The notes below the pieces were generated by a model that ran no database searches, was not told the origin of the DNA, and worked only from the letters and a program-made list of their open reading frames with translations. The position numbers and the translations under genes are program-made. Shown piece by piece: positions 1-58,409 of a stretch of DNA of 58,409 nt. This DNA is from Candidatus Hermodarchaeota archaeon. Its GTDB lineage: Archaea; Asgardarchaeota; Lokiarchaeia; Sigyniarchaeales; SOKP01. The number at the start of each line of letters is the position of its first letter. Within the stretch, counting starts at the first letter, position 1. The DNA lies in the NCBI GenBank assembly GCA_048885525.1, contig JBHLLP010000021.1, positions 1 to 58,409 on the forward strand. Reading direction: 5' to 3'.

Positions 1-53
1 AAAACAGAATTTTAGAAGATCCTACTATAGATCTTAAACTAAATGAAAATTCT

Positions 54-839
54 TTGCATAAATTCTACAATTTTCCAAAATACTACGATAAGGCTTTTAC
101 TAGAGATATAAATAGTGATATATCTTTTTTCAAAAAGTGTTTTCAAGATTATTCAGATGTTGAAGTCAAACGAGTCCTTGAGCCTGCTTGTGGTCCAGGT
201 ATGTTCTTAGAAATTCTACCAGAATATGGATATTATGCTTTAGGATATGATTTAAGTCCAGCAATGGTCGAATATACTAAAGAAAAACTTAAAAAATCTG
301 GAATTAATATCAACCAAGCTGATGCTATTCAAGGAAATATGACACACATGAAATTTGATGAAAAATTTGACGCTGCTTTTATCTGTATAAATAGTTTGGG
401 ATATTTAAGAAATGAAACTGATATTTCTTCACATTTTAAAGTTATGGCTGAGTCCTTAAAAACAGGTGGGATTTATGTTGTTGAAATAAGTTGTAAATGC
501 GATGATATTAGGAATGAAAAAAAGTTTGATGATACCTGGTATGTTAAAGAAGAAAATTTTGATTTAGAATTAACTTGGGCAATCAATTGGTATGATTTGG
601 AGCATAGAATCAGACATGTAGACTTTCATATGAATATCAATGATAATGGAAAAAGATTTGAGGTTGACGAAGCTCATGAGCTTCGCTTATGGATATTTGA
701 TGAATTCAAAAATTTTTCGAAAGCGGGTGGATTTGAAATTGTAGGAATCTACAATCAGAGTTATGAAAAAATAGCTGAAAATCTCCCTATTACTGGAGAG
801 TTAGGTGCATTATTTTTCATTTTGAAAAAGGTAGTTTAA
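54..839 (+). CDS. Class I SAM-dependent methyltransferase
   Basis: VLEPACGPG motif I, GYDLSPAM motif, FDAAFICINS post-II motif; TTG start. Confidence 0.88.
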   Translation: MHKFYNFPKYYDKAFTRDINSDISFFKKCFQDYSDVEVKRVLEPACGPGMFLEILPEYGYYALGYDLSPAMVEYTKEKLKKSGININQADAIQGNMTHMKFDEKFDAAFICINSLGYLRNETDISSHFKVMAESLKTGGIYVVEISCKCDDIRNEKKFDDTWYVKEENFDLELTWAINWYDLEHRIRHVDFHMNINDNGKRFEVDEAHELRLWIFDEFKNFSKAGGFEIVGIYNQSYEKIAENLPITGELGALFFILKKVV

Positions 840-918
840 ATATTAATTTTAAATATCCCTCTCAAAAAATTATCTTTTTATTAATAATAATTTTAAACAT
901 TAAAAAACGAAATTCGGG

Positions 919-1308
919 TTAAGATTCATAATTAGCAAGATTATCGAGATACCATTTATACAATGAGGGAATATCTTCTATTTTACTAAACTTTATCGAT
1001 TTATCAAGTAAAACAATAAAGATTTTATTGTTCCTTCTGATTGAATTCAAAGTTTTATCATCCTTGATCTCTACTAATTTGTTATTTTTTAGATCGATAA
1101 AGAACATTAAATAATGTTCAATGAATACTTTTGCTGAGTCCAATTCATACTCTATTTCTTCTTTAAGATCCCTAATAAAAAGTTTTAAAGTCTTTTCTAT
1201 ATTCATCCAACCCTGAATATAACTGCTTTGGGTCTTATTTAGAACAAAGTATTTCCCAATTATATCTTTTGAATGCTGTTTATTCACATTTATTTCATTT
1301 TTTGTCAA
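919..1308 (-). CDS. Hypothetical protein
   Basis: 129-aa ORF with GAGAGGA purine tract upstream of TTG; no recognisable motif. Confidence 0.6.
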   Translation of the reverse strand: MTKNEINVNKQHSKDIIGKYFVLNKTQSSYIQGWMNIEKTLKLFIRDLKEEIEYELDSAKVFIEHYLMFFIDLKNNKLVEIKDDKTLNSIRRNNKIFIVLLDKSIKFSKIEDIPSLYKWYLDNLANYES

Positions 1309-1483
1309 AAAAATCCTCTCCTAATTTTGCTTTTATAATATTAAGAAAATGAATTCTTCGAGAAATATTTAACCATTTTTTTTTAGTTATGATATTAAGC
1401 TTCCCCTGTGGCATACTTAACTCTTCTTGTTTTGGTTATATTCGAAATATAAAATTGTTGGAAAAAATTTTAAAAGTACCTAA

Positions 1484-1933
1484 TTAAATTAAACCTTTAA
1501 CAGATCTCTTTTTTATCATTTTTACCACTTTTTTACTTAAGAATCCAGTGGAAAAGATTTCTGCGAATTCTAATCGGTCAAGATATAGTCTTAAACTTTT
1601 AATTTTATAATTTTGATATTCTAAGACTTCTTCTATCTTGACACTTAATTTCTTTTCTTTGTTAAAAGTTATATTTATGATGAATTCTTCAAAAAAGATA
1701 TTTTTCTCAACCATAATAATAATAGTCTCGAAGCTTATTGTATCGAATAAGTTAAAAAACCAATTAAGCCATTTTTTTGGGTTAGAATACCCTCTTAGTT
1801 TTAATCCAAGAATTTTAATTTCACAATCTAGAGAGAAATAGTGGAGCAGTTTATCTACATTTTGATTTTATAAGTCATTATCAAGTTCTCCCGCAAGTTT
1901 AACAATTTTATCTTTATCTTGATAATCATTCAT
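1484..1933 (-). pseudogene. NTF2/SnoaL-like protein interrupted by a premature TAA
   Basis: ATG at 1933 reads MNDYQDKDKIVKLAGELDNDL*NQNVDKLLHYFSLDCEI... in the same frame as the 1484..1714 ORF; single in-frame TAA at 1868-1870; pattern resembles SnoaL-like folds. Confidence 0.6.
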
Positions 1934-2128
1934 TTCAGAATTGAAAATTTTTTTATATTAAGGAAATTTTATATTTAAAATAGATTATAAATATAGACCT
2001 TCAGGTATTTTGGATATTTTTTACCAATGCTTCATATAATTATTAATATTTAGAATTTGTGTAGGCTTTTTAATATTAAAAGTTACTAATCTAAATGGTA
2101 GAATACAAATAAAACAAGGAAAATTAAA

Positions 2129-2524
2129 ATGTCAGATGAAGAGCTTAGGGATCAAATCAATAAAATAGCATTGGAAATAGAGAAAGTTGATGAAACCGCA
2201 AAAAAAAAAGAAGCTTATGTTAAAAAGAGACTTGATGAGGAATTTGATCCAAAAATTGAAGAAATTGAATCACAACTGCAGAGAGAACACGCAATACTTG
2301 ATGAAATATTAAAAAGCATTGATAAATTAGAAGCAAATAAGAGAGAAATGATTCCCTTTGTAAAAGACTTAGAAAAAAAATATAACAACTTGAAGAAGGA
2401 AAAGGATAAAACCTTTAATGAACAATTAAAAGCAATTTCTAAAGAAAAGAAAATGAAATCAAAAGTGATTGACCGAAATATTAAATTAATTGAAAAAGAG
2501 TTAAAATTAGCTGATAAGAAATAA
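2129..2524 (+). CDS. Coiled-coil protein (paralog of 13142..13483)
   Basis: K/E-rich heptad pattern; AKKKEAYV...EFDPKIEEIE matches AKKKETYI...EYAPKLDEIE. Confidence 0.8.
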   Translation: MSDEELRDQINKIALEIEKVDETAKKKEAYVKKRLDEEFDPKIEEIESQLQREHAILDEILKSIDKLEANKREMIPFVKDLEKKYNNLKKEKDKTFNEQLKAISKEKKMKSKVIDRNIKLIEKELKLADKK

Positions 2525-2573
2525 CCTATCAAACTTATATTAATAAAAGTATCAAAGCATAAAAAAAATTATA

Positions 2574-2884
2574 ATGAACCTCCAAAATTTAGAAGATAAT
2601 ATAAGAAAGGAGATTCATATACTTCGTAATTTAGGGGAGCATGCAAGAGAGGGTAGTGATCATCTTTATTATAGATCTATAAGTAAGTTTACTCTAGGTA
2701 GGTAAAGAAGGTGAAGTATCAAGAAAAACAGGTTTTTGAAATAATATGTAAATATGATATTTATACAGAAACGGAATTCTTACACACTCTAGATATGGAT
2801 AACCTTTATACTGAGCATTATAAAGACAAATTCATTTTTAATAATAATTTCGCTATTTTAGAAGTTATAGATATGCGTAAATAG
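2574..2884 (+). pseudogene. Frameshifted hypothetical gene
   Basis: ATG 2574 MNLQNLEDNIRKEIH...KFTLGR* continues in another frame as VKKVKYQEKQVFEIICKYDIYTETEF...MRK* (TAG 2882-2884); the shift coincides with the tandem GGTA-GGTA at ~2697-2704. Confidence 0.5.
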
Positions 2885-3375
2885 GAATAATATTAAACAC
2901 CTGCTATGTTATAAGTCTAGTTAAAGAAATAATTCTAGAAAATAGATTAATATAAGTTAGGTATTAAGCGTTAGGCATTAAATTAGATAAACTGAAAAAT
3001 AATATTTGTTAATCATTTCTGCTTTAAAGGAAATAGATATTAGATTCAAAAAATTAAAATTGTGTATACACAGTAAAAACCTGACAGCAAAATTTAATAA
3101 TTTTATATATTAGATAATTTTATAAACCTTATTGTAAGTTATGGTTTTTAAATTCTTAGAATGATGCTTTATTTTTCAATGGTTAATTTTTAATTTCTAA
3201 ACATAAAGGAACTTAAAATTGAATGGTATAAAACGGCTTTTAAGTGTAAGATACGTTTAATTTATTTAACTATAATTAATACAAAGTAGAAAGCTTTAAA
3301 TATAAATCTAACAATAATTATCAAAAATTTAATTATTATATAAATTTAAAAAAATATAAGGAGACGTATAGAATT

Positions 3376-3489
3376 ATGGCAAAAAAGAAAGCACCTAAAA
3401 AGAAGGCTCCCGCTAAAAAAGCAGCTCCTAAAAAGAAGGCTCCCGCTAAAAAAGCAGCTCCTAAAAAGAAGGCTCCCGCTAAAAAATAA
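3376..3489 (+). CDS. 37-aa histone H1-tail-like K/A/P-rich micro-protein (MAKKKAPKKKAPAKKAAPKKKAPAKKAAPKKKAPAKK)
   Basis: Not in ORF track; AAGGAGA RBS at ~3358-3364, ATG 3376, TAA 3487-3489, T-tract at ~3514-3522. Confidence 0.8.
   Translation: MAKKKAPKKKAPAKKAAPKKKAPAKKAAPKKKAPAKK
3394..3486 (+). repeat. 33-bp in-frame tandem repeat (CCTAAAAAGAAGGCTCCCGCTAAAAAAGCAGCT, ~2.8 copies)
   Basis: Exact repeat copies visible, encoding PKKKAPAKKAA. Confidence 0.9.
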
Positions 3490-3683
3490 ATTTAATATAT
3501 TTAAGATTCTACATTTTTTTTTAATTTTATAATATTTCTAATGAGTTTTTACTAAAATTCTAATTCATTCAAACGGTACTTTTTTTCCAATTAAAAGTAC
3601 ATATTTCTATTGAAGTATCATATTTGAAACTATAAATATATTGAATTCATAATTAAAATATCTTAATAAAAAATATATTAATC

Positions 3684-4475
3684 ATGAAGACCACAATTTA
3701 TTTCTTTACGGGAACGGGCAATTCTTTAAAAATTGCTAAGGATCTTGTAGAAAGATTAGAAGATTCGGAACTTGTACCTATAGCAAAGGTTTGGGAAATG
3801 GAGAAAATTGAATCGATGAGCGATAATGTCGGTTTTATTTTTCCACTATATTATTCGGGTTTGCCTAAAATAGTCTATGATTTTTTAATCAAAGTAGATC
3901 TTAGTAAATCTAATTATTTTTTTACTATTATAACCAGTACAGGAGATATTAATGAGCAGCCTATACAACAGTTGGGGAAAATCTTGGAATCGAAATCAAA
4001 AAAACTTAATGCTGGATTTTATATCACAATGCCCAATAATTATATAATTGGATTTAATGCTCATCCAGAAGAAAAACAAAAAGAGTTTTTCGATAAAGCA
4101 ACAAGAGAAGTCGAAAATGTTTTCAAGATTGTAAAAAATGAAAAAAACAACATTACCCAAGACATTCTTGAAAAAGATGTAAGTAGAAGTGAAAAGGTTA
4201 ATCAGACTTTTCGAGAGGAAGTCCATGAAAGCGATAAATCATTCTTAGCTGATGATAATTGTAATAGTTGTGGATTATGTGCGGATGTTTGTCCAGTAAA
4301 TAATATAAAAATTAAAGAAGGTAAACCTCAATGGCAACATAAATGTCAACTGTGTTTGGCATGCATTAATTTTTGCCCCGAGGAAGCTATTCAATTTGAA
4401 AGAAAAACTTTAAACACGGGAAGATATCATCATCCTGAAATTACACTTCAAGAAATAATAAACCAGAAAAAATAG
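3684..4475 (+). CDS. EFR1-family ferredoxin (flavodoxin domain + 2x[4Fe-4S])
   Basis: YFFTGTGNS flavodoxin loop; CNSCGLCADVCP and CQLCLACINFCP; RYHHP C-terminus. Confidence 0.9.
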   Translation: MKTTIYFFTGTGNSLKIAKDLVERLEDSELVPIAKVWEMEKIESMSDNVGFIFPLYYSGLPKIVYDFLIKVDLSKSNYFFTIITSTGDINEQPIQQLGKILESKSKKLNAGFYITMPNNYIIGFNAHPEEKQKEFFDKATREVENVFKIVKNEKNNITQDILEKDVSRSEKVNQTFREEVHESDKSFLADDNCNSCGLCADVCPVNNIKIKEGKPQWQHKCQLCLACINFCPEEAIQFERKTLNTGRYHHPEITLQEIINQKK

Positions 4476-4614
4476 ACCTGGTGCTTAAAATAATTAAAAA
4501 CTTAATTAATGTACGTTGCGAACACTATAAAATAAGCTGAAAGATAAAAATTAAAAATGATTTACATTTTATAGTCAAAATAGGTTATAATTAAACTAGG
4601 TATTTCAAATAATT

Positions 4615-4998
4615 ATGATTAAATCAATCTTGGTTTGTGATTCTCAGGGTTATCCGTTCTATTCCAAGAAGTTTGATCCAAATATGGAGGAGATAGATCC
4701 TACGATTTTTAGTGGTTTAATATCAGCTATCGGAGCTATTGGGAAAGAATTATTTAAAGAGGAAATTGCTACTATTTCTTATGGTGAGAAATATGAAATA
4801 ACGATTGTTACGAGAGAACTACTTGGGGATCAAAAGGTTATTTATTTTGTTTTTTTAGTTGAGGGGGTTCCTGATCTTAAATTAATGAAACAACTAAGTA
4901 CCAATATATTTATCGAAACTAAGCATGTGTTAAAAGATCCCTCTGCTGCAAAGTTGGATATTAAGGAAAAGGTAGATCGAATATTGGCAAATATATAA
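4615..4998 (+). CDS. Longin/roadblock-like domain protein
   Basis: ILVCDSQGYPFYSK...IDPTIFSGLISAI pattern typical of Asgard longin-like proteins. Confidence 0.65.
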   Translation: MIKSILVCDSQGYPFYSKKFDPNMEEIDPTIFSGLISAIGAIGKELFKEEIATISYGEKYEITIVTRELLGDQKVIYFVFLVEGVPDLKLMKQLSTNIFIETKHVLKDPSAAKLDIKEKVDRILANI

Positions 4999-5138
4999 TT
5001 ATTCTGGTTTTATTTTAAATTATTTAGAATTCTAAAACTATTCATAATTTTTAGTCTTTTCTGCACAAGTTATTGATTCTTATGGTTCTTATACATTTAT
5101 GAGAATATTTATAAAGTAAAAAATCAAAATCACTAATC

Positions 5139-7205
5139 ATGAAATCTATTAAAAATATTTATAAAAAATTCAAATCAGAGCTCGTCTTATTAACGGTGAT
5201 GTTTTTATTCTTCTTCCAGTTAGTTGGTGATTTAATTGAATCGATTTATGTGTTAGAACTTTTAGGGATGGGAATGGACGAGAAAGTACTTGGTTTATTT
5301 TTTATACTAACACCAGTTATCATGTTAGCGTTTAGACGTAAGATTCCGAATTATTTCTACGAAGCTACAATTGTAGTAACCATAGTTGCACGGCTAATAT
5401 CTCCTTTTTTAAATTCTGCGACTAAAATCATAGTTTCAGGATTAGGTGTCGGATGTTTTATGTTATTTCTTCCTTCAAATTACTCACAAGGAATAAAACA
5501 TAATAGCATAGAAAATGAGGAAAAGCTAAGTCTAAAATTTGGTGCGGGGCTTGCTTCAGCTATTTTACTTTCAATTACTTTTAGAACGCTTAATTCTACA
5601 GCAGATATTTCAACCTATGGAGTATTTCAGATAATTGGATGGGTTCTTGCAATAGTCGTTTTTCTAATTATAATTAATCAGTCTAAAGAAAAACAAAGCG
5701 GTAAATCTAGGAATAATCTTAATGAGAGTTCTCCTATATCTCAAGGAGAAGAGGGTTCAAAAACAAAGCAACGTTTTAAAGGGGTTAAATTACTGTCACT
5801 TGGGCTTTTTAGTGTTTTAACTCTCAATTATTTTGCTTTTACTAGTCCAACTGTTATTTCAAGATGGACGGAAGGAGATTATATAGCAATAACAATTGCT
5901 ATAGCAGTGGTGATTGCAATAACTACGTTCATATTAACATTTAAACCAAACATTCTTAGTAAACTCAATTCACGCATACTTTGGGTATGGAATGGTATAT
6001 TTGTGCTTTCACTAGTTTTAACTATTGCTGTCCATACATTTCCATTTCCTGCTAATCCTACTTCTAATACAGTAATTATAAATCGACCAATCGGTTGGTA
6101 CTATTATATACCATTAGTAATAATGATAGGATTATTACCGATAATTTTTATTGATTTTACGCTTCTAAGTCGAAAACTTATTAATCAAAAACCTAGTCCA
6201 TCAAAGTTGGGAGCTGGTTTCGCAACAGGTGGTCTATTTTTAATGTTGATGTCGCTTATACTTATTTTTACGAACGTTTGGGGCTATGTGGAACCAGTAA
6301 GTAATATATTTCGAAATTTATTTTGGCTTCCTTTCTTACTAGTTGGTTTAGCAATCCCTATTATGGGAAAAGCCATTTTTAAAGAAAGATTATTAGAATT
6401 CAAGTCACTATTTACCAATGTACGGGATAAAAAAATTGTAGCTTCTTTCTTGGTATTATTATTAATAGGAACTAGCGTTTCAGCTTTAGTTTGGGAATTA
6501 CGTCCTAAAATACAAGATACAAGCGGGATAACCTCTATTACTGTAATGTCATATAATATACGACAAGGAGTAGATTTTTGGGGAGATAAAAATTTTGACA
6601 ATCAATTAGCAATAATCAAAGCAGTTAATCCCGATATTATTGGTTTACAAGAATCTGACACTGCAAGAATTTCCTATAATAATATGGATATTACCCGTTA
6701 TTTCGCTACTCATTTGAATTATTATTGTTTTTATGGTCCAAGAACAGTAACTGGAACATTTGGGGCAGCAATTTTATCTCGATATCCAATTTTGAATGCA
6801 AAAACTTTTTTTAGCTATAGTAATGTGGATGAAATTGGTACAACAGAAGTTCAAATCAGAATAGGAGCGGATATTTTTAATATTTATGTAAATCACCCTG
6901 ATGGAAATGCTGATGCCAAAACAGCCCATATGCAAGATTTATTAGATCATATTAGTGGTAAAACTAACGTAATTTCTTTAGGGGATTTCAATTTTAGAAA
7001 TGATACCGTCTATTATAGTAATATAGTGGCAGAGTTACAAGATACGTGGGTAAATGCATCCTCTCGAGGAGTGATTGGTACTTATGATTTAGCGACTCGG
7101 ATAGACTATATTTTTGTATCTCCTACTTTTACAGTATTGGAAACGCAATATATTAATAATTTCGAATCAGATCATCCCGCTGTTTGGACTGAAATTCAAT
7201 TTTAA
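5139..7205 (+). CDS. Polytopic membrane protein with C-terminal EEP (DNase I-like) domain; Cwh43/PGAP2IP-like
   Basis: Many TM helices, then VMSYNI, DIIGLQESDTAR, GAAILSRYPI, LGDFN, RIDYIF, SDHPAV. Confidence 0.8.
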   Translation: MKSIKNIYKKFKSELVLLTVMFLFFFQLVGDLIESIYVLELLGMGMDEKVLGLFFILTPVIMLAFRRKIPNYFYEATIVVTIVARLISPFLNSATKIIVSGLGVGCFMLFLPSNYSQGIKHNSIENEEKLSLKFGAGLASAILLSITFRTLNSTADISTYGVFQIIGWVLAIVVFLIIINQSKEKQSGKSRNNLNESSPISQGEEGSKTKQRFKGVKLLSLGLFSVLTLNYFAFTSPTVISRWTEGDYIAITIAIAVVIAITTFILTFKPNILSKLNSRILWVWNGIFVLSLVLTIAVHTFPFPANPTSNTVIINRPIGWYYYIPLVIMIGLLPIIFIDFTLLSRKLINQKPSPSKLGAGFATGGLFLMLMSLILIFTNVWGYVEPVSNIFRNLFWLPFLLVGLAIPIMGKAIFKERLLEFKSLFTNVRDKKIVASFLVLLLIGTSVSALVWELRPKIQDTSGITSITVMSYNIRQGVDFWGDKNFDNQLAIIKAVNPDIIGLQESDTARISYNNMDITRYFATHLNYYCFYGPRTVTGTFGAAILSRYPILNAKTFFSYSNVDEIGTTEVQIRIGADIFNIYVNHPDGNADAKTAHMQDLLDHISGKTNVISLGDFNFRNDTVYYSNIVAELQDTWVNASSRGVIGTYDLATRIDYIFVSPTFTVLETQYINNFESDHPAVWTEIQF

Positions 7206-7328
7206 TTACTGTTTTTTATTTTTTTCCTAATAATAGGCTATTAGAATGAGATTTTATTGATAATAGGACAATCTACTGAAGAATTTATCAATTAATTATT
7301 TGTAAATGGTTATAAAATAAATCTTCTA

Positions 7329-8219
7329 CTAGAACCATTTAACTTTAAGAGGTTTTCGGGTGGGGATTCTGAAATAATGTGCTTTAGGATACCCTATGGC
7401 TAATGTGTATCCCACAACATGTTTCATTGGTATTTTTACAATTTTAGCAATTGATTTAAAATTATTAAAGAGATTAGTTATATATCCTAATGAACATGTA
7501 CCTAATTCTAAGGTTTCAGCGGCTAACATTATCTGACCTGCAGCTAATGCACAATTTTCTTCTAATGATAAAGCATCTTTAGGAGAATGGATTATAATAA
7601 TTTCAGCGTCCCAACGCCATACTTCTTCACCCTGCGTTATCCTTTTTAATCTTCTTTTAAACGAAGGAATAACTTTTTCAAGTTTCTTTATAAATTTTGG
7701 AGGGAATGTAGATTCTAAAGTTTTTCTTCCTTGAGGATCTTCAAAAGTTTCCACAAGATTCTTAACCAGATTGTTTAAATCATTAGAAATTTTTTTTAAT
7801 ATCTCACGATCTTGAACAACAGTAAAATAAACATTTTCTTGATTAGATGCTGTAGCAGAATATCTCCCTGCTACGTTTAAAATTTTCTCAATTAATTCTC
7901 TTGGAACAGATTTATCTTTAAATTGTCTTCGAGACCTCCTTGTTTGAAAAAGATTTGATATTGACTCAAAAGTTGGTAAATCTTCCTTCTTAGGAACATC
8001 TCTAAGAAACTTATCTTTATGAGTTTTTAAACGTATTGCGTGAGTGGGACAAACAGCGACACATTTTCCACATTCAATACAATATTCATCTGCTTCATCA
8101 TTTAAACATAAAACACCTGAATCAAAATAATAATAATGACACTCATCTACACAGGCGTTACATTTAGTACAAGAATCTATATCTACAATTATTTTAGAAT
8201 TTTCTAACATAAGAATCAT
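7329..8219 (-). CDS. Nitroreductase family protein with N-terminal 4Fe-4S dicluster
   Basis: CTKCNACVDEC, CIECGKCVAVCP, RRSRRQF, LAAETLELGTC, LAIGYP. Confidence 0.9.
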   Translation of the reverse strand: MILMLENSKIIVDIDSCTKCNACVDECHYYYFDSGVLCLNDEADEYCIECGKCVAVCPTHAIRLKTHKDKFLRDVPKKEDLPTFESISNLFQTRRSRRQFKDKSVPRELIEKILNVAGRYSATASNQENVYFTVVQDREILKKISNDLNNLVKNLVETFEDPQGRKTLESTFPPKFIKKLEKVIPSFKRRLKRITQGEEVWRWDAEIIIIHSPKDALSLEENCALAAGQIMLAAETLELGTCSLGYITNLFNNFKSIAKIVKIPMKHVVGYTLAIGYPKAHYFRIPTRKPLKVKWF

Positions 8220-8421
8220 TAATCCAAATTAGTTATATCATTAAATCAAAAGTTTAAATCTTACTTAAAGTTGTATTTACAATATTAATACAATATCTTA
8301 GCATAGTATAGTATTAATCCTTTAGCATTATTCCATATATTTTATTAATTAAATATAAATACGCACCATAAATTCTATTTTAGAATCTTTTTTTCTAATG
8401 AAAATAAAAATTAAATAATAT

Positions 8422-8631
8422 GTGATAAGATTTATGGCGGAATTTAAAGTAATTACGCATATTTTACCATTAAAAGAAGCTAAAAAAGATTTCCATCCAT
8501 ATGAATTTGAAAAACTGGTTAATCAAGATCTTCAAGATGGTTGGAAAATCATAAATTGTGATGGAGTATTTATGGGTGGTGTTAGCCCTACTAATGGTAT
8601 CCATTATTGGGCATATTTAATAAAGCACTAA
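8422..8631 (+). CDS. Small hypothetical protein (DUF4177-like); start may be ATG 8434
   Basis: MAEFKVI...FEKLVNQDLQDGWKII pattern; T-tract downstream. Confidence 0.6.
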   Translation: MIRFMAEFKVITHILPLKEAKKDFHPYEFEKLVNQDLQDGWKIINCDGVFMGGVSPTNGIHYWAYLIKH

Positions 8632-8708
8632 ACAAGAACTGTAACTCTTTTTTTTTAATTTATTTAATTGTTATTAATGGTATTTCCTGAAGATATATTA
8701 ATTAAAAT

Positions 8709-9215
8709 TTATTCTTTCCACTGGTAAGTAGACTCACAATATTGATTTCCTTGCATTAAGGTTTTATTGCGTACTAATTTAAGTTTTGGGTGAAAAGCTT
8801 TTGCCATAGTATAATCAGGAAAACAGCACATAGCATAACCAAGACCTGGTTCATTCATTTCTAAAAATGTTTTAGCCCAAAGACATTTTCTAAATTTGAA
8901 TGTTAATTTATTAGAAGTATCTTCAGTAATATTAAAATCAAGGCAATGTTGCATGAATTCAGTGTTCATCTGTTCCTTGTAGATTTTCTTAAAATCTTCA
9001 AAATTAGTTATAGGTGCTTTATTTTTTAATAACCTTTTAACTAAGTTTTTACTTTTCTTTTTGTAGAGTTCTTTAATTTTCTCTAAAGCTTCAACTTGGT
9101 CCATGATTGGAGTTAAAGCTCTTATCATTTCAGTAATTCCATTAAATCTTGTTCTAAAAAAATCTTCATAAGAAATGACAAACGTTTCTTTCGATTTTGT
9201 ATCAATATCTGTCAT
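8709..9215 (-). CDS. L-2-amino-thiazoline-4-carboxylic acid hydrolase family protein
   Basis: KCLWAKTF, GYAMCCFPD, LVRNKTLMQGNQYC motifs. Confidence 0.85.
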   Translation of the reverse strand: MTDIDTKSKETFVISYEDFFRTRFNGITEMIRALTPIMDQVEALEKIKELYKKKSKNLVKRLLKNKAPITNFEDFKKIYKEQMNTEFMQHCLDFNITEDTSNKLTFKFRKCLWAKTFLEMNEPGLGYAMCCFPDYTMAKAFHPKLKLVRNKTLMQGNQYCESTYQWKE

Positions 9216-9384
9216 ATCATAAATCTCGCTTTTTTCTATGTTTTAGGAAAATAACTTATCTCATATATTTTTGGGTTCTTCATGATAGAATAATTAAGAA
9301 TTAAACTTTTTTATAATAGTTGAATAAAATGTTTTATACAGTACCTTATTTATTTAAAAAATGATAAAAAATTGAGTTATTAAA

Positions 9385-11982
9385 ATGCGAATTCCAGAGA
9401 AAAAAGATATTATAAAATTAGTCGTTGTAATGGTTATAACTGCTGTGATTATGACAGCATTTTCGATACCAATATTAACCATTTCTTCTTTGGGTGGTGT
9501 TTTTTTTCCGGGAGATGGTTTTTGGAAGATTCCTGGTGAAGTGCCTAGATATGGTTCGGAAGAAATTCCAGGACTTCTTGATGAGGTAATTATTATTAGG
9601 GATGAATGGGGAGTTCCACATATCTATGGAGAGAATGAGTTAGATGTGTATTTTGCTATGGGGTATTGTCATGCTCAAGATAGACTATTTCAAATGGATA
9701 TGTTTAGGCGATTTGCTAGAGGGCGGCTAGCAGAGATTTTAGGTGAATCTTTCCTAGGAGAGGATAAATTACATCTAGCATCAGGGATGGAATATTGGGC
9801 AAATATTAGCATTCAAAAAGTAAGAGAGATGCAAGCTTCAGGAGAGATTGATTTTATTCCGATTATTGAAAGATATCTTGATGGTATTAATCATTATATA
9901 AGTACCCACAGAGATTCCAAACCTTTAGAGTATTATTTATTAAATTTTGAACCATCTGAATTCACTCTATTAGATATGATGTCAATTTTAAAGTTCATGT
10001 CCTTTTATTATTCATGGGGTTATGAAGATTTATATCGATTAATCAATTTTAATGCTTTTAATGCTATTAATGCCAGTTGGTACCCAGAACTTTATCCCAA
10101 ATATAGACCTTATCAAATTCCAGTATGTCCGAATTATGGGAGCTTTCTAAAAATTTCAGCTTCTAGCATGTCTGCTCCTCAAATTGAATCTAAATTAATA
10201 TATACAGTTTCAGATTTTTTAAATAAAGTAGAACAAATAGACTCACAAAAAGAATTAATAGAATCCCAGTTTTCTCGAGGTTCAAATAATTGGGTTGTTG
10301 ATGGTATGTTGAGTAGTACTGGCGCACCGATTTTGTGTAATGACCAACATTGGGGATGGCCACTTCCACAATTTCTTTATGAAACTCATTTAATCTCATC
10401 TGATAAAGACCTTAACTTTTTTGGATATACTGTACCTGGACTTACTTTTCCAATTGTAGGATATAATCAATATCTTGGGTGGGGATCTACAATATTCGTC
10501 GCAGATCAATTGGATTGGTATTATTTTGATATTTTAGATAATGATCATTACATCTATAATGGAAGTTCCTTAGAATATACAACAAGGAATTATCAAATTA
10601 AAGTGAGAGGTCGAGCTCCTGTAGAATTTATGGTTAAAGACACAGTTCATGGTCCTGTAATGAATGATATTTTAAGTAGTGGAACTATTCCAGACTCACT
10701 TGAAGATCCTGATATTATCTTAACTGCAAAATGGGTTCCAAATCAAGTTACATATGAATGGCTGGCTGTTTATAAAATGATCAATTCTAAGAATAGGGCA
10801 GAATTTGATAATGGTTCAAATTATTGGGATATGCCTCCTATAAATTTTGTATACGGAGATATATATGGAAATATCGCTATACGTCCTACTGGTAAAGTCC
10901 CAATTAGAGATGATTCAAAAATACCATCATGGTATTATGGAAATGGGTCACTGCCATATAATGGATCTAACGGAGAAGGAGATTGGATTGGATATGTACC
11001 ATTTGATGAATTGCCTAATTCCGTTAACCCAGCTCAACATTATTTAGCATCTTCAAACCAGATTGCAGCTGGGCCAGAATATACAGACTATTTCTTGCAA
11101 AATGATTGTGCTGAGGGTTATAGGGCTAGAAGAGTTAATTATGTATTGAACAACTCGGCACCCGGGAGTATAGATATATCTTTTATGACAGCACTTCTTT
11201 CTGACGTAAATTCAACTATGGGTTTAGCATTTACTCCCCATATAATAAAGGCTATCGAAGATCATTATGGATTAAATCCTACTGGTCAAATAGGCAATGT
11301 TTTAACATTATTAAAGAATTGGGATTATGTAATGGATAAAGATTTGGCAGCTCCAACAATTTATCGTAAATGGCGTGATTATTTCAGAGAATTTACATTT
11401 GATGATGAATTTGAAACCTATAGCGCAATAGGAAATCCCAGATGGAGTATTTTGGAATATTTCATGAAAGAAAAAGAAAATTCACACTGGTTTAATAATA
11501 TTAATACTCCTCTTATCAATGAGTCCCGAGATGATATAATATTACTCGCATTAAATAGTACTATTGAATGGCTTGAAAATTTTTATGGGACTGCTGATCC
11601 ATCAAATTGGAGATGGGGAGATATCCATAAATATTATTTCACTAGTATAACCTATTTAGATGCATTAAGCAAAGGACCATATGATGGTGATGGTGAAGGA
11701 TATACAGTTCATCCCTCAGGCGCAAATATTAGGGATGGTGTAGGATATTCCGGCGGGGGTGCTGCTCACAGGATAATTATTGATTTTAGTAATCTAAGTA
11801 ACTCGAGAACTGTAATAGCTGGTGGACAAAGAGGATTATCGAATTCAAAACATTATGCTGATCAGTTAGAACAGTTATTTCTACAAGGAAAACTTCATTA
11901 TACATATTCCGGATATACTACATCAACATTTCCATCAAAAATAATTGAATCAATCATATATTTAAATCCTATGGGGGGTTAA
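9385..11982 (+). CDS. Penicillin acylase family (Ntn hydrolase), N-terminal membrane anchor
   Basis: RDEWGVPHIYG, HAQDRLFQMD, catalytic GSNNW, NDQH, WRWGDIH. Confidence 0.93.
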   Translation: MRIPEKKDIIKLVVVMVITAVIMTAFSIPILTISSLGGVFFPGDGFWKIPGEVPRYGSEEIPGLLDEVIIIRDEWGVPHIYGENELDVYFAMGYCHAQDRLFQMDMFRRFARGRLAEILGESFLGEDKLHLASGMEYWANISIQKVREMQASGEIDFIPIIERYLDGINHYISTHRDSKPLEYYLLNFEPSEFTLLDMMSILKFMSFYYSWGYEDLYRLINFNAFNAINASWYPELYPKYRPYQIPVCPNYGSFLKISASSMSAPQIESKLIYTVSDFLNKVEQIDSQKELIESQFSRGSNNWVVDGMLSSTGAPILCNDQHWGWPLPQFLYETHLISSDKDLNFFGYTVPGLTFPIVGYNQYLGWGSTIFVADQLDWYYFDILDNDHYIYNGSSLEYTTRNYQIKVRGRAPVEFMVKDTVHGPVMNDILSSGTIPDSLEDPDIILTAKWVPNQVTYEWLAVYKMINSKNRAEFDNGSNYWDMPPINFVYGDIYGNIAIRPTGKVPIRDDSKIPSWYYGNGSLPYNGSNGEGDWIGYVPFDELPNSVNPAQHYLASSNQIAAGPEYTDYFLQNDCAEGYRARRVNYVLNNSAPGSIDISFMTALLSDVNSTMGLAFTPHIIKAIEDHYGLNPTGQIGNVLTLLKNWDYVMDKDLAAPTIYRKWRDYFREFTFDDEFETYSAIGNPRWSILEYFMKEKENSHWFNNINTPLINESRDDIILLALNSTIEWLENFYGTADPSNWRWGDIHKYYFTSITYLDALSKGPYDGDGEGYTVHPSGANIRDGVGYSGGGAAHRIIIDFSNLSNSRTVIAGGQRGLSNSKHYADQLEQLFLQGKLHYTYSGYTTSTFPSKIIESIIYLNPMGG

Positions 11983-11988
11983 AAGCAC

Positions 11989-12396
11989 ATGAAGTCTAAA
12001 AATGAAGATTTTTTGATTGGGATTATTACAGCATTTCTCTTTGCCTCTATTATTACTATGTTGCCAGTTTGGCAATTAATTATAATCCCGGGAATTATCG
12101 CAGGGTTGCTAAATAAAACTATGAGAAGAGCTGCATTAGCAGGAGGAATTGGTACATTAATGGCTTGGAGCTTATATATGATATCTGGATTAATATTGAA
12201 AAATGTATATTTGATCTTCAACCAATTTGGGGCTTTGATTCTTGGGGCGGGTTTCGGTTGGTTGTTAATAATCATTGTTTTTTTGATGGGTTTTGTATTT
12301 GGAGTTTTAGGAGGAGTATTAGGATATCTATTAAACATAGTAGTCATCGTAAATATAAGAACAACAATCGAGAGAAATTCAGGAGAAAAATTATAA
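11989..12396 (+). CDS. Small multi-TM membrane protein, probably co-transcribed with the acylase
   Basis: Hydrophobic Gly-rich helices; starts 6 nt after the acylase stop. Confidence 0.75.
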   Translation: MKSKNEDFLIGIITAFLFASIITMLPVWQLIIIPGIIAGLLNKTMRRAALAGGIGTLMAWSLYMISGLILKNVYLIFNQFGALILGAGFGWLLIIIVFLMGFVFGVLGGVLGYLLNIVVIVNIRTTIERNSGEKL

Positions 12397-12542
12397 AACC
12401 TAAATTTATTAATTTTTTTTAAAGAAGTAATTTTTTATGTGAAATCAGTATTACAGAAAAAGCTATTAATAGAAGGAAACGTATTTTAGCATTAATAATT
12501 AGTGGAATTTATGTTGTTATAATTTTACCAATCATCGTCATT

Positions 12543-12935
12543 TTGGTTTCTTTATATATTGATTCGTTATTTAACTTTCCAAAATTTGTCCCTATTCCAA
12601 TTAATATGATAATAGCTATTATTTTATTAGTTAATGGTTTTTTTTGGGCTATTTGGTCAAATATTGAGCTATATAGGAGAGGAAAAGGAAGTCCTGTTCC
12701 CTTGAAAGGAACTCACACTACAGTATTAGTTATCAAAGGTCCCTATAAATATACGAGAAATCCTATGATTTTTGGATATATTCTAATCTGGATTGGGCTA
12801 AGCTTTCTTATTAATTCAATATTTCTTTTATTAGGTTTTACTTTGATAATAATAATCCTACTAATTATCTTTGTTAAAGTGTGGGAAGAGAAAAATTTAG
12901 AAAAGAGATTTGGTAATTCCTACACAGAGTATTAA
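12543..12935 (+). CDS. ICMT/PEMT-family membrane methyltransferase, probably degraded
   Basis: GKGSPVP, LVIKGPYKYTRNPM, EEKNLEKRFG; reading past the TAA gives *KNVSFLFP, the expected family tail; upstream hydrophobic frame lacks an in-frame ATG. Confidence 0.75.
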   Translation: MVSLYIDSLFNFPKFVPIPINMIIAIILLVNGFFWAIWSNIELYRRGKGSPVPLKGTHTTVLVIKGPYKYTRNPMIFGYILIWIGLSFLINSIFLLLGFTLIIIILLIIFVKVWEEKNLEKRFGNSYTEY

Positions 12936-13141
12936 AAAAATGTATCCTTTCTCTTTCCTTTACCATCCAAGAAATATGGAGTTCATTAAAATTTAAGAGT
13001 TGGTTAATAAACAGAACAATTTTTATTTTTCTGATTTTGATAATAGAGGAGAAGAATAATTATAGTTTAATCATATAGGATAAAATAAAATATTAAATTA
13101 ATATTAAAGAAATTTTATTAGAAGAATAAAAGAGGATCAAC

Positions 13142-13483
13142 TTGAATATGGAAGAAGAAATTAAAAAAGTAGAAGAAGGAGCTAAAAAGAAAGAAACTTA
13201 CATCATAGGTAGAGCCGATCAAGAGTATGCTCCTAAATTAGATGAAATAGAAGTAAAGCTAGGTCCAATTCGGGAGGAATTTAAAGCAGTTGAAAAATCT
13301 CTAGAGGATTTGAATATTAAGATAAAGATGATAAAAAAAAGGAAGACAGAATTAATTTTAGCAGCGCAGCCTTTAATGAAAGAGTTAAAAAATATTAATA
13401 AAGAAAAAGCAAAATATCTACAGAAGGAACTAAAAGCAATCACTAAAGAAAAGAATATTAAAAAGAAAGCGATTAAAAAATAA
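13142..13483 (+). CDS. Coiled-coil protein (paralog of 2129..2524)
   Basis: Shared AKKKE.Y...P KL/I.EIE segment and LKAI.KEK C-terminus; AGAGGA RBS. Confidence 0.75.
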   Translation: MNMEEEIKKVEEGAKKKETYIIGRADQEYAPKLDEIEVKLGPIREEFKAVEKSLEDLNIKIKMIKKRKTELILAAQPLMKELKNINKEKAKYLQKELKAITKEKNIKKKAIKK

Positions 13484-13505
13484 TTATTATAAATAAAACC
13501 TATCT

Positions 13506-14843
13506 TTATTTAATTTTATATTGACTTTTCAGGAAATTAATGATATAATCCTTTACTTTATTACGATCGGGCAAACTAGCAACCATACCATATATCGCAG
13601 CATCTCCATCAGTAGATTCTCCTGGATTTTCAACAACTTCATTAACGGTTTCTCTGAGATCTTTCAAGAATGTATCAACAATTTCAGAATGATGAGGATT
13701 AACCATCATATGTAAGGCATTAGGGAATTGAATTCGGTCTAAATGCCACCCTTTCTTATCCAAAAGATCTCCTAAATGATAAATGTCAATCTTATCAGAC
13801 GTAAAAGAAAATACGCTCATTACTGGTTCTCCAATAATATATAATTCTGGTATCTGATTAATTCCTTCAATTAACTTCTTTGAGGCATTCATAACAATTT
13901 TTGCTAAATTTAAATATCCATTCATCCCTAAGTGTTTCATAGCGGCCCATGCTGCCGCTATCGCTCCCCCTGGACGAGTACCTCTCATAGATGGCGAAAT
14001 ATAGATGCCTCCTTCCCAATCTGTATATACAGAAAATTGATGTTTCCATACTCTTTCTTTCCGATAGAGAATTGTAGATGCTCCTTTCGCACCATAACCA
14101 TATTTATGAACATCGGCAGAAATTGAAGTTACACCGGGAACAGAAAAATCAAAATCAGGAACTTCATAACCCAGTTTCTTTACAAAGGGTAGCATAAATC
14201 CTCCAAGGCAGCTATCGACATGTAATCCAATTCCTTTTTCTTGGGCGATTTCACCAAGTTCAGAAATAGGATCTACTACGCCTCTTGGAAAATCGCAAGC
14301 AGATCCAACCATCATAATTGTGTTATTTGTTAATGCGTTCTCCATAGCTTTTATATCTGCACGATAAGTTTCTTTATCTACCGGTACTCTTACAGATTTC
14401 ACTTTAAAATAGTCTGCTGCTTTTTCAAACGCGGGGTGGGCAGAGCTAGGTAAAACCATTTCTGGCGCTGTAATGTTTGGAAATTTTTCTTCTGCCCAAT
14501 CTCTATACGTTTTTACAGCCATTAGAATGCTTTCGGTTCCTCCAGAAGTCATACTTCCACAAGATCGTTTATCTCCATTAAATAAGTCAACAGCCATGGA
14601 AATAACTTCTGTTTCGAACTTCTTTAGACTTGGAAAGGCTATTGGACTTAATGCATTCTTAGAGAAAAACATTGTATATGCTTTTTTGAGCATTTCAGTG
14701 TGTTCATCTGTCGCATGATATACTAAGCTCCATATTTTACCATCTCTCCAATTTATATCATCTTTACGTATTTGTTCCATTTCTTTCAGGACATCTTCCT
14801 CAGATAATCCGTTTTCTGGTAAAACAACTTTCGGTCTAGCCAT
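13506..14843 (-). CDS. PLP-dependent group II decarboxylase/lyase, sphingosine-1-phosphate lyase-like
   Basis: WRDGKIWSLVY, TSGGTESILMAVK, HVDSCLGGF, SISADVHKYGY (PLP Lys), GTRPGGAIAAAWA. Confidence 0.85.
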   Translation of the reverse strand: MARPKVVLPENGLSEEDVLKEMEQIRKDDINWRDGKIWSLVYHATDEHTEMLKKAYTMFFSKNALSPIAFPSLKKFETEVISMAVDLFNGDKRSCGSMTSGGTESILMAVKTYRDWAEEKFPNITAPEMVLPSSAHPAFEKAADYFKVKSVRVPVDKETYRADIKAMENALTNNTIMMVGSACDFPRGVVDPISELGEIAQEKGIGLHVDSCLGGFMLPFVKKLGYEVPDFDFSVPGVTSISADVHKYGYGAKGASTILYRKERVWKHQFSVYTDWEGGIYISPSMRGTRPGGAIAAAWAAMKHLGMNGYLNLAKIVMNASKKLIEGINQIPELYIIGEPVMSVFSFTSDKIDIYHLGDLLDKKGWHLDRIQFPNALHMMVNPHHSEIVDTFLKDLRETVNEVVENPGESTDGDAAIYGMVASLPDRNKVKDYIINFLKSQYKIK

Positions 14844-14919
14844 TTTATTTTCACATAAGACTTTTTTTTTAAATATGTTTAGTGAATTTTAAAATAATAA
14901 TTATTCTAACCCCTAATTC

Positions 14920-16074
14920 TTAAAATTTGAGGGGATATTTCCCATATTCTAAAGTAGCTTCAATCATCCATTTTAAGCGATCCACAGATATTTCGGGGTG
15001 AAAATTAGCTGGAGATAACATAAATCCACCTTCAGAGCCCAATGCTTTGATTGCATCTTTCACAGCTTGAATAACTTCATTTTTTTGTGCTTTTACCAAG
15101 ATATGTCTAGTATCAATATTTCCAGATAAACATAATTTATCACCTACCTTTTTCTTGACAAAATAAGGATCTACTAAAGGAGGTTCTAAGCATTGGAGTG
15201 CATCGAAACCAGATTCAACTATAAAATCTAAAAGACTGGTAATGTCTCCATCAGTATGTAAGATATATTTTCCGCCCCAATCATGAATAGTTTCTGCTAC
15301 TTCTTGATAACAAGGTAATAAATATTTATAAAAGTATTTTGGGTTTATCATTGGTCCTCCACTATGCGCAATATCTCCACCCTCTAAAAAAATTTTGGCA
15401 CCACAATCTGAGTATGCTTTAAATACAGTTAAAACGAAATCTGTTGTGTATCTGAAGCGTTCCTCAATTAATTTCGTATCATTTTTCAAAGCTCTTACGA
15501 AATAATTCATTCCCATTCCTTGCCACACAGGTGGAAAGACTGACGTTAGGGCGTTTTGAGCAAATATACATATCTCATCTTTTATATCACGGCACTTCCT
15601 AACAACTCCTTTATAAAATTTTTTAGCTCTTCTGTATTCTTCTTTTAAATCTGGTTTAGGATATGCTTCCCAGTCTGCTCTATTTTTAATATATCCACCA
15701 TAATAATCGGGATAAGGATTTCCGTCAATATTCCTTACTTTATGTCGCTTCCCAAATATATCTGTCATTTCCGTTTGACTTTCGAGGAGAAATGGGATAT
15801 ATTGAATACCAACTCCGTCAAAGCCTAGTTTATAGCCAGCTCGAACTGTTTTAGCAAAAACACCAATTTCAATATCATCCAGAATTTCATTAATTTTTTC
15901 TACCCATTCATCGGGATATTTTTGTTCCATTTCATCAAAAACATCAAATGCCGTTTTTTCTGGTTTTCCTAAGATTTTATCAGCAACATTTCCATCAATG
16001 TTTATTGTATGAGTCGGAATCCTATCTGGTTCTTCAAGATTCAATGCAGCCCAAATTCTTTCAAAACTATTCAT
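14920..16074 (-). CDS. Uroporphyrinogen decarboxylase / MtaA-like family protein
   Basis: Start refined to MNSFERI...EEPDRIP; GDIAH, ILHTDG, LCLSGNID, GGFMLSP. Confidence 0.85.
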   Translation of the reverse strand: MNSFERIWAALNLEEPDRIPTHTINIDGNVADKILGKPEKTAFDVFDEMEQKYPDEWVEKINEILDDIEIGVFAKTVRAGYKLGFDGVGIQYIPFLLESQTEMTDIFGKRHKVRNIDGNPYPDYYGGYIKNRADWEAYPKPDLKEEYRRAKKFYKGVVRKCRDIKDEICIFAQNALTSVFPPVWQGMGMNYFVRALKNDTKLIEERFRYTTDFVLTVFKAYSDCGAKIFLEGGDIAHSGGPMINPKYFYKYLLPCYQEVAETIHDWGGKYILHTDGDITSLLDFIVESGFDALQCLEPPLVDPYFVKKKVGDKLCLSGNIDTRHILVKAQKNEVIQAVKDAIKALGSEGGFMLSPANFHPEISVDRLKWMIEATLEYGKYPLKF

Positions 16075-16215
16075 ATTGATAATTTCGATTTCGGATAATT
16101 TAATTATTTTATTATTTACAATTAAAAGAAGAAGGAATGTTCGTTTTTTCCAAAAATTTGACATTAAGAAATTTAATATATTCATAAATTATTTTTAAAT
16201 AAAGGTGATTCTTTT

Positions 16216-17172
16216 TTGCGAGTAAATCATGTTGATTTTCTTCTTACATTTAAATGTACAGCGAAATGTCAACATTGTAGTTATAAAGCGGGACCAGATC
16301 GAACTGGATGTATTAAACCGAAAGAATCTTTAAAATATTTAAAAGAATTGACGACATTAAAACCGTTAGAATCTGTTTGGGTTCATGGAGGTGAGCCTTT
16401 TCTGTATTTTGATTATTTAGAGGATGTAATAAAACAAGCGAAAAATTTGGATATTCCTTGTAGAGGTGTCATTACAAATAGTTACTGGGCAAAAAACAAG
16501 AAAATTGCCAAGAAGAAGTTAGAAAAATTAAAAAATCTTGGATTAACAGCATTAACATTCAGCACCGATTTTTTCCATCAAGAATATATCCCTATAGAAT
16601 ATGTTAGAAATGCCCTTATGAGTGCAGTAGCACTTAGATTTGAAAAAATATTTGTAGATAGTTATTTCGTAGGTGAAATTACTTCGGATAATGATTTTAA
16701 TCAAATAACGAAAAAAAATTTAGAGATATTAGGAGAAATTAAGGATGTTGAATACCATAGATTACCTATGAGTATAGAGGGGCGTGGTACTGCTTTAGCA
16801 CAATATGCAAAATTAGGAGAAGAAATACCATCAGGAATGTGTCCAATGCCTTTCTGGATAGATGGAGATCTCAAAAACCCAGACACTATTGAAATTGATT
16901 GTGATGGTAATGTGACACTTTGTCCGGGAATTTGTTTAGGGAATACTAATATCCAATCTTTAACTAAAATTTTGCAAGATTATGATGTTGATAATCATCC
17001 CATTTTATCCGTTATTTCTAAGGAAGGACCTATAGGATTATTAAAACTTGCTAAAGAAAAAGGATTTCAGCAACCTCAAAAGTTTGTTAGTGAATGTCAT
17101 ATGTGTTATGAATCAAGAAAGTATTTAAAATCATACTATCCCTACTCTTTAGCCCCTAAATATTGCTATTAG
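16216..17172 (+). CDS. Radical SAM protein
   Basis: CTAKCQHC (CxxxCxxC), HGGEPFL, VITNSYW; AAGGTGA RBS before TTG. Confidence 0.9.
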   Translation: MRVNHVDFLLTFKCTAKCQHCSYKAGPDRTGCIKPKESLKYLKELTTLKPLESVWVHGGEPFLYFDYLEDVIKQAKNLDIPCRGVITNSYWAKNKKIAKKKLEKLKNLGLTALTFSTDFFHQEYIPIEYVRNALMSAVALRFEKIFVDSYFVGEITSDNDFNQITKKNLEILGEIKDVEYHRLPMSIEGRGTALAQYAKLGEEIPSGMCPMPFWIDGDLKNPDTIEIDCDGNVTLCPGICLGNTNIQSLTKILQDYDVDNHPILSVISKEGPIGLLKLAKEKGFQQPQKFVSECHMCYESRKYLKSYYPYSLAPKYCY

Positions 17173-17241
17173 TTATAATTTGTCAACTTATAAATTTAAT
17201 TGAATAAAAAAAAAATTTATTATTTTATCTAATTTATTTTA

Positions 17242-17763
17242 TTAAACCGGAAAGCTTTGTACTATTAATGTACAGTATCCAATAGAATTAATAGCAACAG
17301 TAGAACGCACAAACATAGAAATATTATGAGGACCAGCTGACCATCCTTCAATAAAATATTGTAAGGAGACTGATTGATAGTAATATGTATTGTTTCCATA
17401 AAATGTTCCTACTCGAGCAACTGGATCGCTTATTATTATCTCATCAAGATAATAATTAAAAATTAAATCTGATCTACCAGAAACACTTCCTTCTAAATAA
17501 GCAACTCCTGTAAATAAGAGATAAATTGAAGCTTGAGTTTTTAAATCTATGGTTAAAGACATATTTGGAATTGTTAAATAGGTATTTATAGTGGTCACAT
17601 CGTAGATAGCTCCATAGTATCGGTACCAAGTTTCTTGTGGTTCTAATCCAATCATCTGTGATTGGATGTTATTTTGAGTGTTCCAAATTATGAATGCAAA
17701 ACCAAGACCCCCAGCACCTAAGAGTATTCCTATTAAGCCTAAAATAGCTCCACCTTTTCCCAT
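17242..17763 (-). CDS. N-terminally anchored beta-rich surface protein, copy 1
   Basis: MGKGGAILGLIGILLGAGG TM segment followed by a beta-strand-rich domain ending AGPHNISM. Confidence 0.8.
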   Translation of the reverse strand: MGKGGAILGLIGILLGAGGLGFAFIIWNTQNNIQSQMIGLEPQETWYRYYGAIYDVTTINTYLTIPNMSLTIDLKTQASIYLLFTGVAYLEGSVSGRSDLIFNYYLDEIIISDPVARVGTFYGNNTYYYQSVSLQYFIEGWSAGPHNISMFVRSTVAINSIGYCTLIVQSFPV

Positions 17764-17802
17764 TATAATCGACCCTATAATTTTAGATTTTTAATATTAA
17801 GT

Positions 17803-17852
17803 TTTTTGGATAGTATGAAGGAATTAAGACGCATTAGTTTTAAACGTTTATG
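17803..17852 (-). promoter_or_regulatory. Conserved promoter/leader block, copy 1
   Basis: 27-bp and 15-bp blocks identical to 18598-18647 with the same 8-nt spacer; TTTAAAA TATA-like element on the minus strand. Confidence 0.7.
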
Positions 17853-18043
17853 ATAACATAACGAATATTTCTTATTTTTGGATGAAAGTATATTTTACAT
17901 TTTTACTCCCAATCTTTCCAACTCTTTAACTCCTAAAGATTTTTACTTGTTATTTTTCATTAGTTTTTACTTATTACAATGTTTTAATTGAGAGTTTGTC
18001 TTTATATCTTTATTCAGAGAAAAAAAAAGTAAGAAATTTTATA

Positions 18044-18559
18044 TTATATTGAACTTTGAACGAAGAGCGTCATTTCTGATATTTCATTTACAGCGGTCCC
18101 TGATGATACTTCCACTGTAACATTATGATTTCCTGCAAGCATATTTTCTATAGAATGCTGTAAATTTACTGAAAAATAATCTTTCGCTGAACCACCATTG
18201 AGACTTCCAACTTGAGCTACTGGGTTGTCAAGACGTACTCCATCTACTTTAAAAAAGAAAAATACTGAATAAGTTCCGGTAGCAGGATAAATCTCAGCCT
18301 GACAAGTAAATGACATATAAACTGAAGCAGTTGAGGTTAATTCAAATGAAATGGTTAAATTTGTTAATTCTAATACTGTAGCAGCAGGAGAAACCAGAAA
18401 TGTGGAATAATCTGTTACGTACCATGTATCAATATTTTCACCAGTACCGACTTGAGTTTGGATTGTATTTAGTGAACTCCAAGCAATAAATCCAAATACT
18501 AGCCCTCCAGCTCCTAAGAGTATCCCTATTAATCCTAAAACAGCTCCACCTTTTCCCAT
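18044..18559 (-). CDS. N-terminally anchored beta-rich surface protein, copy 2
   Basis: MGKGGAVLGLIGILLGAGG; paralog of 17242..17763 (AGNHNVTV). Confidence 0.8.
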   Translation of the reverse strand: MGKGGAVLGLIGILLGAGGLVFGFIAWSSLNTIQTQVGTGENIDTWYVTDYSTFLVSPAATVLELTNLTISFELTSTASVYMSFTCQAEIYPATGTYSVFFFFKVDGVRLDNPVAQVGSLNGGSAKDYFSVNLQHSIENMLAGNHNVTVEVSSGTAVNEISEMTLFVQSSI

Positions 18560-18597
18560 TATAATCTACTCACGAATTTTTTGATTTTAAATTAAAA

Positions 18598-18647
18598 TTT
18601 TTGGATAGTATGAAGGAATTAAGAAACTCTCATTTTAAACGTTTATG
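18598..18647 (-). promoter_or_regulatory. Conserved promoter/leader block, copy 2
   Basis: TTTTTGGATAGTATGAAGGAATTAAGA-N8-TTTTAAACGTTTATG, identical to 17803-17852. Confidence 0.7.
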
Positions 18648-18774
18648 TTGGATTAATGAATAATACTTAATGTAAGATGAAAATATTTTAATAAGGGATT
18701 AATGATACAAAATCTTGAAGTTAATCATTTAATAAATGTTTAGAAATAAATTTTGATTTTATTTTTTTAAGACA

Positions 18775-20724
18775 ATGAGCTATGATAAAATGGTTAAAGG
18801 AAAACCAGGAGATATAAAGTTCTTTTTAGGGAATGAAGCAATTGTTCGTGGTGCGATTGAAAGCGGTTTAGATGTCTATACTTATTATCCTGGTACACCC
18901 AGTTCTGAAGTTGGGGAAATATTTATGGATATTTACAAAGATGTAGGTATGAAATGGGTAGAGAGTAGCATTAATGAAAAAGTAGCTATAGAAGTCGCTG
19001 GGGCTGCGTACGCCAGAGGTGCTACAGTAATGATAGGTATGAAAAATGTAGGATTGAATGTTGCTTCTGATCCCTTATTCGCTCTCGCTACTACAAAACC
19101 AAATAATAAGAATTCTGCTTTAGTTATTTTAGTTGCTGATGATCCACAACAGCATTCGAGTGCTGTAGAGATGGATTCTCGTAATTATTTAAGACTTTTC
19201 AAAATACCCGCGTTAGAACCAAGTAATCCTCAAGAATGTTTAGATTTTACTAAAGAAGCATTTAAAATATCAAGAAAATTAAAGCTTCCCATAATGCTAA
19301 GGACAGTTACAATGGTCTCTCATGCTAGAAGTAATGTAATTATTGGAGAAATAAACCAATCGAGAATTGAACGTGATTTTGATTTATCTAAAGAAGTTAA
19401 TGTCGCACTTAGACTATATTTTTTGGGGATGAAGGAAAATCATATATATATAAGAATGAATCAAGCTTTGGAAATATCTGAAAACAGTTCAATAAACAGA
19501 GTTGAAAATGAGGATGCTATAAATGAGTTTAATTTAGGAATCATTAGTAGTGGTGTATCATACAGTTATGTACTTGAAGCATTAGATTTCCTTGAAATGA
19601 AAGCACCGCTTCTTAAAATTGGTTTTATAAATCCCCTTCCAGTGAAAAAAATATCATCATTTCTTGAGAGATTTGATCAAGTATTTGTTGTTGAAGAAAA
19701 CGATCCTTATCTTGAAACTCAGGTTCTTGCTATAGCTCAAATGAATAGCCTTAAAGTAAAGATTCATGGTAAGGATCCATTTTCCTATTCGAAAAAAAAT
19801 TCATTATTACCTTTCGTAGGAGAATTAAATCCTACTTTAGTTGCTTTAGCTTTGATAAAAATCACCAACTTAAAACCTAAATTAAATTTAGAAAAAATTA
19901 ATCAAGAAAAGTATGAAATAATCCAGAGAAAACCGATAATGTGTGCTGGATGTCCCCATAGAACAACAGGATATGCATTACAAAAAGCGGTTAAAAAATT
20001 AAAATCAAGAACAGGAAAGAATATTTTCTTTTACCAAGATATTGGATGTTATACTCTTTTAGCATTACCTCCTTACTCTTTTGCTAATGTAAAATACTGT
20101 ATGGGTTCAAGTATAGCTTTGGCTCAAGGAGTTGCCCAAACAAGTGAAAGTCTGAATATCGCGATCATAGGAGATGGAACTTTTTTTCATTCTGGAATTC
20201 CTGCTCTCTTAAATGGAATATATAATAAGGCACCAATTTTAGTACTAATCTTAGATAATGGATGGATCGGAATGACAGGTCAACAACCTCATCCTGGAAG
20301 TGATACTCGCTACTATATAGGAGGAAATTACAAGAAGAGTATCGATTTAGAAGGATTTTTGCGTGGTACTGGAGCTAAAATTGACATAATCAAGCATAAT
20401 GAAAATACTGATAAGAACTATATTTCAAATTTAAAAAATCTCATTTTTGAAAAAGGGTGTGATGTGTTAGAAAATAAAAACTTGCATGTTATTCTTATAA
20501 AGGACGAGTGCATTCAAAAAACTGTGAAAAGACAAGCAATTACCATAAGATCCGTTGATAATGAATTGTGTAATAATTGCGGTATATGTTATAGGCAATT
20601 TTTATGTCCAGCTATTAGTCAAAGAATCAATACTGCTTTTATAGATTCAAATTTATGTATAGGTTGTGGTATATGTGAAGAAATTTGCGCTAATAACGCG
20701 ATTCATAAAGAGGAAGTATTATGA
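18775..20724 (+). CDS. iorA: Indolepyruvate:ferredoxin oxidoreductase alpha subunit
   Basis: LGNEAIVRG, YPGTPSSE, NEKVA, MKNVGLNVA, MCAGCPH, DIGCY, IGDGTFFHSG, C-terminal ferredoxin. Confidence 0.93.
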   Translation: MSYDKMVKGKPGDIKFFLGNEAIVRGAIESGLDVYTYYPGTPSSEVGEIFMDIYKDVGMKWVESSINEKVAIEVAGAAYARGATVMIGMKNVGLNVASDPLFALATTKPNNKNSALVILVADDPQQHSSAVEMDSRNYLRLFKIPALEPSNPQECLDFTKEAFKISRKLKLPIMLRTVTMVSHARSNVIIGEINQSRIERDFDLSKEVNVALRLYFLGMKENHIYIRMNQALEISENSSINRVENEDAINEFNLGIISSGVSYSYVLEALDFLEMKAPLLKIGFINPLPVKKISSFLERFDQVFVVEENDPYLETQVLAIAQMNSLKVKIHGKDPFSYSKKNSLLPFVGELNPTLVALALIKITNLKPKLNLEKINQEKYEIIQRKPIMCAGCPHRTTGYALQKAVKKLKSRTGKNIFFYQDIGCYTLLALPPYSFANVKYCMGSSIALAQGVAQTSESLNIAIIGDGTFFHSGIPALLNGIYNKAPILVLILDNGWIGMTGQQPHPGSDTRYYIGGNYKKSIDLEGFLRGTGAKIDIIKHNENTDKNYISNLKNLIFEKGCDVLENKNLHVILIKDECIQKTVKRQAITIRSVDNELCNNCGICYRQFLCPAISQRINTAFIDSNLCIGCGICEEICANNAIHKEEVL

Positions 20725-21299
20725 CTTTTAATGATTATAATATTGTAATTACTGGCTTGGGTGGACAAGGTCTAATTCGTTTATTGCAGATATTAGGCCA
20801 TGCGTTAGTAACTCAAGGATATAAAGTAATAACATCTGAAACGCATGGACTGAGTCAAAGGGGAGGTATCGTGACATGTTTCCTCCGCTTTGGCAATAAG
20901 TTGAATGCTCCAATACCAATGGTTGGATCTACAGATATGATAATTGCTCTAGAGGAAAGTAGTATAATAGAAGTATTAAAATATGCAAAACCTGATAAAA
21001 GTACTATATTAATTATATCTACCTACGAGAAACATAACATTATTGAGGAATATATTTCTTTAGATTATCTTTTAAACATGCTGTATGAAAAATCAGAAAA
21101 ACTTTATTTTATTCCAACTATGGAAATTGCTTTAAAGCTTTCTAAAAATCTTAGAACTATGAATATTGTAATATTAGGCTACATCCTTAATTTTTTACCA
21201 TTAGATAAATCAATTGTTGAAGAATCAATGAAACAATTTTTTAAAAAAGATACTTTAGAAATGAATTTAAATGTATTTAATGAAGGATTTAACTTATAA
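20721..21299 (+). CDS. iorB: Indolepyruvate:ferredoxin oxidoreductase beta subunit
   Basis: GLGGQG, SETHGLSQRGG; ATGA overlap with iorA. Confidence 0.9.
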   Translation: MTFNDYNIVITGLGGQGLIRLLQILGHALVTQGYKVITSETHGLSQRGGIVTCFLRFGNKLNAPIPMVGSTDMIIALEESSIIEVLKYAKPDKSTILIISTYEKHNIIEEYISLDYLLNMLYEKSEKLYFIPTMEIALKLSKNLRTMNIVILGYILNFLPLDKSIVEESMKQFFKKDTLEMNLNVFNEGFNL

Positions 21300-22667
21300 A
21301 TGCTTTTGAAGGTTTGAAATCTTTTTTTCTAATTTTCTGATTTGAGATTCATTTCCATTTAAATCTAGCATATTTTTAAGAATTTGTAATCCTTGTTTAT
21401 AATAATTTATTGCTTTGATGTAATCTTTCTTTTTCTCGGCTTTTTCACCTACTTTTAAAGCGTACTCAAGTTCCAAGTCTTTAATCTTTTTATCAAGTTC
21501 TAAAACCATAAATGAAATTCTCCCAACTTCATCCGTAAAATCAAATCCAGATGCCAAATAAAGTGCCATTTCATATTCTTTTTGCGCTTCTTTATAAGCT
21601 AATCCTTTTTCCGCAGTTTCAGCTTTTCTAATATAGGAATTTATAGAAGATCTAACTTCTTCTTCACTCATATATATTGCTTTCTCTTTTAACTCATTTA
21701 TTTCATCTTCATTAGCGATTATTGAAGAAATTAATTCATTACGATCTATTCTCACTGCTCGTGATTCTTGAAAATCACTAATCGATTCTTCAGCAGTTTC
21801 AATAGTAGTGGGAAGGATAACATTTTTTTCAATTAGTTGATAAATTTCGTATAGAATTTTGTTTGCATCAATATGAACGATCCTTTGAACTTGGTCAATT
21901 AAATTTATAATAAAAAAGAATGTTTTTGAAGCAAGTAATTCTTTGGCAAAATCAAATATAGCTTTTTGAATAGGATTCTTTTTAATTAGTTCTAATTCAT
22001 CTGGTAATAGGGTGTGAGTTAAAACCATAGGGAAAACTAATTTTACATTAAAATTATCTATAATAAAATCAATAGTAGTTTTGAAACGCATCTTCCCTTT
22101 TGTTATATGTTCTTCAATTTTATCAAGATACATACTCTCATAATTGCTTAAAAACTCAGATACAACAGTTTTCAAGCTATCAGATGCTTTATGATCTAAA
22201 ACCAAACAGATTCTTATAAATTGGCCATTTTTAAGTAATATATTGAATTTTTCATATTGAAATTCATAAAATTGATAATACTTTCCTTCCGTTCCATTCC
22301 CATCTGAAGTAGAACTCGATTCTGAAAATGTGATATTTGCTTGAATAAACCCTGTTAATAATTCTGTATTTACTCCTGCTCCTGAAATTGGATAATCGAC
22401 AAGAGCAAGCCCAGATTCTTTCGCCACTAATAAAATGTGTTTTATGTTTAAAACATCTAAAAATTTTTGCCATATTAAATCTTGGAACATCTGAATACGT
22501 TTTTCTTCAGAATCTATTATTGAGAATTTGATATTATGAGTAAAACTTAAACCTAATCTCTCAAGTTTAGCTCTAACACATTCCTTACAAAAATCTGGAT
22601 ATTTATCACATTTATCTTTTTCTAATCCACAATCAAATCCAATCGGACTAATTTGAAAATATACCAT
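21294..22667 (-). CDS. Asgard-type protein: Cys-rich N-terminus, longin-like domain, C-terminal TPR-like helices
   Basis: CGLEKDKC..C..C; HILLVAKESGLALV...ELLTGFIQANITF; AEKKKDYIKAINYYKQGL. Confidence 0.65.
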   Translation of the reverse strand: MVYFQISPIGFDCGLEKDKCDKYPDFCKECVRAKLERLGLSFTHNIKFSIIDSEEKRIQMFQDLIWQKFLDVLNIKHILLVAKESGLALVDYPISGAGVNTELLTGFIQANITFSESSSTSDGNGTEGKYYQFYEFQYEKFNILLKNGQFIRICLVLDHKASDSLKTVVSEFLSNYESMYLDKIEEHITKGKMRFKTTIDFIIDNFNVKLVFPMVLTHTLLPDELELIKKNPIQKAIFDFAKELLASKTFFFIINLIDQVQRIVHIDANKILYEIYQLIEKNVILPTTIETAEESISDFQESRAVRIDRNELISSIIANEDEINELKEKAIYMSEEEVRSSINSYIRKAETAEKGLAYKEAQKEYEMALYLASGFDFTDEVGRISFMVLELDKKIKDLELEYALKVGEKAEKKKDYIKAINYYKQGLQILKNMLDLNGNESQIRKLEKKISNLQKHL

Positions 22668-22887
22668 TTATTTTCAATATCTCTTTTTTAATTGTTTTTT
22701 ATTCGATAAGAATAATTAAATAATTTGGCTCCTAAATTATTTTTACTCATATTCCCCGTAATCATATATTAGATTTATTGTTTTTATAATTTTAGAAACT
22801 CATTGATTCCGTGATATTATAACGAAAATTCAAGATTTAAAGGTTTAGATTAATGAATGAATAATTCATAATTAAGTAAAATGTGAA

Positions 22888-23376
22888 TTATTTATCCATT
22901 TTTAATTCTTGGATAAATGAATTGATTTTATCAATATGATAGCCTTTCTTAATCTCTTTCTTTGTGATTGCTAATGTGCATAATGGTTTTTCATTACAAA
23001 TTTCAGCCATATCTTCAAATGTTTCAGAACTTCCTTTACCACCAAGAGTACAGAAAAACAAAACTTTCTTAAATTTACCTTTATTAGCAGAGATGTATGT
23101 TCTTATTGCAGGTGTCATCCTTTTGTTCCATATAGGAGTTCCTAATATTATTAAATCATACAATTCTGGATTTTTTTGAAATTTTTTGATGGTAGTTAGT
23201 TTTTTTCTTGTTGCTGCGTACCCGCACTTAAAGAATCCTATGATAAAACCGGTTCTTTTTTTCATATCAATTATTTCTTCACTAGCACAATTTAAACTGC
23301 TTGAAATTATTTCAGCAATTTTCTTCGTAGTGCCTGTTCTGGAATAAAATGCTATCAATATATTCATTATTATCAC
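22888..23376 (-). CDS. Flavodoxin
   Basis: FYSRTGTTKKIA, YDLIILGTPIW, FFCTLGG. Confidence 0.88.
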   Translation of the reverse strand: MIIMNILIAFYSRTGTTKKIAEIISSSLNCASEEIIDMKKRTGFIIGFFKCGYAATRKKLTTIKKFQKNPELYDLIILGTPIWNKRMTPAIRTYISANKGKFKKVLFFCTLGGKGSSETFEDMAEICNEKPLCTLAITKKEIKKGYHIDKINSFIQELKMDK

Positions 23377-23392
23377 ATTTTTTCTTATTATT

Positions 23393-24040
23393 TTAGAAGG
23401 ATGTGATCAATATTAAAATTCCTACAAAAATAAATATTGATGTCGAGATTAGTTTTAAATAAAATTTTGGCACTTTACGTGCAATAATAGCCCCAAAAAG
23501 TATTCCTAACCAAGCAACAGAGATTAATGCTAAAAAACTTCCTAACCATACTTCAATTGGAAAAACATAAATAGAAGCAAGTGTAATGGTTAATATTTGT
23601 GTCTTATCCCCTAATTCCATGAGAAATATAAATCCAAATCCGGCTATATATGGATTTCTTTTTAATTTAGGAAATTTTGATGTTGAATTTTCTTTATCTT
23701 CTGAATCACTATCATCTAAAGCAGAATTTCCAGTCTCATTTATATTTTTATGTTTCTCTAAATAAAGTTTCTTGAGATTGCGTGCTTCTAGTATTCCTAT
23801 TATTATAAAAACGATTCCAGAGGCTATCGAAATTATAAAGATTGGAATAAATTGAGTTATAACGGCACCAAAAAAAACTCCAATTGTTACTATAAGAGCA
23901 AAGCCAAAGGTAACTCCAATTCCAACCTTATAGAATTTTTTATATTCTAATGCAAGATTGAAAACGATTAATTGAGTTTTATCTCCTAATTCACCAAGAA
24001 ATAATATCCCATAAGTGATAAGAATGGTAAGAATATCCAT
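23393..24040 (-). CDS. TMEM165/GDT1 family Ca2+/Mn2+ transporter
   Basis: Two ELGDKTQ motifs. Confidence 0.93.
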   Translation of the reverse strand: MDILTILITYGILFLGELGDKTQLIVFNLALEYKKFYKVGIGVTFGFALIVTIGVFFGAVITQFIPIFIISIASGIVFIIIGILEARNLKKLYLEKHKNINETGNSALDDSDSEDKENSTSKFPKLKRNPYIAGFGFIFLMELGDKTQILTITLASIYVFPIEVWLGSFLALISVAWLGILFGAIIARKVPKFYLKLISTSIFIFVGILILITSF

Positions 24041-24109
24041 GAATTTATGAATTAAACTTTATTAAAATCCGTTTCTATTAATGAATAAATTACACTTTAG
24101 GAAAGAATG

Positions 24110-25399
24110 TTAAAAAATTTTTTTAAAATCCTTTTCGAGTTGATTGCGGAAGTTTGGATGAGCAATACTTATTAAATCTGTAGCTCTTTGACGAACCGTT
24201 TTTCCTCGTAAATCTGCTATTCCATATTCTGTAACTATATAATGAACATCAAAACGGGAAGTTGTTACACATGCTCCTTCGTTAAGTTTAGGTACTATAC
24301 GAGAAATTGTCTTTTTTGTATTTGTCGACGGAAATGCAATAATAGATTTTCCTCCTTGTGATAAACTTGATGCTCTAACGAAATCAACTTGTCCTCCTAC
24401 TCCAGAATATTGCTGATAGCCTAGGGTATCAGAACAGACTTGACCAAATAAATCAATTTGTAGTGCTGAATTAATTGAGATAAGATTATTAACACATCCT
24501 GCAACTGTAATGTTATTTGTATAATCTACTGGACGCATTTCAACATTTGGATTATCATCTACAAAATCATAAAGGCGTTTGGTACCCATTAAGAAAGTTG
24601 CAGTAAATTTACCTGGATTAAGATTGTTAAACTTATTAGTTATTATTCCTTTTTCATATAAATCAACCACACCATCAGAAAACATTTCTGAATGAATGCC
24701 AAGGTCTTTTTTATCAGCTAAAAATTTCAAAACCGCATCGGGGATTGCTCCTATTCCTAACTGGAGATTTCCATTATCTGGAACTAATGAAGCAACATAG
24801 TTCCCTATTTTTTCTTCAATTTCAGATATGATAGGGAGAGGGATTTCTAATAAAGCTCTATCAGTTTCTATAATATAATCAATCTGAGATATGTGGATAT
24901 GAGATCCTCTTGTCCGGGGCATTTGTTTATTTACTTCAGCGATTACAATCTTTGCTGATTCTGCAGCAGCCATTGTATAATCTACAGAAATTCCATAGCT
25001 TAAATTCCCATCATCATCAGGTAATGAAAGCTGAACCAAGGCAACATCAACAGGTAAAATATTATCCTTAAAAAGGCGCGGAATTTCAGAAAAAAAAACT
25101 GGAGTATAATCAGATCGCCCTTCTTTAATTGATTTTCGTGTTCCAGCTCCTGCAAATAGTGAATTATGCCGAAAATGCCTTTCCATTCCTGGCAGACAAT
25201 ATTTGCATTCTCGTAATGGAACCATGTGTACAATTTCTACATCTTTGAGTCGATCTTTTTGATTTACTAATTCATCTAATAAAACTATTGGCTCACCAGC
25301 AGCATGCCCAACTACTAATCTATCTCCAGATTCTATAACTTTGATGGCTTTATCAACTGAAGTAATTTTATTCTTATATTCTTCTCTCCAATCATTCAT
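24110..25399 (-). CDS. 4-hydroxybutyrate CoA-transferase / acetyl-CoA hydrolase family
   Basis: LQLGIGAIPDA, LGIHSEMFSDG, SGVGGQVDF, VTEYGIADLRG. Confidence 0.92.
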   Translation of the reverse strand: MNDWREEYKNKITSVDKAIKVIESGDRLVVGHAAGEPIVLLDELVNQKDRLKDVEIVHMVPLRECKYCLPGMERHFRHNSLFAGAGTRKSIKEGRSDYTPVFFSEIPRLFKDNILPVDVALVQLSLPDDDGNLSYGISVDYTMAAAESAKIVIAEVNKQMPRTRGSHIHISQIDYIIETDRALLEIPLPIISEIEEKIGNYVASLVPDNGNLQLGIGAIPDAVLKFLADKKDLGIHSEMFSDGVVDLYEKGIITNKFNNLNPGKFTATFLMGTKRLYDFVDDNPNVEMRPVDYTNNITVAGCVNNLISINSALQIDLFGQVCSDTLGYQQYSGVGGQVDFVRASSLSQGGKSIIAFPSTNTKKTISRIVPKLNEGACVTTSRFDVHYIVTEYGIADLRGKTVRQRATDLISIAHPNFRNQLEKDFKKIF

Positions 25400-25524
25400 A
25401 ATTTGATCTCATTAATTGGTTTTTTTTCACATATTATTTCTAATTAATAGATTGAATTTAAGTGAATAAAAGCTTTAAAAAAATTAGAAAATTAAAAAAA
25501 AATTGTTAAATTTAGACTTTTTAC

Positions 25525-26559
25525 TTAAATTTGATATCTCTGATCAATAACAGTCTGAAATTGTATATTTGAATGAGTACCACCTTGATATCCTCCTCGT
25601 TTTGAAACTAAATAAAATTGAGCCATAGTGTTTTCATGAACTAAGGTAATACCTCGCCATTTATTATCATTAGATTTGAATTCTACTACAGTTCCAAATG
25701 CTATACCTTCTCTAAAAGAGTAATTAAAGTCCAATTTATGTAAAATTTTAAGAAGTTCATCATGATATTCAATTATTTTAAGTTGAGGTTTATCTTTAAA
25801 CCGTAGTGCTTCTATGGAGAAAGCTTTGAGGATATCTTCACTCATTTTTTTCCACACTTCTGAATTCGCATAGAATTCAATACCGATAAACTCTCCATTA
25901 ATGAACACAGCGATTCCACACTGATTTTCAACATTCTTGAAATGATTAACTATTTCTCCAGTTTCTTTTTCTGATTCCTTTGTCATTTCGAGATAGCTCT
26001 GCGTAGGGGCCACAGAAAGAGCATACTTCATTTCAGATCTATGTGATTGAATCTCGTCCCATACTGCACCTTGACCCACTGCTGAGATTGCCTCATATGC
26101 AACGTTAGGGTGAAGACGCGTATTTGAAGATTTAAATCCACGACCTTTAGTGTATCTCCACCTTGATTGTTCTACGCATTTAGCAGGAATATTATATTTC
26201 TGTTTAACAGGTCCGGGATTTTTACTGACGATACTTTGTTTTCTTCCTACCGGTATCAAAATTGGTTCCCAAATGGTTCTATCCTGTTTTCCACCGTGAA
26301 CTGTCATTCCAAATGGAATTAAAATTTGCTTATCGCTTTTATTAACAACTTCCAATTGACCAACTGTATCGGTTTCAATAATTTCTATTAATTCTAATTC
26401 TTCAGCTTCTTTTATGCTGATAAAATCAATAAATTTATCGTCTTGAACAATGATAGGAATAACAGTCATATTTTTATAAACTTGAGGGGTATCTAATTTA
26501 AGAAAACTTAATGGATTTTCAAACACAGATTTTACAATATGGATACTTTCATTTTTCAA
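25525..26559 (-). CDS. ARPP-1 (DUF6569)-like protein
   Basis: V.QL.V.N, GGKQDRTI, CVEQSRW, QGAVWDEI, QCGIAVFING motifs. Confidence 0.75.
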   Translation of the reverse strand: MKNESIHIVKSVFENPLSFLKLDTPQVYKNMTVIPIIVQDDKFIDFISIKEAEELELIEIIETDTVGQLEVVNKSDKQILIPFGMTVHGGKQDRTIWEPILIPVGRKQSIVSKNPGPVKQKYNIPAKCVEQSRWRYTKGRGFKSSNTRLHPNVAYEAISAVGQGAVWDEIQSHRSEMKYALSVAPTQSYLEMTKESEKETGEIVNHFKNVENQCGIAVFINGEFIGIEFYANSEVWKKMSEDILKAFSIEALRFKDKPQLKIIEYHDELLKILHKLDFNYSFREGIAFGTVVEFKSNDNKWRGITLVHENTMAQFYLVSKRGGYQGGTHSNIQFQTVIDQRYQI

Positions 26560-26999
26560 ACTTTTTCATCCTCCTTTTTATTTTTTTTATCTTTTTCTTT
26601 TGTACGTTCATCTTCTTCAGAAATATTTTCTTCATAAAGCGGACTTATAAAATGATTTACGATATCTTTACCATTTTTAGTTAGTTCAACGCCATAAGTA
26701 GCTTCGATTTTTCCATTTTCAGTCTTTCCAATAATTTTCATTCCTTTTCCTTTTGGCAACTCCTCTTCAGTAAATTTATCTCTACGAGCTTGTATTATTC
26801 CGCCTCGCTTTAACGCATTTAGATGATAGTTAATATTTTGCTTCTGAATTCCAATATTTTCAGCAATTTCTATAGGCTGTTGCGGACTTTCTGCAAGTTC
26901 TTTTAAAATATCCGCTCGGACAGGGCTTCTAAATACAAGTCCAACCTTCTCAAACATTGGTTTTTTCTTTTTTTCCTTTTTTTCTTCTTTTTTAGCCAT
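26556..26999 (-). CDS. ArsR-like winged-helix transcriptional regulator
   Basis: SPVRADILKEL...EIAENIGIQKQNINYHLNALKRGGII; ATGA overlap with the downstream gene. Confidence 0.82.
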   Translation of the reverse strand: MAKKEEKKEKKKKPMFEKVGLVFRSPVRADILKELAESPQQPIEIAENIGIQKQNINYHLNALKRGGIIQARRDKFTEEELPKGKGMKIIGKTENGKIEATYGVELTKNGKDIVNHFISPLYEENISEEDERTKEKDKKNKKEDEKV

Positions 27000-27256
27000 A
27001 ATTTTTTCACCATATTTCTAAAGAAGTAAAAATTTTTATAGTAAAAAATGCTTTTACTGTAAAAAGAATATTCATTTTCATATATAAATGTTTGTGATTT
27101 TTTAACTAATTTTATATTAAGCAAATTTATTTTCGCTTAGTATTTTTTATATTAAATAATTAACAATCCAAGAATTAAATATGAGATTAATTTTTTAAAT
27201 CAATTAATATAATAAAATTAAGGTAGATTGATATACTGGTATTAGAAATTCTCCCA

Positions 27257-28144
27257 ATGATAGTAGGCTTTATTTTGTGTGGATTAGCGATAGTTCATGC
27301 AATATTCGATGGATCAACCAATCGTATCCAACGATTATTATTATTAGCAACGTTGTTTATATATGGAATTTTTTTAGAAGTTATAGGAATTATATCGGGG
27401 CACCACTTTTATGCAACAGAGCCTATAATGATTTTCGAAATGGTACCTTTATCAATTCCATTAGCGTGGGTTGGGATAATCTATAGTGCAATGATTATTA
27501 GTGAAAGTTTAAAGCTAAATGTATGGATGCGAATTTTTACTGCAACTTTGATTGCTCTTAGTTTAGATTGGGGGATGGATCCTATAGCAGTTGAGTTAGG
27601 ATTATGGACATGGACGTATGTGGGGGGCTCCTTTTTTGGAATACCCAGTTTTAATTTTATTGGTTGGTTTATCATTCCAATTGCATATCAAATATCATAC
27701 AATTTAGATTGGAATAAAGAAAAGAAAAGGGTACAATTATTATCTATAATTACAATTGATAATAATGATTCTTTAAGTCGAAAAATCTACACAATTTTCG
27801 CGGTTGTTCCATTGGCTTTAGTTTTAATGATTTCTATGGGTTTAATAACTCTAATACCTATTGTTTATAATTTACCTCTAAATGTTGTTCTTATTTTTGA
27901 AAGTGTAACTAGTAGTTTTGTTACGTTTATCATTGTTTTCAAGCGTCAAAACCTTAAACGTATGTATTGGTATGATTTGATTCCAGGAATTATTTTACTA
28001 TATATGACGTATAGTTATGTTTTATTAGGATTTATATCAGGCCAAATAATTTTAGGTGTACATCTCATTATCACTGGGATACCCTTATTGTTAGTATTTA
28101 TCTTCAATCTGTTTAAATTCCAGCAAAATAGGGGAATTAGTTAA
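27257..28144 (+). CDS. Carotenoid biosynthesis (CruF/DUF422-like) membrane protein
   Basis: VPLSIPLAW, DWGMDPIAV, GSFFGIPSFNFIGW. Confidence 0.8.
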   Translation: MIVGFILCGLAIVHAIFDGSTNRIQRLLLLATLFIYGIFLEVIGIISGHHFYATEPIMIFEMVPLSIPLAWVGIIYSAMIISESLKLNVWMRIFTATLIALSLDWGMDPIAVELGLWTWTYVGGSFFGIPSFNFIGWFIIPIAYQISYNLDWNKEKKRVQLLSIITIDNNDSLSRKIYTIFAVVPLALVLMISMGLITLIPIVYNLPLNVVLIFESVTSSFVTFIIVFKRQNLKRMYWYDLIPGIILLYMTYSYVLLGFISGQIILGVHLIITGIPLLLVFIFNLFKFQQNRGIS

Positions 28145-28167
28145 AGAGTGAAAAATAAAAATAAATA

Positions 28168-28650
28168 TTAATTTAGTTTTTTGATTTTTTTATAAATTAT
28201 AGGTAATATAGTAATTGAAGTAGTTATAGTAATTAGAACTAAGCCAAAATATCCAGAAATTGCTGGTTGTCCATCTGAGGTTAATCCCTCACTTACGACT
28301 AATGATCTTACAAAGTTTCCCGTTATGCTACATGTTGCTGTTACTTGAATCGTCGCTCCATTGTTTGCAGTTATATTATTGTAATGATAAGTAAATGTAC
28401 TTGTAGATGTCTGATTAGAATATGTTTCAAACTTTACCGTACTTCCATTAACTTTAATTTCTACTGTTATTACGTAGTGAGTTAATGGATCTGTGACATA
28501 ATGAGAAATTGTTACACTAAGTACCTTAGTTGATGAATTATAACTCAAGCTCATATTACTTGGGGGATGTGCTTTTGCGTTTAAAGTAGTTGAGGCTATA
28601 CTAAATAGCAAAAATACTCCTAATACATATATGATCTTTTTTTTAGCCAT
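28168..28650 (-). CDS. Secreted His/Cys-motif protein with C-terminal sorting-like TM anchor
   Basis: Start refined to MAKKK; signal peptide ending AKA|HPP; H...HYV; PAISGY-TM-KKIKK tail. Confidence 0.75.
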   Translation of the reverse strand: MAKKKIIYVLGVFLLFSIASTTLNAKAHPPSNMSLSYNSSTKVLSVTISHYVTDPLTHYVITVEIKVNGSTVKFETYSNQTSTSTFTYHYNNITANNGATIQVTATCSITGNFVRSLVVSEGLTSDGQPAISGYFGLVLITITTSITILPIIYKKIKKLN

Positions 28651-28839
28651 TTTTATGCTTCTCAATTTTTAGTATATAAGATTATTTGATGATTTATGGT
28701 GGTTTTATATTTAATATTTTTCATTAAAAAATAAAAGAATGATGTAAGTCTTGGTGACAAAAATTATTAACGATTTTGTATTAAATTCTTTAACCATATT
28801 AAGAAATTCGTCTTAATTCGTAGTTCAAGGAACAAACTG

Positions 28840-30261
28840 ATGGATGCTAAAGCAGAAGAAATACTTGCAGTCGTTGCTGAGAGAGCAAAGCTAGCTGAAG
28901 GTATCGAGGGCATTCGTTCAATTTTATTAACAATGTATCGTTTTCCTTCTCTTAAAAATAAAAAATTAGCTCAAAAAACAGAAATTGCCATTCCAACTAT
29001 TGCTGCCGTTAGAAGTGAATTAGTTAAAGCGGGAATTATTGAGAAGAGAAACTTTCTTGGTGAAAAAGGAAGAGAATGGGTAAAAACTAGATTAGATTTA
29101 AAATTTGATTATGACCCTTTACCTGGAAGCTTTAACAGTATCATAAAAGAAATACCTGAAGAATTTTCTTTCCTAAATGATATGCAAAAAATTATACAAA
29201 ATAGACCAACTCCAGAGTTTGCTCTTGATCAATCTCATGCTGATTTTCCTACAATAATTAAAAAAACATTATATTTGCTAAAAAAGGGAGATATTGAAGG
29301 AAGAAGGATTATATTTTTAGGAGATGATGACAATATTTCTCTATCTGTAGGATTAACTCGATTAGCGAAGGAAATAACTGTATTAGATATTGATAAGAGG
29401 ATTTTAGATTATATTTCAGAAAAAGCAGAAGAATATTCTTTACAAAATTTTAATATTATCCGTCATGACTTAAGAGAATCATGTGCAAAAGAGATCATGA
29501 ATAAATATGATGTAGTTGTAATGGATCCCCCTTACACAATACAAGGATTAAGATTATTTTTAAAAAGAGCAAGCCAAGTTTTAAAGTCAAGTATTCAAAT
29601 TAATAGTAAAATTTATCCCATAATAGGGAAAAAATGCCTTCTTAGTTTTGGAAACAAACCCCCAATAGAAATGCAGAAACTACAATTATCTATTTTAGAT
29701 CATGGATTTATTATTAAACAAATGATACCTGATTTTAATCGCTATGAAGGTGCTAGCATAATAGGTAAATTTAGTCATCTTTTTTATTTGAATTCGGTTA
29801 TAAATCCACACAGTAAATACAACCTCAGTTTTAGTTCCCGTCCGATATATACTTCCGAGGTTAAAGCAAAAATCACCCCTCCATTTACTCCTGTAGGATT
29901 TCATTTCTTTGGAGAAATGCGATTTGATTCGCAAAATCTAATATTAAATAATGAAAAAATTCGCCGAATATTTATGGATTCTTTGATAGCTTCTGATTTG
30001 AAGATATTAGATATTTATAACCATGATTATATCCCTTATGGATACAGTATAATTGCTATTTTAGAAACAAGTCATGCTGCACTTCATACATGGCCAGAAC
30101 ATGGGTATATTAGCATCGATATTTTTATTTGCGATGAATTTGAGAAGGGTTTAAATGCATTAAGGTTATTAAAGAATAATTTTAAACCTATGGAATCAGA
30201 ATTTTTTTATATGGAACGTGGTAAAGGAGGATTAATTGAGTATAAAACACTTAAATTATAA
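28840..30261 (+). CDS. Branched-chain polyamine synthase (BpsA) fused to S-adenosylmethionine decarboxylase
   Basis: RP.P...DQ, GDIEGRRIIFLGDDDNIS, MDPPYT (BpsA); GYSIIAILETSHAALHTWPEHGYISIDIFIC (AdoMetDC). Confidence 0.85.
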   Translation: MDAKAEEILAVVAERAKLAEGIEGIRSILLTMYRFPSLKNKKLAQKTEIAIPTIAAVRSELVKAGIIEKRNFLGEKGREWVKTRLDLKFDYDPLPGSFNSIIKEIPEEFSFLNDMQKIIQNRPTPEFALDQSHADFPTIIKKTLYLLKKGDIEGRRIIFLGDDDNISLSVGLTRLAKEITVLDIDKRILDYISEKAEEYSLQNFNIIRHDLRESCAKEIMNKYDVVVMDPPYTIQGLRLFLKRASQVLKSSIQINSKIYPIIGKKCLLSFGNKPPIEMQKLQLSILDHGFIIKQMIPDFNRYEGASIIGKFSHLFYLNSVINPHSKYNLSFSSRPIYTSEVKAKITPPFTPVGFHFFGEMRFDSQNLILNNEKIRRIFMDSLIASDLKILDIYNHDYIPYGYSIIAILETSHAALHTWPEHGYISIDIFICDEFEKGLNALRLLKNNFKPMESEFFYMERGKGGLIEYKTLKL

Positions 30262-30330
30262 GAATAAGTTTTTATATCGTAGGGTCTGAATAATCATAAA
30301 TTAAAAATCTATGAAAAAAAGAAAATTAAA

Positions 30331-31170
30331 ATGAAGGAATTAAACAATGATAATATTGGCTATTATGAAATTATAGATTTTCCAAAAGTTAGGATCCCAA
30401 CTTTAGATTTCCTTTCATTAGCAAATAATAATCATTATGTGAAAGGATTAATTGAATTTGATGTAACAGAAGGTAGAAACAAGATTCGAGAACATGAGAA
30501 GAATACAAATAAAAAGATTTCATTTACAGCTTGGCTTCTAAAGTGCATAGGACAATCAGCCAGTGAATTCAAGGAGGTACATTCATTGATGATGGGTAAA
30601 CGTAAAATCGTCAAATTTGATGACGTTGATATCTCAATAACTGTTGAAAAAACGGTTGATGGTCAAAAAGTCCCAATGCCTCTTGTAGTAAGAAAAACGA
30701 ATAAAAAGACTGTTATCCAAATAAATGATGAAATAAGAAAAGCTCAATCAGAAGAAGCCAGTGGAGTAACAGTATTAGGAAACCATAATATAAAAAAAAA
30801 GGTAAAATATTATATTTCTTTGCCAAAATTTCTTAGAAGGTATTTATTAAGGAAGAGATTAAAAGATCCTTTAAAAGTTAAACAACTTATGGGAACAATT
30901 ATAGTCACTTCGATTGGAATGTTTGCTAATTTTCATGGATGGCCAATTCCTACAACATCACATCCATTAGCTTTTGGTATAGGGAGCATTACAAAAAAAC
31001 CAGCAGTTATTAATGAAAAAATCGAAATTCGAGAATTTTTAGCTCTTACTGTTTTATTTAATCATGACATTGTCGATGGAGCTCCTGCAACTCGATTCAT
31101 GACTCGATTAGGTGAATTAATAGAAAGTGGATTTGGACTTCTTAACTTAGAATCTTTCATATTTTTTTAA
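30331..31170 (+). CDS. 2-oxoacid dehydrogenase E2-like acyltransferase (catalytic domain only)
   Basis: GTIIVTSIG, FNHDIVDGAPATRF; no lipoyl domain. Confidence 0.88.
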   Translation: MKELNNDNIGYYEIIDFPKVRIPTLDFLSLANNNHYVKGLIEFDVTEGRNKIREHEKNTNKKISFTAWLLKCIGQSASEFKEVHSLMMGKRKIVKFDDVDISITVEKTVDGQKVPMPLVVRKTNKKTVIQINDEIRKAQSEEASGVTVLGNHNIKKKVKYYISLPKFLRRYLLRKRLKDPLKVKQLMGTIIVTSIGMFANFHGWPIPTTSHPLAFGIGSITKKPAVINEKIEIREFLALTVLFNHDIVDGAPATRFMTRLGELIESGFGLLNLESFIFF

Positions 31171-31318
31171 ATTTCTATTCATATTACTAAAATAAATTTA
31201 AAAAAATAAATGGTTAAAAAATAATAACTTGTCCGATTCCTTATTTTCAATAAAAAAATTTGGTTAGAATGAAAAAAATCTTCCCGAGATTTAACATTAT
31301 AATAATTGGAGTATTAAT

Positions 31319-32065
31319 TTGAACCTCTTACAAATTACTTTAATAATAATTGGTTTTATAATAGCATTAATTCTCATTTTTGGTTTACCTCGGAAGAAAA
31401 TTTCAAGAATACCTAGTATTGAAGGTCTTGATATCCCTGAAGTCGCGGCAGCATTTGAAAGAATGACTAATTTTTTACCATTTAAACTCTTAAGAAGAAA
31501 AGTATTATCTAAATTAAAGTTATTAAAGCCTACTGGAAAACTAGTTGATGCAGGATGTGGATCTGGGAACTTAATTGTACAAATAGCAAAAACCTTACTA
31601 GATCTTGATTTAATAGGTGTTGATATATCTGATGAGGTATTAAATTTAGCTAAAAAGAGAGTTATTAAAAATGATTTAAGTGAAAAAATAGAATTTAAAT
31701 TAGGAAATGTTGAAGATTTGCCATTTTCAGATAATTCAATAGACTTCTTACTCAGTACTCTTTCTCTCCATCATTGGCAGGATCCGATACGAGCTTTTAA
31801 TGAATTTTTTCGTGTTTTACGAAAAGATGGCACTTTATTAATTTTTGATTTTCGGAGAGATGCTAGGAAATTTTTCTATGGTTTATTAAAGTTTGCTACG
31901 AAAATTGTTGTTCCTAAGGCATTAAAAAGAATTAATGAACCTTTAGGTTCTCTGCAAGCGGGATATACTCCTCAAGAGATTAGAAAATTGATTTCTAAAT
32001 CCCTTTTTAATAATATAGAAATTGAATCGTTTCTTGCATGGATTTTTATTAAGATGAAGAAATAA
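31319..32065 (+). CDS. Class I SAM-dependent methyltransferase with N-terminal TM
   Basis: VDAGCGSG, LPFSDNSID, SLHHW, RVLRKDG. Confidence 0.9.
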   Translation: MNLLQITLIIIGFIIALILIFGLPRKKISRIPSIEGLDIPEVAAAFERMTNFLPFKLLRRKVLSKLKLLKPTGKLVDAGCGSGNLIVQIAKTLLDLDLIGVDISDEVLNLAKKRVIKNDLSEKIEFKLGNVEDLPFSDNSIDFLLSTLSLHHWQDPIRAFNEFFRVLRKDGTLLIFDFRRDARKFFYGLLKFATKIVVPKALKRINEPLGSLQAGYTPQEIRKLISKSLFNNIEIESFLAWIFIKMKK

Positions 32066-32161
32066 ATATGGATTTAATTGACTGTATTTGTCCTTACAAC
32101 TTTTTAGAATATGTTAAACGACTAGATATATTGAGAAATTAACAATTTTTATAGTTAAGTT

Positions 32162-32698
32162 TTATTCTTTGGAGGATTTATAAATGCGTGACACTAATTT
32201 AGTAAAAAATTCTTCCACTCCAGTACCTATTTTAGCGCTAGTTTCATGATATGCACAAGCTTTTAATTTTTTTTTAAGAATCTCAGAATCTTTTTTTATA
32301 ATTATTTTATTATCATCATTTATTAAATCAAGCTTATTACCAACAAGAATACTAGAAAATCCTTTAATAGCCTTTTCAATTTCATTTTTCCAGCCAAAAA
32401 TATTATCAAATGTATTCTTATTAGTTAAATCAAAAACATATACTATTCCTTTCGCACCTTTATAAAATCCGAGTCTAACCCATTTGAAGTGTTCTTGTCC
32501 TGCTAAATCCCATATCTGTAAGGTAATCGGATCCTTTACATTTTGCATTTTTATAATTTTTACAAAAAAATTGGAACCTATTGTAGAACTTACATCTGGG
32601 TTAAATCTCCTTTCTAAATATTGGTGAAGTAAAGTTGTTTTGCCTACTCCAAAATCACCAACTATACAAATCTTATAAAAAGGAATTTTTGAACCCAT
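32162..32698 (-). CDS. Rab-like small GTPase
   Basis: GDFGVGKT, TIG, WDLAGQE, NKLD, TSAK (G1-G5); no C-terminal prenylation Cys. Confidence 0.93.
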   Translation of the reverse strand: MGSKIPFYKICIVGDFGVGKTTLLHQYLERRFNPDVSSTIGSNFFVKIIKMQNVKDPITLQIWDLAGQEHFKWVRLGFYKGAKGIVYVFDLTNKNTFDNIFGWKNEIEKAIKGFSSILVGNKLDLINDDNKIIIKKDSEILKKKLKACAYHETSAKIGTGVEEFFTKLVSRIYKSSKE

Positions 32699-32788
32699 TC
32701 CGAATAAAATAAATACACTTACTTAAATTAATCTGAGCATAATTTTATAATTTTATATTACAAAATAAAATGATTTAGAAGTCGGTTA

Positions 32789-33007
32789 TTAGTATCTTTT
32801 TTTCATCCAAATAATATATTGAATTCTTGTAAGTAATAGAATTCCCGCGAGCAACATTGCAATACCAATAGACATTAACAATGGAGATTCACTTATTCGG
32901 GAGCTAAAAAGAGTTATAACCCAAATAACAAGTAGGATAATTGATATAAATATTATAATTAAGGAGATATTTCTAATTCTTTTATCTAATTTATCCAATT
33001 CTTCCAT
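32789..33007 (-). CDS. Small 2-TM membrane protein
   Basis: Two hydrophobic segments, basic C-terminus. Confidence 0.65.
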   Translation of the reverse strand: MEELDKLDKRIRNISLIIIFISIILLVIWVITLFSSRISESPLLMSIGIAMLLAGILLLTRIQYIIWMKKRY

Positions 33008-33131
33008 TTTTAGAACAATAAGAATTTGAAATGTTTATTTAAAATCCATATTAAACTTAATATATTTATTAAAAATAGAAAAAAAATTTTATACATTCAT
33101 TATATATATAAATTTTTAATTCGAGAAGTAA

Positions 33132-35207
33132 ATGAATACACAGAAGGAAGGAACAGTATATACACCTGAAAATATAGCAAATTATATTGCAAAAACTGCA
33201 ATCGAAAAGTTTCTGCTCAAAAAAATAAATAAAAAGTTCTCAACTAATATTTCAAATTTGAATAAATTTTTCAAGAAAGAGAAAAAAAAATTTAATAACA
33301 GAAATAAGATTTTTGATCGATCTATTACTAAAAGTAAGAGAGAATGGCTTAATTATATTTTTGAAATATTATTGTCTTTAAAAATTTTAGATCCTGCTGT
33401 AGGTAGCGGACAATTTATAATTGCTGCATTAGATTTTTTGGAAGAATACTATCTTAACCTGAAAAACTTAGGAATAATAAACTGGTCTAAAAGTAAAATA
33501 AGAGAATATATTATCTCAAATAGTTTATTTGGTGTCGATATTGAAATTGAAGCGATTATAATGACAAAGAGGAGATTACTATCAAAATTTGAAGACTTAA
33601 TTACCAATACAAAAGAGAACAAGGTCTTGCATGATCTTAATTCTCACTTTAAGACAGGTAACGCGATAATTGGTTATATTAAACAACTGGAAATTACAAC
33701 TCCTAGTTGTACAGACTTAGATTCTCGTTTTTATGAAGAAATTAAGAGTATTTTTGAATCTAATAAAAATTTGAGAAAAATTGAATTAACTGAAAAAGAA
33801 AAGAAAGAAATGGTATTTAATTTAAAGCCATTTCATTGGTTCTATGAATTTCCAGAAATTATGCAAAAAGGGGGTTTTGATATAATAATTGAGAATCCGC
33901 CATATATATCTAACAAGCAGTTAAGCTATCTCGAGAAGGCAATATATCAAAATAGATACAAAACACCAAAAGGCTTAATGAATGTATTTGGTATATTTAT
34001 TGAACGTTCTATCGAATTATGCCATTCATCTTCAATAATAAGCTTTATAATTCATAAAAATATGATTCGGTCAAATAATTATGATTTATTAAGAAAATAT
34101 TTATTAGAACACACTACAATTCAGGAAATCATTGATGTAGGTGCTGGAGCTTTTCAATCTATAACAGCTGAAACAGTAATTATTATTTTAACAACAATAA
34201 CTCCTTCAGAGGAGCATAAAATTTTAATAAAAACTAAATTTGCTAATCAAAATAAATATACTCCTAAGGACGTTTTATTAAAGCAAATACCCCAGAAAAT
34301 ATATTTAACCCAAGAAAATTATAATTTCAATTTAGAGCTCCAAGATGACGAGCTCGAAATTATTAATTATATAAAAAATACAAAAGATTGTGATTTAATT
34401 AAATATTTTGAAGCCAAAACTTGTATAGCTACTGGAAATGATAAGAAATTCTTGGCAGATCATAAAATAGATAGTTCATATAAGAAAACTCTGAAAGGTA
34501 AGAATATTGGGTGTTATTATATAGATTTCGATGATTTATACGTATTCTATGATGCAAAGGCTCTTCATAGGGCGAGAGATGAAAATATATTTCAAAAACC
34601 TGAAAAATTGATTATGCAAACAATTAGCTCTAATCTAACCGTAGCATATGACAATAATAATTATTACCCTTTAAGTACATGTATCGCTATAATTCCAAAA
34701 GATGATATGGATAACGGTTTTAATATAAAATATCTTCTTCTATTAATGAATTCAAAACTGATGAATTTCTATTATGATTTTGTTTTTAATTTAGGTGCTC
34801 AATTGACTACAGAAATCTCTGTAAATAATATTAATCGATTGCCACTTAAATTACTTGATAATTATGAGCTTTTTATTATTCTAGCAGATATTATGATTCA
34901 TCTTAATGAGAAAGAGGCTGTGAGAGAGAATAACAAAGATTATGTTGAATTTCTAGATGATTTAATAAATTGTTTGATAATTGGGATTTTTTTTTCTGAT
35001 AAATTTCATTCAGATGGCTTAAATATAGATTTAATCAACCTTATTGCTCAAAATATTATGAATAAGAATTTGAATACAATTCCACAAATTCAAGTATGTA
35101 TTAAAGACATACAAGACGATAAGGATATTTGTAAAGAGATACAATATATAAAAAACCATTCTTGGGCTAAAATTGTAGATGAATATTTCAAAAAACGACA
35201 AATATAG
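33132..35207 (+). CDS. Eco57I/TaqI-like N6-adenine DNA methyltransferase with C-terminal specificity domain
   Basis: YTP, ILDPAVGSGQF, GFDIIIENPPY, KYLLLLMNSKL. Confidence 0.9.
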   Translation: MNTQKEGTVYTPENIANYIAKTAIEKFLLKKINKKFSTNISNLNKFFKKEKKKFNNRNKIFDRSITKSKREWLNYIFEILLSLKILDPAVGSGQFIIAALDFLEEYYLNLKNLGIINWSKSKIREYIISNSLFGVDIEIEAIIMTKRRLLSKFEDLITNTKENKVLHDLNSHFKTGNAIIGYIKQLEITTPSCTDLDSRFYEEIKSIFESNKNLRKIELTEKEKKEMVFNLKPFHWFYEFPEIMQKGGFDIIIENPPYISNKQLSYLEKAIYQNRYKTPKGLMNVFGIFIERSIELCHSSSIISFIIHKNMIRSNNYDLLRKYLLEHTTIQEIIDVGAGAFQSITAETVIIILTTITPSEEHKILIKTKFANQNKYTPKDVLLKQIPQKIYLTQENYNFNLELQDDELEIINYIKNTKDCDLIKYFEAKTCIATGNDKKFLADHKIDSSYKKTLKGKNIGCYYIDFDDLYVFYDAKALHRARDENIFQKPEKLIMQTISSNLTVAYDNNNYYPLSTCIAIIPKDDMDNGFNIKYLLLLMNSKLMNFYYDFVFNLGAQLTTEISVNNINRLPLKLLDNYELFIILADIMIHLNEKEAVRENNKDYVEFLDDLINCLIIGIFFSDKFHSDGLNIDLINLIAQNIMNKNLNTIPQIQVCIKDIQDDKDICKEIQYIKNHSWAKIVDEYFKKRQI

Positions 35208-35381
35208 AAAGTAAAAGTTTTATTATCCTTTTCTCCAATTTCTTATTTTGAATTTTCAAAAATGAATTTGATAATATTATAGAAGTAAAATAATTTATTT
35301 AAAAGATATTTATACCTTCACATTTTTATTACAAAGGTTCGAAATTCATAATAGGATTTGTTAATTTGTTAATATTATCAT

Positions 35382-35873
35382 ATGGCAAGTAATAATTCTT
35401 CGTCTGTAAAAGTTAAACTCAAAATTCAAATTAATAATTTAATAACAATTTATGAGCAAAAGGCGGAATGCGGAATATTTTTTAAGCTCAATTCTAAAAA
35501 ATCGCCCTTAGAGATTTTAGGAGTACTGAATTTCTTAAAAAACCGAATAAAAAAATGGGGAAATACAAATATATTCAGTTATTATGGCGATTTGTTTAGT
35601 AGGGGTGCTGTTTTGGTTGTAGGAGCTAGAAATTTAGAAGAAGCTATAAGTATAATAATATATATGTATTTATCTAATGTTGTGGATAATGAGGACGGAA
35701 TAAATTATCTACTTGATAAATTAGGTTCAAATGAGCTTGAAATATTTTTAAGAAATCAAATTTCAAATAATATCAAGATAGGTTACCCAGAGGATCTTGA
35801 TTTAGAATTAAAATTAAGAGATCATATTGATAAACTAATTTATGACCAAAATGGTGAAAATCTAAATTTATAA
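35382..35873 (+). CDS. Hypothetical protein
   Basis: 163-aa ORF with normal composition, no motif recognised. Confidence 0.65.
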   Translation: MASNNSSSVKVKLKIQINNLITIYEQKAECGIFFKLNSKKSPLEILGVLNFLKNRIKKWGNTNIFSYYGDLFSRGAVLVVGARNLEEAISIIIYMYLSNVVDNEDGINYLLDKLGSNELEIFLRNQISNNIKIGYPEDLDLELKLRDHIDKLIYDQNGENLNL

Positions 35874-37148
35874 AACCTTTGAATTGATTTCTTCTCTCTT
35901 AATATTCCTTGATAAAAATATTAGAAATATCAATATTATTGGGCCTAGAAAGGTTAAAAACCAATGGATTCCAAATAAATAAACTTCAATAACATACCCT
36001 GCAATTATAGGAGTTAAACCAAAACCCATACCTATTATGATTTCATTAATTGTGGCATATTTTGAAGTGTTTTCAGCTGTGCCATATTCTAACATTATCT
36101 TTAAACCGATCCCATGAATTACTCCTAAGAATAGTCCTACAACAGTAGATATAATTGAAATATACCAGATATCTCTAAGAAGAATAATTGTGAATGTAAT
36201 TATGGCAATAGATACAACACTTATAAATGAAGCTAATTTTCTACTATAAATTTTCATTGAATTTATCCAAGTTAAACCAATAAGTTGCATTAATTGTAGC
36301 CCACCTTGGACCAGATAAGTGAGATACGAAAACTCCTCTGATAAGAGAGCTTTTACTAAAATTGGATATCCGAAAATAAATATCGATTTTGATAGAGTCA
36401 AAAACATGATGCAGAACCATGAAAAAAGCACAGGATATACAATCATGGGTGTATGTGAATTAACCAATAAATCTTCTTTAATATCTAAGTGAGAAAGAGG
36501 ATCTTCTGATTGGTAAATAACAATTTCTTTTGGAATACTCGGTTTTTTATCCTTAATTATAAAGAAACTTACAGGGATTAGTAGAAATGATAGCGTCCAT
36601 GAAATTATCATAGCTAGAAAGTCACTCCAAGATATTGCAAAAAGAAACCCGATTAAAAGTCCACTGATGAAGCCCGAATTCCAACTCAGATTAAACAGTC
36701 CAAAATCCTTTTTTGATTTTTCAGTACTACTCACTTTTGCCCATCTACTAAGTAAATTAAGACAGTTTGGCCAAAACAATCCTAATGTTAATCCTAATAA
36801 AATTCGACAGATAATTAAGAACCAAACCTCTGGATAGACAATTTGAAGCCCAGTAAGGATAGGTGTTAAAAAAGAAGTAAAAATAAGGGCATTTCGTACT
36901 CCTAGAAATTTATCTGTAAGTAACTGTCCTAAAATCGGCGCAAAAATGTAAGTTATAGCTCCAGCAGAGGATATAAATCCTAATATACTCTCTCTAATAC
37001 CAATATCATAATAGAGATAGTTGAATAAAGCTCTTTCAAAAATAGAGACATAAAATAATCTTATAAATGCAAGTAAAAATACTGGCCATGCTCTATAGTT
37101 TACTGAAGTTTGATTTTGGTGTAAATTAGTTTTATTCGGTTCTTGCAC
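35868..37148 (-). CDS. MFS transporter
   Basis: About 12 TM; GQLLTDKFLG, RILLGL motifs. Confidence 0.85.
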   Translation of the reverse strand: MQEPNKTNLHQNQTSVNYRAWPVFLLAFIRLFYVSIFERALFNYLYYDIGIRESILGFISSAGAITYIFAPILGQLLTDKFLGVRNALIFTSFLTPILTGLQIVYPEVWFLIICRILLGLTLGLFWPNCLNLLSRWAKVSSTEKSKKDFGLFNLSWNSGFISGLLIGFLFAISWSDFLAMIISWTLSFLLIPVSFFIIKDKKPSIPKEIVIYQSEDPLSHLDIKEDLLVNSHTPMIVYPVLFSWFCIMFLTLSKSIFIFGYPILVKALLSEEFSYLTYLVQGGLQLMQLIGLTWINSMKIYSRKLASFISVVSIAIITFTIILLRDIWYISIISTVVGLFLGVIHGIGLKIMLEYGTAENTSKYATINEIIIGMGFGLTPIIAGYVIEVYLFGIHWFLTFLGPIILIFLIFLSRNIKREEINSKVL

Positions 37149-37245
37149 TATAATGTCCTTATAATTATAAAGTTAAAAAAAGAAATGGTAAATTACTGAT
37201 ATATTTTATTGAAAATTAAAATAGCTTTTGTCTGTCAGCTTATAT

Positions 37246-37866
37246 TTATTTTCTTAATTTTGGAATAAACATAGGAACTTTTTTCATATAATCCTCATAT
37301 TCCTTTCCAAATTCTTTAATTAGTTCTTTTTCTTCTTTCCTAGAGATAAGATAATTTAAAAGGATTACAATTGGGGATATTAATAAAGATAGATATGCTG
37401 ACAAAAGAAAAGTGATTCCTATATGCGCTAATATTCCACCGAAGTATTGTGGGTGGCGTATTACGGAGTATAATCCCGAAGATACAATTTTTTCAGTTCT
37501 ATGAGTCTCTGCTACTTTTAGAGTTGTTTCTCTTACACTTCCTACTCCAAACCAGGCGCCTATTACAATGAAAGGTAAAGAAATCAAAAGATGGATCAAT
37601 ATAATTGGTAAATTTATAATTGGGATATTAATAATAAGGTAATCTAAGAGTGGTATTATAAAGCGAGGTTGAGGAGAGAACCACACTCCAAACCAAAATA
37701 AAAAGAAGCCCCATCCAGAAACCATACCAAGTATATCACCAATTTTAGTCCCTTTTTCTTTTCCATATTTTTCTTGCAGCTTTAAGTGTTCAACTGATAA
37801 AAAATGAAGTGGTACCATGAGGGACATACCTATAATTGAAACAATAAACCAAATACACATTTTCAC
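37246..37866 (-). CDS. Isoprenylcysteine carboxyl methyltransferase family membrane protein
   Basis: GLYSVIRHPQY, EEKELIKEFGKEYEDYMKKVPMFIP. Confidence 0.88.
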   Translation of the reverse strand: MKMCIWFIVSIIGMSLMVPLHFLSVEHLKLQEKYGKEKGTKIGDILGMVSGWGFFLFWFGVWFSPQPRFIIPLLDYLIINIPIINLPIILIHLLISLPFIVIGAWFGVGSVRETTLKVAETHRTEKIVSSGLYSVIRHPQYFGGILAHIGITFLLSAYLSLLISPIVILLNYLISRKEEKELIKEFGKEYEDYMKKVPMFIPKLRK

Positions 37867-38016
37867 ATTCCATCTAAAAAAATATGGTATAAATTTTATT
37901 CATTCTAATACTTGATACTTAATATAATTTATATCAATGGATTTTCAGATCATACAACTGAGATAAAGACAAATCCCAATGTATGGAATTTTTCACAGTT
38001 TAACGGAATATAAGGA

Positions 38017-38565
38017 TTATAAAAGCTGAATTATTGTTATTGAATTTAGCAGTTTAGAAAAATTAACAATTTCTGGGTTGTCCATTTTTGGATTCCAGCC
38101 AAATAAGAATTTAGCCGATCTTTTATGGTTAATAACATACCATTTAACAATATTTAGTTTATCGGTTTCATTTATTACAAATTTGATCCTTGGCTGATAA
38201 AAATGAAATCCATGTCTTACCCATACAGACTCAGGATTGGCTCGTATATTTTTTAACCAACCAGCTTCTTCACCTCTACCAGAAAAAATTGTTATTACTC
38301 CATCAATTCGATGATATTCTAACGGAGTTTTTCTTTTTTTTCCTGTTTTTCTTCCTAAAGTAGTCAAGATAAGAAAAATCCTTCCAAAGCCTAGTAATGG
38401 TAACAATCTCGACAAATATAGAGGAATGACCAAATATTTATTTATCCTTTTATATTTTTTCAAAATTTTTTTCCTTATTTCGCTATCAGGATGATTAAGG
38501 TTATAGAGTGCTGAACCTCGTCTAGGTAATTCATTTTCAATACCATTTTGATTATTTAATTTCAT
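38017..38565 (-). CDS. Deazaflavin (F420)-dependent nitroreductase family (Ddn-like)
   Basis: LTTLGRKTGKKRKTPL, WLKNIRANP. Confidence 0.85.
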   Translation of the reverse strand: MKLNNQNGIENELPRRGSALYNLNHPDSEIRKKILKKYKRINKYLVIPLYLSRLLPLLGFGRIFLILTTLGRKTGKKRKTPLEYHRIDGVITIFSGRGEEAGWLKNIRANPESVWVRHGFHFYQPRIKFVINETDKLNIVKWYVINHKRSAKFLFGWNPKMDNPEIVNFSKLLNSITIIQLL

Positions 38566-38732
38566 TTTAAATATATTAAGTCTATATTTATTTTTTTATC
38601 TTGAGTCATTTTGAGCTGATATAGAGTAGTGTTTTAAAAAATTTTAGGTTAAACTTATATCAATAGAATACTTAAAAAACTTAATTGGTACAATTTTAAT
38701 CAAATGTACACAACTTTATTTAGGTTGTATCA

Positions 38733-38987
38733 ATGGGAAAAGGAACTGTAAAGTGGTTTAACAAGAAAAAAGGCTATGGATTTATAACTCCAGAAGATGG
38801 ATCTCCTGATATATTTGTTCATTATTCAGCCATAAAAGGTGAGCCTGGTGAATTTAAGATAATTTATGAGGGAGATATTGTAAAATATGAAACTACACAA
38901 GGTCAAAAAGGCCCTCAAGCCAGTAATGTCACAATAATAGAAAAAGGTCCTCGAACAAGCACACATGGCCGAAAATCTTTTTATTAA
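38733..38987 (+). CDS. csp: Cold-shock domain protein
   Basis: [14 protein letters not shown] (RNP1), DIFVHYSAI (RNP2), KGPQASNV. Confidence 0.95.
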
Positions 38988-39253
38988 TAAGTTGGTTTAT
39001 TAATTACAAAAAAGAGCATATGGTTTAAATTTAAGGAATTTTGAAAGATATGAAATACATGAAAATGAGTTTTAAAACTTCTTTTGAGCATTATTTTGCA
39101 TCTTACATATTCCCTTTTTTTTAATTTTTATTTTAATAACAAACCTTTTAATTTTAAATTAAAAAATTTCATATAATAGTATTATAAGAAAAAACCTTAA
39201 GAAAATATAAAGAAATATCAGTTACAATTCGATTTTTAATAGATTTTTCCTAT

Positions 39254-40774
39254 CTATATTGTAAACTTTTCATTTTCGTTTAGAATAATAGCATTTTCAA
39301 AATTCTCACTAAACCATGATGGATTATCGGTGTGTACAGGAATTATAACCTCGGGATCAATGGTTTCAATAGTATTGATTAAATCTGATTTTGATACGTG
39401 CCCCGAGGCATGGTATCCTTTCATAAATTGTGGTTTAATTCGTTCTCCTTCTTCAATAATCTCAAATCCGATAATCTTAAAATTAAAAAATTTGAGCCAA
39501 TTATTCAATCGAGTGAAATCAAATTCACTCTCTTCTTCAAAAGCCTCCGATGAAGAGTAAATATATGTTCCTCCATCAGGTTTAATATCTAATAAATTCA
39601 CCACATCAAAGAGAGAAAAGCATATTATATAATTGTTAGGATCCTTTTTTATTGACATGGAATTTAAATAATTTATATCAATTTCCTCTGCAAGGATGTT
39701 ATCTTCCCAATATCGAGTTGTACCTCGTACATCAGCATAAATCAAAGTTTCTTTCATTCTATCTGTTCCATCAGCTTTTCTGAGAGCATTTAACAAATAC
39801 GCATCTTTTGACGTAATTACCAGTTTTCTACCTACTTTTTTAGCAATTTTTTTAAAGATTTCCAACCTTTCAAAATTTCTTGCTGAGAAGTCTGCTACAA
39901 TCAATCCTTTTGAGTCATCAGCTATCTTTAAACAGTTTTCATACACAAGTTCCTCAGATTCATCAACATCTTCTCTACCAGCTCGAGTACCTTCAATAAT
40001 TAAAACGGATGCATTTTTTGCTTCATTAATAAATTTTTCACTTTTTATACCTTTTTTACCATGCAAACGAAAGTCCCCTGTGTATGCAAGAGTAGTATCT
40101 CCTGAAAGAATGTAACCGGTCGCTCCAAATATAGAATGATCAACCTCAAGTGCTTTAATTTCGTATTTCGAGGGAAAATCTTTTAATAAAGTTATATTTC
40201 CCTTATTAAGGACTGTTCTACTTTTAGCACTTAACTCCATAAAGTCAAGAAGGGAATCAGAACATTTTTCTGTACAAATAAGATTTCGCCCATAATACTT
40301 ATATTTTTCTGATTCTAAATATCTACCATTTCCTTTAGGTTTTCTATTTGAGAAGTATAGAATATCTGAACCAAGTTTAACACTTCCAGAATCAAAAATT
40401 CCTTTAAGTAAAGCAAAAGTAATTGGAGATGCTCCAATTGGTATTTCAGGATTTAGTAATCCAATATTACCAAAATGATCCATATGAGCATGACTCAATA
40501 AAACAGCGTTTACTTTTAAATTAGGGAATGATGAAATATCAAAATCAGAAGGAATAATATCTTTTCTATATATTTTAAGTCTAGGTATCAAGTTTAAATG
40601 AAAGAGATCATAAATACCTCTTGTACTTCTTGGCGAAATGAATTCTTGAAAGAAATTCCCATAATTTTTGAAATTCATTCCAAAATCGAGTAGAATTCCT
40701 TCTCCATTTTCTTCTAAGTATATTTTATTTCCTCCTATTGTGTTATAACCATCAAAAATTTGTATAGAGGTCAT
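39254..40774 (-). CDS. Metallo-beta-lactamase fold hydrolase, RNase J-like
   Basis: IGGNKI, LLDFG, SHAHMDH, VDHS, YTGDFRLHG, HASGH, IPVHT. Confidence 0.88.
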   Translation of the reverse strand: MTSIQIFDGYNTIGGNKIYLEENGEGILLDFGMNFKNYGNFFQEFISPRSTRGIYDLFHLNLIPRLKIYRKDIIPSDFDISSFPNLKVNAVLLSHAHMDHFGNIGLLNPEIPIGASPITFALLKGIFDSGSVKLGSDILYFSNRKPKGNGRYLESEKYKYYGRNLICTEKCSDSLLDFMELSAKSRTVLNKGNITLLKDFPSKYEIKALEVDHSIFGATGYILSGDTTLAYTGDFRLHGKKGIKSEKFINEAKNASVLIIEGTRAGREDVDESEELVYENCLKIADDSKGLIVADFSARNFERLEIFKKIAKKVGRKLVITSKDAYLLNALRKADGTDRMKETLIYADVRGTTRYWEDNILAEEIDINYLNSMSIKKDPNNYIICFSLFDVVNLLDIKPDGGTYIYSSSEAFEEESEFDFTRLNNWLKFFNFKIIGFEIIEEGERIKPQFMKGYHASGHVSKSDLINTIETIDPEVIIPVHTDNPSWFSENFENAIILNENEKFTI

Positions 40775-40937
40775 TTTTTTGTAATCTTTTCTTTTTAAGA
40801 TTTTATTCTAATGTTGTTTAATTTATTACTATAAAAATCCTTTTTAATTGATTACTTTTTTTATGTTTTCATGGAGATTTTGAAAAGGAATGAATCAGCA
40901 TTAAGTCTTGAGATTATTATGATTTAAAAAGGCTGAT

Positions 40938-41402
40938 TCATAATTTTAGTTCAAAATATTTTGCTCCCTCAATTGGATTATAACGATATGGAGCAATTTC
41001 TTTAAAGCCTAAACTAGCGTATATTTTGAGTGCTGCTTTCATAAAGGGGAGAGTGTCTAATCGCATATATTTATAACCAATTTCTTTTGCCTTCTGAATT
41101 ATTGCTTTTGATAATTCTTTACCAATAGTTTTGTTTTGATAATTCGGTCGTACATATAGTCTTTTCATTTCGCAAATATCATCTTGCAACTTTCTGACAG
41201 CAACACATCCCGCTATTTTACCCTCAAAATAAGCTAATAAAATGCATCCTTCAGGTGGAGAATAATTTCCTTGGATGTTTTTCAATTCCTCATCGAAATT
41301 CTGAAAATCCAAATCAATAGCTAAATAATTTGCATATTCTATGAAAATTTCTTTAATTAGTTTATATGATTCTTCAGAAAATGCTTGCTTAATTTCTAGC
41401 AT
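40938..41402 (-). CDS. GNAT N-acetyltransferase
   Basis: CEMKRLYVRP, MRLDTLP, YASLGF, YRYNP. Confidence 0.9.
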   Translation of the reverse strand: MLEIKQAFSEESYKLIKEIFIEYANYLAIDLDFQNFDEELKNIQGNYSPPEGCILLAYFEGKIAGCVAVRKLQDDICEMKRLYVRPNYQNKTIGKELSKAIIQKAKEIGYKYMRLDTLPFMKAALKIYASLGFKEIAPYRYNPIEGAKYFELKL

Positions 41403-41521
41403 ATTAATATTTAACAGAAATTATGTTTATGAACTCTTCTATGATTTATCTTTAATAATTAATAAACCAACTTTAAAATAAAAGACAACATTTTAAATAA
41501 CAGTTACCAATAGTAAAAATC

Positions 41522-42751
41522 ATGATTCGTAATACCATTGAACAACAGATAAATTCATTTAAATTTCTTCAATTTGTTATATATTTACTTTTTCTATTTG
41601 GTCCTTTAACTGGGAATATTATATTGGTTTTGTTCAATGCTCTTTCCCAAGATTTCAATGTAAGCCATAGTGCTGTCCATATTGCAATTCCTGCTTTTAT
41701 GTTTCCATTTGCAATAACACAACTTTTTTCAGGGGCAATATCTGATATTAAAGGCAGAATTCCAGTATTAATCTTAGGATTAGGTTTATTTGCCATAGCA
41801 ATGCTTATAGCTACTTTATCTATTTCTCTCCAGATGTATGCAATTGCCAACTTTATAGGAGGCGTAGGTTTTGGTTTTATTAATCCAGTTTTAATAGCTC
41901 TTATGACAGATATAATACCTCCCTCAAATATACCTAAAAAGATGGGCTATTTGAGTGCTAGCGCAAATTTAGGGGTTGGTTTAGGACCATTACTCGCTTC
42001 TCAAATGATACTAATTGGTTGGCGTTCAATATATATAATGTTCATAGTAATTGCTATTTTTGGATTGATTTATATGATTAAAACAAAAAGACCTTCTCAA
42101 AAAATATCTGAAAATTCTGGAATTCATATTTTAATAAAACAACTTTCTAAAGAATGGCGACATTTAGTTGTTGTTTTAATGATGTTATCCGCATTTTTAA
42201 TCTCTCATACTTATTTAGCTATAAATATATGGACTTCAAGTGAATTAGCCGGTATAGTTGATGTTAGTTTAACTGGGTTGATACTTGGTTTAGCGGGGGT
42301 AGGAGCTGCAATTACAGGAGTTTTAACAGGTATTTTAATTAAGAAAAGAGATATAAAAATCGCATTTATAATAGGCTCTGTATTTCTCTTTTGTTCATTG
42401 ACAATTTTAATATTTATTGAAGATATAACTCGCCCTGATATGTATATATTTCTAGCAGTTGGTTGGATATTAGGGGGTCTTGCAGGTGGAATCCTTTTTA
42501 CATCTATAACTTATTATAGTCAAGTATTATCTCCAGAAAGTCGTGGCGCTTTAGCAGGTTCACTCACTGCTAGTTATTTTGTTGGAATTGCATTAATACC
42601 AACTACCTTAGCCCCAATTTCGGAAAAATTTGGGATTACTGGTGTTTATGTGTCAATTTTGTTAATATCAATAATTTTCACATTAGTAATAATCCTCTTA
42701 TATAGATTATCGAGTGTTATAATCTCAGAACGCAAAGAAGATATAAATTAA
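41522..42751 (+). CDS. MFS transporter
   Basis: GAISDIKGR motif A, 12 TM. Confidence 0.9.
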   Translation: MIRNTIEQQINSFKFLQFVIYLLFLFGPLTGNIILVLFNALSQDFNVSHSAVHIAIPAFMFPFAITQLFSGAISDIKGRIPVLILGLGLFAIAMLIATLSISLQMYAIANFIGGVGFGFINPVLIALMTDIIPPSNIPKKMGYLSASANLGVGLGPLLASQMILIGWRSIYIMFIVIAIFGLIYMIKTKRPSQKISENSGIHILIKQLSKEWRHLVVVLMMLSAFLISHTYLAINIWTSSELAGIVDVSLTGLILGLAGVGAAITGVLTGILIKKRDIKIAFIIGSVFLFCSLTILIFIEDITRPDMYIFLAVGWILGGLAGGILFTSITYYSQVLSPESRGALAGSLTASYFVGIALIPTTLAPISEKFGITGVYVSILLISIIFTLVIILLYRLSSVIISERKEDIN

Positions 42752-42906
42752 AACTTAGTTTTTTTCTTTATTCTTTTTTCTTTTCGATCTAAAGAATCTT
42801 TTTCCTTTCTTATAATACTAAATACATCTCTTTTTGACTCATTAGCTTTAAGAGCTTTTTCTAACTCTTCTTCTAATTCATCATCAGGAATATCATCACC
42901 ATTCAT
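42748..42906 (-). CDS. 52-aa acidic/basic small protein (MNGDDIPDDELEEELEKALK...KKKTKF)
   Basis: Manual translation; open frame directly downstream of the cupin gene. Confidence 0.5.
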   Translation of the reverse strand: MNGDDIPDDELEEELEKALKANESKRDVFSIIRKEKDSLDRKEKRIKKKTKF

Positions 42907-42949
42907 AAATAAAAAAGAGTAATATAAAATTTTAAAGATTTAGAATTTC

Positions 42950-43276
42950 TTAGGATTTAATCATTATTAGCATCATCTTAAATTTTTCTATAGCTTTTAG
43001 AGCGTGTGGTTCATTAGCGGGCATAATAATCATCTGACCTTTTTTTAATACAAAAGTTTCACCAGAAATTTTTATTTCAGCTTCTCCATCGAATATGTAA
43101 ACAAGAGCATCAAAGGGCGCTGTATGTTCACTTAGGCTCTCATTTTTATCGAATGAAAATAAAGTTACCGTACCAATATCCTTATTAATTATGGCTCTAC
43201 TCACAACCGACGCTTCTTGAAAATCAAGCATAGAATCTAAGTTTAATATAACTTTTTTAATGTTTTTATCAGTCAT
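42950..43276 (-). CDS. Cupin domain protein
   Basis: LSEHTAPFDA, MPANEPHAL. Confidence 0.9.
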   Translation of the reverse strand: MTDKNIKKVILNLDSMLDFQEASVVSRAIINKDIGTVTLFSFDKNESLSEHTAPFDALVYIFDGEAEIKISGETFVLKKGQMIIMPANEPHALKAIEKFKMMLIMIKS

Positions 43277-43433
43277 TAAATTCTCAATTTATTATTTTAA
43301 ATTATTATATAAGATTAAAGTGAAGATGTTAATTTAAACATAAGAACGAACATGTTTAATTTAAATGCTTCTTATGTATTCCCTATTAAAAAATAGGTTT
43401 TATAAAAACCTAATTAACATGCTGAATTCTTTT

Positions 43434-43931
43434 TTACATTTCTACTGGAACACGCCATTCTACGCCACACTGACCACAATGGTATTTTTTACCATATAAA
43501 CGTGGATATGATGATATAATATGCGCTCTGTCAATTGTTTCTCGAATAAGGATTTTATTATGATTCCCACATTTAGGGCATTCTCTTCTTGAGACTCCTT
43601 GGAGAATTTCTCTTTTATGCATTTCGAGGGGAGTAACATCTTGAGAAAAAGTTGATTTTGAGCGTACAATTTCTTTTTGTTTTCGAAAAATTTCAATTTT
43701 AGCTTCTTTAATAGGTTCTTCAACTAAAATTACGGGCTCAATTTTCTCCGTTTCAATTATTGGAATGGAGACCTCTTTTTTTATTACTTCTTGGGATTCC
43801 AATACCTGATCTTTATTCTCTAGTTCAGCAATTCTCTGTTTTAGAGCTTCATTCTCTATCATCAATTCTTTAATAAGGTCTTCATAATCCTGAGGAGTAA
43901 AATCTTCTTTTTCTGTCATTTCTTGGCTCAC
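43434..43931 (-). CDS. Coiled-coil protein with C-terminal zinc ribbon
   Basis: CPKCGN...CGQCG; N-terminal heptads. Confidence 0.8.
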   Translation of the reverse strand: MSQEMTEKEDFTPQDYEDLIKELMIENEALKQRIAELENKDQVLESQEVIKKEVSIPIIETEKIEPVILVEEPIKEAKIEIFRKQKEIVRSKSTFSQDVTPLEMHKREILQGVSRRECPKCGNHNKILIRETIDRAHIISSYPRLYGKKYHCGQCGVEWRVPVEM

Positions 43932-44094
43932 TTTTTAAAATTTCATTTTAAATAAAAAAAGTAAACACTAAGAAAATAATAGAGGTTGAATTAAAAAACT
44001 TAAGGAAACTGAAAATTTAAGTAGGTAAAAAAGATTTTTAAATTTTTAAATTATTTATTCTTATATTGCTAGAATATACTTGAGATAGAGAGCA

Positions 44095-44931
44095 ATGAAA
44101 CTATATAATATTAGTGATAAAGGGGAATTAATCAAGATAGATAAATTGTCTTTTAAAGAGAATGATGTATATCTTGTTGATGACGAGGTAAAAAATACTA
44201 TTTATATTTGGGTGGGTTTAGAGGTACCCCAAATAAAAAGGGATATTGTTGCAGAAACTGCTAGAAAGATTGATAAGGAACGCGGTGGATCAGCCAAAAT
44301 CTTGATCATGAAACAAAAAAGAGAATACGGTTCATTTTTAGCTATGATGCATGATCTTGAAAGAGGGCTAATACCGGGTAAAACAATTGAAAGAAGGCCA
44401 GAATTTGTATTAAAAGCTCCTCCTGAAAGGATAAAATTTGTTAAACTTGATGGAACTCCTGAAGAGCGAGATCAAACGGTTGAAACAAGGATATTGGAAT
44501 GGCTTCAACAAATTAAGATGCATCGAAGCGATATCCCCGTGGAAAAGCTAAAAGAAGCTACTGAAGCTGTTAAATTCGTTAAGTTTGAATCGACTCCAGC
44601 TAAAGTTGAAGTGAAACCCATGGAACAAAAAAGAGTTGAAATAAAAGAAGAGCTACCGGAAGAACCAGATTTTAAAACACAAATTAGGGAGGCGGCTTAT
44701 TATCTTTCAAAAGATCAATATACTTACGATCAACTCTGCTGGATTTTAGCCGAAAAAATTCAGAAAATAAATCTCGATATGCCCTCTATTGAAGATATTA
44801 GGAGTAAGGCAGAAGAAGTCTTCAATTCTAGTTGTACATATGATGAACTCTGTTGGTTAAATGCAGAGATGGATATCTTGACTAAAAGAAGCTTTCTTGA
44901 ACAGAAAAAGAGAAAGATGTTTGATTATTAA
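44095..44931 (+). CDS. Gelsolin-domain protein with C-terminal duplicated helical domain (1DGelX-like)
   Basis: DVYLVDD...IYIWVG gelsolin core; repeated YDQLCWILAE / YDELCWLNAE. Confidence 0.78.
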   Translation: MKLYNISDKGELIKIDKLSFKENDVYLVDDEVKNTIYIWVGLEVPQIKRDIVAETARKIDKERGGSAKILIMKQKREYGSFLAMMHDLERGLIPGKTIERRPEFVLKAPPERIKFVKLDGTPEERDQTVETRILEWLQQIKMHRSDIPVEKLKEATEAVKFVKFESTPAKVEVKPMEQKRVEIKEELPEEPDFKTQIREAAYYLSKDQYTYDQLCWILAEKIQKINLDMPSIEDIRSKAEEVFNSSCTYDELCWLNAEMDILTKRSFLEQKKRKMFDY

Positions 44932-44970
44932 ACATCTAAATAATATTAAAATTAAGGAAAATTCAAACTC

Positions 44971-45267
44971 TTATCCACAACAACTATTGTTCTGTGGGTT
45001 TTTCGCTACTGCGCGTGCATTCCATAAGCACCCACAGCCTTTTCGCTCTTGTAATATGATTGCCATAGTTGGACAATTCTTTTTACAAGCAGAACATTCT
45101 GTACAGCGTTCTGGTTCATAGATCTCATACTTTCCTTCATGATTAAGATTTGGTATTCCAAATGGGCATACTTCTCCACATATTCCGCACCCCGTACATA
45201 AATCGGAATTTATCGAGATTTTTGGAATAACAATTGGTATCTTAATTGATGTTGTTTTTAATGTTAT
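44971..45267 (-). CDS. HgcB-like 2x[4Fe-4S] ferredoxin with C-terminal CC; apparent ATA start
   Basis: Manual translation: CTGCGICGEVCP...CTECSACKKNCP...KGCGC...NSCCG*; AGGTGAT RBS 5 nt before ATA, with an in-frame TAA two codons upstream. Confidence 0.85.
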   Translation of the reverse strand: MTLKTTSIKIPIVIPKISINSDLCTGCGICGEVCPFGIPNLNHEGKYEIYEPERCTECSACKKNCPTMAIILQERKGCGCLWNARAVAKNPQNNSCCG

Positions 45268-45337
45268 TTTTTATCACCTTTTTTTCCACTAATTATAGTA
45301 TTTTATTCTCAAATATATTTTGTTTTGTTTTAAAATA

Positions 45338-47011
45338 TTAAAAAAATATAAATCCAATACTTTTAGCTAAAAGTCCAATTATCAATAAAATTAGATTTAT
45401 TTTACTGAAAATGGGATACTCATCTTGAATTTCTCTAGGACTGGTTGCCATGGTATAACCACTAAACGACATCGTTGAGAAAAATGCTAGCCAAAAATAA
45501 AAAATACTACTCAGAAGAATAGATTGCAGCGAGTAGTGAAAAAGCCAAGAAAGCCCACCGAACAATAAAACATTCATAACTCCAAAAATAATACCTTTAC
45601 TGATAAATTTCCGTGTAAAGTTCGTTATGGGGAATAATATCGCGACAAGTGCGTTAGATATAATAATCCAGAGCCAAAGTTCACCTACAATCCACAATCC
45701 TTTTATCCATATAGTATTAATGAAACTTAACCCTAAAAATAGCAAAAATAGGACGATACTTGGCCAAAGAAAGATTTTTCGAAGTAAAAATGTTGTATGC
45801 GTGATTTCTGCTCGAAAACGATGCGATATTGTAAATTTTGCTAATTTCATTTTATCGGGTTTTCGAGCCGGACGTTCTTCTAAGAATTGAGGTAGATATT
45901 TAGCCCATACTGGACCATATAAAATGTTAAAAGGAAAATTTGGGGCCTCAGCTTTTATCAGTGGTGCTGCTATTCCCCCTGCAGAGAGTTGTGGTACAAT
46001 AATTGTCTTTTTATTAGTGATATTTGCTATACCTGAAGCTTCAACTGCCTCTATTAATTGTTTATTTCCAAAATTATTACCTCGTGCAGCACACCAAACA
46101 TTTATACCTCTAGAATCAACACATAATACCCAAGCATCTAATCCTTTAAGAGCACGCATCACTTTAATATAGGTATAAACATAATTAGCAGTTACAATAA
46201 TAGGTGAAGATTCATTGGGATTACCAGATTGATAAATTCCTGGTTCAATTGGTACGTGATCAGTTTGTCCAGTAAATATACAGCGATAAATACTCATTTG
46301 AGCACTAAAACCTTTAAATTTTCTTACTCTAGGTCGATAATATCCAGGGTTATCTAAATCGTGAATTTTTTTTATTTCAATTACTTGAATTGATCCATGT
46401 CGCCATTTCTTTATTGCTGAAATTTCAAACCCAATAGGGGCCAAATAATCAAAAAACCATTTCACTAAAAATGTACTTTCTAGTTTAAGTCTTCTTAATT
46501 TCTTTTTATACCACCTACGTTTAATATTGAACCATAGTTTCCAGAAACCTGAGGGTATAAATTCTGCTGCGATTATCATTCGACCATTAGGTTTCAAAGC
46601 TTTCCATGCATTTCTAAGAAAGATTTGCTGTTCAAAGGGTTTAAGTTCTGAAAGCATAAATGTACTAACTATGAGATCTTTGGAGCCATCCTCAACAGGC
46701 AGATCATTAACGGTACCTATCTGATACAAAAGTTTAATGTCTGATTCAGAGGGATAATTTTTCATAGCAGTGGTTATCATTCTTTGATTTTTATCTATAG
46801 CTATAACATCATTTCCTTTGAGTGCCATTTTTACTGCAAGAATCCCCGTTCCGCAACCTACTTCAAGGATTTTCTCTTGTGTATTAACTCGTTCTAATAT
46901 CCAATCATTTATTTCTTTATTTGCTCCTTTTGTAAGAGCTGTGAATTTTGATTCATATGACTCAGGTTCTAATTCTAGCTTTCGCATGTACACTACAGCG
47001 ATGTCATTCAC
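45338..47011 (-). CDS. SAM-dependent methyltransferase fused to HgcA-like corrinoid-binding and transmembrane domains
   Basis: ILEVGCGTG MTase; PGIY..GNP...SPIIVTANY, GINVWCAARGNNFG, PQLSAGG, YGPV; TM helices ending MSFSGYTMATSPREIQDE. Confidence 0.88.
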   Translation of the reverse strand: MNDIAVVYMRKLELEPESYESKFTALTKGANKEINDWILERVNTQEKILEVGCGTGILAVKMALKGNDVIAIDKNQRMITTAMKNYPSESDIKLLYQIGTVNDLPVEDGSKDLIVSTFMLSELKPFEQQIFLRNAWKALKPNGRMIIAAEFIPSGFWKLWFNIKRRWYKKKLRRLKLESTFLVKWFFDYLAPIGFEISAIKKWRHGSIQVIEIKKIHDLDNPGYYRPRVRKFKGFSAQMSIYRCIFTGQTDHVPIEPGIYQSGNPNESSPIIVTANYVYTYIKVMRALKGLDAWVLCVDSRGINVWCAARGNNFGNKQLIEAVEASGIANITNKKTIIVPQLSAGGIAAPLIKAEAPNFPFNILYGPVWAKYLPQFLEERPARKPDKMKLAKFTISHRFRAEITHTTFLLRKIFLWPSIVLFLLFLGLSFINTIWIKGLWIVGELWLWIIISNALVAILFPITNFTRKFISKGIIFGVMNVLLFGGLSWLFHYSLQSILLSSIFYFWLAFFSTMSFSGYTMATSPREIQDEYPIFSKINLILLIIGLLAKSIGFIFF

Positions 47012-47101
47012 ACCTTTCTTTTGTTATTTTTAATATATAAAATTTAAAAAAAAATATTTATTTTAGTATTTTAAGATATAAATACAATTATAGAGTTGTT
47101 T

Positions 47102-47188
47102 TTAACTACAACAATCTTCACGTGATTGAGTTTCTTCTTTATCCTCTTTTGCTCCTTCGGAACAACAAGCTTCTTCTTTATTTGCCAT
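47102..47188 (-). CDS. 28-aa double vicinal-Cys peptide (MANKEEACCSEGAKEDKEETQSREDCCS)
   Basis: Manual translation; GAGGGA RBS upstream; first ORF after the operator. Confidence 0.7.
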   Translation of the reverse strand: MANKEEACCSEGAKEDKEETQSREDCCS

Positions 47189-47230
47189 TTTTATTCCCTC
47201 TTCATTTTTTAATTAAGAATTGTTAATATT

Positions 47231-47286
47231 TAGTTAGGAAGCTAACTATTTAAATGTTTCGTTCCTTATAATTAACTTCCTAACAA
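47231..47286. promoter_or_regulatory. Two operator-like inverted repeats flanking a TATA-like box
   Basis: TAGTTAG-GAAG-CTAACTA (47231-47248, perfect 7-4-7) and a 15/18 match in reverse orientation at 47269-47286; TTTAAAT at 47249-47255. Confidence 0.7.
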
Positions 47287-47328
47287 ATATCCTATTAAGG
47301 GATTTTATTAAGGTATTAAGGATTCTTA

Positions 47329-47793
47329 CTAAGGAATTAAAGAATTTAGGAGTTTCTGGAGCAATTCGGCTAATTTTTCTATCTCTCCCTTACTGATTTC
47401 AGGACAACATCCATTTACTATTGATTCTAAAGGAGGAGTTTCTATTTTTAATTTTTTTCCTTTGTTTGTGAGTTTAACGAGCATACTTCTTCGATCTTCT
47501 GGGTTTGAGTCACGAAAAACCAAATCTTTCTTTTCCATCGTATCTACAACCCCTGTAATTGTAGATCTTGAACAATTACATGACTCTGCTAAATCTTTAA
47601 ATTGTTGGCCATTAGATCTCCATAATTCTCTTAGAATAAAATGTTGAGTTGGAGTGAGTTCTAGTTCTTGAATGTTATCCCGTTGTAATTTTTCATATTT
47701 TTTATTTAAAATATTAATAAGTTCGAACACTTCAACTATATTTTTAGGGGGACAGCAATTGTTATCTGATTCTGTTGTTTCTTTTTTACTCAT
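47329..47793 (-). CDS. MarR-family regulator with Cys pairs
   Basis: LTPTQHFIL, RSTITGVVDTMEKKDLV.R, DRR, LTNKG; NNCCPP, SCNCS, GCCPE. Confidence 0.9.
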   Translation of the reverse strand: MSKKETTESDNNCCPPKNIVEVFELINILNKKYEKLQRDNIQELELTPTQHFILRELWRSNGQQFKDLAESCNCSRSTITGVVDTMEKKDLVFRDSNPEDRRSMLVKLTNKGKKLKIETPPLESIVNGCCPEISKGEIEKLAELLQKLLNSLIP

Positions 47794-47966
47794 AAGAACA
47801 AATTTTGGTTAGGTTCATAATAATTTGAAATCCTTATTATATTAACAGACTTATAATTTTAAAATCTTTTTAATTCTGGATTTATTTATTAAATTTTTCA
47901 ATTATAAAGGCTAGTTAATTTTAAATACTGCTATTTATTTCTAATACAAAAATTTAACAAAAATTA

Positions 47967-48560
47967 ATGGTAGTTAACATGGAAAATAGTGATGAATTAA
48001 GCGAAGAACAGTTTTGGAAAGGAATAATAAAAGAATATAAGATCCCCTTTTTAATTGTGATAATTGCTTGTATTTGTCTTGCTATTGGCGCACTTCTTGT
48101 TTTGTTTTGGTTTATAAGGATAACACCTCTCGGTAATTATGGGAATGCTTTAATTGGTGAATGGAGAATGCATTGGGTCGTTGGATTTATTATCCTTTTA
48201 ACTTTATTAGAACTTTTATTTATTGGTATTCCAGCAGGATTATTTTTTGGGGTAGGAGGATATTTATGGTGGCGTAATTTACCTCAAGAAAAAAAGCAAG
48301 TGTTCAAAGATAGAGAAAAGAAGAAAACTCATAGAAAACAAGATTATGGTGGCGGGGGTGGATTTAGTTTCTTTATGTTCATAGCATATTGTATCTATCT
48401 TGCTTTTGATGGGCATTACAATGTTCCATTCGGTAGTGAGCCATATACTTATTGGGTATATGCAGGTTTTTATACTTTAATGTGGATCCTAATATATATT
48501 GGCATTCCTGCAGCGATAATTTGTCTTATATTATATTTCGTTAAATGGCGAAAAAAGTAG
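47967..48560 (+). CDS. Hypothetical membrane protein
   Basis: About 4 TM with GGGGG linker. Confidence 0.75.
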   Translation: MVVNMENSDELSEEQFWKGIIKEYKIPFLIVIIACICLAIGALLVLFWFIRITPLGNYGNALIGEWRMHWVVGFIILLTLLELLFIGIPAGLFFGVGGYLWWRNLPQEKKQVFKDREKKKTHRKQDYGGGGGFSFFMFIAYCIYLAFDGHYNVPFGSEPYTYWVYAGFYTLMWILIYIGIPAAIICLILYFVKWRKK

Positions 48561-48708
48561 TAAAATTTAACTTATTTTTTTTTTATTTTCAATTGAATTT
48601 CTTCTACTACATGAAAGATATTTTTTTCTATTAAATTTAGGAGAGAAATATATAACTATTGTATATCTACATAAATAGTTGGACCTTTTTATCAAAGCTT
48701 ATTAGATA

Positions 48709-49128
48709 TTGGATATGAATTTAACTAATAAATTAATATGTGATATAAATATGGCAAATATAGTTTTAATATTTATAGGAGCAATTCTAACTATGTTATG
48801 GGGAATTAGTCATCTTTTTCCCACTAAAGATGTTGTGAGAGATTTTGGAGAAATATCACAAGATAACAAATATATCATTACAATGGAATGGATTATTGAG
48901 GGAATAGCTTTAATTTTTATAGGTCTTCTTGTAATACTAATTAATTATTTAGGAGGCATTGATAACTCTGTGGCTATATATGTTAATGTTATTAGTTCAA
49001 TAATGCTATTTGCTTTAGCTATTGTTTCATTATTTACAGGTTTTAAAGTGAATTTTATTGTATTTAAGCTCTGTCCTATAATTTTTAGTGTTTCAGGAGT
49101 CTTAATATTATTAGGAAGCTTTCTATAA
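48709..49128 (+). CDS. 4-TM membrane protein (start probably ATG 48751)
   Basis: WGISHLFPT, TMEWIIEG, FKLCP. Confidence 0.75.
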   Translation: MDMNLTNKLICDINMANIVLIFIGAILTMLWGISHLFPTKDVVRDFGEISQDNKYIITMEWIIEGIALIFIGLLVILINYLGGIDNSVAIYVNVISSIMLFALAIVSLFTGFKVNFIVFKLCPIIFSVSGVLILLGSFL

Positions 49129-49165
49129 AATTCTAAAAAATAATCCTTTTTTATTTATAATAATT

Positions 49166-49455
49166 TCACACCTTCTTTTGTTTTATAATTATAGTTCTTT
49201 GTTCAAGCTCTTTTCTCATTTTATCAAGATCTAGATCAGGACAACCTTCGGGGGGAAATACACCATGAGAATTGATATCTTTATTAACAATCATTTGAGT
49301 TATAATTGAAGCAGGTACTGAAGTGAGTTTTGCGACTTCTCCTATAACTGCATATGATAAATGAACTTTTTTCTGATTTTCAAAGCCAATAAGATCAGTC
49401 TTAAAAAAAGAAATAATCTCTCTCTCTTCTACTTTTCCAGTTATAAGAGGTAGAA
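49166..49455 (-). pseudogene. C-terminal remnant of a saccharopine dehydrogenase-like gene
   Basis: Startless frame ...AKLTSVPASIITQMIVNKDINSHGVFPPEGC...KKV*. Confidence 0.6.
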
Positions 49456-50624
49456 TTTTTCAGTGGTGTCATAAATCCACCAGCAGTTCTTTCCGTTAAC
49501 GGAGTCATTTTTTTGCATTTTTTAACATTTACATTCCTATCAAAGATGAATTGTCCTATTTTTTCAGCTTTAGAATAAATACCATCAAGTAATTGATCTG
49601 CTATTGAATGGAACAAATGAAATTTAACTATAGGCTCTGGATTTTCTTCGGTATCCCAAACTCCAATTGGAATCCCATCTAAAATGATTGTTGATGTAAT
49701 ATTTCCAGAACGATCAAATAATTTATTTAAATTCTTAGAATCGATATATCTTTCTCGGTCTTTATATCCCATAGGATATGGATCAAGTTCAGGTATTAAT
49801 ATTAATGAAGTTTTTTCTCTAAATGGATTATCAACTAAGTTGTTTAGATCTTCTTTAAGTATTATATATGTTTTCTGTATATTGTTAATTTTAATTCTTT
49901 CAACAACTTTTTCAATCTTTTTTAAAGTGTCTTTGATTTTTGCTTTTGTTAAGCCAGTCCACCAAGATATGTCAGTCTCTGTCACTGGTCCATATGTTTT
50001 TACATATTTTTCTATAATTTTTTGCATCGCTTCTTTCTCGTTTAATTTGTTTAAATCTAGCGTAGGAAAATAATCCTTAAAAAGTGCGTATTTATTCCTC
50101 CTATCTTTCCAATCTTTAATTGGTTTTCCCCTTATCAGCAATCCATGATTGCACATGAGTTGAATAATTGCTGGTATATTTGATTTGGAATTTAATTCTT
50201 TTCTTATCTCAGATGCAGACAATTCTCTTTCTTTAAGGATTTTCATAATATTTTGAGATATTTCTTGATATTCTCCCAATGCAACTTTATGAAATTCCAT
50301 ATATTTTTCAAATGATTTTTCAATTAGGTTAAATGTTGCAGCATACACAATTGGGATCAAATTAGCTGTCTCTATAAATAAAGTTCTTCTCATCCCTCGA
50401 ACTCTACCAAGAGTTTTTTTCTCATAAAGTTCTCTCTCCAAATCTGCTTTTGTAAATTTATTGGTTCTGGCAAAAAGAGATAAATAAGAAGTTTTAAGAT
50501 CAGTAGAATGAAGACCGCAGAGATCCTCAGTTATTTGAACTATATCATCAATTTTTGAATCTTCAGATAGACGTTGTTTTTTTAAAATTAATTTATTAAC
50601 GTGATGTAAATCTAAAATTTGCAT
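49401..50624 (-). CDS. Winged-helix AlkZ/YcaQ-like DNA glycosylase family
   Basis: YLSLFAR, GMRRTLF, YGPVTETDISWWTGL, LIPELDPY.MGYKDR. Confidence 0.85.
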   Translation of the reverse strand: MQILDLHHVNKLILKKQRLSEDSKIDDIVQITEDLCGLHSTDLKTSYLSLFARTNKFTKADLERELYEKKTLGRVRGMRRTLFIETANLIPIVYAATFNLIEKSFEKYMEFHKVALGEYQEISQNIMKILKERELSASEIRKELNSKSNIPAIIQLMCNHGLLIRGKPIKDWKDRRNKYALFKDYFPTLDLNKLNEKEAMQKIIEKYVKTYGPVTETDISWWTGLTKAKIKDTLKKIEKVVERIKINNIQKTYIILKEDLNNLVDNPFREKTSLILIPELDPYPMGYKDRERYIDSKNLNKLFDRSGNITSTIILDGIPIGVWDTEENPEPIVKFHLFHSIADQLLDGIYSKAEKIGQFIFDRNVNVKKCKKMTPLTERTAGGFMTPLKNSTSYNWKSRRERDYFFF

Positions 50625-50724
50625 TAATTATCAATAAATATTAGATAGATTTTAAGAGTATAATCATTACATTTAAATTCATAATGACTATTAAAATATA
50701 AACGATTAGGTTACATCAAATTTA

Positions 50725-52071
50725 ATGAAGGTTATTGAAATAGAAAATAAATTAAAACAATATTTAAAATGTATATTTTTTATACTAATTCTAATTCATC
50801 CTTCAATCTTTTTTAATGGTAATTTTTCTAAATCTCAAAAATTAGTTAGCAATGATTTAAAGATCTCAAGCAATACTAGAAATAAAAGTATAATCCTTAT
50901 GATAGGAGATGGAATGGGTTTTGAACATTTAAAACTCGCAAGGTGGGTGGAGATTGGAATATTTAATAGATTCACACTTGAAAAAATGCCCCTACATCTA
51001 AATGTTTCAACTTATAGTGCTGATAATTTAATTACAGATTCCGCTGCTGCAGCAACAGCAATGGCTACAGGATATAAAACGAATAATGGAATGCTTTCTA
51101 TTTCCCCGTTATTAGAATCTTTGGAAACTATACTTGAAATATCCCATAAGCTCGGAAAAGCTACTGGGATTGTAACCACAACTACATTAACTCATGCAAC
51201 TCCCGCTGCTTTTGTAACTCATGTAACGTCAAGATCTAATACAACAGAGATATCTAGACAAATTGTAGAAAATTCAAGTGTTAATATTCTTCTAGGTGGC
51301 GGGAGGGACCATTTTTCACCATCACAATTAATTCAATTACAAGCAAAAGGATTTAATCTGGTAGAAAACCGTTCCGAACTAATGAACTCAAATTCCAATA
51401 ATATTATTGGATTATTTGCACCTAATCACCTACCCTATGAGATTAATCGTGATCAGGAAGTAGTTCCATCATTATCTGAGATGACATTAAAAGCTATAGA
51501 AATACTTTCTCAAGATCCCGACGGTTTTTTTTTAATGGTCGAAGGTGGAAGAATTGATCATGGTGGACATGCAAACAACAAAACTAATGTAGCTTTAGAA
51601 ACAATTGAATTTCATTACGCTGTAGATTCAGTTATTTCATACTCTAGAACCCATGATAATATTTTACTTTTAGTTACTTCTGATCACGAGACAGGAGGTT
51701 TAAAGGTTTTAAATGAAACGTTAAATACTAATATCCCCTCATTTAATAAAAGTTTTGAAGAAAATAAGTTATTAAGAATTGAAAGAATTAATAATATAAC
51801 TGTTTATTGGACAACTACATATCATACTAGTCATTCAGTCCCTTTTTTTGGATATAACGCTGATTTATATGGATTTAATAACCTTACTATCATTGATAAT
51901 ATTGAAATTTTTGACATAATGAAAGCATATTTATCTATCTCATCGGTTAATGATTCTGATTTAATAATCGTTATATCAATAGGTATAGGAATTACTGGTT
52001 TTACTGTTGCTGGATTAGTAATTTTACGTATGAGAAAGAGTAAGAAGGTTCTAATTAAAAAAAATGAATAA
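50725..52071 (+). CDS. Alkaline phosphatase, C-terminally anchored
   Basis: MIGDGMG, TDSAAAATAMATG, THATPA, MVEGGRIDHGGH, SDHETGG. Confidence 0.92.
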   Translation: MKVIEIENKLKQYLKCIFFILILIHPSIFFNGNFSKSQKLVSNDLKISSNTRNKSIILMIGDGMGFEHLKLARWVEIGIFNRFTLEKMPLHLNVSTYSADNLITDSAAAATAMATGYKTNNGMLSISPLLESLETILEISHKLGKATGIVTTTTLTHATPAAFVTHVTSRSNTTEISRQIVENSSVNILLGGGRDHFSPSQLIQLQAKGFNLVENRSELMNSNSNNIIGLFAPNHLPYEINRDQEVVPSLSEMTLKAIEILSQDPDGFFLMVEGGRIDHGGHANNKTNVALETIEFHYAVDSVISYSRTHDNILLLVTSDHETGGLKVLNETLNTNIPSFNKSFEENKLLRIERINNITVYWTTTYHTSHSVPFFGYNADLYGFNNLTIIDNIEIFDIMKAYLSISSVNDSDLIIVISIGIGITGFTVAGLVILRMRKSKKVLIKKNE

Positions 52072-52073
52072 AA

Positions 52074-52640
52074 CTATGATTTTAGTTTTTTTAGTAAATG
52101 CGCAAAATTTTTACCTAAATTTTCAAATGTTATAATACCTTCTTCATCATCTAATACTTCTCCTGGATTTTTTCCAATGCCTAAATTCCAATAAGAAGAG
52201 CCTACTACAAACATCTGTTTAATGAGAAAGAAGTAATTAATACTAGAGAATACATGATTCGCACCAGCTCTCCTCACTGCCACAACTGCAGCACCAACTT
52301 TATGTTTTAAGTGTCCTCCAGTAGCATATCCGGCACGTTCTATCAAAGCTTTTGTACTAGTAGTTAAATCTGAAAAATATGTAGGTGAACCTATAATAAT
52401 TCCATCAGCTTCAAGCATCTTTTGAATATATTCATTCATATTATCACCTTCAATAGTACATCTTTGGTCATCGTTATCAATACATTGACGACATGCGGTA
52501 CATCCTTGCAATCTTTTAGCACCGATCCATATTATTTCACACTCAATTCCTTCGGCCTCCAATTGCTCCAATACAATATTTAAACAATGGTATGTATTTC
52601 CCTCTTTTCTAGGGCTTCCATTAAATAGTACAACTTTCAA
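52074..52640 (-). CDS. Iron-sulfur flavoprotein / flavodoxin-like FMN reductase
   Basis: GSPRKEGNT, CTACRQC...C, GSPTYF. Confidence 0.9.
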   Translation of the reverse strand: MKVVLFNGSPRKEGNTYHCLNIVLEQLEAEGIECEIIWIGAKRLQGCTACRQCIDNDDQRCTIEGDNMNEYIQKMLEADGIIIGSPTYFSDLTTSTKALIERAGYATGGHLKHKVGAAVVAVRRAGANHVFSSINYFFLIKQMFVVGSSYWNLGIGKNPGEVLDDEEGIITFENLGKNFAHLLKKLKS

Positions 52641-52826
52641 TTTTGTATACCAATTTTAATATTTTGTTTATTTTCAATAATTCTTTTAACGCTTTTAATC
52701 TATCTAAGATTATGGGTGATATTAAAATTAGCGCTTTTTTATTGGTATGTTTGGAATCCTCTCTTTCTTTGTTTAATGGACATGATTTTAAAGTAAAAGT
52801 AGTTTATACCACAAATTTTAGTTGAG

Positions 52827-54596
52827 TTAATGTTTAGGTTCTTTTGGATCTTTACTCGAGGTTTTCAAACTGATTCCTTCTCCATCTTTCGTAGATTTAG
52901 ATTTGTCCATTTGAGCATTACACACCCAACAAATATTTTCTAACTCAATTAATGCCTGGGTACAATTTTCACAATAGATTGTATCACACTCACAAACATA
53001 CATAAAGCCTACTATTTCTCCTTTACAAACAAGGCAAACTTTCCGATCTTTATGAACTGTAACTTCTATTTCAGTAACTTGAGCCAACAATGTCTTATTA
53101 CGGACTAATTTTTCCATTTGTTCACCTAATTGAGACAATTCTATTCGTTCAGTTATAAGTGCATTTGATTCTTTTAATTGTTCCCACATTTTTAATTGTT
53201 TTAACAATTTTTCCTGTTCGCCTGCAATTTTTATCACTGATCGATTAAGACCATGTCTTTCTGCTACTTGTTGAGCTTGAGTCAAATATCGTCGTGTTTC
53301 CATCATATCAAAGGTCAACAGAGATAGCTTTGCTTGAAGCATATACGTTTCTACTAACCAAGGATAAGATTTCTGGCTTTCAGCAATATTGATCAATCTG
53401 CTGAGTTGAGGCTTTATTTCTTCTAGTATCTCAATATCATTGGTTTTACGAAGTTCCTCCAAGAGGAGTTCACATAAGTTGACAATTGCTATAATGTGAA
53501 CTGGCGCGTTAGTTACTTTCTCTTGGGTTATTTGCTTTAATAATTTTTTAGCTTCAATCTTTTGATGGGGTAAATTCTTCCGCTTTAAATAAAGTGCTTT
53601 TACAACTCGAAATCCTTTATCGAGGTTAAAACTGGAGGTTTGTTCAGCAATTTGTTGGAGATGTTCCAAATATTTAGGAATATCTTCTAACATGTTCTCT
53701 TCAATTTTTATAATCGACATCCAAATATAAGCCCCAAATATTAAAAGTTGGACTTGTATTTTTTTGGAAATTTGAAGGCTTTTCTCTAATGACACAATAG
53801 CTTTATTGGGTAGCCCTTTTGTTCGATAATGTTTTCCTAAATTCAAAAGAATGTTCGCTATCCAAGGCTTTGCGTTCATTTCCTTTGCCAGAACTAAAGC
53901 TTCCTCAAGTAATTCGATACTTTTTTCCAATTCCCCAATAAAACCATGAATGTCTGCAATTTCGATTAAAATCTTAATCCTTTCTTCTTTAGTCAATTCC
54001 CCATATTTCAAGCTCTCTCTCCCGTATTTCAATGCATTACTAAAATCCCCCATATAACTACATATAGTTGCTAATTGATAAAAACTCGTAGAAATCTTTT
54101 CCCTATTTCCAATATCCTCATAAATTTCCAAACATTTGACCGCAAATTCTAAACTGGTCTTTAATTCTCCTTTAAGCATAAATAAATAAGCCTTATCAGA
54201 TAGTAAAACACCCTTACGTTCTGAAAAATCTAAAGGAGCAATTTCTGTCAATGAGTTTAGTAATTTTTCAGATTTTAGAATCAAATTATGAGCTTCTTCT
54301 AAATTACCTGTCCAATATGTAAGATAACTCTTATAGTGTAAAGCATCAAAAGAATAAAGGGATAATCCCAGTCTCTGACTTTTATTAAAAACCTCTTCTA
54401 TCAACTTGGAAGAATCTTCATACTGATTTAGTCTTATTAAAAGATCAATCTCAATATTTTTATATTCAAACCAATCCTTCTTAGCAATATCTTCTATATT
54501 GTCAAAGGAAAAAATAACTTCCAGTGCCTTTTTATATTTACCCTCTCTTCTAAAATGTTCAATACGTTTTAATTCCTCTTGGATTAAATTGGGCAT
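52827..54596 (-). CDS. TPR protein with C-terminal Cys-rich RING-like zinc finger
   Basis: TPR helices; CLVC...CEC...CENC...CWVC. Confidence 0.85.
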   Translation of the reverse strand: MPNLIQEELKRIEHFRREGKYKKALEVIFSFDNIEDIAKKDWFEYKNIEIDLLIRLNQYEDSSKLIEEVFNKSQRLGLSLYSFDALHYKSYLTYWTGNLEEAHNLILKSEKLLNSLTEIAPLDFSERKGVLLSDKAYLFMLKGELKTSLEFAVKCLEIYEDIGNREKISTSFYQLATICSYMGDFSNALKYGRESLKYGELTKEERIKILIEIADIHGFIGELEKSIELLEEALVLAKEMNAKPWIANILLNLGKHYRTKGLPNKAIVSLEKSLQISKKIQVQLLIFGAYIWMSIIKIEENMLEDIPKYLEHLQQIAEQTSSFNLDKGFRVVKALYLKRKNLPHQKIEAKKLLKQITQEKVTNAPVHIIAIVNLCELLLEELRKTNDIEILEEIKPQLSRLINIAESQKSYPWLVETYMLQAKLSLLTFDMMETRRYLTQAQQVAERHGLNRSVIKIAGEQEKLLKQLKMWEQLKESNALITERIELSQLGEQMEKLVRNKTLLAQVTEIEVTVHKDRKVCLVCKGEIVGFMYVCECDTIYCENCTQALIELENICWVCNAQMDKSKSTKDGEGISLKTSSKDPKEPKH

Positions 54597-54776
54597 GATT
54601 ATTAATAACTAATGAAGTATCTTTTCTGGTTACTTTAAATTTCTATTTTATTGATTACTTACGATTTATTTATATAATTTTAATATTTTATTTTATCATA
54701 AAATTTTTTCAAAGGGATTGCCACTCCCTTAGATAGAATTAGATTTTCATTATAATAAATATTAATTATAAAATAC

Positions 54777-56027
54777 ATGAATAGATTAAACACTAATCGC
54801 CCAGAATTACTTGCTCCAATTCAAGATTGGAATACGCTAAAAACAATAGTTAGTTTAGCTGATGCTGTATATTTTGGTATTAAAAGTTATAACATGAGAG
54901 CAAAAGCAAAGAATTTTGAACGCGGAGAGTTGAAGCAAGTAGTGGATTATTGTCATAATCAAAATCCTCCATTAAGGGCATATCTAACTACAAATATTTT
55001 AATTTATGATTCAGAATTACTGGATTTGGAAAATCTTATATCTGAAGCTAAAGAATCTGGGATAGATGCAATTATTGCTCATGATATTGCAGCAATTAGA
55101 GTTGCTAAACGAAATAATATAGATTTCCACATTTCAACACAAGCTAACGTCTCCAATATTGAATCTGCAAAATTTTATGAGGATCTTGGCGCAGAGAGGA
55201 TAATATTGGCAAGAGAATTATCACTTCAACAGATTAAGCTGATTAAACATCTTTTAACAAAAACTAAGATTGAATGTTTTGTTCATGGGTCAATGTGCAC
55301 TTCAATTTCAGGGCGATGCTATTTTTCTGCCACTATTTGTGATTCTGAAGAATATTCAGCAAACCGAGGTAATTGCGTTCAACCCTGTAGAAGAGAGTGG
55401 AGAGTAATTGACGATGAAAAAAATGAATTTATCTATGATGGCCAGATGTTCTTAAATACGAAGGATCTTTGTATGATTGAATATATTCCAGAACTCATTA
55501 ATGCAAAAATTGATGCATTTAAAATCGAAGGACGTATGAAAGATCCATTGTATATTAAAACTGTGGTACAATGTTATAAAGAAGCTTTAGATTCCTATTT
55601 TAATAACAATTACACTAAGGAGAAAATAAATAATTGGCTTGAAAGGCTTTCAAGTGTTTACAATCGTGGTTTTCATACAGGATTTTATTTTCATAAACCT
55701 ACTATAGAAGATATTGAGTTGATAAAAAGAGGTAACATTTCTACTTATAAAAAGCATTATATAGGAAAAATCCTCTCATTTGATGTTAGTAGTAAATCTG
55801 CTAATGTATTGCTTGAGAGCTTAGAGATCCCATTAAAGTTAGGAGATGAGATTATTATTGAAGGCTCTACAACCTATATAACTGAAACTATTAGAAAGAT
55901 GATTTATAAAGGAGAAAAAATAAGAAAAATTTCAAGAAAGAGATACTCAGATCCCGTTAGAATTAATTTACGTTTAAACGAGGAAGTACAACCGAACGAT
56001 AAAATTTATATCATTTCAAAAACATAA
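54777..56027 (+). CDS. U32 family peptidase-like (Fe-S hydroxylase) protein
   Basis: [40 protein letters not shown]. Confidence 0.92.
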
Positions 56028-56031
56028 AAAA

Positions 56032-56763
56032 ATGATTTTTTTAGCAATTTCTAAAAATAGCATAAATAATATTCCATTTAGCATGAATTTCAAGGAAAGA
56101 AGGAAAAATTTGGTTGAAAGTCTAAAAAATCGAGAGATATTAACAAAACCTAATGTAATTAAGGCAATGTTAACAGTTCCAAGACATAAGTTCGTGCCAA
56201 AAGATGCGGAATCAAGCGCATATATGGATACTCCTCTTTCTATTGGATTAGGACAAACAATTAGTGCCCCACATATGAATGCTATGATGTGTGAATACCT
56301 TGAACTGAATGAAGGGGAAAAAGTATTAGAAATTGGAACGGGTTCAGGTTACCATGCCGCTCTATGCGCGGAGTTAGTAGCTCCAGAAAATTCCCAAAAT
56401 CCCGGTCATGTATTTACAATTGAACGCCATGAAGGATTGGCAGAAAAGGCTAGAAAAAGTCTTAAAGAAACGGGGTATGCTAATAAAGTCACAGTAATTC
56501 TTGGGGATGGAACATTAGGATACCCTAAAGAAGCTCCTTATGATAAGATTTTAGTAACGGCAGCTTCGCCATCAAAGATCCCTATTCCATTTCGAGATCA
56601 GTTAATTGATGGAGGAATTCTTTGTATTCCTGCTGGATCTAAAAGTTTTAGCCAGATTTTATATGTGATAAAAAAAAATGGGCAAAATTTCGAATCAACT
56701 AAAATTACAGCTGTTCGTTTTGTTCCACTTATTGGAAAATATGGATTTCAATCTGGAGATTAG
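56032..56763 (+). CDS. pcm: Protein-L-isoaspartate O-methyltransferase (start possibly ATG 56083)
   Basis: [42 protein letters not shown]. Confidence 0.95.
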
Positions 56764-57100
56764 ATGAGAATTTTACTAAATCAAATTAATTTTTTGTAAT
56801 TTTTTTACTTTTCTTACTTTTAAGTTCATCTCGAATTCTTTTGACATATTTTGACCTTTCAATACACATTGTTAGATTCTCATCACAACAATTCCAACTA
56901 GAGCATCTTTCTTTGGAATAAGAAGCGTTCAAATTTTAGTTTGCTTTATTTTATTTTTATCCTAAATCCATTTATAGAAAGACTAATTTGGTATAATAAA
57001 GTAATGTTTATAGATGTGAATGGTTTTTGTGAGATCTTCTAAAAAATATAAAAAAAGAATAATTTTGGTTTACAAAAAATTAGGTCCAAAGAATATAATT

Positions 57101-57244
57101 TTACTTATGGAGTTTTTTTCTAAGTTTCCTTTCCATTAATTTTTTTCGCGCATTTTGAACATATTGATTATTTTCAATATTATTCTTTAATGCTTTTTTA
57201 TTATAAATCCAGCCATTCCGCTTTCCATTATCTTTAACTCCCAT
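57101..57244 (-). CDS. 47-aa basic small protein (MGVKDNGKRNGWIYN...LRKKLHK)
   Basis: Manual translation; open frame in an otherwise empty AT-rich gap. Confidence 0.4.
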   Translation of the reverse strand: MGVKDNGKRNGWIYNKKALKNNIENNQYVQNARKKLMERKLRKKLHK

Positions 57245-57375
57245 AAACTTCAAGACCAATGCAAATTTTATATGTTATATTTGTTATTAGACTGTTAATA
57301 TATATAAAGATAAGTGATATCGACAAAATTCATGCTTATATCTACAAATTTGTAAAGGAGCCAAAAGTATAAGTA

Positions 57376-58407
57376 TTAATATATTTTGATTTTTAGTTGA
57401 AGTTCTAAATTCTTATCAAGATTAAAGACAGGTGTAATATTGATCCCCTGATATATTTCTTTGTAGCCCTCATCTGTATACGCATATGCAATTATTGGAA
57501 ATTTATTAATTTTAATTGAATCCATTTTACTCGAAACTTCAAATTCAAAGTTTAAATCATAAGATTCATCATAAGCTTTAAAATGGTAACCATTATATTG
57601 AAATGGTTCTAATAATTGTTTTGATATATCATCCTTTAAAACAATTTGTTTACTTTCCCATTGAAATTTTGTTGTATCACCATTAAAGAAAAACGGGATA
57701 TCAAGTGCTACGTTGACATTTTTAATGATACGATCCAACATCTTTTCTTTACCTTGAATTGCATTGAAATTAATTCTAACAATAACTTTAATCTCATTTT
57801 CTTCTATGTAGATATCTTTTGTAATTCGTGCGGGAATTCTAACATCAGTCTCGGGATCTTTAATGCTTCCAATCCTTTCCATTTCTATAATAGCAACTTT
57901 GCCTTCTTCTTCAGTACTTGTTACCCTGCAATTTTCATCAATAAAATCTCCAAACTCATAATACTGATCAGCTTGGAGTTGTTCAAGTGTAACATCATTA
58001 TGTAAAAATCTTAAACGTAATAGACTTCTTTTAAATCTATCAACCATCACATCTTTTGATTCAAGTTTCTTGCTATCATGATAAGCTTCTGGCCATCGAG
58101 TTAAAGTATTCAAAAGATTATATGATTTAGGCTTATAATCTAACTCAAAAATAGTCCCTCCTTCGTTAGGGTTGATATAAACATTAAGTACTTCTGATTC
58201 AATTAAATACTCTACTTTGCTGTCTTTAAGAAAATCTATTGCTGTTATATAAATATATGATTTTAGTTTTGGATCAATTAATATATTTACTTCATCTATT
58301 ATTCTCTCAGCATTTATTAGATGTGTATAAACTGAAAATCTTAAAAATTGTAAATATACTCCTCCAAATAAGCCGTGCCAATAACAATCATTACATTGAG
58401 CTTTGTA
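57376..58407 (-). CDS. GH57 alpha-amylase/4-alpha-glucanotransferase, C-terminal part (5'-truncated by window edge)
   Basis: Frame extends to the window end: YKAQCNDCYWHGLFGGVYL..LR, NTLTRWPEAYH, EGYKEIYQG. Confidence 0.9.
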   Translation of the reverse strand, partial: YKAQCNDCYWHGLFGGVYLQFLRFSVYTHLINAERIIDEVNILIDPKLKSYIYITAIDFLKDSKVEYLIESEVLNVYINPNEGGTIFELDYKPKSYNLLNTLTRWPEAYHDSKKLESKDVMVDRFKRSLLRLRFLHNDVTLEQLQADQYYEFGDFIDENCRVTSTEEEGKVAIIEMERIGSIKDPETDVRIPARITKDIYIEENEIKVIVRINFNAIQGKEKMLDRIIKNVNVALDIPFFFNGDTTKFQWESKQIVLKDDISKQLLEPFQYNGYHFKAYDESYDLNFEFEVSSKMDSIKINKFPIIAYAYTDEGYKEIYQGINITPVFNLDKNLELQLKIKIY

Positions 58408-58409
58408 AA

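Follow-up and report, generated by a model that had tools for sequence, protein, structure and literature searches.

A 58,409-nt window of an Asgard archaeal genome contains a 37-codon micro-gene that, on the sequence evidence, is a real coding gene, under purifying selection at the protein level and equipped with its own conserved signals. The product, rich in lysine, alanine and proline (K/A/P), reiterates the N-terminal tail found on the tailed histone of the same lineage, which strengthens the link to chromatin drawn in the first-pass annotation of this DNA. We favour, with a probability of about 0.5, the reading that the micro-protein is a free-standing, multiplied histone tail that would act as a DNA or chromatin polycation; its transcription, abundance, DNA binding and chromatin role are what we infer from the evidence below. 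What is new here is that the peptide is tied explicitly by sequence to the histone tail of its host, that coding conservation spans the family and that the setting is Asgard; the literature consulted contains no report of a tail-only gene from Asgard or other archaea.

Layout and signals of the micro-gene

The window, that is, the whole stretch analysed, corresponds to contig 21 in a genome of 3.58 Mb and 87 contigs, with a completeness of 99.3%. The features of the locus are as follows.

3376..3489, + strand: micro-gene ORF, ATG at 3376 to the end of TAA at 3489 (sequence, ORF list)
3381-3486, + strand: tandem repeat with a 33-bp unit, present in 3.2 copies at 95% matches (Tandem Repeats Finder, score 189)
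3287..3304, + strand: putative BRE-like TAGAAAGC, then TATA-like TTTAAATATA (from the sequence; presumed promoter)
3327..3375, + strand: predicted 5' leader, about 50 nt, A/T-rich and unstructured, its start at 3327 estimated from the typical spacing of TATA box and start in archaea
3358..3368, + strand: ribosome-binding site AAGGAGACGTA, its AGGAG complementary to the 16S 3' end ...CACCUCCU
3514..3522, + strand: T9 tract 24 nt past the stop, putative archaeal-type oligo-T terminator (from the sequence)

The product, MAKKKAPKKKAPAKKAAPKKKAPAKKAAPKKKAPAKK, comprises 37 residues (18 Lys, 12 Ala, 6 Pro, 1 Met and no Asp or Glu) with a net charge of about +18, and is laid out as M-A-KKKAP-(KKKAPAKKAAP)x2-KKKAPAKK, the KKKAPAKKAAP units being the coding content of the 33-bp repeat. 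The ORF is single copy and has a GC content of 41%, against 29.4% for the genome. The first-pass annotation had described a stand-alone 37-residue ORF made of M, K, A and P, confirmed here at exactly 3376-3489, together with a TATA-like element, a ribosome-binding site, a T-tract and about 490 bp of upstream space, all of which were found, the box and the T-run in relatives as well. The three KKKAPAKK-coding units are 100% identical; the variable length that the annotation had anticipated from the repeats is borne out by products of 28-37 residues between species. Logan contigs of four DNA runs, searched over 2900-4000, break inside the 33-bp repeat at 3423/3457.

The TATA-like element begins 81 nt 5' of the ATG, and the promoter-like word TAGAAAnCTTTAAA, with only four occurrences genome-wide, is specific to this gene. 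The 16S rRNA of this genome ends in ...CACCTCCT; the GGAG ends 12 nt before the ATG, compared with a genome-wide spacing peak of 8-11 nt, and the extended Shine-Dalgarno (SD) word AAGGAGACGT, present five times in the genome, precedes a start codon only at the micro-gene. A bacterial-type terminator scan returned no hairpin, as expected for an archaeal oligo-T terminator. On the upstream side, the nearest ORF (57 aa) ends at 2884, leaving a 491-bp spacer whose sole frame is a 35-aa frame opened by TTG. On the downstream side, there is no coding frame of at least 25 aa before 3684, the next start codon lies 194 nt past the stop with the putative terminator in between, and the minus strand has no ORF of at least 25 aa over 3114-3683. 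No Rfam family and no tRNA was found anywhere in the window.

Conservation among relatives

Orthologues of the micro-gene amount to 37 intact ORFs of 28-37 aa in 36 of the 135 genomes of one Promethearchaeota (Loki-type) family. Carriers make up 27/54 genomes of the genus and 7/42, 1/10 and 1/6 genomes of three sister genera. The figure of 36/135 is a lower bound because both detectors, one profile and one exact 8-residue motif, are narrow. Specifically, the profile, built from nine sequences, matched 23/54 genus genomes and 20 of 301 genomes sampled across the phylum, and it missed a second subtype of the micro-protein with a 6-residue period (MAKKKAPAKKKAPAKKKAP..., 28-35 aa) in four genus members. 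Searched at the protein level, 40 relatives yielded intact homologues for 11 of the 24 further genus genomes and for none of the 16 genomes from three other families of the order. The exact degenerate KKKAPAKK pattern is present in 59/135 family genomes, with 0 for the reversed control. Outside the family, the profile matched at four places, within open frames of 219-295 aa, and the three of these that can be read as ORFs are lysine-rich tails of 213-288-aa proteins. Since only some half of the genus genomes and roughly a quarter of those in the family show it, the micro-gene is either dispensable or often missed. The carrier in the sister genus counted as 1/6 (L104, genome G346) has a locus that, together with its flanks, is identical to the one in a genus member (L038, genome G065) and may be a binning artefact or reflect cross-binning between MAGs.

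Among 13 distinct orthologues of 114 nt, mean pS is 0.52 and mean pN 0.042 (pN/pS 0.08), and the variable columns fall at codon positions 1/2/3 in the proportion 4/8/29. Not a single Asp or Glu is found among the 1268 residues of the 37 ORFs, whose charges range from +14 to +19. Of the 37 family copies, 35 have a TTTA[AT]A box within -100..-60, placed at exactly -81 in 21, a run of at least six T follows within 70 nt of the stop in 36/37, and the SD AAGGAGACGTA is nearly invariant within the genus. Start, frame, promoter-like box, SD and T-tract are kept across four genera. The leader, by contrast, is conserved in length and not in sequence, with 0 conserved base pairs among 12 aligned leaders. 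In a set that includes one ORF of the other subtype, repeat units from a single gene resemble one another slightly more (0.89) than do units from different genes at matching positions (0.85), and three identical units occur only in this genome, units elsewhere differing at synonymous sites; this pattern points to ongoing slippage or conversion.

Some copies depart from the common layout. In one genome (L049, G061), two K/A/P micro-genes, of 38/37 aa and 31 aa, stand in tandem about 210 nt apart, each with its own TATA-like box; no other two-copy genome was seen. In three species of the genus (L006, L009 and L044), a premature TAA removes six residues to give 31-32 aa, and the six codons that once closed the gene, with their original stop, can still be read downstream. 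In another genome (L094, G001), the SD word AAGGAGACGTA is changed to ATGGAGACGTA, creating an in-frame upstream ATG and a possible 40-aa form, METYYSMAKKK....

The host histone tail and related K/A/P modules

The genome has four histone-fold genes, three tailless and one tailed. The tailed histone, of 77 aa, begins MAKKKAPAKKSEGYIAKAPIRRLMKK... (MAKKKAPAKKSEGYIAKAP...) and follows the plan MAKKKAPAKK-SEG-fold. When the whole 3.58 Mb is translated in six frames, MAKKKAP is found twice, opening the micro-gene and opening this histone, and KKKAPAKK, KKAPAKK and KAPAKK are confined to the micro-gene (three times) and the tailed histone (once). Over their first 21 nt, these two genes differ at a single base. 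The tie extends through the lineage: the tailed histone was matched in 45/54 genus genomes (E below 1e-20), 28 of the 30 genus histone loci that were read start with MAKKKAP, and the full 10-residue tail MAKKKAPAKK opens many of the micro-proteins. A bridge form exists in a sister genus, where a 94-aa tailed histone (L103:285-566, - strand, genome G374) has its tail expanded to MAKKKAPAKKAAPAKKKAPAKKKGES, about 27 residues with KKKAPAKK units as in the micro-protein. In a sister family of the order, one single-contig genome of 6.0 Mb encodes two histones (L116 and L117) with 25-40-residue tails that open with MAKKKAPAKKKKAAPKKAA and MAKKKAAAKKKAPAKKK.

The upstream regions of the two genes are unalike, with SD GTGGAGGAATAA at the histones versus AAGGAGACGTA at the micro-gene and differing promoter contexts, which indicates that any duplication is old or that the likeness is convergent. 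The match to the histone tail could thus reflect descent or, the sequence being of low complexity, convergence under a shared constraint. A promoter common to the micro-gene and the histone genes was rejected on account of the same differences in SD and upstream context. Also rejected was a replacement of the micro-gene by long histone tails, as the three species of the genus with 81-aa tailed histones carry the micro-gene too.

Across 400 genomes of the phylum, the KKKAPAKK pattern matched 80, of which 21 are among the 265 outside the family. Among the matches listed, 11 places from 10 of these outside genomes were read; none is a stand-alone ORF, and all lie in longer proteins: two tailed histones, three Alba proteins with an N-terminal K/A/P tail, two Rpb3/11-type Fe-S RNA polymerase subunits with a C-terminal tail, two GTP_EFTU (aIF2-gamma-like) proteins with an N-terminal tail, a 191-aa protein without Pfam match and a repeat protein of more than 229 aa. 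Fused to histone, Alba, RNA polymerase subunits and aIF2-gamma-like proteins, the module is thus an appendage of Asgard proteins that handle DNA or RNA, with the micro-gene as its free form. The micro-gene also illustrates how, in this phylum, K/A/P modules pass among the genes for histones, Alba, RNA polymerase and translation factors.

The Alba proteins, from another Asgard family (L114:456-860, + strand; L118; L119), have an acidic-then-K/A/P N-terminal extension with KKKAPAKK units; L114 was assigned to Alba by PF01918 (E 4e-13), and L118 and L119 by eye from the alignment. The C-terminal tails of the Rpb3/11-type Fe-S subunits are found at L115:444-935 (- strand) and L123, and the N-terminal tails of the GTP_EFTU, aIF2-gamma-like proteins at L121:3-608 (- strand) and L122. 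Another Asgard family has an Rpb5-type subunit (L053:24-854, - strand; L056) with a K/A/P/T C-terminal tail of about 75 residues and an N-terminal restriction-endonuclease-like domain, in a eukaryote-like two-domain Rpb5 layout. In the sister genera, two AAA_5-type ATPases (L107:495-1022, + strand; L125:10-600, + strand) start with MAKKKAPAKK, and the same residues head a 49-aa protein of no known family (L113:169-315, - strand).

Candidate functions and neighbourhood

Searches with the micro-protein placed it in no established family. No Pfam family matched at E<=1, including Linker_histone, PF00808 and HC2, and the PDB sequence search had no match at E<=10; NCBIfam returned only Rv3852_fam (NF050153), at E 0.77 and 10 bits against a cut-off of 100. 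Of 1.84 billion representatives searched by profile, a single one matched at E<=0.001, namely a 230-aa Hsp20-like protein bearing a K/A/P tail, while the family of the micro-protein was not recovered; the clusters of 30-38 aa in the ESM Atlas, at a score of 0.96 with low recognition value, are a lead only. The label of linker-histone tail given by the first-pass annotation is apt for the basic K/A/P composition, which resembles the H1 C-terminal domain in composition only; membership in H1 itself is rejected, given the lack of a winged-helix globular domain and of any match to the Linker_histone profile or the rest of Pfam. The suggested relevance to the origin of H1 is likewise not upheld: since stand-alone copies were found in only one Loki-type family (36/135 genomes), they have no bearing on eukaryotic H1 ancestry. 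Bacterial H1-like Hc2 (PF07382) was rejected in the absence of an HC2 match for the micro-protein at E<=1, the longer Asgard K/A/P tails reaching 21-22 bits against this profile (cut-off 40). Membership in the Asgard histones of HLoB type was rejected because the histone fold PF00808 is absent, although the motif of the tailed histones, MAKKKAP(A)KK, is present. An antimicrobial or secreted peptide was rejected, there being no hydrophobic residue and no signal sequence.

The closest likeness is to the tails of Asgard histones of HLoB/HMpB type, which are Lys-rich and disordered and start with MAKKKAP(A)KK like the micro-protein; the latter differs in being a separate gene in which the tail unit is multiplied 3-5 times with no fold attached. 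In bacteria, the AlgP/PhaF C-terminal domain, Chlamydia Hc2, the actinobacterial HupB tail and Rv3852 share its composition, short tandem repeats and variation in repeat number, but are usually longer than 100 aa or attached to a folded domain. Protamines and sperm nuclear basic proteins are polycations of about 30 residues that neutralise DNA charge; unlike the micro-protein, they are Arg-rich and belong to the eukaryotic germ line, and there is no sequence relation. Among eukaryotes, the TgH1-like protein of Toxoplasma (91 aa) and the kinetoplastid H1-like proteins are, as reported, stand-alone, K/A/P-rich and basic without a winged helix, as is the micro-protein, and they are chromatin-associated and affect compaction (PMC9769792). 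They differ from it in being eukaryotic, two to three times longer and endowed with Ser/Thr modification sites. By composition, the micro-protein belongs with the K/A/P polycations of bacteria, kinetoplastids and Toxoplasma, and by analogy it may work alike; it is predicted that it probably coats DNA.

Under the favoured reading of a free-standing, multiplied histone tail, the 37-residue product (36 without the initiator Met) would be intrinsically disordered, having no acidic or hydrophobic residue, and prolines every 5-6 residues and the lack of a hydrophobic core would leave it unable to fold alone. The H1 C-terminal domain binds polyanions electrostatically. For K/A/P repeat peptides of AlgP, such binding is reported as well (PMC9239181). 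The micro-protein would bind the DNA backbone in the same electrostatic manner, each molecule neutralising the phosphates of an estimated 9 bp or so, and it would act in trans, like a histone tail or an H1 C-terminal domain, as a charge neutraliser and compactor of DNA bound by histones or Alba. Most likely, it would have arisen from the host histone tail, or under the same constraint, and then been amplified through repeat slippage. DNA and chromatin are ranked first as its target because the motif is otherwise found only on a histone in this genome, which has four histones and three Alba proteins for DNA packaging. This reading is consistent with reports that the tailed histones of Asgard archaea, whose tails are Lys-rich, occur in abundance, co-localise with DNA and undergo acetylation and deacetylation (bioRxiv 10.64898/2026.07.02.735847), that K/A/P repeat peptides of AlgP bind DNA (PMC9239181) and that the Toxoplasma H1-like protein, devoid of a globular domain, compacts chromatin (PMC9769792). 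Asgard tails are also described as lysine-rich, without homology to eukaryotic tails and liable to arise easily from AT-rich DNA (PMC10919886).

A more elaborate scenario appears distinctly unlikely: this Asgard family would have detached its histone tail as a separately transcribed poly-tail peptide, acting in trans on chromatin of mostly tailless histones (three of four here) and tuned by lysine acetyltransferases and sirtuins, as are the attached tails of cultured Loki archaea, to serve as a diffusible compaction factor. If true, the detached tail would amount to a prokaryotic equivalent, in function, of the linker-histone C-terminal domain that evolved independently of it. More generally, a multiplied tail-only gene suggests that tail function, be it charge neutralisation or service as an enzyme substrate, may be supplied in trans. 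Such possibilities matter in that Asgard chromatin is now studied as the closest prokaryotic model of how nucleosome regulation originated, work to which lysine-rich histone tails are central. The micro-gene also exposes a blind spot, as low-complexity genes of fewer than 40 codons easily escape gene callers, similarity searches and tryptic proteomics.

Other targets of the polycation have to be weighed against DNA. Ranked second, and in our judgement unlikely, is a general RNA- or RNP-binding polycation, that is, a ribosome- or RNP-associated micro-protein rather than a chromatin component. Very small, very basic proteins are often ribosomal, and RNA is a possible target because the motif sits on a translation factor (the GTP_EFTU, aIF2-gamma-like domain) and on Alba, a binder of RNA as well as DNA. 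The TgH1-like protein, moreover, is reported to be nucleolar and to associate with ribosomal proteins (PMC9769792). However, the micro-gene lies outside any ribosomal-protein neighbourhood, its product matches no Pfam or NCBIfam ribosomal family and no PDB chain, the only other motif-bearing gene in the genome encodes a histone, and carriage by about a quarter of the family would be unusual for a ribosomal component; specifically, an eL41-like ribosomal micro-protein was rejected for want of a profile match and of ribosomal operon context. That the peptide is instead a soluble mimic of the histone tail, serving lysine acetyltransferases or sirtuins as substrate, competitor or buffer rather than acting on DNA, we regard as improbable. 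Its N terminus and the histone tail are identical, three SIR2-family genes are present in the genome, and tail peptides of cultured Loki archaea are reported to be substrates in vitro of LoHAT2 for acetylation and of LoSIR2b for deacetylation (bioRxiv 10.64898/2026.07.02.735847), but the argument is purely inferential, SIR2 genes are near-universal in control genomes and a +18 peptide would bind nucleic acid anyway. A role as substrate of, or competitor for, tail enzymes is possible alongside the other roles and not exclusive of them. We give still less credence to a binder of polyphosphate or another polyanion that would organise granules in the manner of the AlgP K/A/P domain: AlgP's domain of KPAA repeats, similar in composition, is reported to associate with and space granules (PMC9239181), whereas the micro-protein has no folded partner domain, and the Asgard fusion partners of the motif handle DNA and RNA.

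Two further explanations would deny the peptide a function as a diffusible protein, and both fare poorly. A T-tract follows the ORF, as it would if the latter were a regulatory leader peptide or uORF, namely a Lys/Pro/Ala-sensing attenuator of the downstream flavodoxin/4Fe-4S gene. This is very improbable, in that the gene directly downstream belongs to at least five different families or orientations among 12 loci, which argues against a leader peptide for any one gene; the 194 nt to the next start codon contain the putative terminator, purifying selection is strong over the whole peptide, and the folding, which covered the leader, gave 0 conserved pairs. Least credible of all is a non-functional origin, whether by chance in A-rich repeat DNA or by decay of a histone gene to a fragment. 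The low complexity, the repeats, the patchy distribution and the premature stops of some copies would fit such an origin, but it is disfavoured by the pN/pS of 0.08 with variation concentrated at third codon positions, the signals and frame conserved across four genera, the GC content of 41% in a 29% GC genome and the lack of a histone-fold remnant downstream.

Against the chromatin reading itself stands the neighbourhood of the micro-gene, which consists of redox, membrane and unknown proteins and includes no chromatin genes. Synteny is loose: of the syntenic arrangement that the first-pass annotation had proposed to look for, the recurrence of a handful of gene families nearby was found, and constancy of the gene immediately downstream was not. 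Two neighbours in the window deserve mention. The first, at 4615-4998 (+ strand), encodes a 127-aa protein that is 78-88% identical over 23 Promethearchaeota MAG loci, often lies within 4 kb of the micro-gene and has no Pfam or NCBIfam match. The second, at 5139-7205 (+ strand), encodes a multi-pass membrane protein of 688 aa that carries an endonuclease/exonuclease/phosphatase domain at its C terminus; the protein's best Pfam match is the C-terminal nuclease-like domain of eukaryotic PGAP2IP (E 1.4e-18).

Follow-up and report, generated by a model that had tools for sequence, protein, structure and literature searches.

A putatively membrane-anchored HgcAB-related locus with a built-in SAM methyltransferase in a Candidatus Hermodarchaeota archaeon and its possible link to arsenic

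The window analyzed here is a stretch of 58,409 nucleotides from a Candidatus Hermodarchaeota archaeon (GCA_048885525.1 JBHLLP010000021.1:1-58409). Flanked by TM197 and a gelsolin-like gene, four co-oriented genes on its minus strand encode a MarR-family regulator, a micro-peptide, a fusion of methyltransferase, corrinoid-binding and membrane domains, and a ferredoxin. This layout, read from the sequence and its open reading frames, agrees with the first-pass annotation, which had described four co-oriented genes that include a corrinoid/ferredoxin pair of the HgcAB type and a SAM methyltransferase built into it, and the domain architecture supports that description of the pair. The vicinal cysteine pairs to which it drew attention likewise hold up, with conserved pairs in regulator, peptide and ferredoxin tail alike. 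No ars gene adjoins the module in the window. Public sequencing runs that match the locus comprise 16 DNA runs, of which four contain 88% or more of the sampled words, and no RNA run is listed.

The fusion gene (45338..47011, minus strand) encodes a protein of 557 aa, for which an exact-protein look-up returned no record. Residues 1-215 (46367..47011, minus strand) form a class I SAM methyltransferase domain that is CpaM-like; in a profile search the CpaM profile NF043040 gives 143.5 bits, below its cut-off of 180, and the next methyltransferase family follows at 54 bits, some 90 bits lower. The ArsM profile reaches only 42 bits against a cut-off of 263, so the domain is not an ArsM, and in structure and fold searches it resembles small-molecule and phospholipid N-methyltransferases. 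A corrinoid-binding domain (PF03599), a homologue of HgcA and of the CFeSP large subunit, spans residues ~235-390 (45842..46309, minus strand). It falls below the cut-offs of both NF040863 HgcA (171.2 bits, or 172.8 in the genome search, against 275) and NF043039 (174 bits against 285), and it matches CFeSP chains in the PDB (2h9a and 4c1n at E ~1e-21; E 1e-18 to 1e-21 when 4djd is included). In the AF2 model of the fusion (pLDDT 91.5, pTM 0.86), five predicted helices make up an HgcA-type C-terminal multi-helix membrane domain (residues 395-556; 45344..45829, minus strand), and the top Foldseek match of this model is the HgcAB model 9a0b_A. The cap helix of the corrinoid domain, which had been expected to follow N(V/I)WCA(A/G)GK, keeps the cysteine (Cys307) but reads NVWCAARG (46079..46102, minus strand), without the canonical GK; this motif is invariant in 16 Asgard orthologues. 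Across 40 fusions, down to 23% identity, the SAM-binding residues G52, G54, G56, D73, D112 and E122 are invariant, as are N304, V305, W306 and C307.

The HgcB-like 2x[4Fe-4S] ferredoxin occupies an open frame of 99 codons plus stop (44971..45270, minus strand) and features a GCGC motif and a terminal SCCG. It has the motif composition of HgcB, namely two CxxCxxCxxxCP motifs, extra Cys and a C-terminal cysteine pair, and it scores 55.1 bits against NF040864 HgcB, below the cut-off of 99. Each of the 42 distinct ferredoxin orthologues examined has a CC or CxC at its terminus, and the gene lies directly downstream of the fusion wherever the flank is assembled. The frame is up to 91% identical to relatives and contains no in-frame ATG, GTG or TTG start, which explains its absence from the ORF track. 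In a 15-species alignment, the GTG used as the start in relatives (45275-45277) is in frame in 13 species and out of frame in the window, and the window and the L105 locus each carry one extra base between this GTG and the candidate start codon. That codon would be a non-canonical ATA (45265-45267) preceded by a Shine-Dalgarno-like GGTGAT (45273-45278), together spanning 45265..45278 on the minus strand; ATA stands at this position in 12 of the 15 species, the window included, and ATG, ATT and GTA occur once each. An N-terminal CC tail on HgcB was found at 10 loci and the stand-alone peptide at 12, with neither at 20 and both at none; an argument from this complementarity was dropped, as the pattern is only weak.

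The micro-ORF (47102..47188, minus strand) encodes an acidic peptide of 28 aa with a CC near each end. It is intact in 12 other species, in which it has 25-38 aa and the layout M..CC[ST]E, an acidic middle, and a CC followed by the stop. Its putative promoter (47247..47261, minus strand) consists of a BRE-like CGAAAC and a TATA-like TTTAAATA, and 11 relatives retain the pattern CGAAAC.TTTA[TA]ATA, which the ArsR-type relative L012 lacks. Directly downstream of the TATA box lies an 18-bp palindromic operator, the inverted repeat TAGTTAGCTTCCTAACTA (47231..47248), and across the BRE/TATA element from it lies a degenerate operator box, GTTAGGAAGTTAATTA (47269..47286), with three mismatches to the palindrome. 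A palindromic operator upstream of the peptide had been noticed at first sight, and it proves to be both real and genome-unique: the pattern AGTTAGN4CTAACT has this single match in the whole 3.58-Mb genome, and the reversed control has 0. The operator is conserved in all 11 MarR-type relatives, as TAGTTAGG..CCTAACTA, and the degenerate box is conserved in the 11 MarR-type loci as GTTAGGA..TTAATTATA. No second perfect operator precedes marR or the fusion in the window, where only 3-mismatch sites are found, no more than chance would give. The micro-ORF is followed by a T9 tract (47046..47054, minus strand), a possible archaeal terminator or attenuator, and then by a TATA-like TTTTATATAT (47033-47042); a T7-T10 run stands at the same place in the MarR-clade relatives. 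The idea of a regulated HgcAB-like locus gains a dedicated operator, but this operator fronts the peptide. With the conserved oligo-T tract standing between peptide and fusion, their co-transcription, and with it the putative MarR control of the enzyme genes, would need read-through.

The regulator itself (47329..47793, minus strand; 154 aa) has a winged-helix MarR domain (PF01047, E 2e-17; 63.2 bits, cut-off 24.6) and carries cysteines as C13-C14, C72xC74 and C129-C130, of which C14, C72, C74, C129 and C130 are invariant in 11 species. A homodimer model scored 0.53, with the best control at 0.00, and placed residue 16 and residues 130-133 in the interface; at least 60% of the contacts agreed between runs, and the partner pLDDT was at least 72. 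Of 30 proteins solved as same-chain pairs, 20 reach the homodimer mark, against 1 of the 23 solved as single chains, and since MarR dimers have already been solved, the pass may reflect likeness only. The OhrR profile NF052638 is among the best matches of the regulator, at 47.9 bits against a cut-off of 200. With OhrR among the closest characterized MarR-type profiles, the cysteines could sense oxidants instead of metalloids.

The pair cannot be regarded as HgcA/HgcB proper, given its scores under the family cut-offs, its place outside the canonical clade and its missing GK motif. In a quick unrooted IQ-TREE run, the canonical HgcA clade received 100% SH-aLRT and excluded the Loki clade, which likewise received 100%. 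The cap helix of nearly all methyltransferase-free full-length representatives reads NVWCAAGK, and the canonical GK is found in none of the methyltransferase-linked forms. Methyltransferase and HgcA-like domain are functionally tied in three architectures, which are the MTase::HgcA fusion, the triple fusion (MTase::HgcA::2xFer4) and a separate upstream gene, with a CpaM-like gene directly upstream of 10 of 10 HgcAB_like genes. The fusion described here belongs to this methyltransferase-linked "HgcAB-like/CpaM" radiation and represents a new split within it, in which the methyltransferase is fused to HgcA and HgcB is separate. The true NF043039 type occurs as a second locus in the same genus and was not found in the window's genome by profile search, and our literature search found no paper on CpaM together with a corrinoid. 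The core of fusion and ferredoxin is present in 58 of the 68 sampled genomes of the window's family, as well as in Thorarchaeota and bacteria. Of the four-gene order, whose conservation the first-pass annotation had proposed to test, the two-gene core is widespread, but the full order is confined to one derived clade of one genus, as MarR and the peptide occur only in its ~12 species.

In relatives, the genes that flank the pair include ArsR (NF033788, 76.7 bits, cut-off 55), ArsM (347 bits, cut-off 263), ACR3 (281 bits against a cut-off of 282.8) and an ArsC-family protein. The core lies inside ArsR-ACR3-...-ArsC operons in most Loki relatives; across 53 Loki loci, ArsR is present in most, and a co-oriented ACR3 stands immediately upstream in about half. 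In the tree, the loci with this ArsR/ACR3 arrangement make up the basal grade. Since related species have for the most part inherited the ars linkage as a single ancestral arrangement, their loci do not count as independent observations. A co-oriented CVC-type ArsR precedes the Thor fusions, an ArsR-like regulator precedes the fusion at the single Poribacteria locus examined, the L130 locus combines MarR, ArsM and the fusion, and the fusion pair of the L023 locus adjoins ArsM. The window's genome keeps ArsR-ACR3-Trx-like-p117 at C1:77062-79628, without the pair, and since ArsM is also present in this genome, the module fills no obvious gap. Neither the thioredoxin-like CC protein nor p117 of the ars operons has a Pfam or NCBIfam family, and the Atlas offers no more than a thioredoxin-like lead (0.87). 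Genes of the ars type also flank canonical hgcAB (PMC7438021), and hgcAB responds to arsenic and SAH through an ArsR-like regulator (10.1101/2022.10.17.512643). A methyltransferase-corrinoid-ferredoxin pair as a component of ars operons did not turn up in the searchable literature. For the thiophilic metal that the first-pass annotation left unspecified, the gene neighborhoods in relatives nominate arsenic.

The reading that we favor, and to which we give about an even chance, is that the locus is a membrane-anchored, corrinoid-dependent methyl-transfer machine, related to HgcAB yet distinct from it, controlled by MarR and with arsenic as its most likely substrate. It builds on the observed domain architecture, conserved catalytic and ligand residues, family placement, gene linkage, and conservation of operator and peptide. 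In such a machine, the HgcB-like ferredoxin would reduce the Cys307-ligated corrinoid to its Co(I) state, and the fused class I methyltransferase domain would load a methyl group from SAM onto the cobalt, from which it would be handed to a soft metal(loid) bound by paired cysteines, for instance the GCGC and terminal CC of the ferredoxin. In purified canonical HgcAB, SAM is the methyl donor via Cys-ligated methylcobalamin (PMC11588087). The native substrate would most likely be an arsenic species, either As(III) or a methylarsenical, with antimony or mercury as possible side substrates. The pair appears to have left an ancestral ArsR/ACR3 operon in the window's lineage and now adjoins the Cys-rich MarR repressor, which may bind the dedicated palindrome over the promoter of the CC...CC micro-peptide and be released from it once its inter-subunit cysteines bind metalloid; the micro-peptide itself is a candidate metalloid buffer or chaperone. 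In its most specific form, which is put forward tentatively, the proposal sees the pair as an arsenic (metalloid) methyltransferase of anaerobes that depends on cobalamin, is fed by SAM and takes a route apart from ArsM, accompanied by a MarR that senses As(III) at an intersubunit cysteine site and by a 28-aa CC...CC metallochaperone. If this were true, metalloid handling, and not mercury methylation, would be the ancestral job of the HgcAB superfamily.

An alternative, which we consider unlikely, is that the substrate is not a metalloid. The enzyme would then catalyze reductive halomethane dehalogenation, or methylate a thiol, another small molecule or a lipid head group, and MarR would act as a redox sensor of the OhrR kind, guarding an Fe-S/corrinoid enzyme that is sensitive to oxygen. 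We take the N-terminal and C-terminal cysteine positions of MarR to recall 2-Cys OhrR, whose profile is among its best matches, and the likeness of the methyltransferase fold to small-molecule and phospholipid N-methyltransferases points the same way, as do Anaerolineae fusions that adjoin TetR-like regulators with no ars genes nearby. It is also known that heterologously expressed HgcAB dechlorinates CCl4 (bioRxiv 10.64898/2026.04.26.720869). However, the constant coupling of a SAM methyltransferase, whether by fusion or by adjacency, speaks for selection on methyl transfer and not on dehalogenation. The ars linkage persists in Loki and Thor, with an ArsR-like regulator before the one Poribacteria locus examined, and the proposed redox sensor has CC pairs that are not typical of OhrR and a score of 47.9 that is far under the cut-off of 200.

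It is improbable that the locus encodes a functional mercury methylase, that is, a divergent HgcAB orthologue that makes methylmercury, with MarR and the peptide as sensor and buffer of Hg(II). Vicinal cysteine pairs are good Hg(II) binders, and such a function would be in line with the homology to HgcA and HgcB, the cap-helix cysteine, the 5-TM domain, the terminal CC of the ferredoxin and the structural match to 9a0b_A. Against this, the HgcA and HgcB scores are below their cut-offs (171 vs 275 and 55 vs 99), the protein lies outside a canonical clade that has 100% SH-aLRT, the methyltransferase-linked forms are uniformly devoid of the canonical GK, and the neighbors in relatives are ars genes, not mer genes. 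Furthermore, Pyrococcus furiosus HgcAB, a fused form from the non-canonical clade, showed no Hg methylation, as far as the citation in PMC10083202 conveys. Decay of the module in this genome, with the ferredoxin start lost by a 1-nt insertion, the system inactive and the micro-ORF a remnant or unrelated to the enzyme, would suit the displaced GTG (in frame in 13 of 15 relatives) and the removal of the pair from its ars operon but is very unlikely, given that the ferredoxin frame is otherwise intact and close to that of relatives (up to 91% identity), that a 1-nt insertion has arisen independently in L105, in the same 4-nt spacer, a finding that fits a downstream ATA/ATG start preceded by GGTG[AG]T, that fusion, MarR, peptide and operator are all intact and conserved, and that the extra base may be an assembly error in the A-run before the ferredoxin.

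Three papers (PMC10083202, 10.1101/2022.10.17.512643, 10.64898/2026.04.26.720869) state that the native role of the HgcAB family is still to be settled. As a Rosetta-stone fusion, the protein described here marks the SAM methyltransferase as integral to the non-canonical branch, which fits SAM feeding canonical HgcAB. The presence of the pair in ArsR-ACR3-ArsC operons across one Lokiarchaeial family, together with ArsR before the Thorarchaeota pair, makes arsenic the substrate to test, and the Cys-rich MarR, its genome-unique operator and the conserved micro-peptide form a compact regulatory unit that can be tested in vitro without cultivation. Should arsenic methylation prove true, a B12-dependent enzyme would be added to the arsenic cycle, and this would help to account for the wide spread of hgcAB-like genes in places poor in mercury.

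Among known systems, HgcA and HgcB of Pseudodesulfovibrio mercurii ND132 (NF040863/NF040864) share with this pair a corrinoid domain whose cap helix bears a Cys and which precedes a 5-TM domain; both ferredoxin partners are of the 2x[4Fe-4S] type and have extra Cys plus a C-terminal cysteine pair. An ars/ArsR association recurs in both (PMC7438021; 10.1101/2022.10.17.512643), and SAM use has been demonstrated for HgcAB (PMC11588087). The present pair differs in its fused N-terminal SAM methyltransferase, in reading AARG and not AAGK, in scoring below both cut-offs, in its separate clade, and in its association with MarR and a micro-peptide instead of ArsR. The HgcAB-like fusion with CpaM (NF043039/NF043040; Pyrococcus-type) is alike in a methyltransferase that matches CpaM best, an HgcA-like part without GK and a constant methyltransferase linkage. 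In that NCBIfam type, however, the methyltransferase is separate and HgcA is fused to HgcB, whereas here methyltransferase and HgcA are joined and HgcB is separate, and both scores are below cut-off (143.5 vs 180 and 174 vs 285). The CFeSP of the Wood-Ljungdahl pathway (AcsC/CdhE with MeTr) has a homologous corrinoid-binding domain and relays methyl groups via Co(I)/CH3-Co(III). Here the donor domain is a class I SAM methyltransferase and not a methyl-H4folate TIM-barrel MeTr, the lower cobalt ligand is a cysteine, a membrane domain is present, and no CODH/ACS genes lie nearby.

With OhrR and the As(III)-sensing ArsR proteins (intersubunit S3 sites), the regulator has in common a winged-helix dimeric repressor architecture, a palindromic operator over the promoter, and cysteines near the N-terminal and C-terminal helices at the dimer interface; it is set apart by vicinal CC pairs, by a CxC in the DNA-binding helix region and by a score far under the OhrR cut-off. 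Finally, ArsM and the ars operons (ArsR, ACR3, ArsC, ArsD) resemble the present system in the use of SAM and in cysteine pairs as likely metalloid ligands. Unlike ArsM, the system described here interposes a corrinoid and a ferredoxin, and its methyltransferase domain is not ArsM; in relatives, the pair is embedded in the ars operon itself, between ACR3 and ArsC and under ArsR.

The host genome (3.58 Mb, 99% complete) is Asgard, its nearest relatives carry the label Promethearchaeota, and the window's contig, C21, stands at 29% GC. Four minus-strand genes within 44971-47793 make up the locus: a MarR regulator (47329-47793; PF01047, 63.2 bits), a micro-ORF of 28 codons whose acidic product carries one CC pair close to either end (47102-47188), a 557-aa fusion with methyltransferase (MTase), corrinoid and membrane parts (45338-47011), and, in an open frame of 99 codons (44971-45270), a two-cluster ferredoxin that also has an additional GCGC and ends in SCCG.

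In profile searches, the class I SAM MTase domain of the fusion has CpaM (NF043040) as its top family (143.5 bits; cut-off 180), and the second-best MTase family reaches only 54 bits. The corrinoid domain matches PF03599, scores 171 bits with HgcA (NF040863; cut-off 275) and 174 bits with the HgcAB_like fusion profile (NF043039; cut-off 285), and is similar in sequence to 2h9a and 4c1n, two large subunits of CFeSP (E ~1e-21). An AlphaFold2 model made from an alignment of 40 homologues (pLDDT 91.5, pTM 0.86) features five C-terminal helices (residues 395-556); among structures it most resembles 9a0b_A, a deposited HgcAB model, and its MTase part is structurally like small-molecule class I methyltransferases. 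Because the SAM-motif residues G52, G54, G56, D73, D112 and E122, as well as N304-V305-W306-C307, show no variation in 40 fusions with identities down to 23%, both the MTase and the corrinoid active sites look functional.

Homologues were sought among 1.84 billion representative proteins, and the best 150 matches were classified. Within these, the cap helix reads NVWCAAGK in nearly all MTase-free full-length matches, and GK is absent from every MTase-bearing one (NVWCAARG[NDG].F in Loki, NVWCAARG.HF in Thor, NVWCAAGGG.F in Chloroflexota and others). The MTase-linked branch includes the arrangement of the window, MTase::HgcA-like with a separate ferredoxin, and a triple fusion MTase::HgcA-like::2xFer4 (eight representatives; loci L035 and L047). 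In a third architecture, a separate CpaM-like gene lies directly upstream of an HgcA-HgcB fusion; all 10 Asgard loci above the NF043039 cut-off have this arrangement. An unrooted tree of the corrinoid and membrane region (81 sequences, quick IQ-TREE, SH-aLRT support alone) places canonical HgcA in one clade (100%) and the Loki fusions in their own clade (100%), paired with the Thor fusions at 92%, while HgcAB_like and triple fusions group together (99%). The HgcAB-like pair with a built-in SAM methyltransferase proposed in the first-pass annotation is upheld, but it is not canonical HgcAB, given its sub-cut-off scores, its lack of GK and its position outside the canonical clade. This agrees with the placement of Asgard sequences in a non-canonical 'fused' subtree (Lin et al., 2023; PMC10083202). 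In that study the first 327 columns were trimmed for poor alignment, and no description of the N-terminal methyltransferase was found there or elsewhere in the searchable literature.

The fusion is at least 62% identical to more than 120 clusters (defined at 90% identity); every one of these comes from Asgard MAGs or metagenomes, and all are annotated solely as 'methyltransferase domain-containing protein'. A match occurs in 139 of 301 Asgard genomes, including 58/68 of the window's family and 21/21 of its genus. A true NF043039-type gene is present in 59 of the 301, nine of the window's genus among them, and was searched for but not found in the window's own genome. In those nine genomes it belongs to a second, paralogous system, where a CpaM-like MTase gene is followed by an HgcAB_like fusion above the NF043039 cut-off (G008:C11:17984-19741, G166:C10, G211:C23 and others). 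Some Asgard copies of this system contain in-frame TGA codons, which could reflect selenocysteine or damage.

The ferredoxin directly follows the fusion at every locus where that flank is assembled. In relatives its start region reads AGGTG GT. AAA ATA ACA..., with GTG in frame. The window carries one extra A (GGTGATAAAAAATA), leaving the GTG (45275-45277) out of frame and followed by TGA and TAA. This nucleotide may be an assembly error, or it may be a real frameshift that inactivates the ferredoxin. However, in an alignment of 15 species, L105 has an independent 1-nt insertion within the same spacer, and 12 species, the window's among them, have ATA as the codon 4-5 nt 3' of GGTG[AG]T (ATG in L015, ATT in L014, GTA in L101). 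GGTGAT is complementary to the usual 16S rRNA 3' end. For these reasons, we think that translation begins at ATA (45265-45267) rather than at GTG.

The four genes had been presented as one unit; among Asgard MAGs the fusion-ferredoxin core proved widespread, but MarR and the micro-ORF are not general. Across 53 Loki loci, the usual order is a divergent ArsR, ACR3, fusion, ferredoxin, a Trx-like protein that starts with a CC...CC tail, a protein of 117 aa and no known family, ArsC in some loci only, and YdjM. Profile scores in these ars contexts are 76.7 bits for ArsR/SmtB (cut-off 55), 347 bits for ArsM (cut-off 263), 281 bits for ACR3 (cut-off 282.8) and 130 bits, below its cut-off, for the ArsC-family protein. 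A co-oriented ArsR bearing a CVC motif comes before the Thor fusions, the Poribacteria fusion has an ArsR-like neighbour, and Anaerolineae fusions have TetR-type neighbours. On the tree of fusions, the ars-embedded loci form a basal grade. A derived clade (99% local support) comprises L130, which has MarR, ArsM and the fusion, a few regulator-less loci, and a 12-species group that includes the window (99%). Members of this group have a gelsolin-like gene on one side of the pair and a conserved gene for a membrane protein on the other, and MarR and the micro-ORF come ahead of the pair; in L012, also a member, ArsR replaces MarR but the peptide is kept. The window's genome retains ArsR-ACR3-Trx-like-p117, but not the pair within it, on contig C1 (77062-79628), and so the pair appears to have left an ars operon in this lineage; ArsM is present on C34. 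In several relatives (L012:5393-6004, L101, L103, L107, L111), an FMN-reductase or iron-sulfur-flavoprotein-like gene (PF03358, E 4e-27) separates the CC peptide from the fusion; its product is a candidate electron donor to the ferredoxin.

Several neighbouring proteins were also noted. The gelsolin-repeat protein (44095-44931, plus strand; PF00626, E 2.9e-6), an Asgard eukaryote-like signature protein whose C-terminal motif is duplicated (YTYDQLCW / CTYDELCW), stays in synteny with the locus across the MarR clade. A divergently oriented membrane protein of 197 aa (47967-48560, plus strand), which contains a GGGGG motif and belongs to no Pfam family, is the conserved upstream neighbour in every derived-clade member with that flank assembled. 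A minus-strand gene at 43434-43931, conserved beside the gelsolin-like gene in L012 and L018 too, encodes 165 aa that begin with a coiled coil and end in a CPxCG...CGxCG zinc-ribbon. Two conserved family-less genes of about 130 aa (N-terminal CC...CC tail; an Atlas thioredoxin-like lead, 0.87) and about 117 aa lie 3' of the ferredoxin in Loki ars operons (L017, L019, L020, L023, L115-L135); in the window's genome (G000:C1:77062-79628) they directly follow ACR3, without the HgcAB-like pair. Basal ars-embedded ferredoxins bear an extra N-terminal S/A-CC tail (L020, L021, L023, L120, L128, L131, L133-L135, L138), and the ArsM of L023 has three N-terminal CC pairs; CC tails thus seem to recur among Asgard ars-locus proteins.

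In the MarR, C14, C72xC74 and C129-C130 are invariant across 11 species, and C13 is present in most. The homodimer model scored 0.53 against a best control of 0.00, a mark reached by 20/30 proteins whose solved structure is a pair of one chain and by 1/23 whose structure is a single chain; runs had at least 60% contact agreement and partner pLDDT of at least 72. MarR dimers are textbook, so this result is one of likeness. With residue 16 and residues 130-133 in the modelled interface, the N- and C-terminal Cys pairs could meet across subunits. The marR/micro-ORF spacer contains a block common to all 11 MarR-type loci, GTTAGGA..TTAATTATA....CGAAAC.TTTA[TA]ATAGTTAG[G..C]CTAACTA, that is absent from the ArsR-type L012 and surrounded by unconserved intergenic DNA. 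It is read as a putative BRE/TATA promoter with a half-site on one flank and an 18-bp palindrome on the other (47231-47248); the palindrome is the sole match in the whole genome (reversed control pattern, 0). Thirteen loci (12 further distinct species) have an intact micro-ORF of 25-38 aa whose Cys pairs are conserved and whose acidic middle varies, which argues that it is translated. Given a T7-T10 run 3' of the micro-ORF in relatives (window equivalent, 47046-47054) and a TATA-like element ahead of the fusion, MarR may act chiefly on the peptide gene, and expression of the enzyme genes may depend on read-through or on a promoter of their own.

In purified HgcAB, SAM donates a methyl group to the Cys-ligated cob(I)alamin, from which it goes on to Hg(II) (PMC11588087). 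By analogy, we propose a three-step relay in which the ferredoxin would reduce cobalt, the fused MTase domain would hand a methyl group from SAM to the corrinoid, and the methyl-corrinoid would transfer this group to a soft metal(loid) that Cys pairs present. Judged by the ars genes around the pair in relatives, the first candidate for the substrate is an arsenic species, with a chance of about even or slightly less. Redox sensing or dehalogenation (10.64898/2026.04.26.720869) are possible alternatives, and mercury methylation is less likely as the main role.

No description was found in the searchable literature of an MTase-HgcA joint with a separate HgcB, of the systematic embedding of the MTase-HgcA fusion and ferredoxin in Asgard ars operons, or of the derived unit of MarR, operator and CC peptide. 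Genes of the ars type adjoining canonical hgcAB have been published (PMC7438021), as has ArsR control of hgcAB by arsenic and SAH (10.1101/2022.10.17.512643); ArsC or ACR3 adjoins 4 of the approximately 40 canonical hgcAB loci examined here. The HgcAB-like and CpaM families in NCBIfam, the place of Asgard sequences in the non-canonical clade and the association of hgcAB with ars genes are already known.

Follow-up and report, generated by a model that had tools for sequence, protein, structure and literature searches.

A CpaM-type SAM methyltransferase fused to an HgcA-like corrinoid protein in Asgard archaea

What does a SAM-dependent methyltransferase do in the same polypeptide as an HgcA-like corrinoid protein? 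To our knowledge, no SAM-binding site is known for the HgcA family. The canonical HgcA/HgcB pair reportedly carries out mercury methylation, as Parks is said to have described in 2013. SAM was identified as the methyl donor of HgcAB only in 2024 (Zheng et al., PMC11588087). The gene analysed here offers an explicit SAM-binding domain covalently joined to an HgcA-type corrinoid protein, and it bears on how SAM gets to the corrinoid in the HgcA family as well as on what that family does natively. It lies in a stretch of 58,409 nucleotides from a Candidatus Hermodarchaeota archaeon, a Loki-type member of the Asgard archaea; this stretch is hereafter the window.

Domain architecture and conservation of the fusion

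The fusion gene occupies positions 45338..46987 on the minus strand. The mechanical ORF (45338-47011, minus strand) has 557 codons from an in-frame GTG at 47011. Because conservation in the family and the starts of the homologues begin at M9, the true start is probably the ATG at 46987, giving a protein of 549 aa. In accordance, the gene call of the orthologue in locus L001 begins at the equivalent ATG. The domain order is a CpaM-type class I SAM methyltransferase, an HgcA-type corrinoid domain, and five transmembrane helices. Pfam places Methyltransf_25/11 at aa 48-147 (E 2e-16; 60.7 bits for Methyltransf_25) and CdhD (PF03599) at aa 239-344 (E 4e-13, 49.3 bits against a cut-off of 24.8), and NCBIfam places the CpaM model at aa 6-214 and the HgcA and HgcAB-like models (NF040863, NF043039) at aa 253-548 (E ~1e-50, 171-174 bits). 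With these domains on one ORF, a complete class I methyltransferase domain is in frame with an HgcA-like domain, as originally predicted. The ORF is not a chance product, since it extends over 1.67 kb in DNA of 29% GC, gives HMM E-values down to 1e-50, and recurs with this architecture in over 120 independent assemblies, complete chromosomes included. At NCBI, the protein is labelled only 'methyltransferase domain-containing protein'.

The methyltransferase domain (46367..46987, minus strand; aa 9-215) is assigned by NF043040, motifs, and Foldseek. It has the marks of a class I SAM methyltransferase, namely a Rossmann fold and a GxGxG motif I, with D73 as the acidic residue that follows strand 2. 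The family alignment shows no variation at the motif I glycines (G52, G54, and G56) or at D73, E122, and E150. The CpaM model NF043040 is matched along its whole length (positions 2-215 of 216) at 143.5 bits, below the cut-off of 180 that other fused subfamilies pass. An alignment of 10 true CpaM proteins and 13 fusions identifies the CpaM-specific motifs M..LE..P..Y, SEL, (A/D)E..P, R, and T.P in the fusion, the N-terminal M..LE..P..Y being common to stand-alone CpaM.

The corrinoid-binding domain of the HgcA/CFeSP type (45827..46255, minus strand; aa 253-395) is supported by PF03599, NF040863/NF043039, PDB, and Foldseek matches, including the CFeSP large-subunit entries 2h9a, 4c1n, and 9fzy at E 1e-8. 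The CFeSP large subunit (AcsC/CdhE) thus has a homologous corrinoid domain (PF03599), which is loaded by a separate methyltransferase, MeTr, a logic that the fusion would share. However, its donor is methyl-H4folate, delivered by a TIM-barrel methyltransferase, and CFeSP is soluble, lacks a Cys ligand, and carries its own Fe-S domain. The cap helix of the fusion, NVWCAARGN (46076..46102, minus strand; aa 304-312), presents the putative cobalt-ligating residue Cys307 (codon TGT, 46091-46093). The codons of INVWCAARGN, ATA AAT GTT TGG TGT GCT GCA CGA GGT AAT (46076-46105), directly confirm the variant cap helix with a retained TGT codon that had been noticed. NVWCAARG is invariant in 121 of 121 close homologues, and N304, V305, W306, and C307 are invariant across every fused subfamily aligned.

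The transmembrane domain (45341..45826, minus strand; aa ~395-556) is predicted by hydropathy, AF2, and alignment with canonical HgcA. In the AF2 model, the five helices span residues 395-429, 433-463, 469-492, 495-519, and 525-556. Within this domain lies the HgcA-type motif MSFSGYTMATSPREIQDEY (aa 514-532, nt 45416-45472, minus strand). The proposed likeness of the C-terminus to the MNFTGST segment of HgcA is borne out, with TMSFSGYTMATSPREIQDEY matching canonical AMNFTGSTPYTSPSGVEKEM column for column. The chain ends after the fifth transmembrane helix, and the ferredoxin is a separate downstream gene.

The AF2 model of the fusion is confident (mean pLDDT 92.1, pTM 0.87), and the linker is ordered. 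In Foldseek, it matches the HgcAB model 9a0b_A best, at E 3.8e-14 over 336 columns; class I methyltransferases come next, with TM-scores up to 0.78 (normalised by target length). When the methyltransferase domain and the HgcA-like part are folded as separate chains, the ipSAE is 0.42 (best control, 0.00), within a range (up to 0.60) that contains only 7 of the 80 solved complexes of the benchmark and both mismatched pairs that pass; the docking mark is attained by 58 of these 80 complexes and by 2 of 110 mismatched pairs. In these runs, the partner pLDDT is at least 75, and at least 96% of contacts agree between runs. The models therefore weakly support docking of the methyltransferase domain onto the HgcA-like part.

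The search returns 388 homologues, the best 120 of which have the same architecture, and more than 120 homologues of this architecture are 62-86% identical to the fusion. Matches occur in 137 of 301 Asgard genomes and in 58 of 68 genomes of the window's own GTDB family. Over 120 clusters, drawn from NCBI, JGI, ENA, and Logan, contain the uninterrupted fusion, among them the complete chromosomes CP070831.1 and CP070761.1. As judged from sequence conservation, this distribution shows that the architecture is under strong constraint across Asgard archaea. The possibility named at the outset as fatal to the prediction, that the fusion is an assembly artefact, or else a decaying pseudogene, could draw on a 1-nt indel in the adjacent hgcB-like gene of this assembly. 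However, the unbroken architecture in so many assemblies effectively refutes an artefact, and with the active-site residues invariant and the AF2 model confident, we consider the chance of either negligible.

Relation to canonical HgcA and to the CpaM superfamily

The fusion is 25-28% identical to canonical HgcA and shares the overall plan of the canonical HgcA/HgcB pair: a corrinoid domain with a cap-helix Cys, then five transmembrane helices with an MNFTGST-type motif, and a partner ferredoxin with extra Cys residues encoded next to it. The Cys equivalent to Cys93 of HgcA follows a Trp, and both residues (W306 and C307) are invariant. Other features differ. The score on the HgcA model NF040863 is 171.2 bits (172.8 in the genome search), against a cut-off of 275. 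The high-stringency cap motif of Capo et al. (PMC10087281), N[VI]WC[AS][AGS]GK, is replaced by NVWCAARG, so that the A(A/G)GK of canonical caps becomes AARG. The partner has CTECSA in place of C(M/I)ECGA. In a quick-search tree without an outgroup, the canonical clade (24 rows, SH-aLRT 100, long stem) excludes all methyltransferase-linked forms. Over 60 canonical loci were examined, and none has the N-terminal methyltransferase domain, in agreement with the premise of the original prediction that canonical HgcA has no Rossmann methyltransferase domain. Being below the NCBIfam cut-offs, without the GK cap motif, and outside the canonical clade, the fusion is, on sequence criteria, not a canonical HgcA.

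Split forms of the same modules exist. An exhaustive HMMER search retrieves stand-alone CpaM proteins (NF043040, 235-298 bits, cut-off 180) encoded directly upstream of HgcAB-like genes in three of three informative contexts (L024, L108, and L109/L110); a word-index search with the methyltransferase domain alone returns only same-family fragments and zero stand-alone forms. CpaM-HgcA-HgcB triple fusions also exist. The search for split versions suggested with the original prediction thus has a positive outcome, and the Rosetta-stone link that it proposed between a SAM methyltransferase and an HgcA-type corrinoid protein is genuine, because split CpaM adjoins HgcAB-like genes and triple fusions occur. 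The link is already known to databases, since NCBIfam names CpaM 'corrinoid protein-associated methyltransferase'. A literature search on CpaM, HgcAB-like proteins, and Asgard hgcA-like genes with a SAM methyltransferase found no paper describing the fusion.

By its domains and motifs, the fusion is a member of this catalogued CpaM plus HgcA(B)-like superfamily (NF043039/NF043040). It shares the same modules, namely a CpaM-type SAM methyltransferase, a Cys-cap corrinoid domain with transmembrane helices, and a 2x[4Fe-4S] ferredoxin, together with the CpaM-specific motifs, the NVWC core of the cap, the lack of a GK motif, and the position outside the canonical HgcA clade. In the catalogued family, however, the fused pair is HgcA with HgcB, CpaM being encoded on its own, whereas here CpaM is fused to HgcA and the ferredoxin is separate. 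The HgcAB-like model NF043039 matches only over model positions 14-275 of 350, and its C-terminal fused 2x[4Fe-4S] ferredoxin domain is absent from the fusion. Both domains score under the family cut-offs (143.5 against 180 and 174 against 285 bits). The window's fusion also belongs to its own Asgard clade with the signature NVWCAARG, and it is set in an ars-type or MarR/CC-peptide operon.

The gene cassette and its arsenic-linked relatives

In the window, the cassette is headed by a gene for a MarR-family regulator (47329..47793, minus strand; PF01047, 63.2 bits) with two CC pairs (NNCCPP and NGCCPE); a MarR with two such pairs is also conserved upstream of the fusion in its closest loci. An ORF for an acidic peptide of 28 aa with two vicinal Cys pairs (47102..47188, minus strand) separates the regulator gene from the fusion gene; CC peptides of 27-38 aa occur in 9 of 12 related loci examined. 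Downstream of the fusion, in every subfamily checked, is a gene for an HgcB-like 2x[4Fe-4S] ferredoxin. The window's copy (44971..45277, minus strand) has a GCGC motif, CTECSA, and a C-terminal SCCG, and its best NCBIfam match is HgcB (NF040864, 55 bits against a cut-off of 99). The assembled copy carries a frameshift, as a surplus A in the run 45267-45272 puts the GTG start (45275-45277) out of frame with the rest of the gene. An ATA start was considered and rejected, as orthologues start at GTG. Of 12 related loci examined, 10 encode an intact orthologue (MVKI..., ~101 aa). If the frameshift is real, the cassette may be inactive in this genome.

The orthologues are tied into arsenic operons. 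Among the 35 same-family genomes where both genes were located, acr3 is directly upstream of the fusion, within ~1 kb on the same strand, in 18. A divergent ArsR-type regulator is found in 17 of 20 additional same-family loci (L117-L136) and also in L115 and L116, where it has the motif DRCVCELE and scores ~70 bits on NF033788 (cut-off 55). Thorarchaeal fusions come after an ArsR with the motif DACVCEV. Directly upstream of the fusion, L116 encodes a bona fide ArsM (347 bits, cut-off 263), and L130 has, also upstream, a gene that phmmer and a GLGCGNP motif mark as ArsM-like. A second arsenic methylase seems redundant in these two loci. ArsM is itself a class I SAM methyltransferase, but its As-binding cysteines are missing from the fusion's methyltransferase domain, which scores 41.8 bits on the ArsM model NF008823 (cut-off 263); any arsenic methylation by the fusion would run through cobalamin.

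With the Thor sequences as root, the tree groups the window with other MarR/CC loci in a clade (SH-aLRT 99) that branches from within ArsR/Acr3-linked lineages and whose sister is the MarR-ArsM locus L130. By this placement, the MarR and CC-peptide cassette is a derived subclade among ars-linked orthologues, and we therefore reject, as the leading view, a cassette unrelated to arsenic. Since the closest relatives are in arsenic-resistance operons, the acceptor of the fusion is probably arsenic or a similar metalloid rather than mercury. Two points count against the arsenic reading: the acr3 gene of this genome is on another contig (C1:77696), and no ars gene was seen among the ORFs of at least 100 aa at 38-54 kb of the window, of which the cassette neighbours were covered by a Pfam scan. 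An acceptor different from that of canonical HgcA, which the original prediction had raised, is likewise supported: of the canonical features of HgcA itself, only the Cys and the transmembrane domain are present, and the orthologues are in ArsR/Acr3/ArsM operons.

Proposed methyl transfer and alternative functions

On balance, we favour a single-chain, membrane-anchored, three-domain methyltransferase that works with the ferredoxin and passes methyl groups from SAM via a Co(I) corrinoid to arsenite or a similar metalloid. The ferredoxin would reduce the Cys-ligated corrinoid to Co(I). The fused CpaM domain would bind SAM and pass its methyl group to the cobalt, giving CH3-Co(III), and so act as an 'MT1' loader in the role that SAM has for canonical HgcAB. 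The methyl group would then move from the corrinoid to a thiophilic metal(loid), most likely arsenite or a related metalloid and not Hg(II), offered at the membrane domain by Cys pairs in the tail of the ferredoxin, perhaps joined in this genome by those of the 28-aa CC peptide. In the window, the ancestral ArsR/Acr3 setting would have been swapped for the CC-pair MarR and the CC peptide. We know of no class I methyltransferase that methylates corrinoid cobalt. By analogy, a SAM-derived methyl group, which we infer for the fusion, fits the demonstration that the corrinoid of canonical HgcAB is methylated by SAM via Cys-ligated CH3-Co(III), and purified canonical HgcAB does this without a methyltransferase domain (Zheng et al. 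2024, PMC11588087). A dedicated loader is therefore not strictly required, and the methyltransferase domain could instead have a different role.

MetH is reactivated by reductive methylation of its cobalamin with SAM and a low-potential electron donor (flavodoxin). With the same recipe, the methyltransferase domain and the ferredoxin might form only a repair module that remethylates Co(II), while catalysis itself would pass methyl groups among other partners, as in anaerobic demethylation of methylarsenicals or with a non-SAM donor. In both systems, a SAM-binding module and a low-potential electron carrier would serve one corrinoid, and the ArsM genes adjoining the fusion in L116 and L130 point the same way, since a role there that does not duplicate ArsM, such as the processing of methylated arsenic, would be plausible. 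However, the SAM domain of MetH has a different fold and serves repair only, whereas that of the fusion is a Rossmann-fold class I methyltransferase and probably the catalytic donor. In addition, the cassette loci examined have no MT1- or MT2-type methyltransferase genes in common, their only constant parts being the ferredoxin and the fused CpaM and HgcA-like domains, and SAM is the catalytic donor in canonical HgcAB (PMC11588087). A pure repair function is thus unlikely. Alternatively, the methyltransferase domain might pass the methyl group of SAM straight to the final acceptor, as ArsM or TehB would, and leave redox, transport, or sensing to the corrinoid and membrane part. This would agree with the structural neighbours of the domain, which are small-molecule methyltransferases (PE N-methyltransferase, UbiG, and TehB-like), and with weak generic matches to ArsM-family models of NCBIfam. 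But the ArsM score is far below its cut-off, and the only conserved Cys in aa 1-225 of the family alignment is that of motif I, so an ArsM-type As(III) site is absent. Moreover, CpaM is fused or adjacent to an HgcA-type corrinoid protein in every readable context, which suggests that the corrinoid is its substrate. Direct methylation is accordingly quite improbable.

The fusion could also be a true HgcA orthologue with an extra domain and a functional mercury methylase, which would make Asgard archaea overlooked producers of methylmercury. The full HgcA architecture (cap-helix Trp-Cys, five transmembrane helices, MNFTGST-like motif) and the neighbouring HgcB-like partner with its GCGC motif and terminal CC are in line with this. 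At 171 bits, the fusion is probably counted at the 'moderate stringency' (bit score of at least 100) of Capo et al. (PMC10087281) for metagenome surveys, and Asgardarchaeota are given among the putative methylators in PMC12484752. In contrast, the score is well under the model cut-off of 275, the cap and partner motifs depart from the canonical ones, the tree places the fusion outside the canonical clade, and the genomic context is arsenic, not mercury. Organisms with related fused HgcAB formed no MeHg when tested (PMC4646819, PMC10087281). We therefore regard mercury methylation as very unlikely. Surveys that score hgcA on HMM bit score alone probably count the Asgard fusions as mercury methylators, likely wrongly.

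Transfer from SAM via the corrinoid to a metalloid, the reading we favour, leads to a broader and more doubtful proposal. The Asgard CpaM::HgcA-like/HgcB-like system may be a second, cobalamin-dependent route of As (or Sb) methylation, charged with SAM by its fused loader and distinct from ArsM. Metalloid methylation may then be the native, pre-mercury function of the HgcA family, with canonical HgcAB as a derived form that lost the loader. The fusion is found in nearly half of the Asgard genomes sampled, and it gives the idea that 'HgcA is really about arsenic' (Gionfriddo et al., preprint) a concrete, expressible test system.

Architecture and conservation of the fusion

The ORF at 45338-47011 on the minus strand (residues numbered from GTG 47011) is the longest of its neighbourhood, and its translation is uninterrupted. 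Pfam places Methyltransf_25, a class I methyltransferase domain, at residues 48-147 (E 2e-16) and PF03599, the CFeSP/HgcA corrinoid family, at residues 239-344 (E 4e-13). NCBIfam NF043040 (CpaM) covers residues 6-214 end to end (143.5 bits, below the cut-off of 180), and the NCBIfam models 'HgcAB-like fusion protein' and 'mercury methylation corrinoid protein HgcA' score 174 bits (cut-off 285) and 171 bits (cut-off 275) on residues 253-548, respectively. Both domains of the original prediction lie on one uninterrupted ORF. The cap helix is NVWCAARGN, as predicted, with its TGT cysteine codon at 46091-46093, and the proposed C-terminal HgcA-like motif, TMSFSGYTMATSPREIQDEY, aligns to the canonical AMNFTGSTPYTSPSGVEKEM. 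The gene probably starts at ATG 46987, which would give 549 residues, because both conservation and homologue starts begin at Met9, the first conserved position among 118 aligned homologues.

The AlphaFold2 model, built from an alignment of 56 rows, is confident throughout (mean pLDDT 92.1, pTM 0.87) and runs from a Rossmann domain through an ordered linker and the corrinoid domain to five long helices. Of the PDB entries, the deposited HgcAB model 9a0b_A fits it best (E 3.8e-14, 336 columns, 26% identity); small-molecule class I methyltransferases come next. When the two halves are folded as separate chains, ipSAE is 0.42 versus 0.00 for the best control, which weakly suggests that the methyltransferase half docks onto the HgcA-like half; of 80 solved complexes, 7 pass with a score no higher than 0.60, as do both passing mismatched pairs. 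A helix inserted between methyltransferase-domain strands (residues 157-174, window ~46490-46543) is strongly basic in Asgard fusions (KLWFNIKRRWYKKKLRRLKL) and hydrophobic in free CpaM (R.PL..LT.LLTQ); the basic form may be an interface to the membrane or another domain.

A search of 5.8 billion proteins returns 388 matches to the fusion; their sources are complete chromosomes and MAGs of Promethearchaeota/Loki, Thor, Hod, Heimdall and Hermod. The best 120 of the 388 have the identical two-domain Pfam pattern; their identity is 62-86% over ~99% of the length. NCBI labels the homologues only 'methyltransferase domain-containing protein'. A match is present in 137 of 301 Asgard genomes sampled and in 58 of 68 of the window's own GTDB family. 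None of the 121 sequences departs from NVWCAARG, and G52, G54, G56, D73, E122, E150, N304, V305, W306 and C307 stay invariant when distant fusions are added. An artefact would be the alternative explanation; judged by these sequences, the fusion is real and conserved.

Fused, triple and free CpaM

Searched exhaustively by HMMER, the methyltransferase domain yields three kinds of relatives: other methyltransferase::HgcA-like fusions, which keep NVWC in the cap helix and then vary (AARG, GAGAGR, AAGGGH, AASEGT and others); triple CpaM-HgcA-HgcB fusions, above both NCBIfam cut-offs; and true CpaM proteins that stand alone, 210-227 aa long and scoring 235-298 bits. CpaM-specific motifs are common to the fused domain and free CpaM. 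Split methyltransferases adjoining hgcA-like genes, a search proposed with the original prediction, do occur: wherever the context is informative (loci L024, L108 and L109), free CpaM lies directly 5' of an HgcAB-like gene. The two genes share a 4-nt overlap in L024; the 3' ORF has NVWCAAAGGH in L108; and in L109 it is a 400-aa HgcAB-like gene (356 bits), flanked by two ArsR regulators, CzcB, a CDF transporter, thioredoxin and a P-type ATPase. NCBIfam already catalogues the CpaM/HgcA-like association, so the fusion is not categorically new. A literature search found no paper describing it, and the Asgard AARG clade lies below all family cut-offs and has operon settings of its own.

Many Asgard genomes, some in the window's genus, carry a second paralogous HgcAB-like-type system (L111-L114, from genomes G201, G263, G008 and G087), with cap helices NVWCGACG.. 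or NVWCASCGKN and CpaM either fused (L114, ~650 aa) or not part of that reading frame. For the genome of the window, the one AARG system is all that is seen.

Operon setting

Directly 3' of the fusion, on the same strand, is an HgcB-like 2x[4Fe-4S] ferredoxin gene (44971-45277). The product carries a GCGC motif as well as SCCG at its terminus, and HgcB is the NCBIfam model that it matches best (55 bits, below the cut-off of 99). In distant subfamilies, a small ferredoxin gene also lies 3' of the fusion. In the window, the gene has no in-frame start codon and is out of frame with the conserved GTG start. Orthologues start GTG (G/A)TA AAA ATA ACA, and the window reads GTG ATA AAA A ATA ACA, with one A added to the run at 45267-45272: six A's versus five in the orthologous loci L016 and L018, and AAAG in L014. 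L017, from a sister genome, also has an indel at this spot. The frame break is a frameshift or homopolymer error; for the extra A, an assembly error in the homopolymer, a genuine inactivating mutation and ribosomal slippage are all candidates. An ATA start was rejected, since orthologues start with GTG and the window has one extra A.

The fusion is preceded by a MarR regulator (47329-47793) and a 28-aa peptide (47102-47188, minus strand), each with two CC pairs and both kept in the closest loci. Such acidic peptides (27-38 aa, two or three vicinal Cys pairs; 4804-4887 in the related locus L001) lie between the MarR and fusion genes, are conserved in the MarR-type clade only, and may be metallochaperones, substrate carriers or leader peptides. 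Between the MarR and peptide genes, a palindrome of the form TAGTTAGG-N-CCTAACTA (~47225-47250; L001 ~4730-4750), conserved in the orthologous locus of a complete genome, is a probable MarR operator. An FMN_red-family flavoprotein gene lies ~5 kb from the fusion (52074-52640, minus strand), and genes of this family are directly 5' of it in some orthologous loci (L020 3396-3983; L127); these flavoproteins may be electron donors to the ferredoxin. Convergent with the cassette is a gelsolin-repeat gene (44095-44931, plus strand; PF00626, 27.5 bits), with synteny kept in CP070831.1; it is an Asgard 'eukaryotic signature' gene and agrees with a Loki origin for the window.

In related genomes the fusion can lie beside arsenic genes. 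In 18 of 35 same-family genomes with both genes located, acr3 is 5' of the fusion on the same strand, within ~1 kb; in the window's genome it is on a different contig. A divergent ArsR-type regulator accompanies the fusion in 17 of 20 additional same-family loci (L117-L136) and also in L115 and L116, where it has the CVC motif and scores ~70 bits on NF033788 (cut-off 55); acr3 is present in 10 of the 20. ArsM adjoins the fusion in L116 (347 bits versus a cut-off of 263) and, by phmmer and motif match, in L130. Other genes that occur in some same-family loci are DUF166-like or encode an FMN reductase or a Cys-rich product of 91-129 aa. This Cys-rich protein (L116 7149-7538; L115 1615-1890) has CC pairs and a VPLDACACEW motif, matches no Pfam or NCBIfam family, is encoded 3' of the hgcB-like gene in 11 of the 22 loci L115-L136, which belong to the same family but not to the MarR/CC clade, and is absent from the window's cassette. 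Thor fusions are preceded by an ArsR with a DACVCEV motif. In a Thor-rooted tree, the MarR/CC-peptide loci, including the window, form a derived clade (SH-aLRT 99) nested within ArsR/Acr3 lineages, with a MarR-ArsM-DUF166-fusion locus as sister.

Possible function and canonical HgcA

SAM is the methyl source of canonical HgcAB, via Cys-ligated CH3-Co(III) (Zheng et al. 2024, PMC11588087). For the fusion, the simplest reading, which we infer as a whole, is that the ferredoxin would reduce cobalt, the CpaM domain would load the corrinoid with the SAM methyl group, and the methyl group would then pass to a thiophilic metal(loid) held by Cys pairs, most likely As(III). Three observations suggest this scheme: the fusion itself, its split counterparts and the constant presence of a ferredoxin. 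A MetH-like repair module, or a Rossmann domain that methylates the acceptor directly, would be rival readings of the same architecture.

That the fusion is a true mercury methylase would be a further rival reading. Overall, it is 25-28% identical to canonical HgcA. As originally stated, canonical HgcA goes without a Rossmann methyltransferase: the domain is found in none of >60 canonical loci (NVWCAAGKGT) from Desulfobacterota, Bacteroidales, Spirochaetota and Nitrospirota in a scan of species-representative genomes. In a 58-row tree, canonical HgcA forms one clade (SH-aLRT 100) on a long stem, all methyltransferase-linked forms fall outside it, and the Loki and Thor AARG proteins group by themselves. 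By the published criteria of Capo et al. (PMC10087281; cap motif, HgcB motif and 'moderate' bit-score filter), the fusion does not match the HgcA cap motif, nor does the partner ferredoxin match the HgcB motif, yet the fusion would probably pass the 'moderate' filter. Lin et al. (PMC10083202) put Loki and Thor sequences in the fused-HgcAB subtree, having dropped columns 1-327 of the alignment as 'poorly aligned'; the methyltransferase domain would therefore be hidden.

Among bacterial canonical hgcAB loci (L041, L044-L046, L048, L053, L054, L058 and L094), several Desulfobacteraceae hgcB ORFs are only 72-80 aa long and have ...V(S/N/T)PGVG as their end, which would agree with a TGA that is read through, as in the selenocysteine 'GVGU' HgcB listed in PMC13188914.
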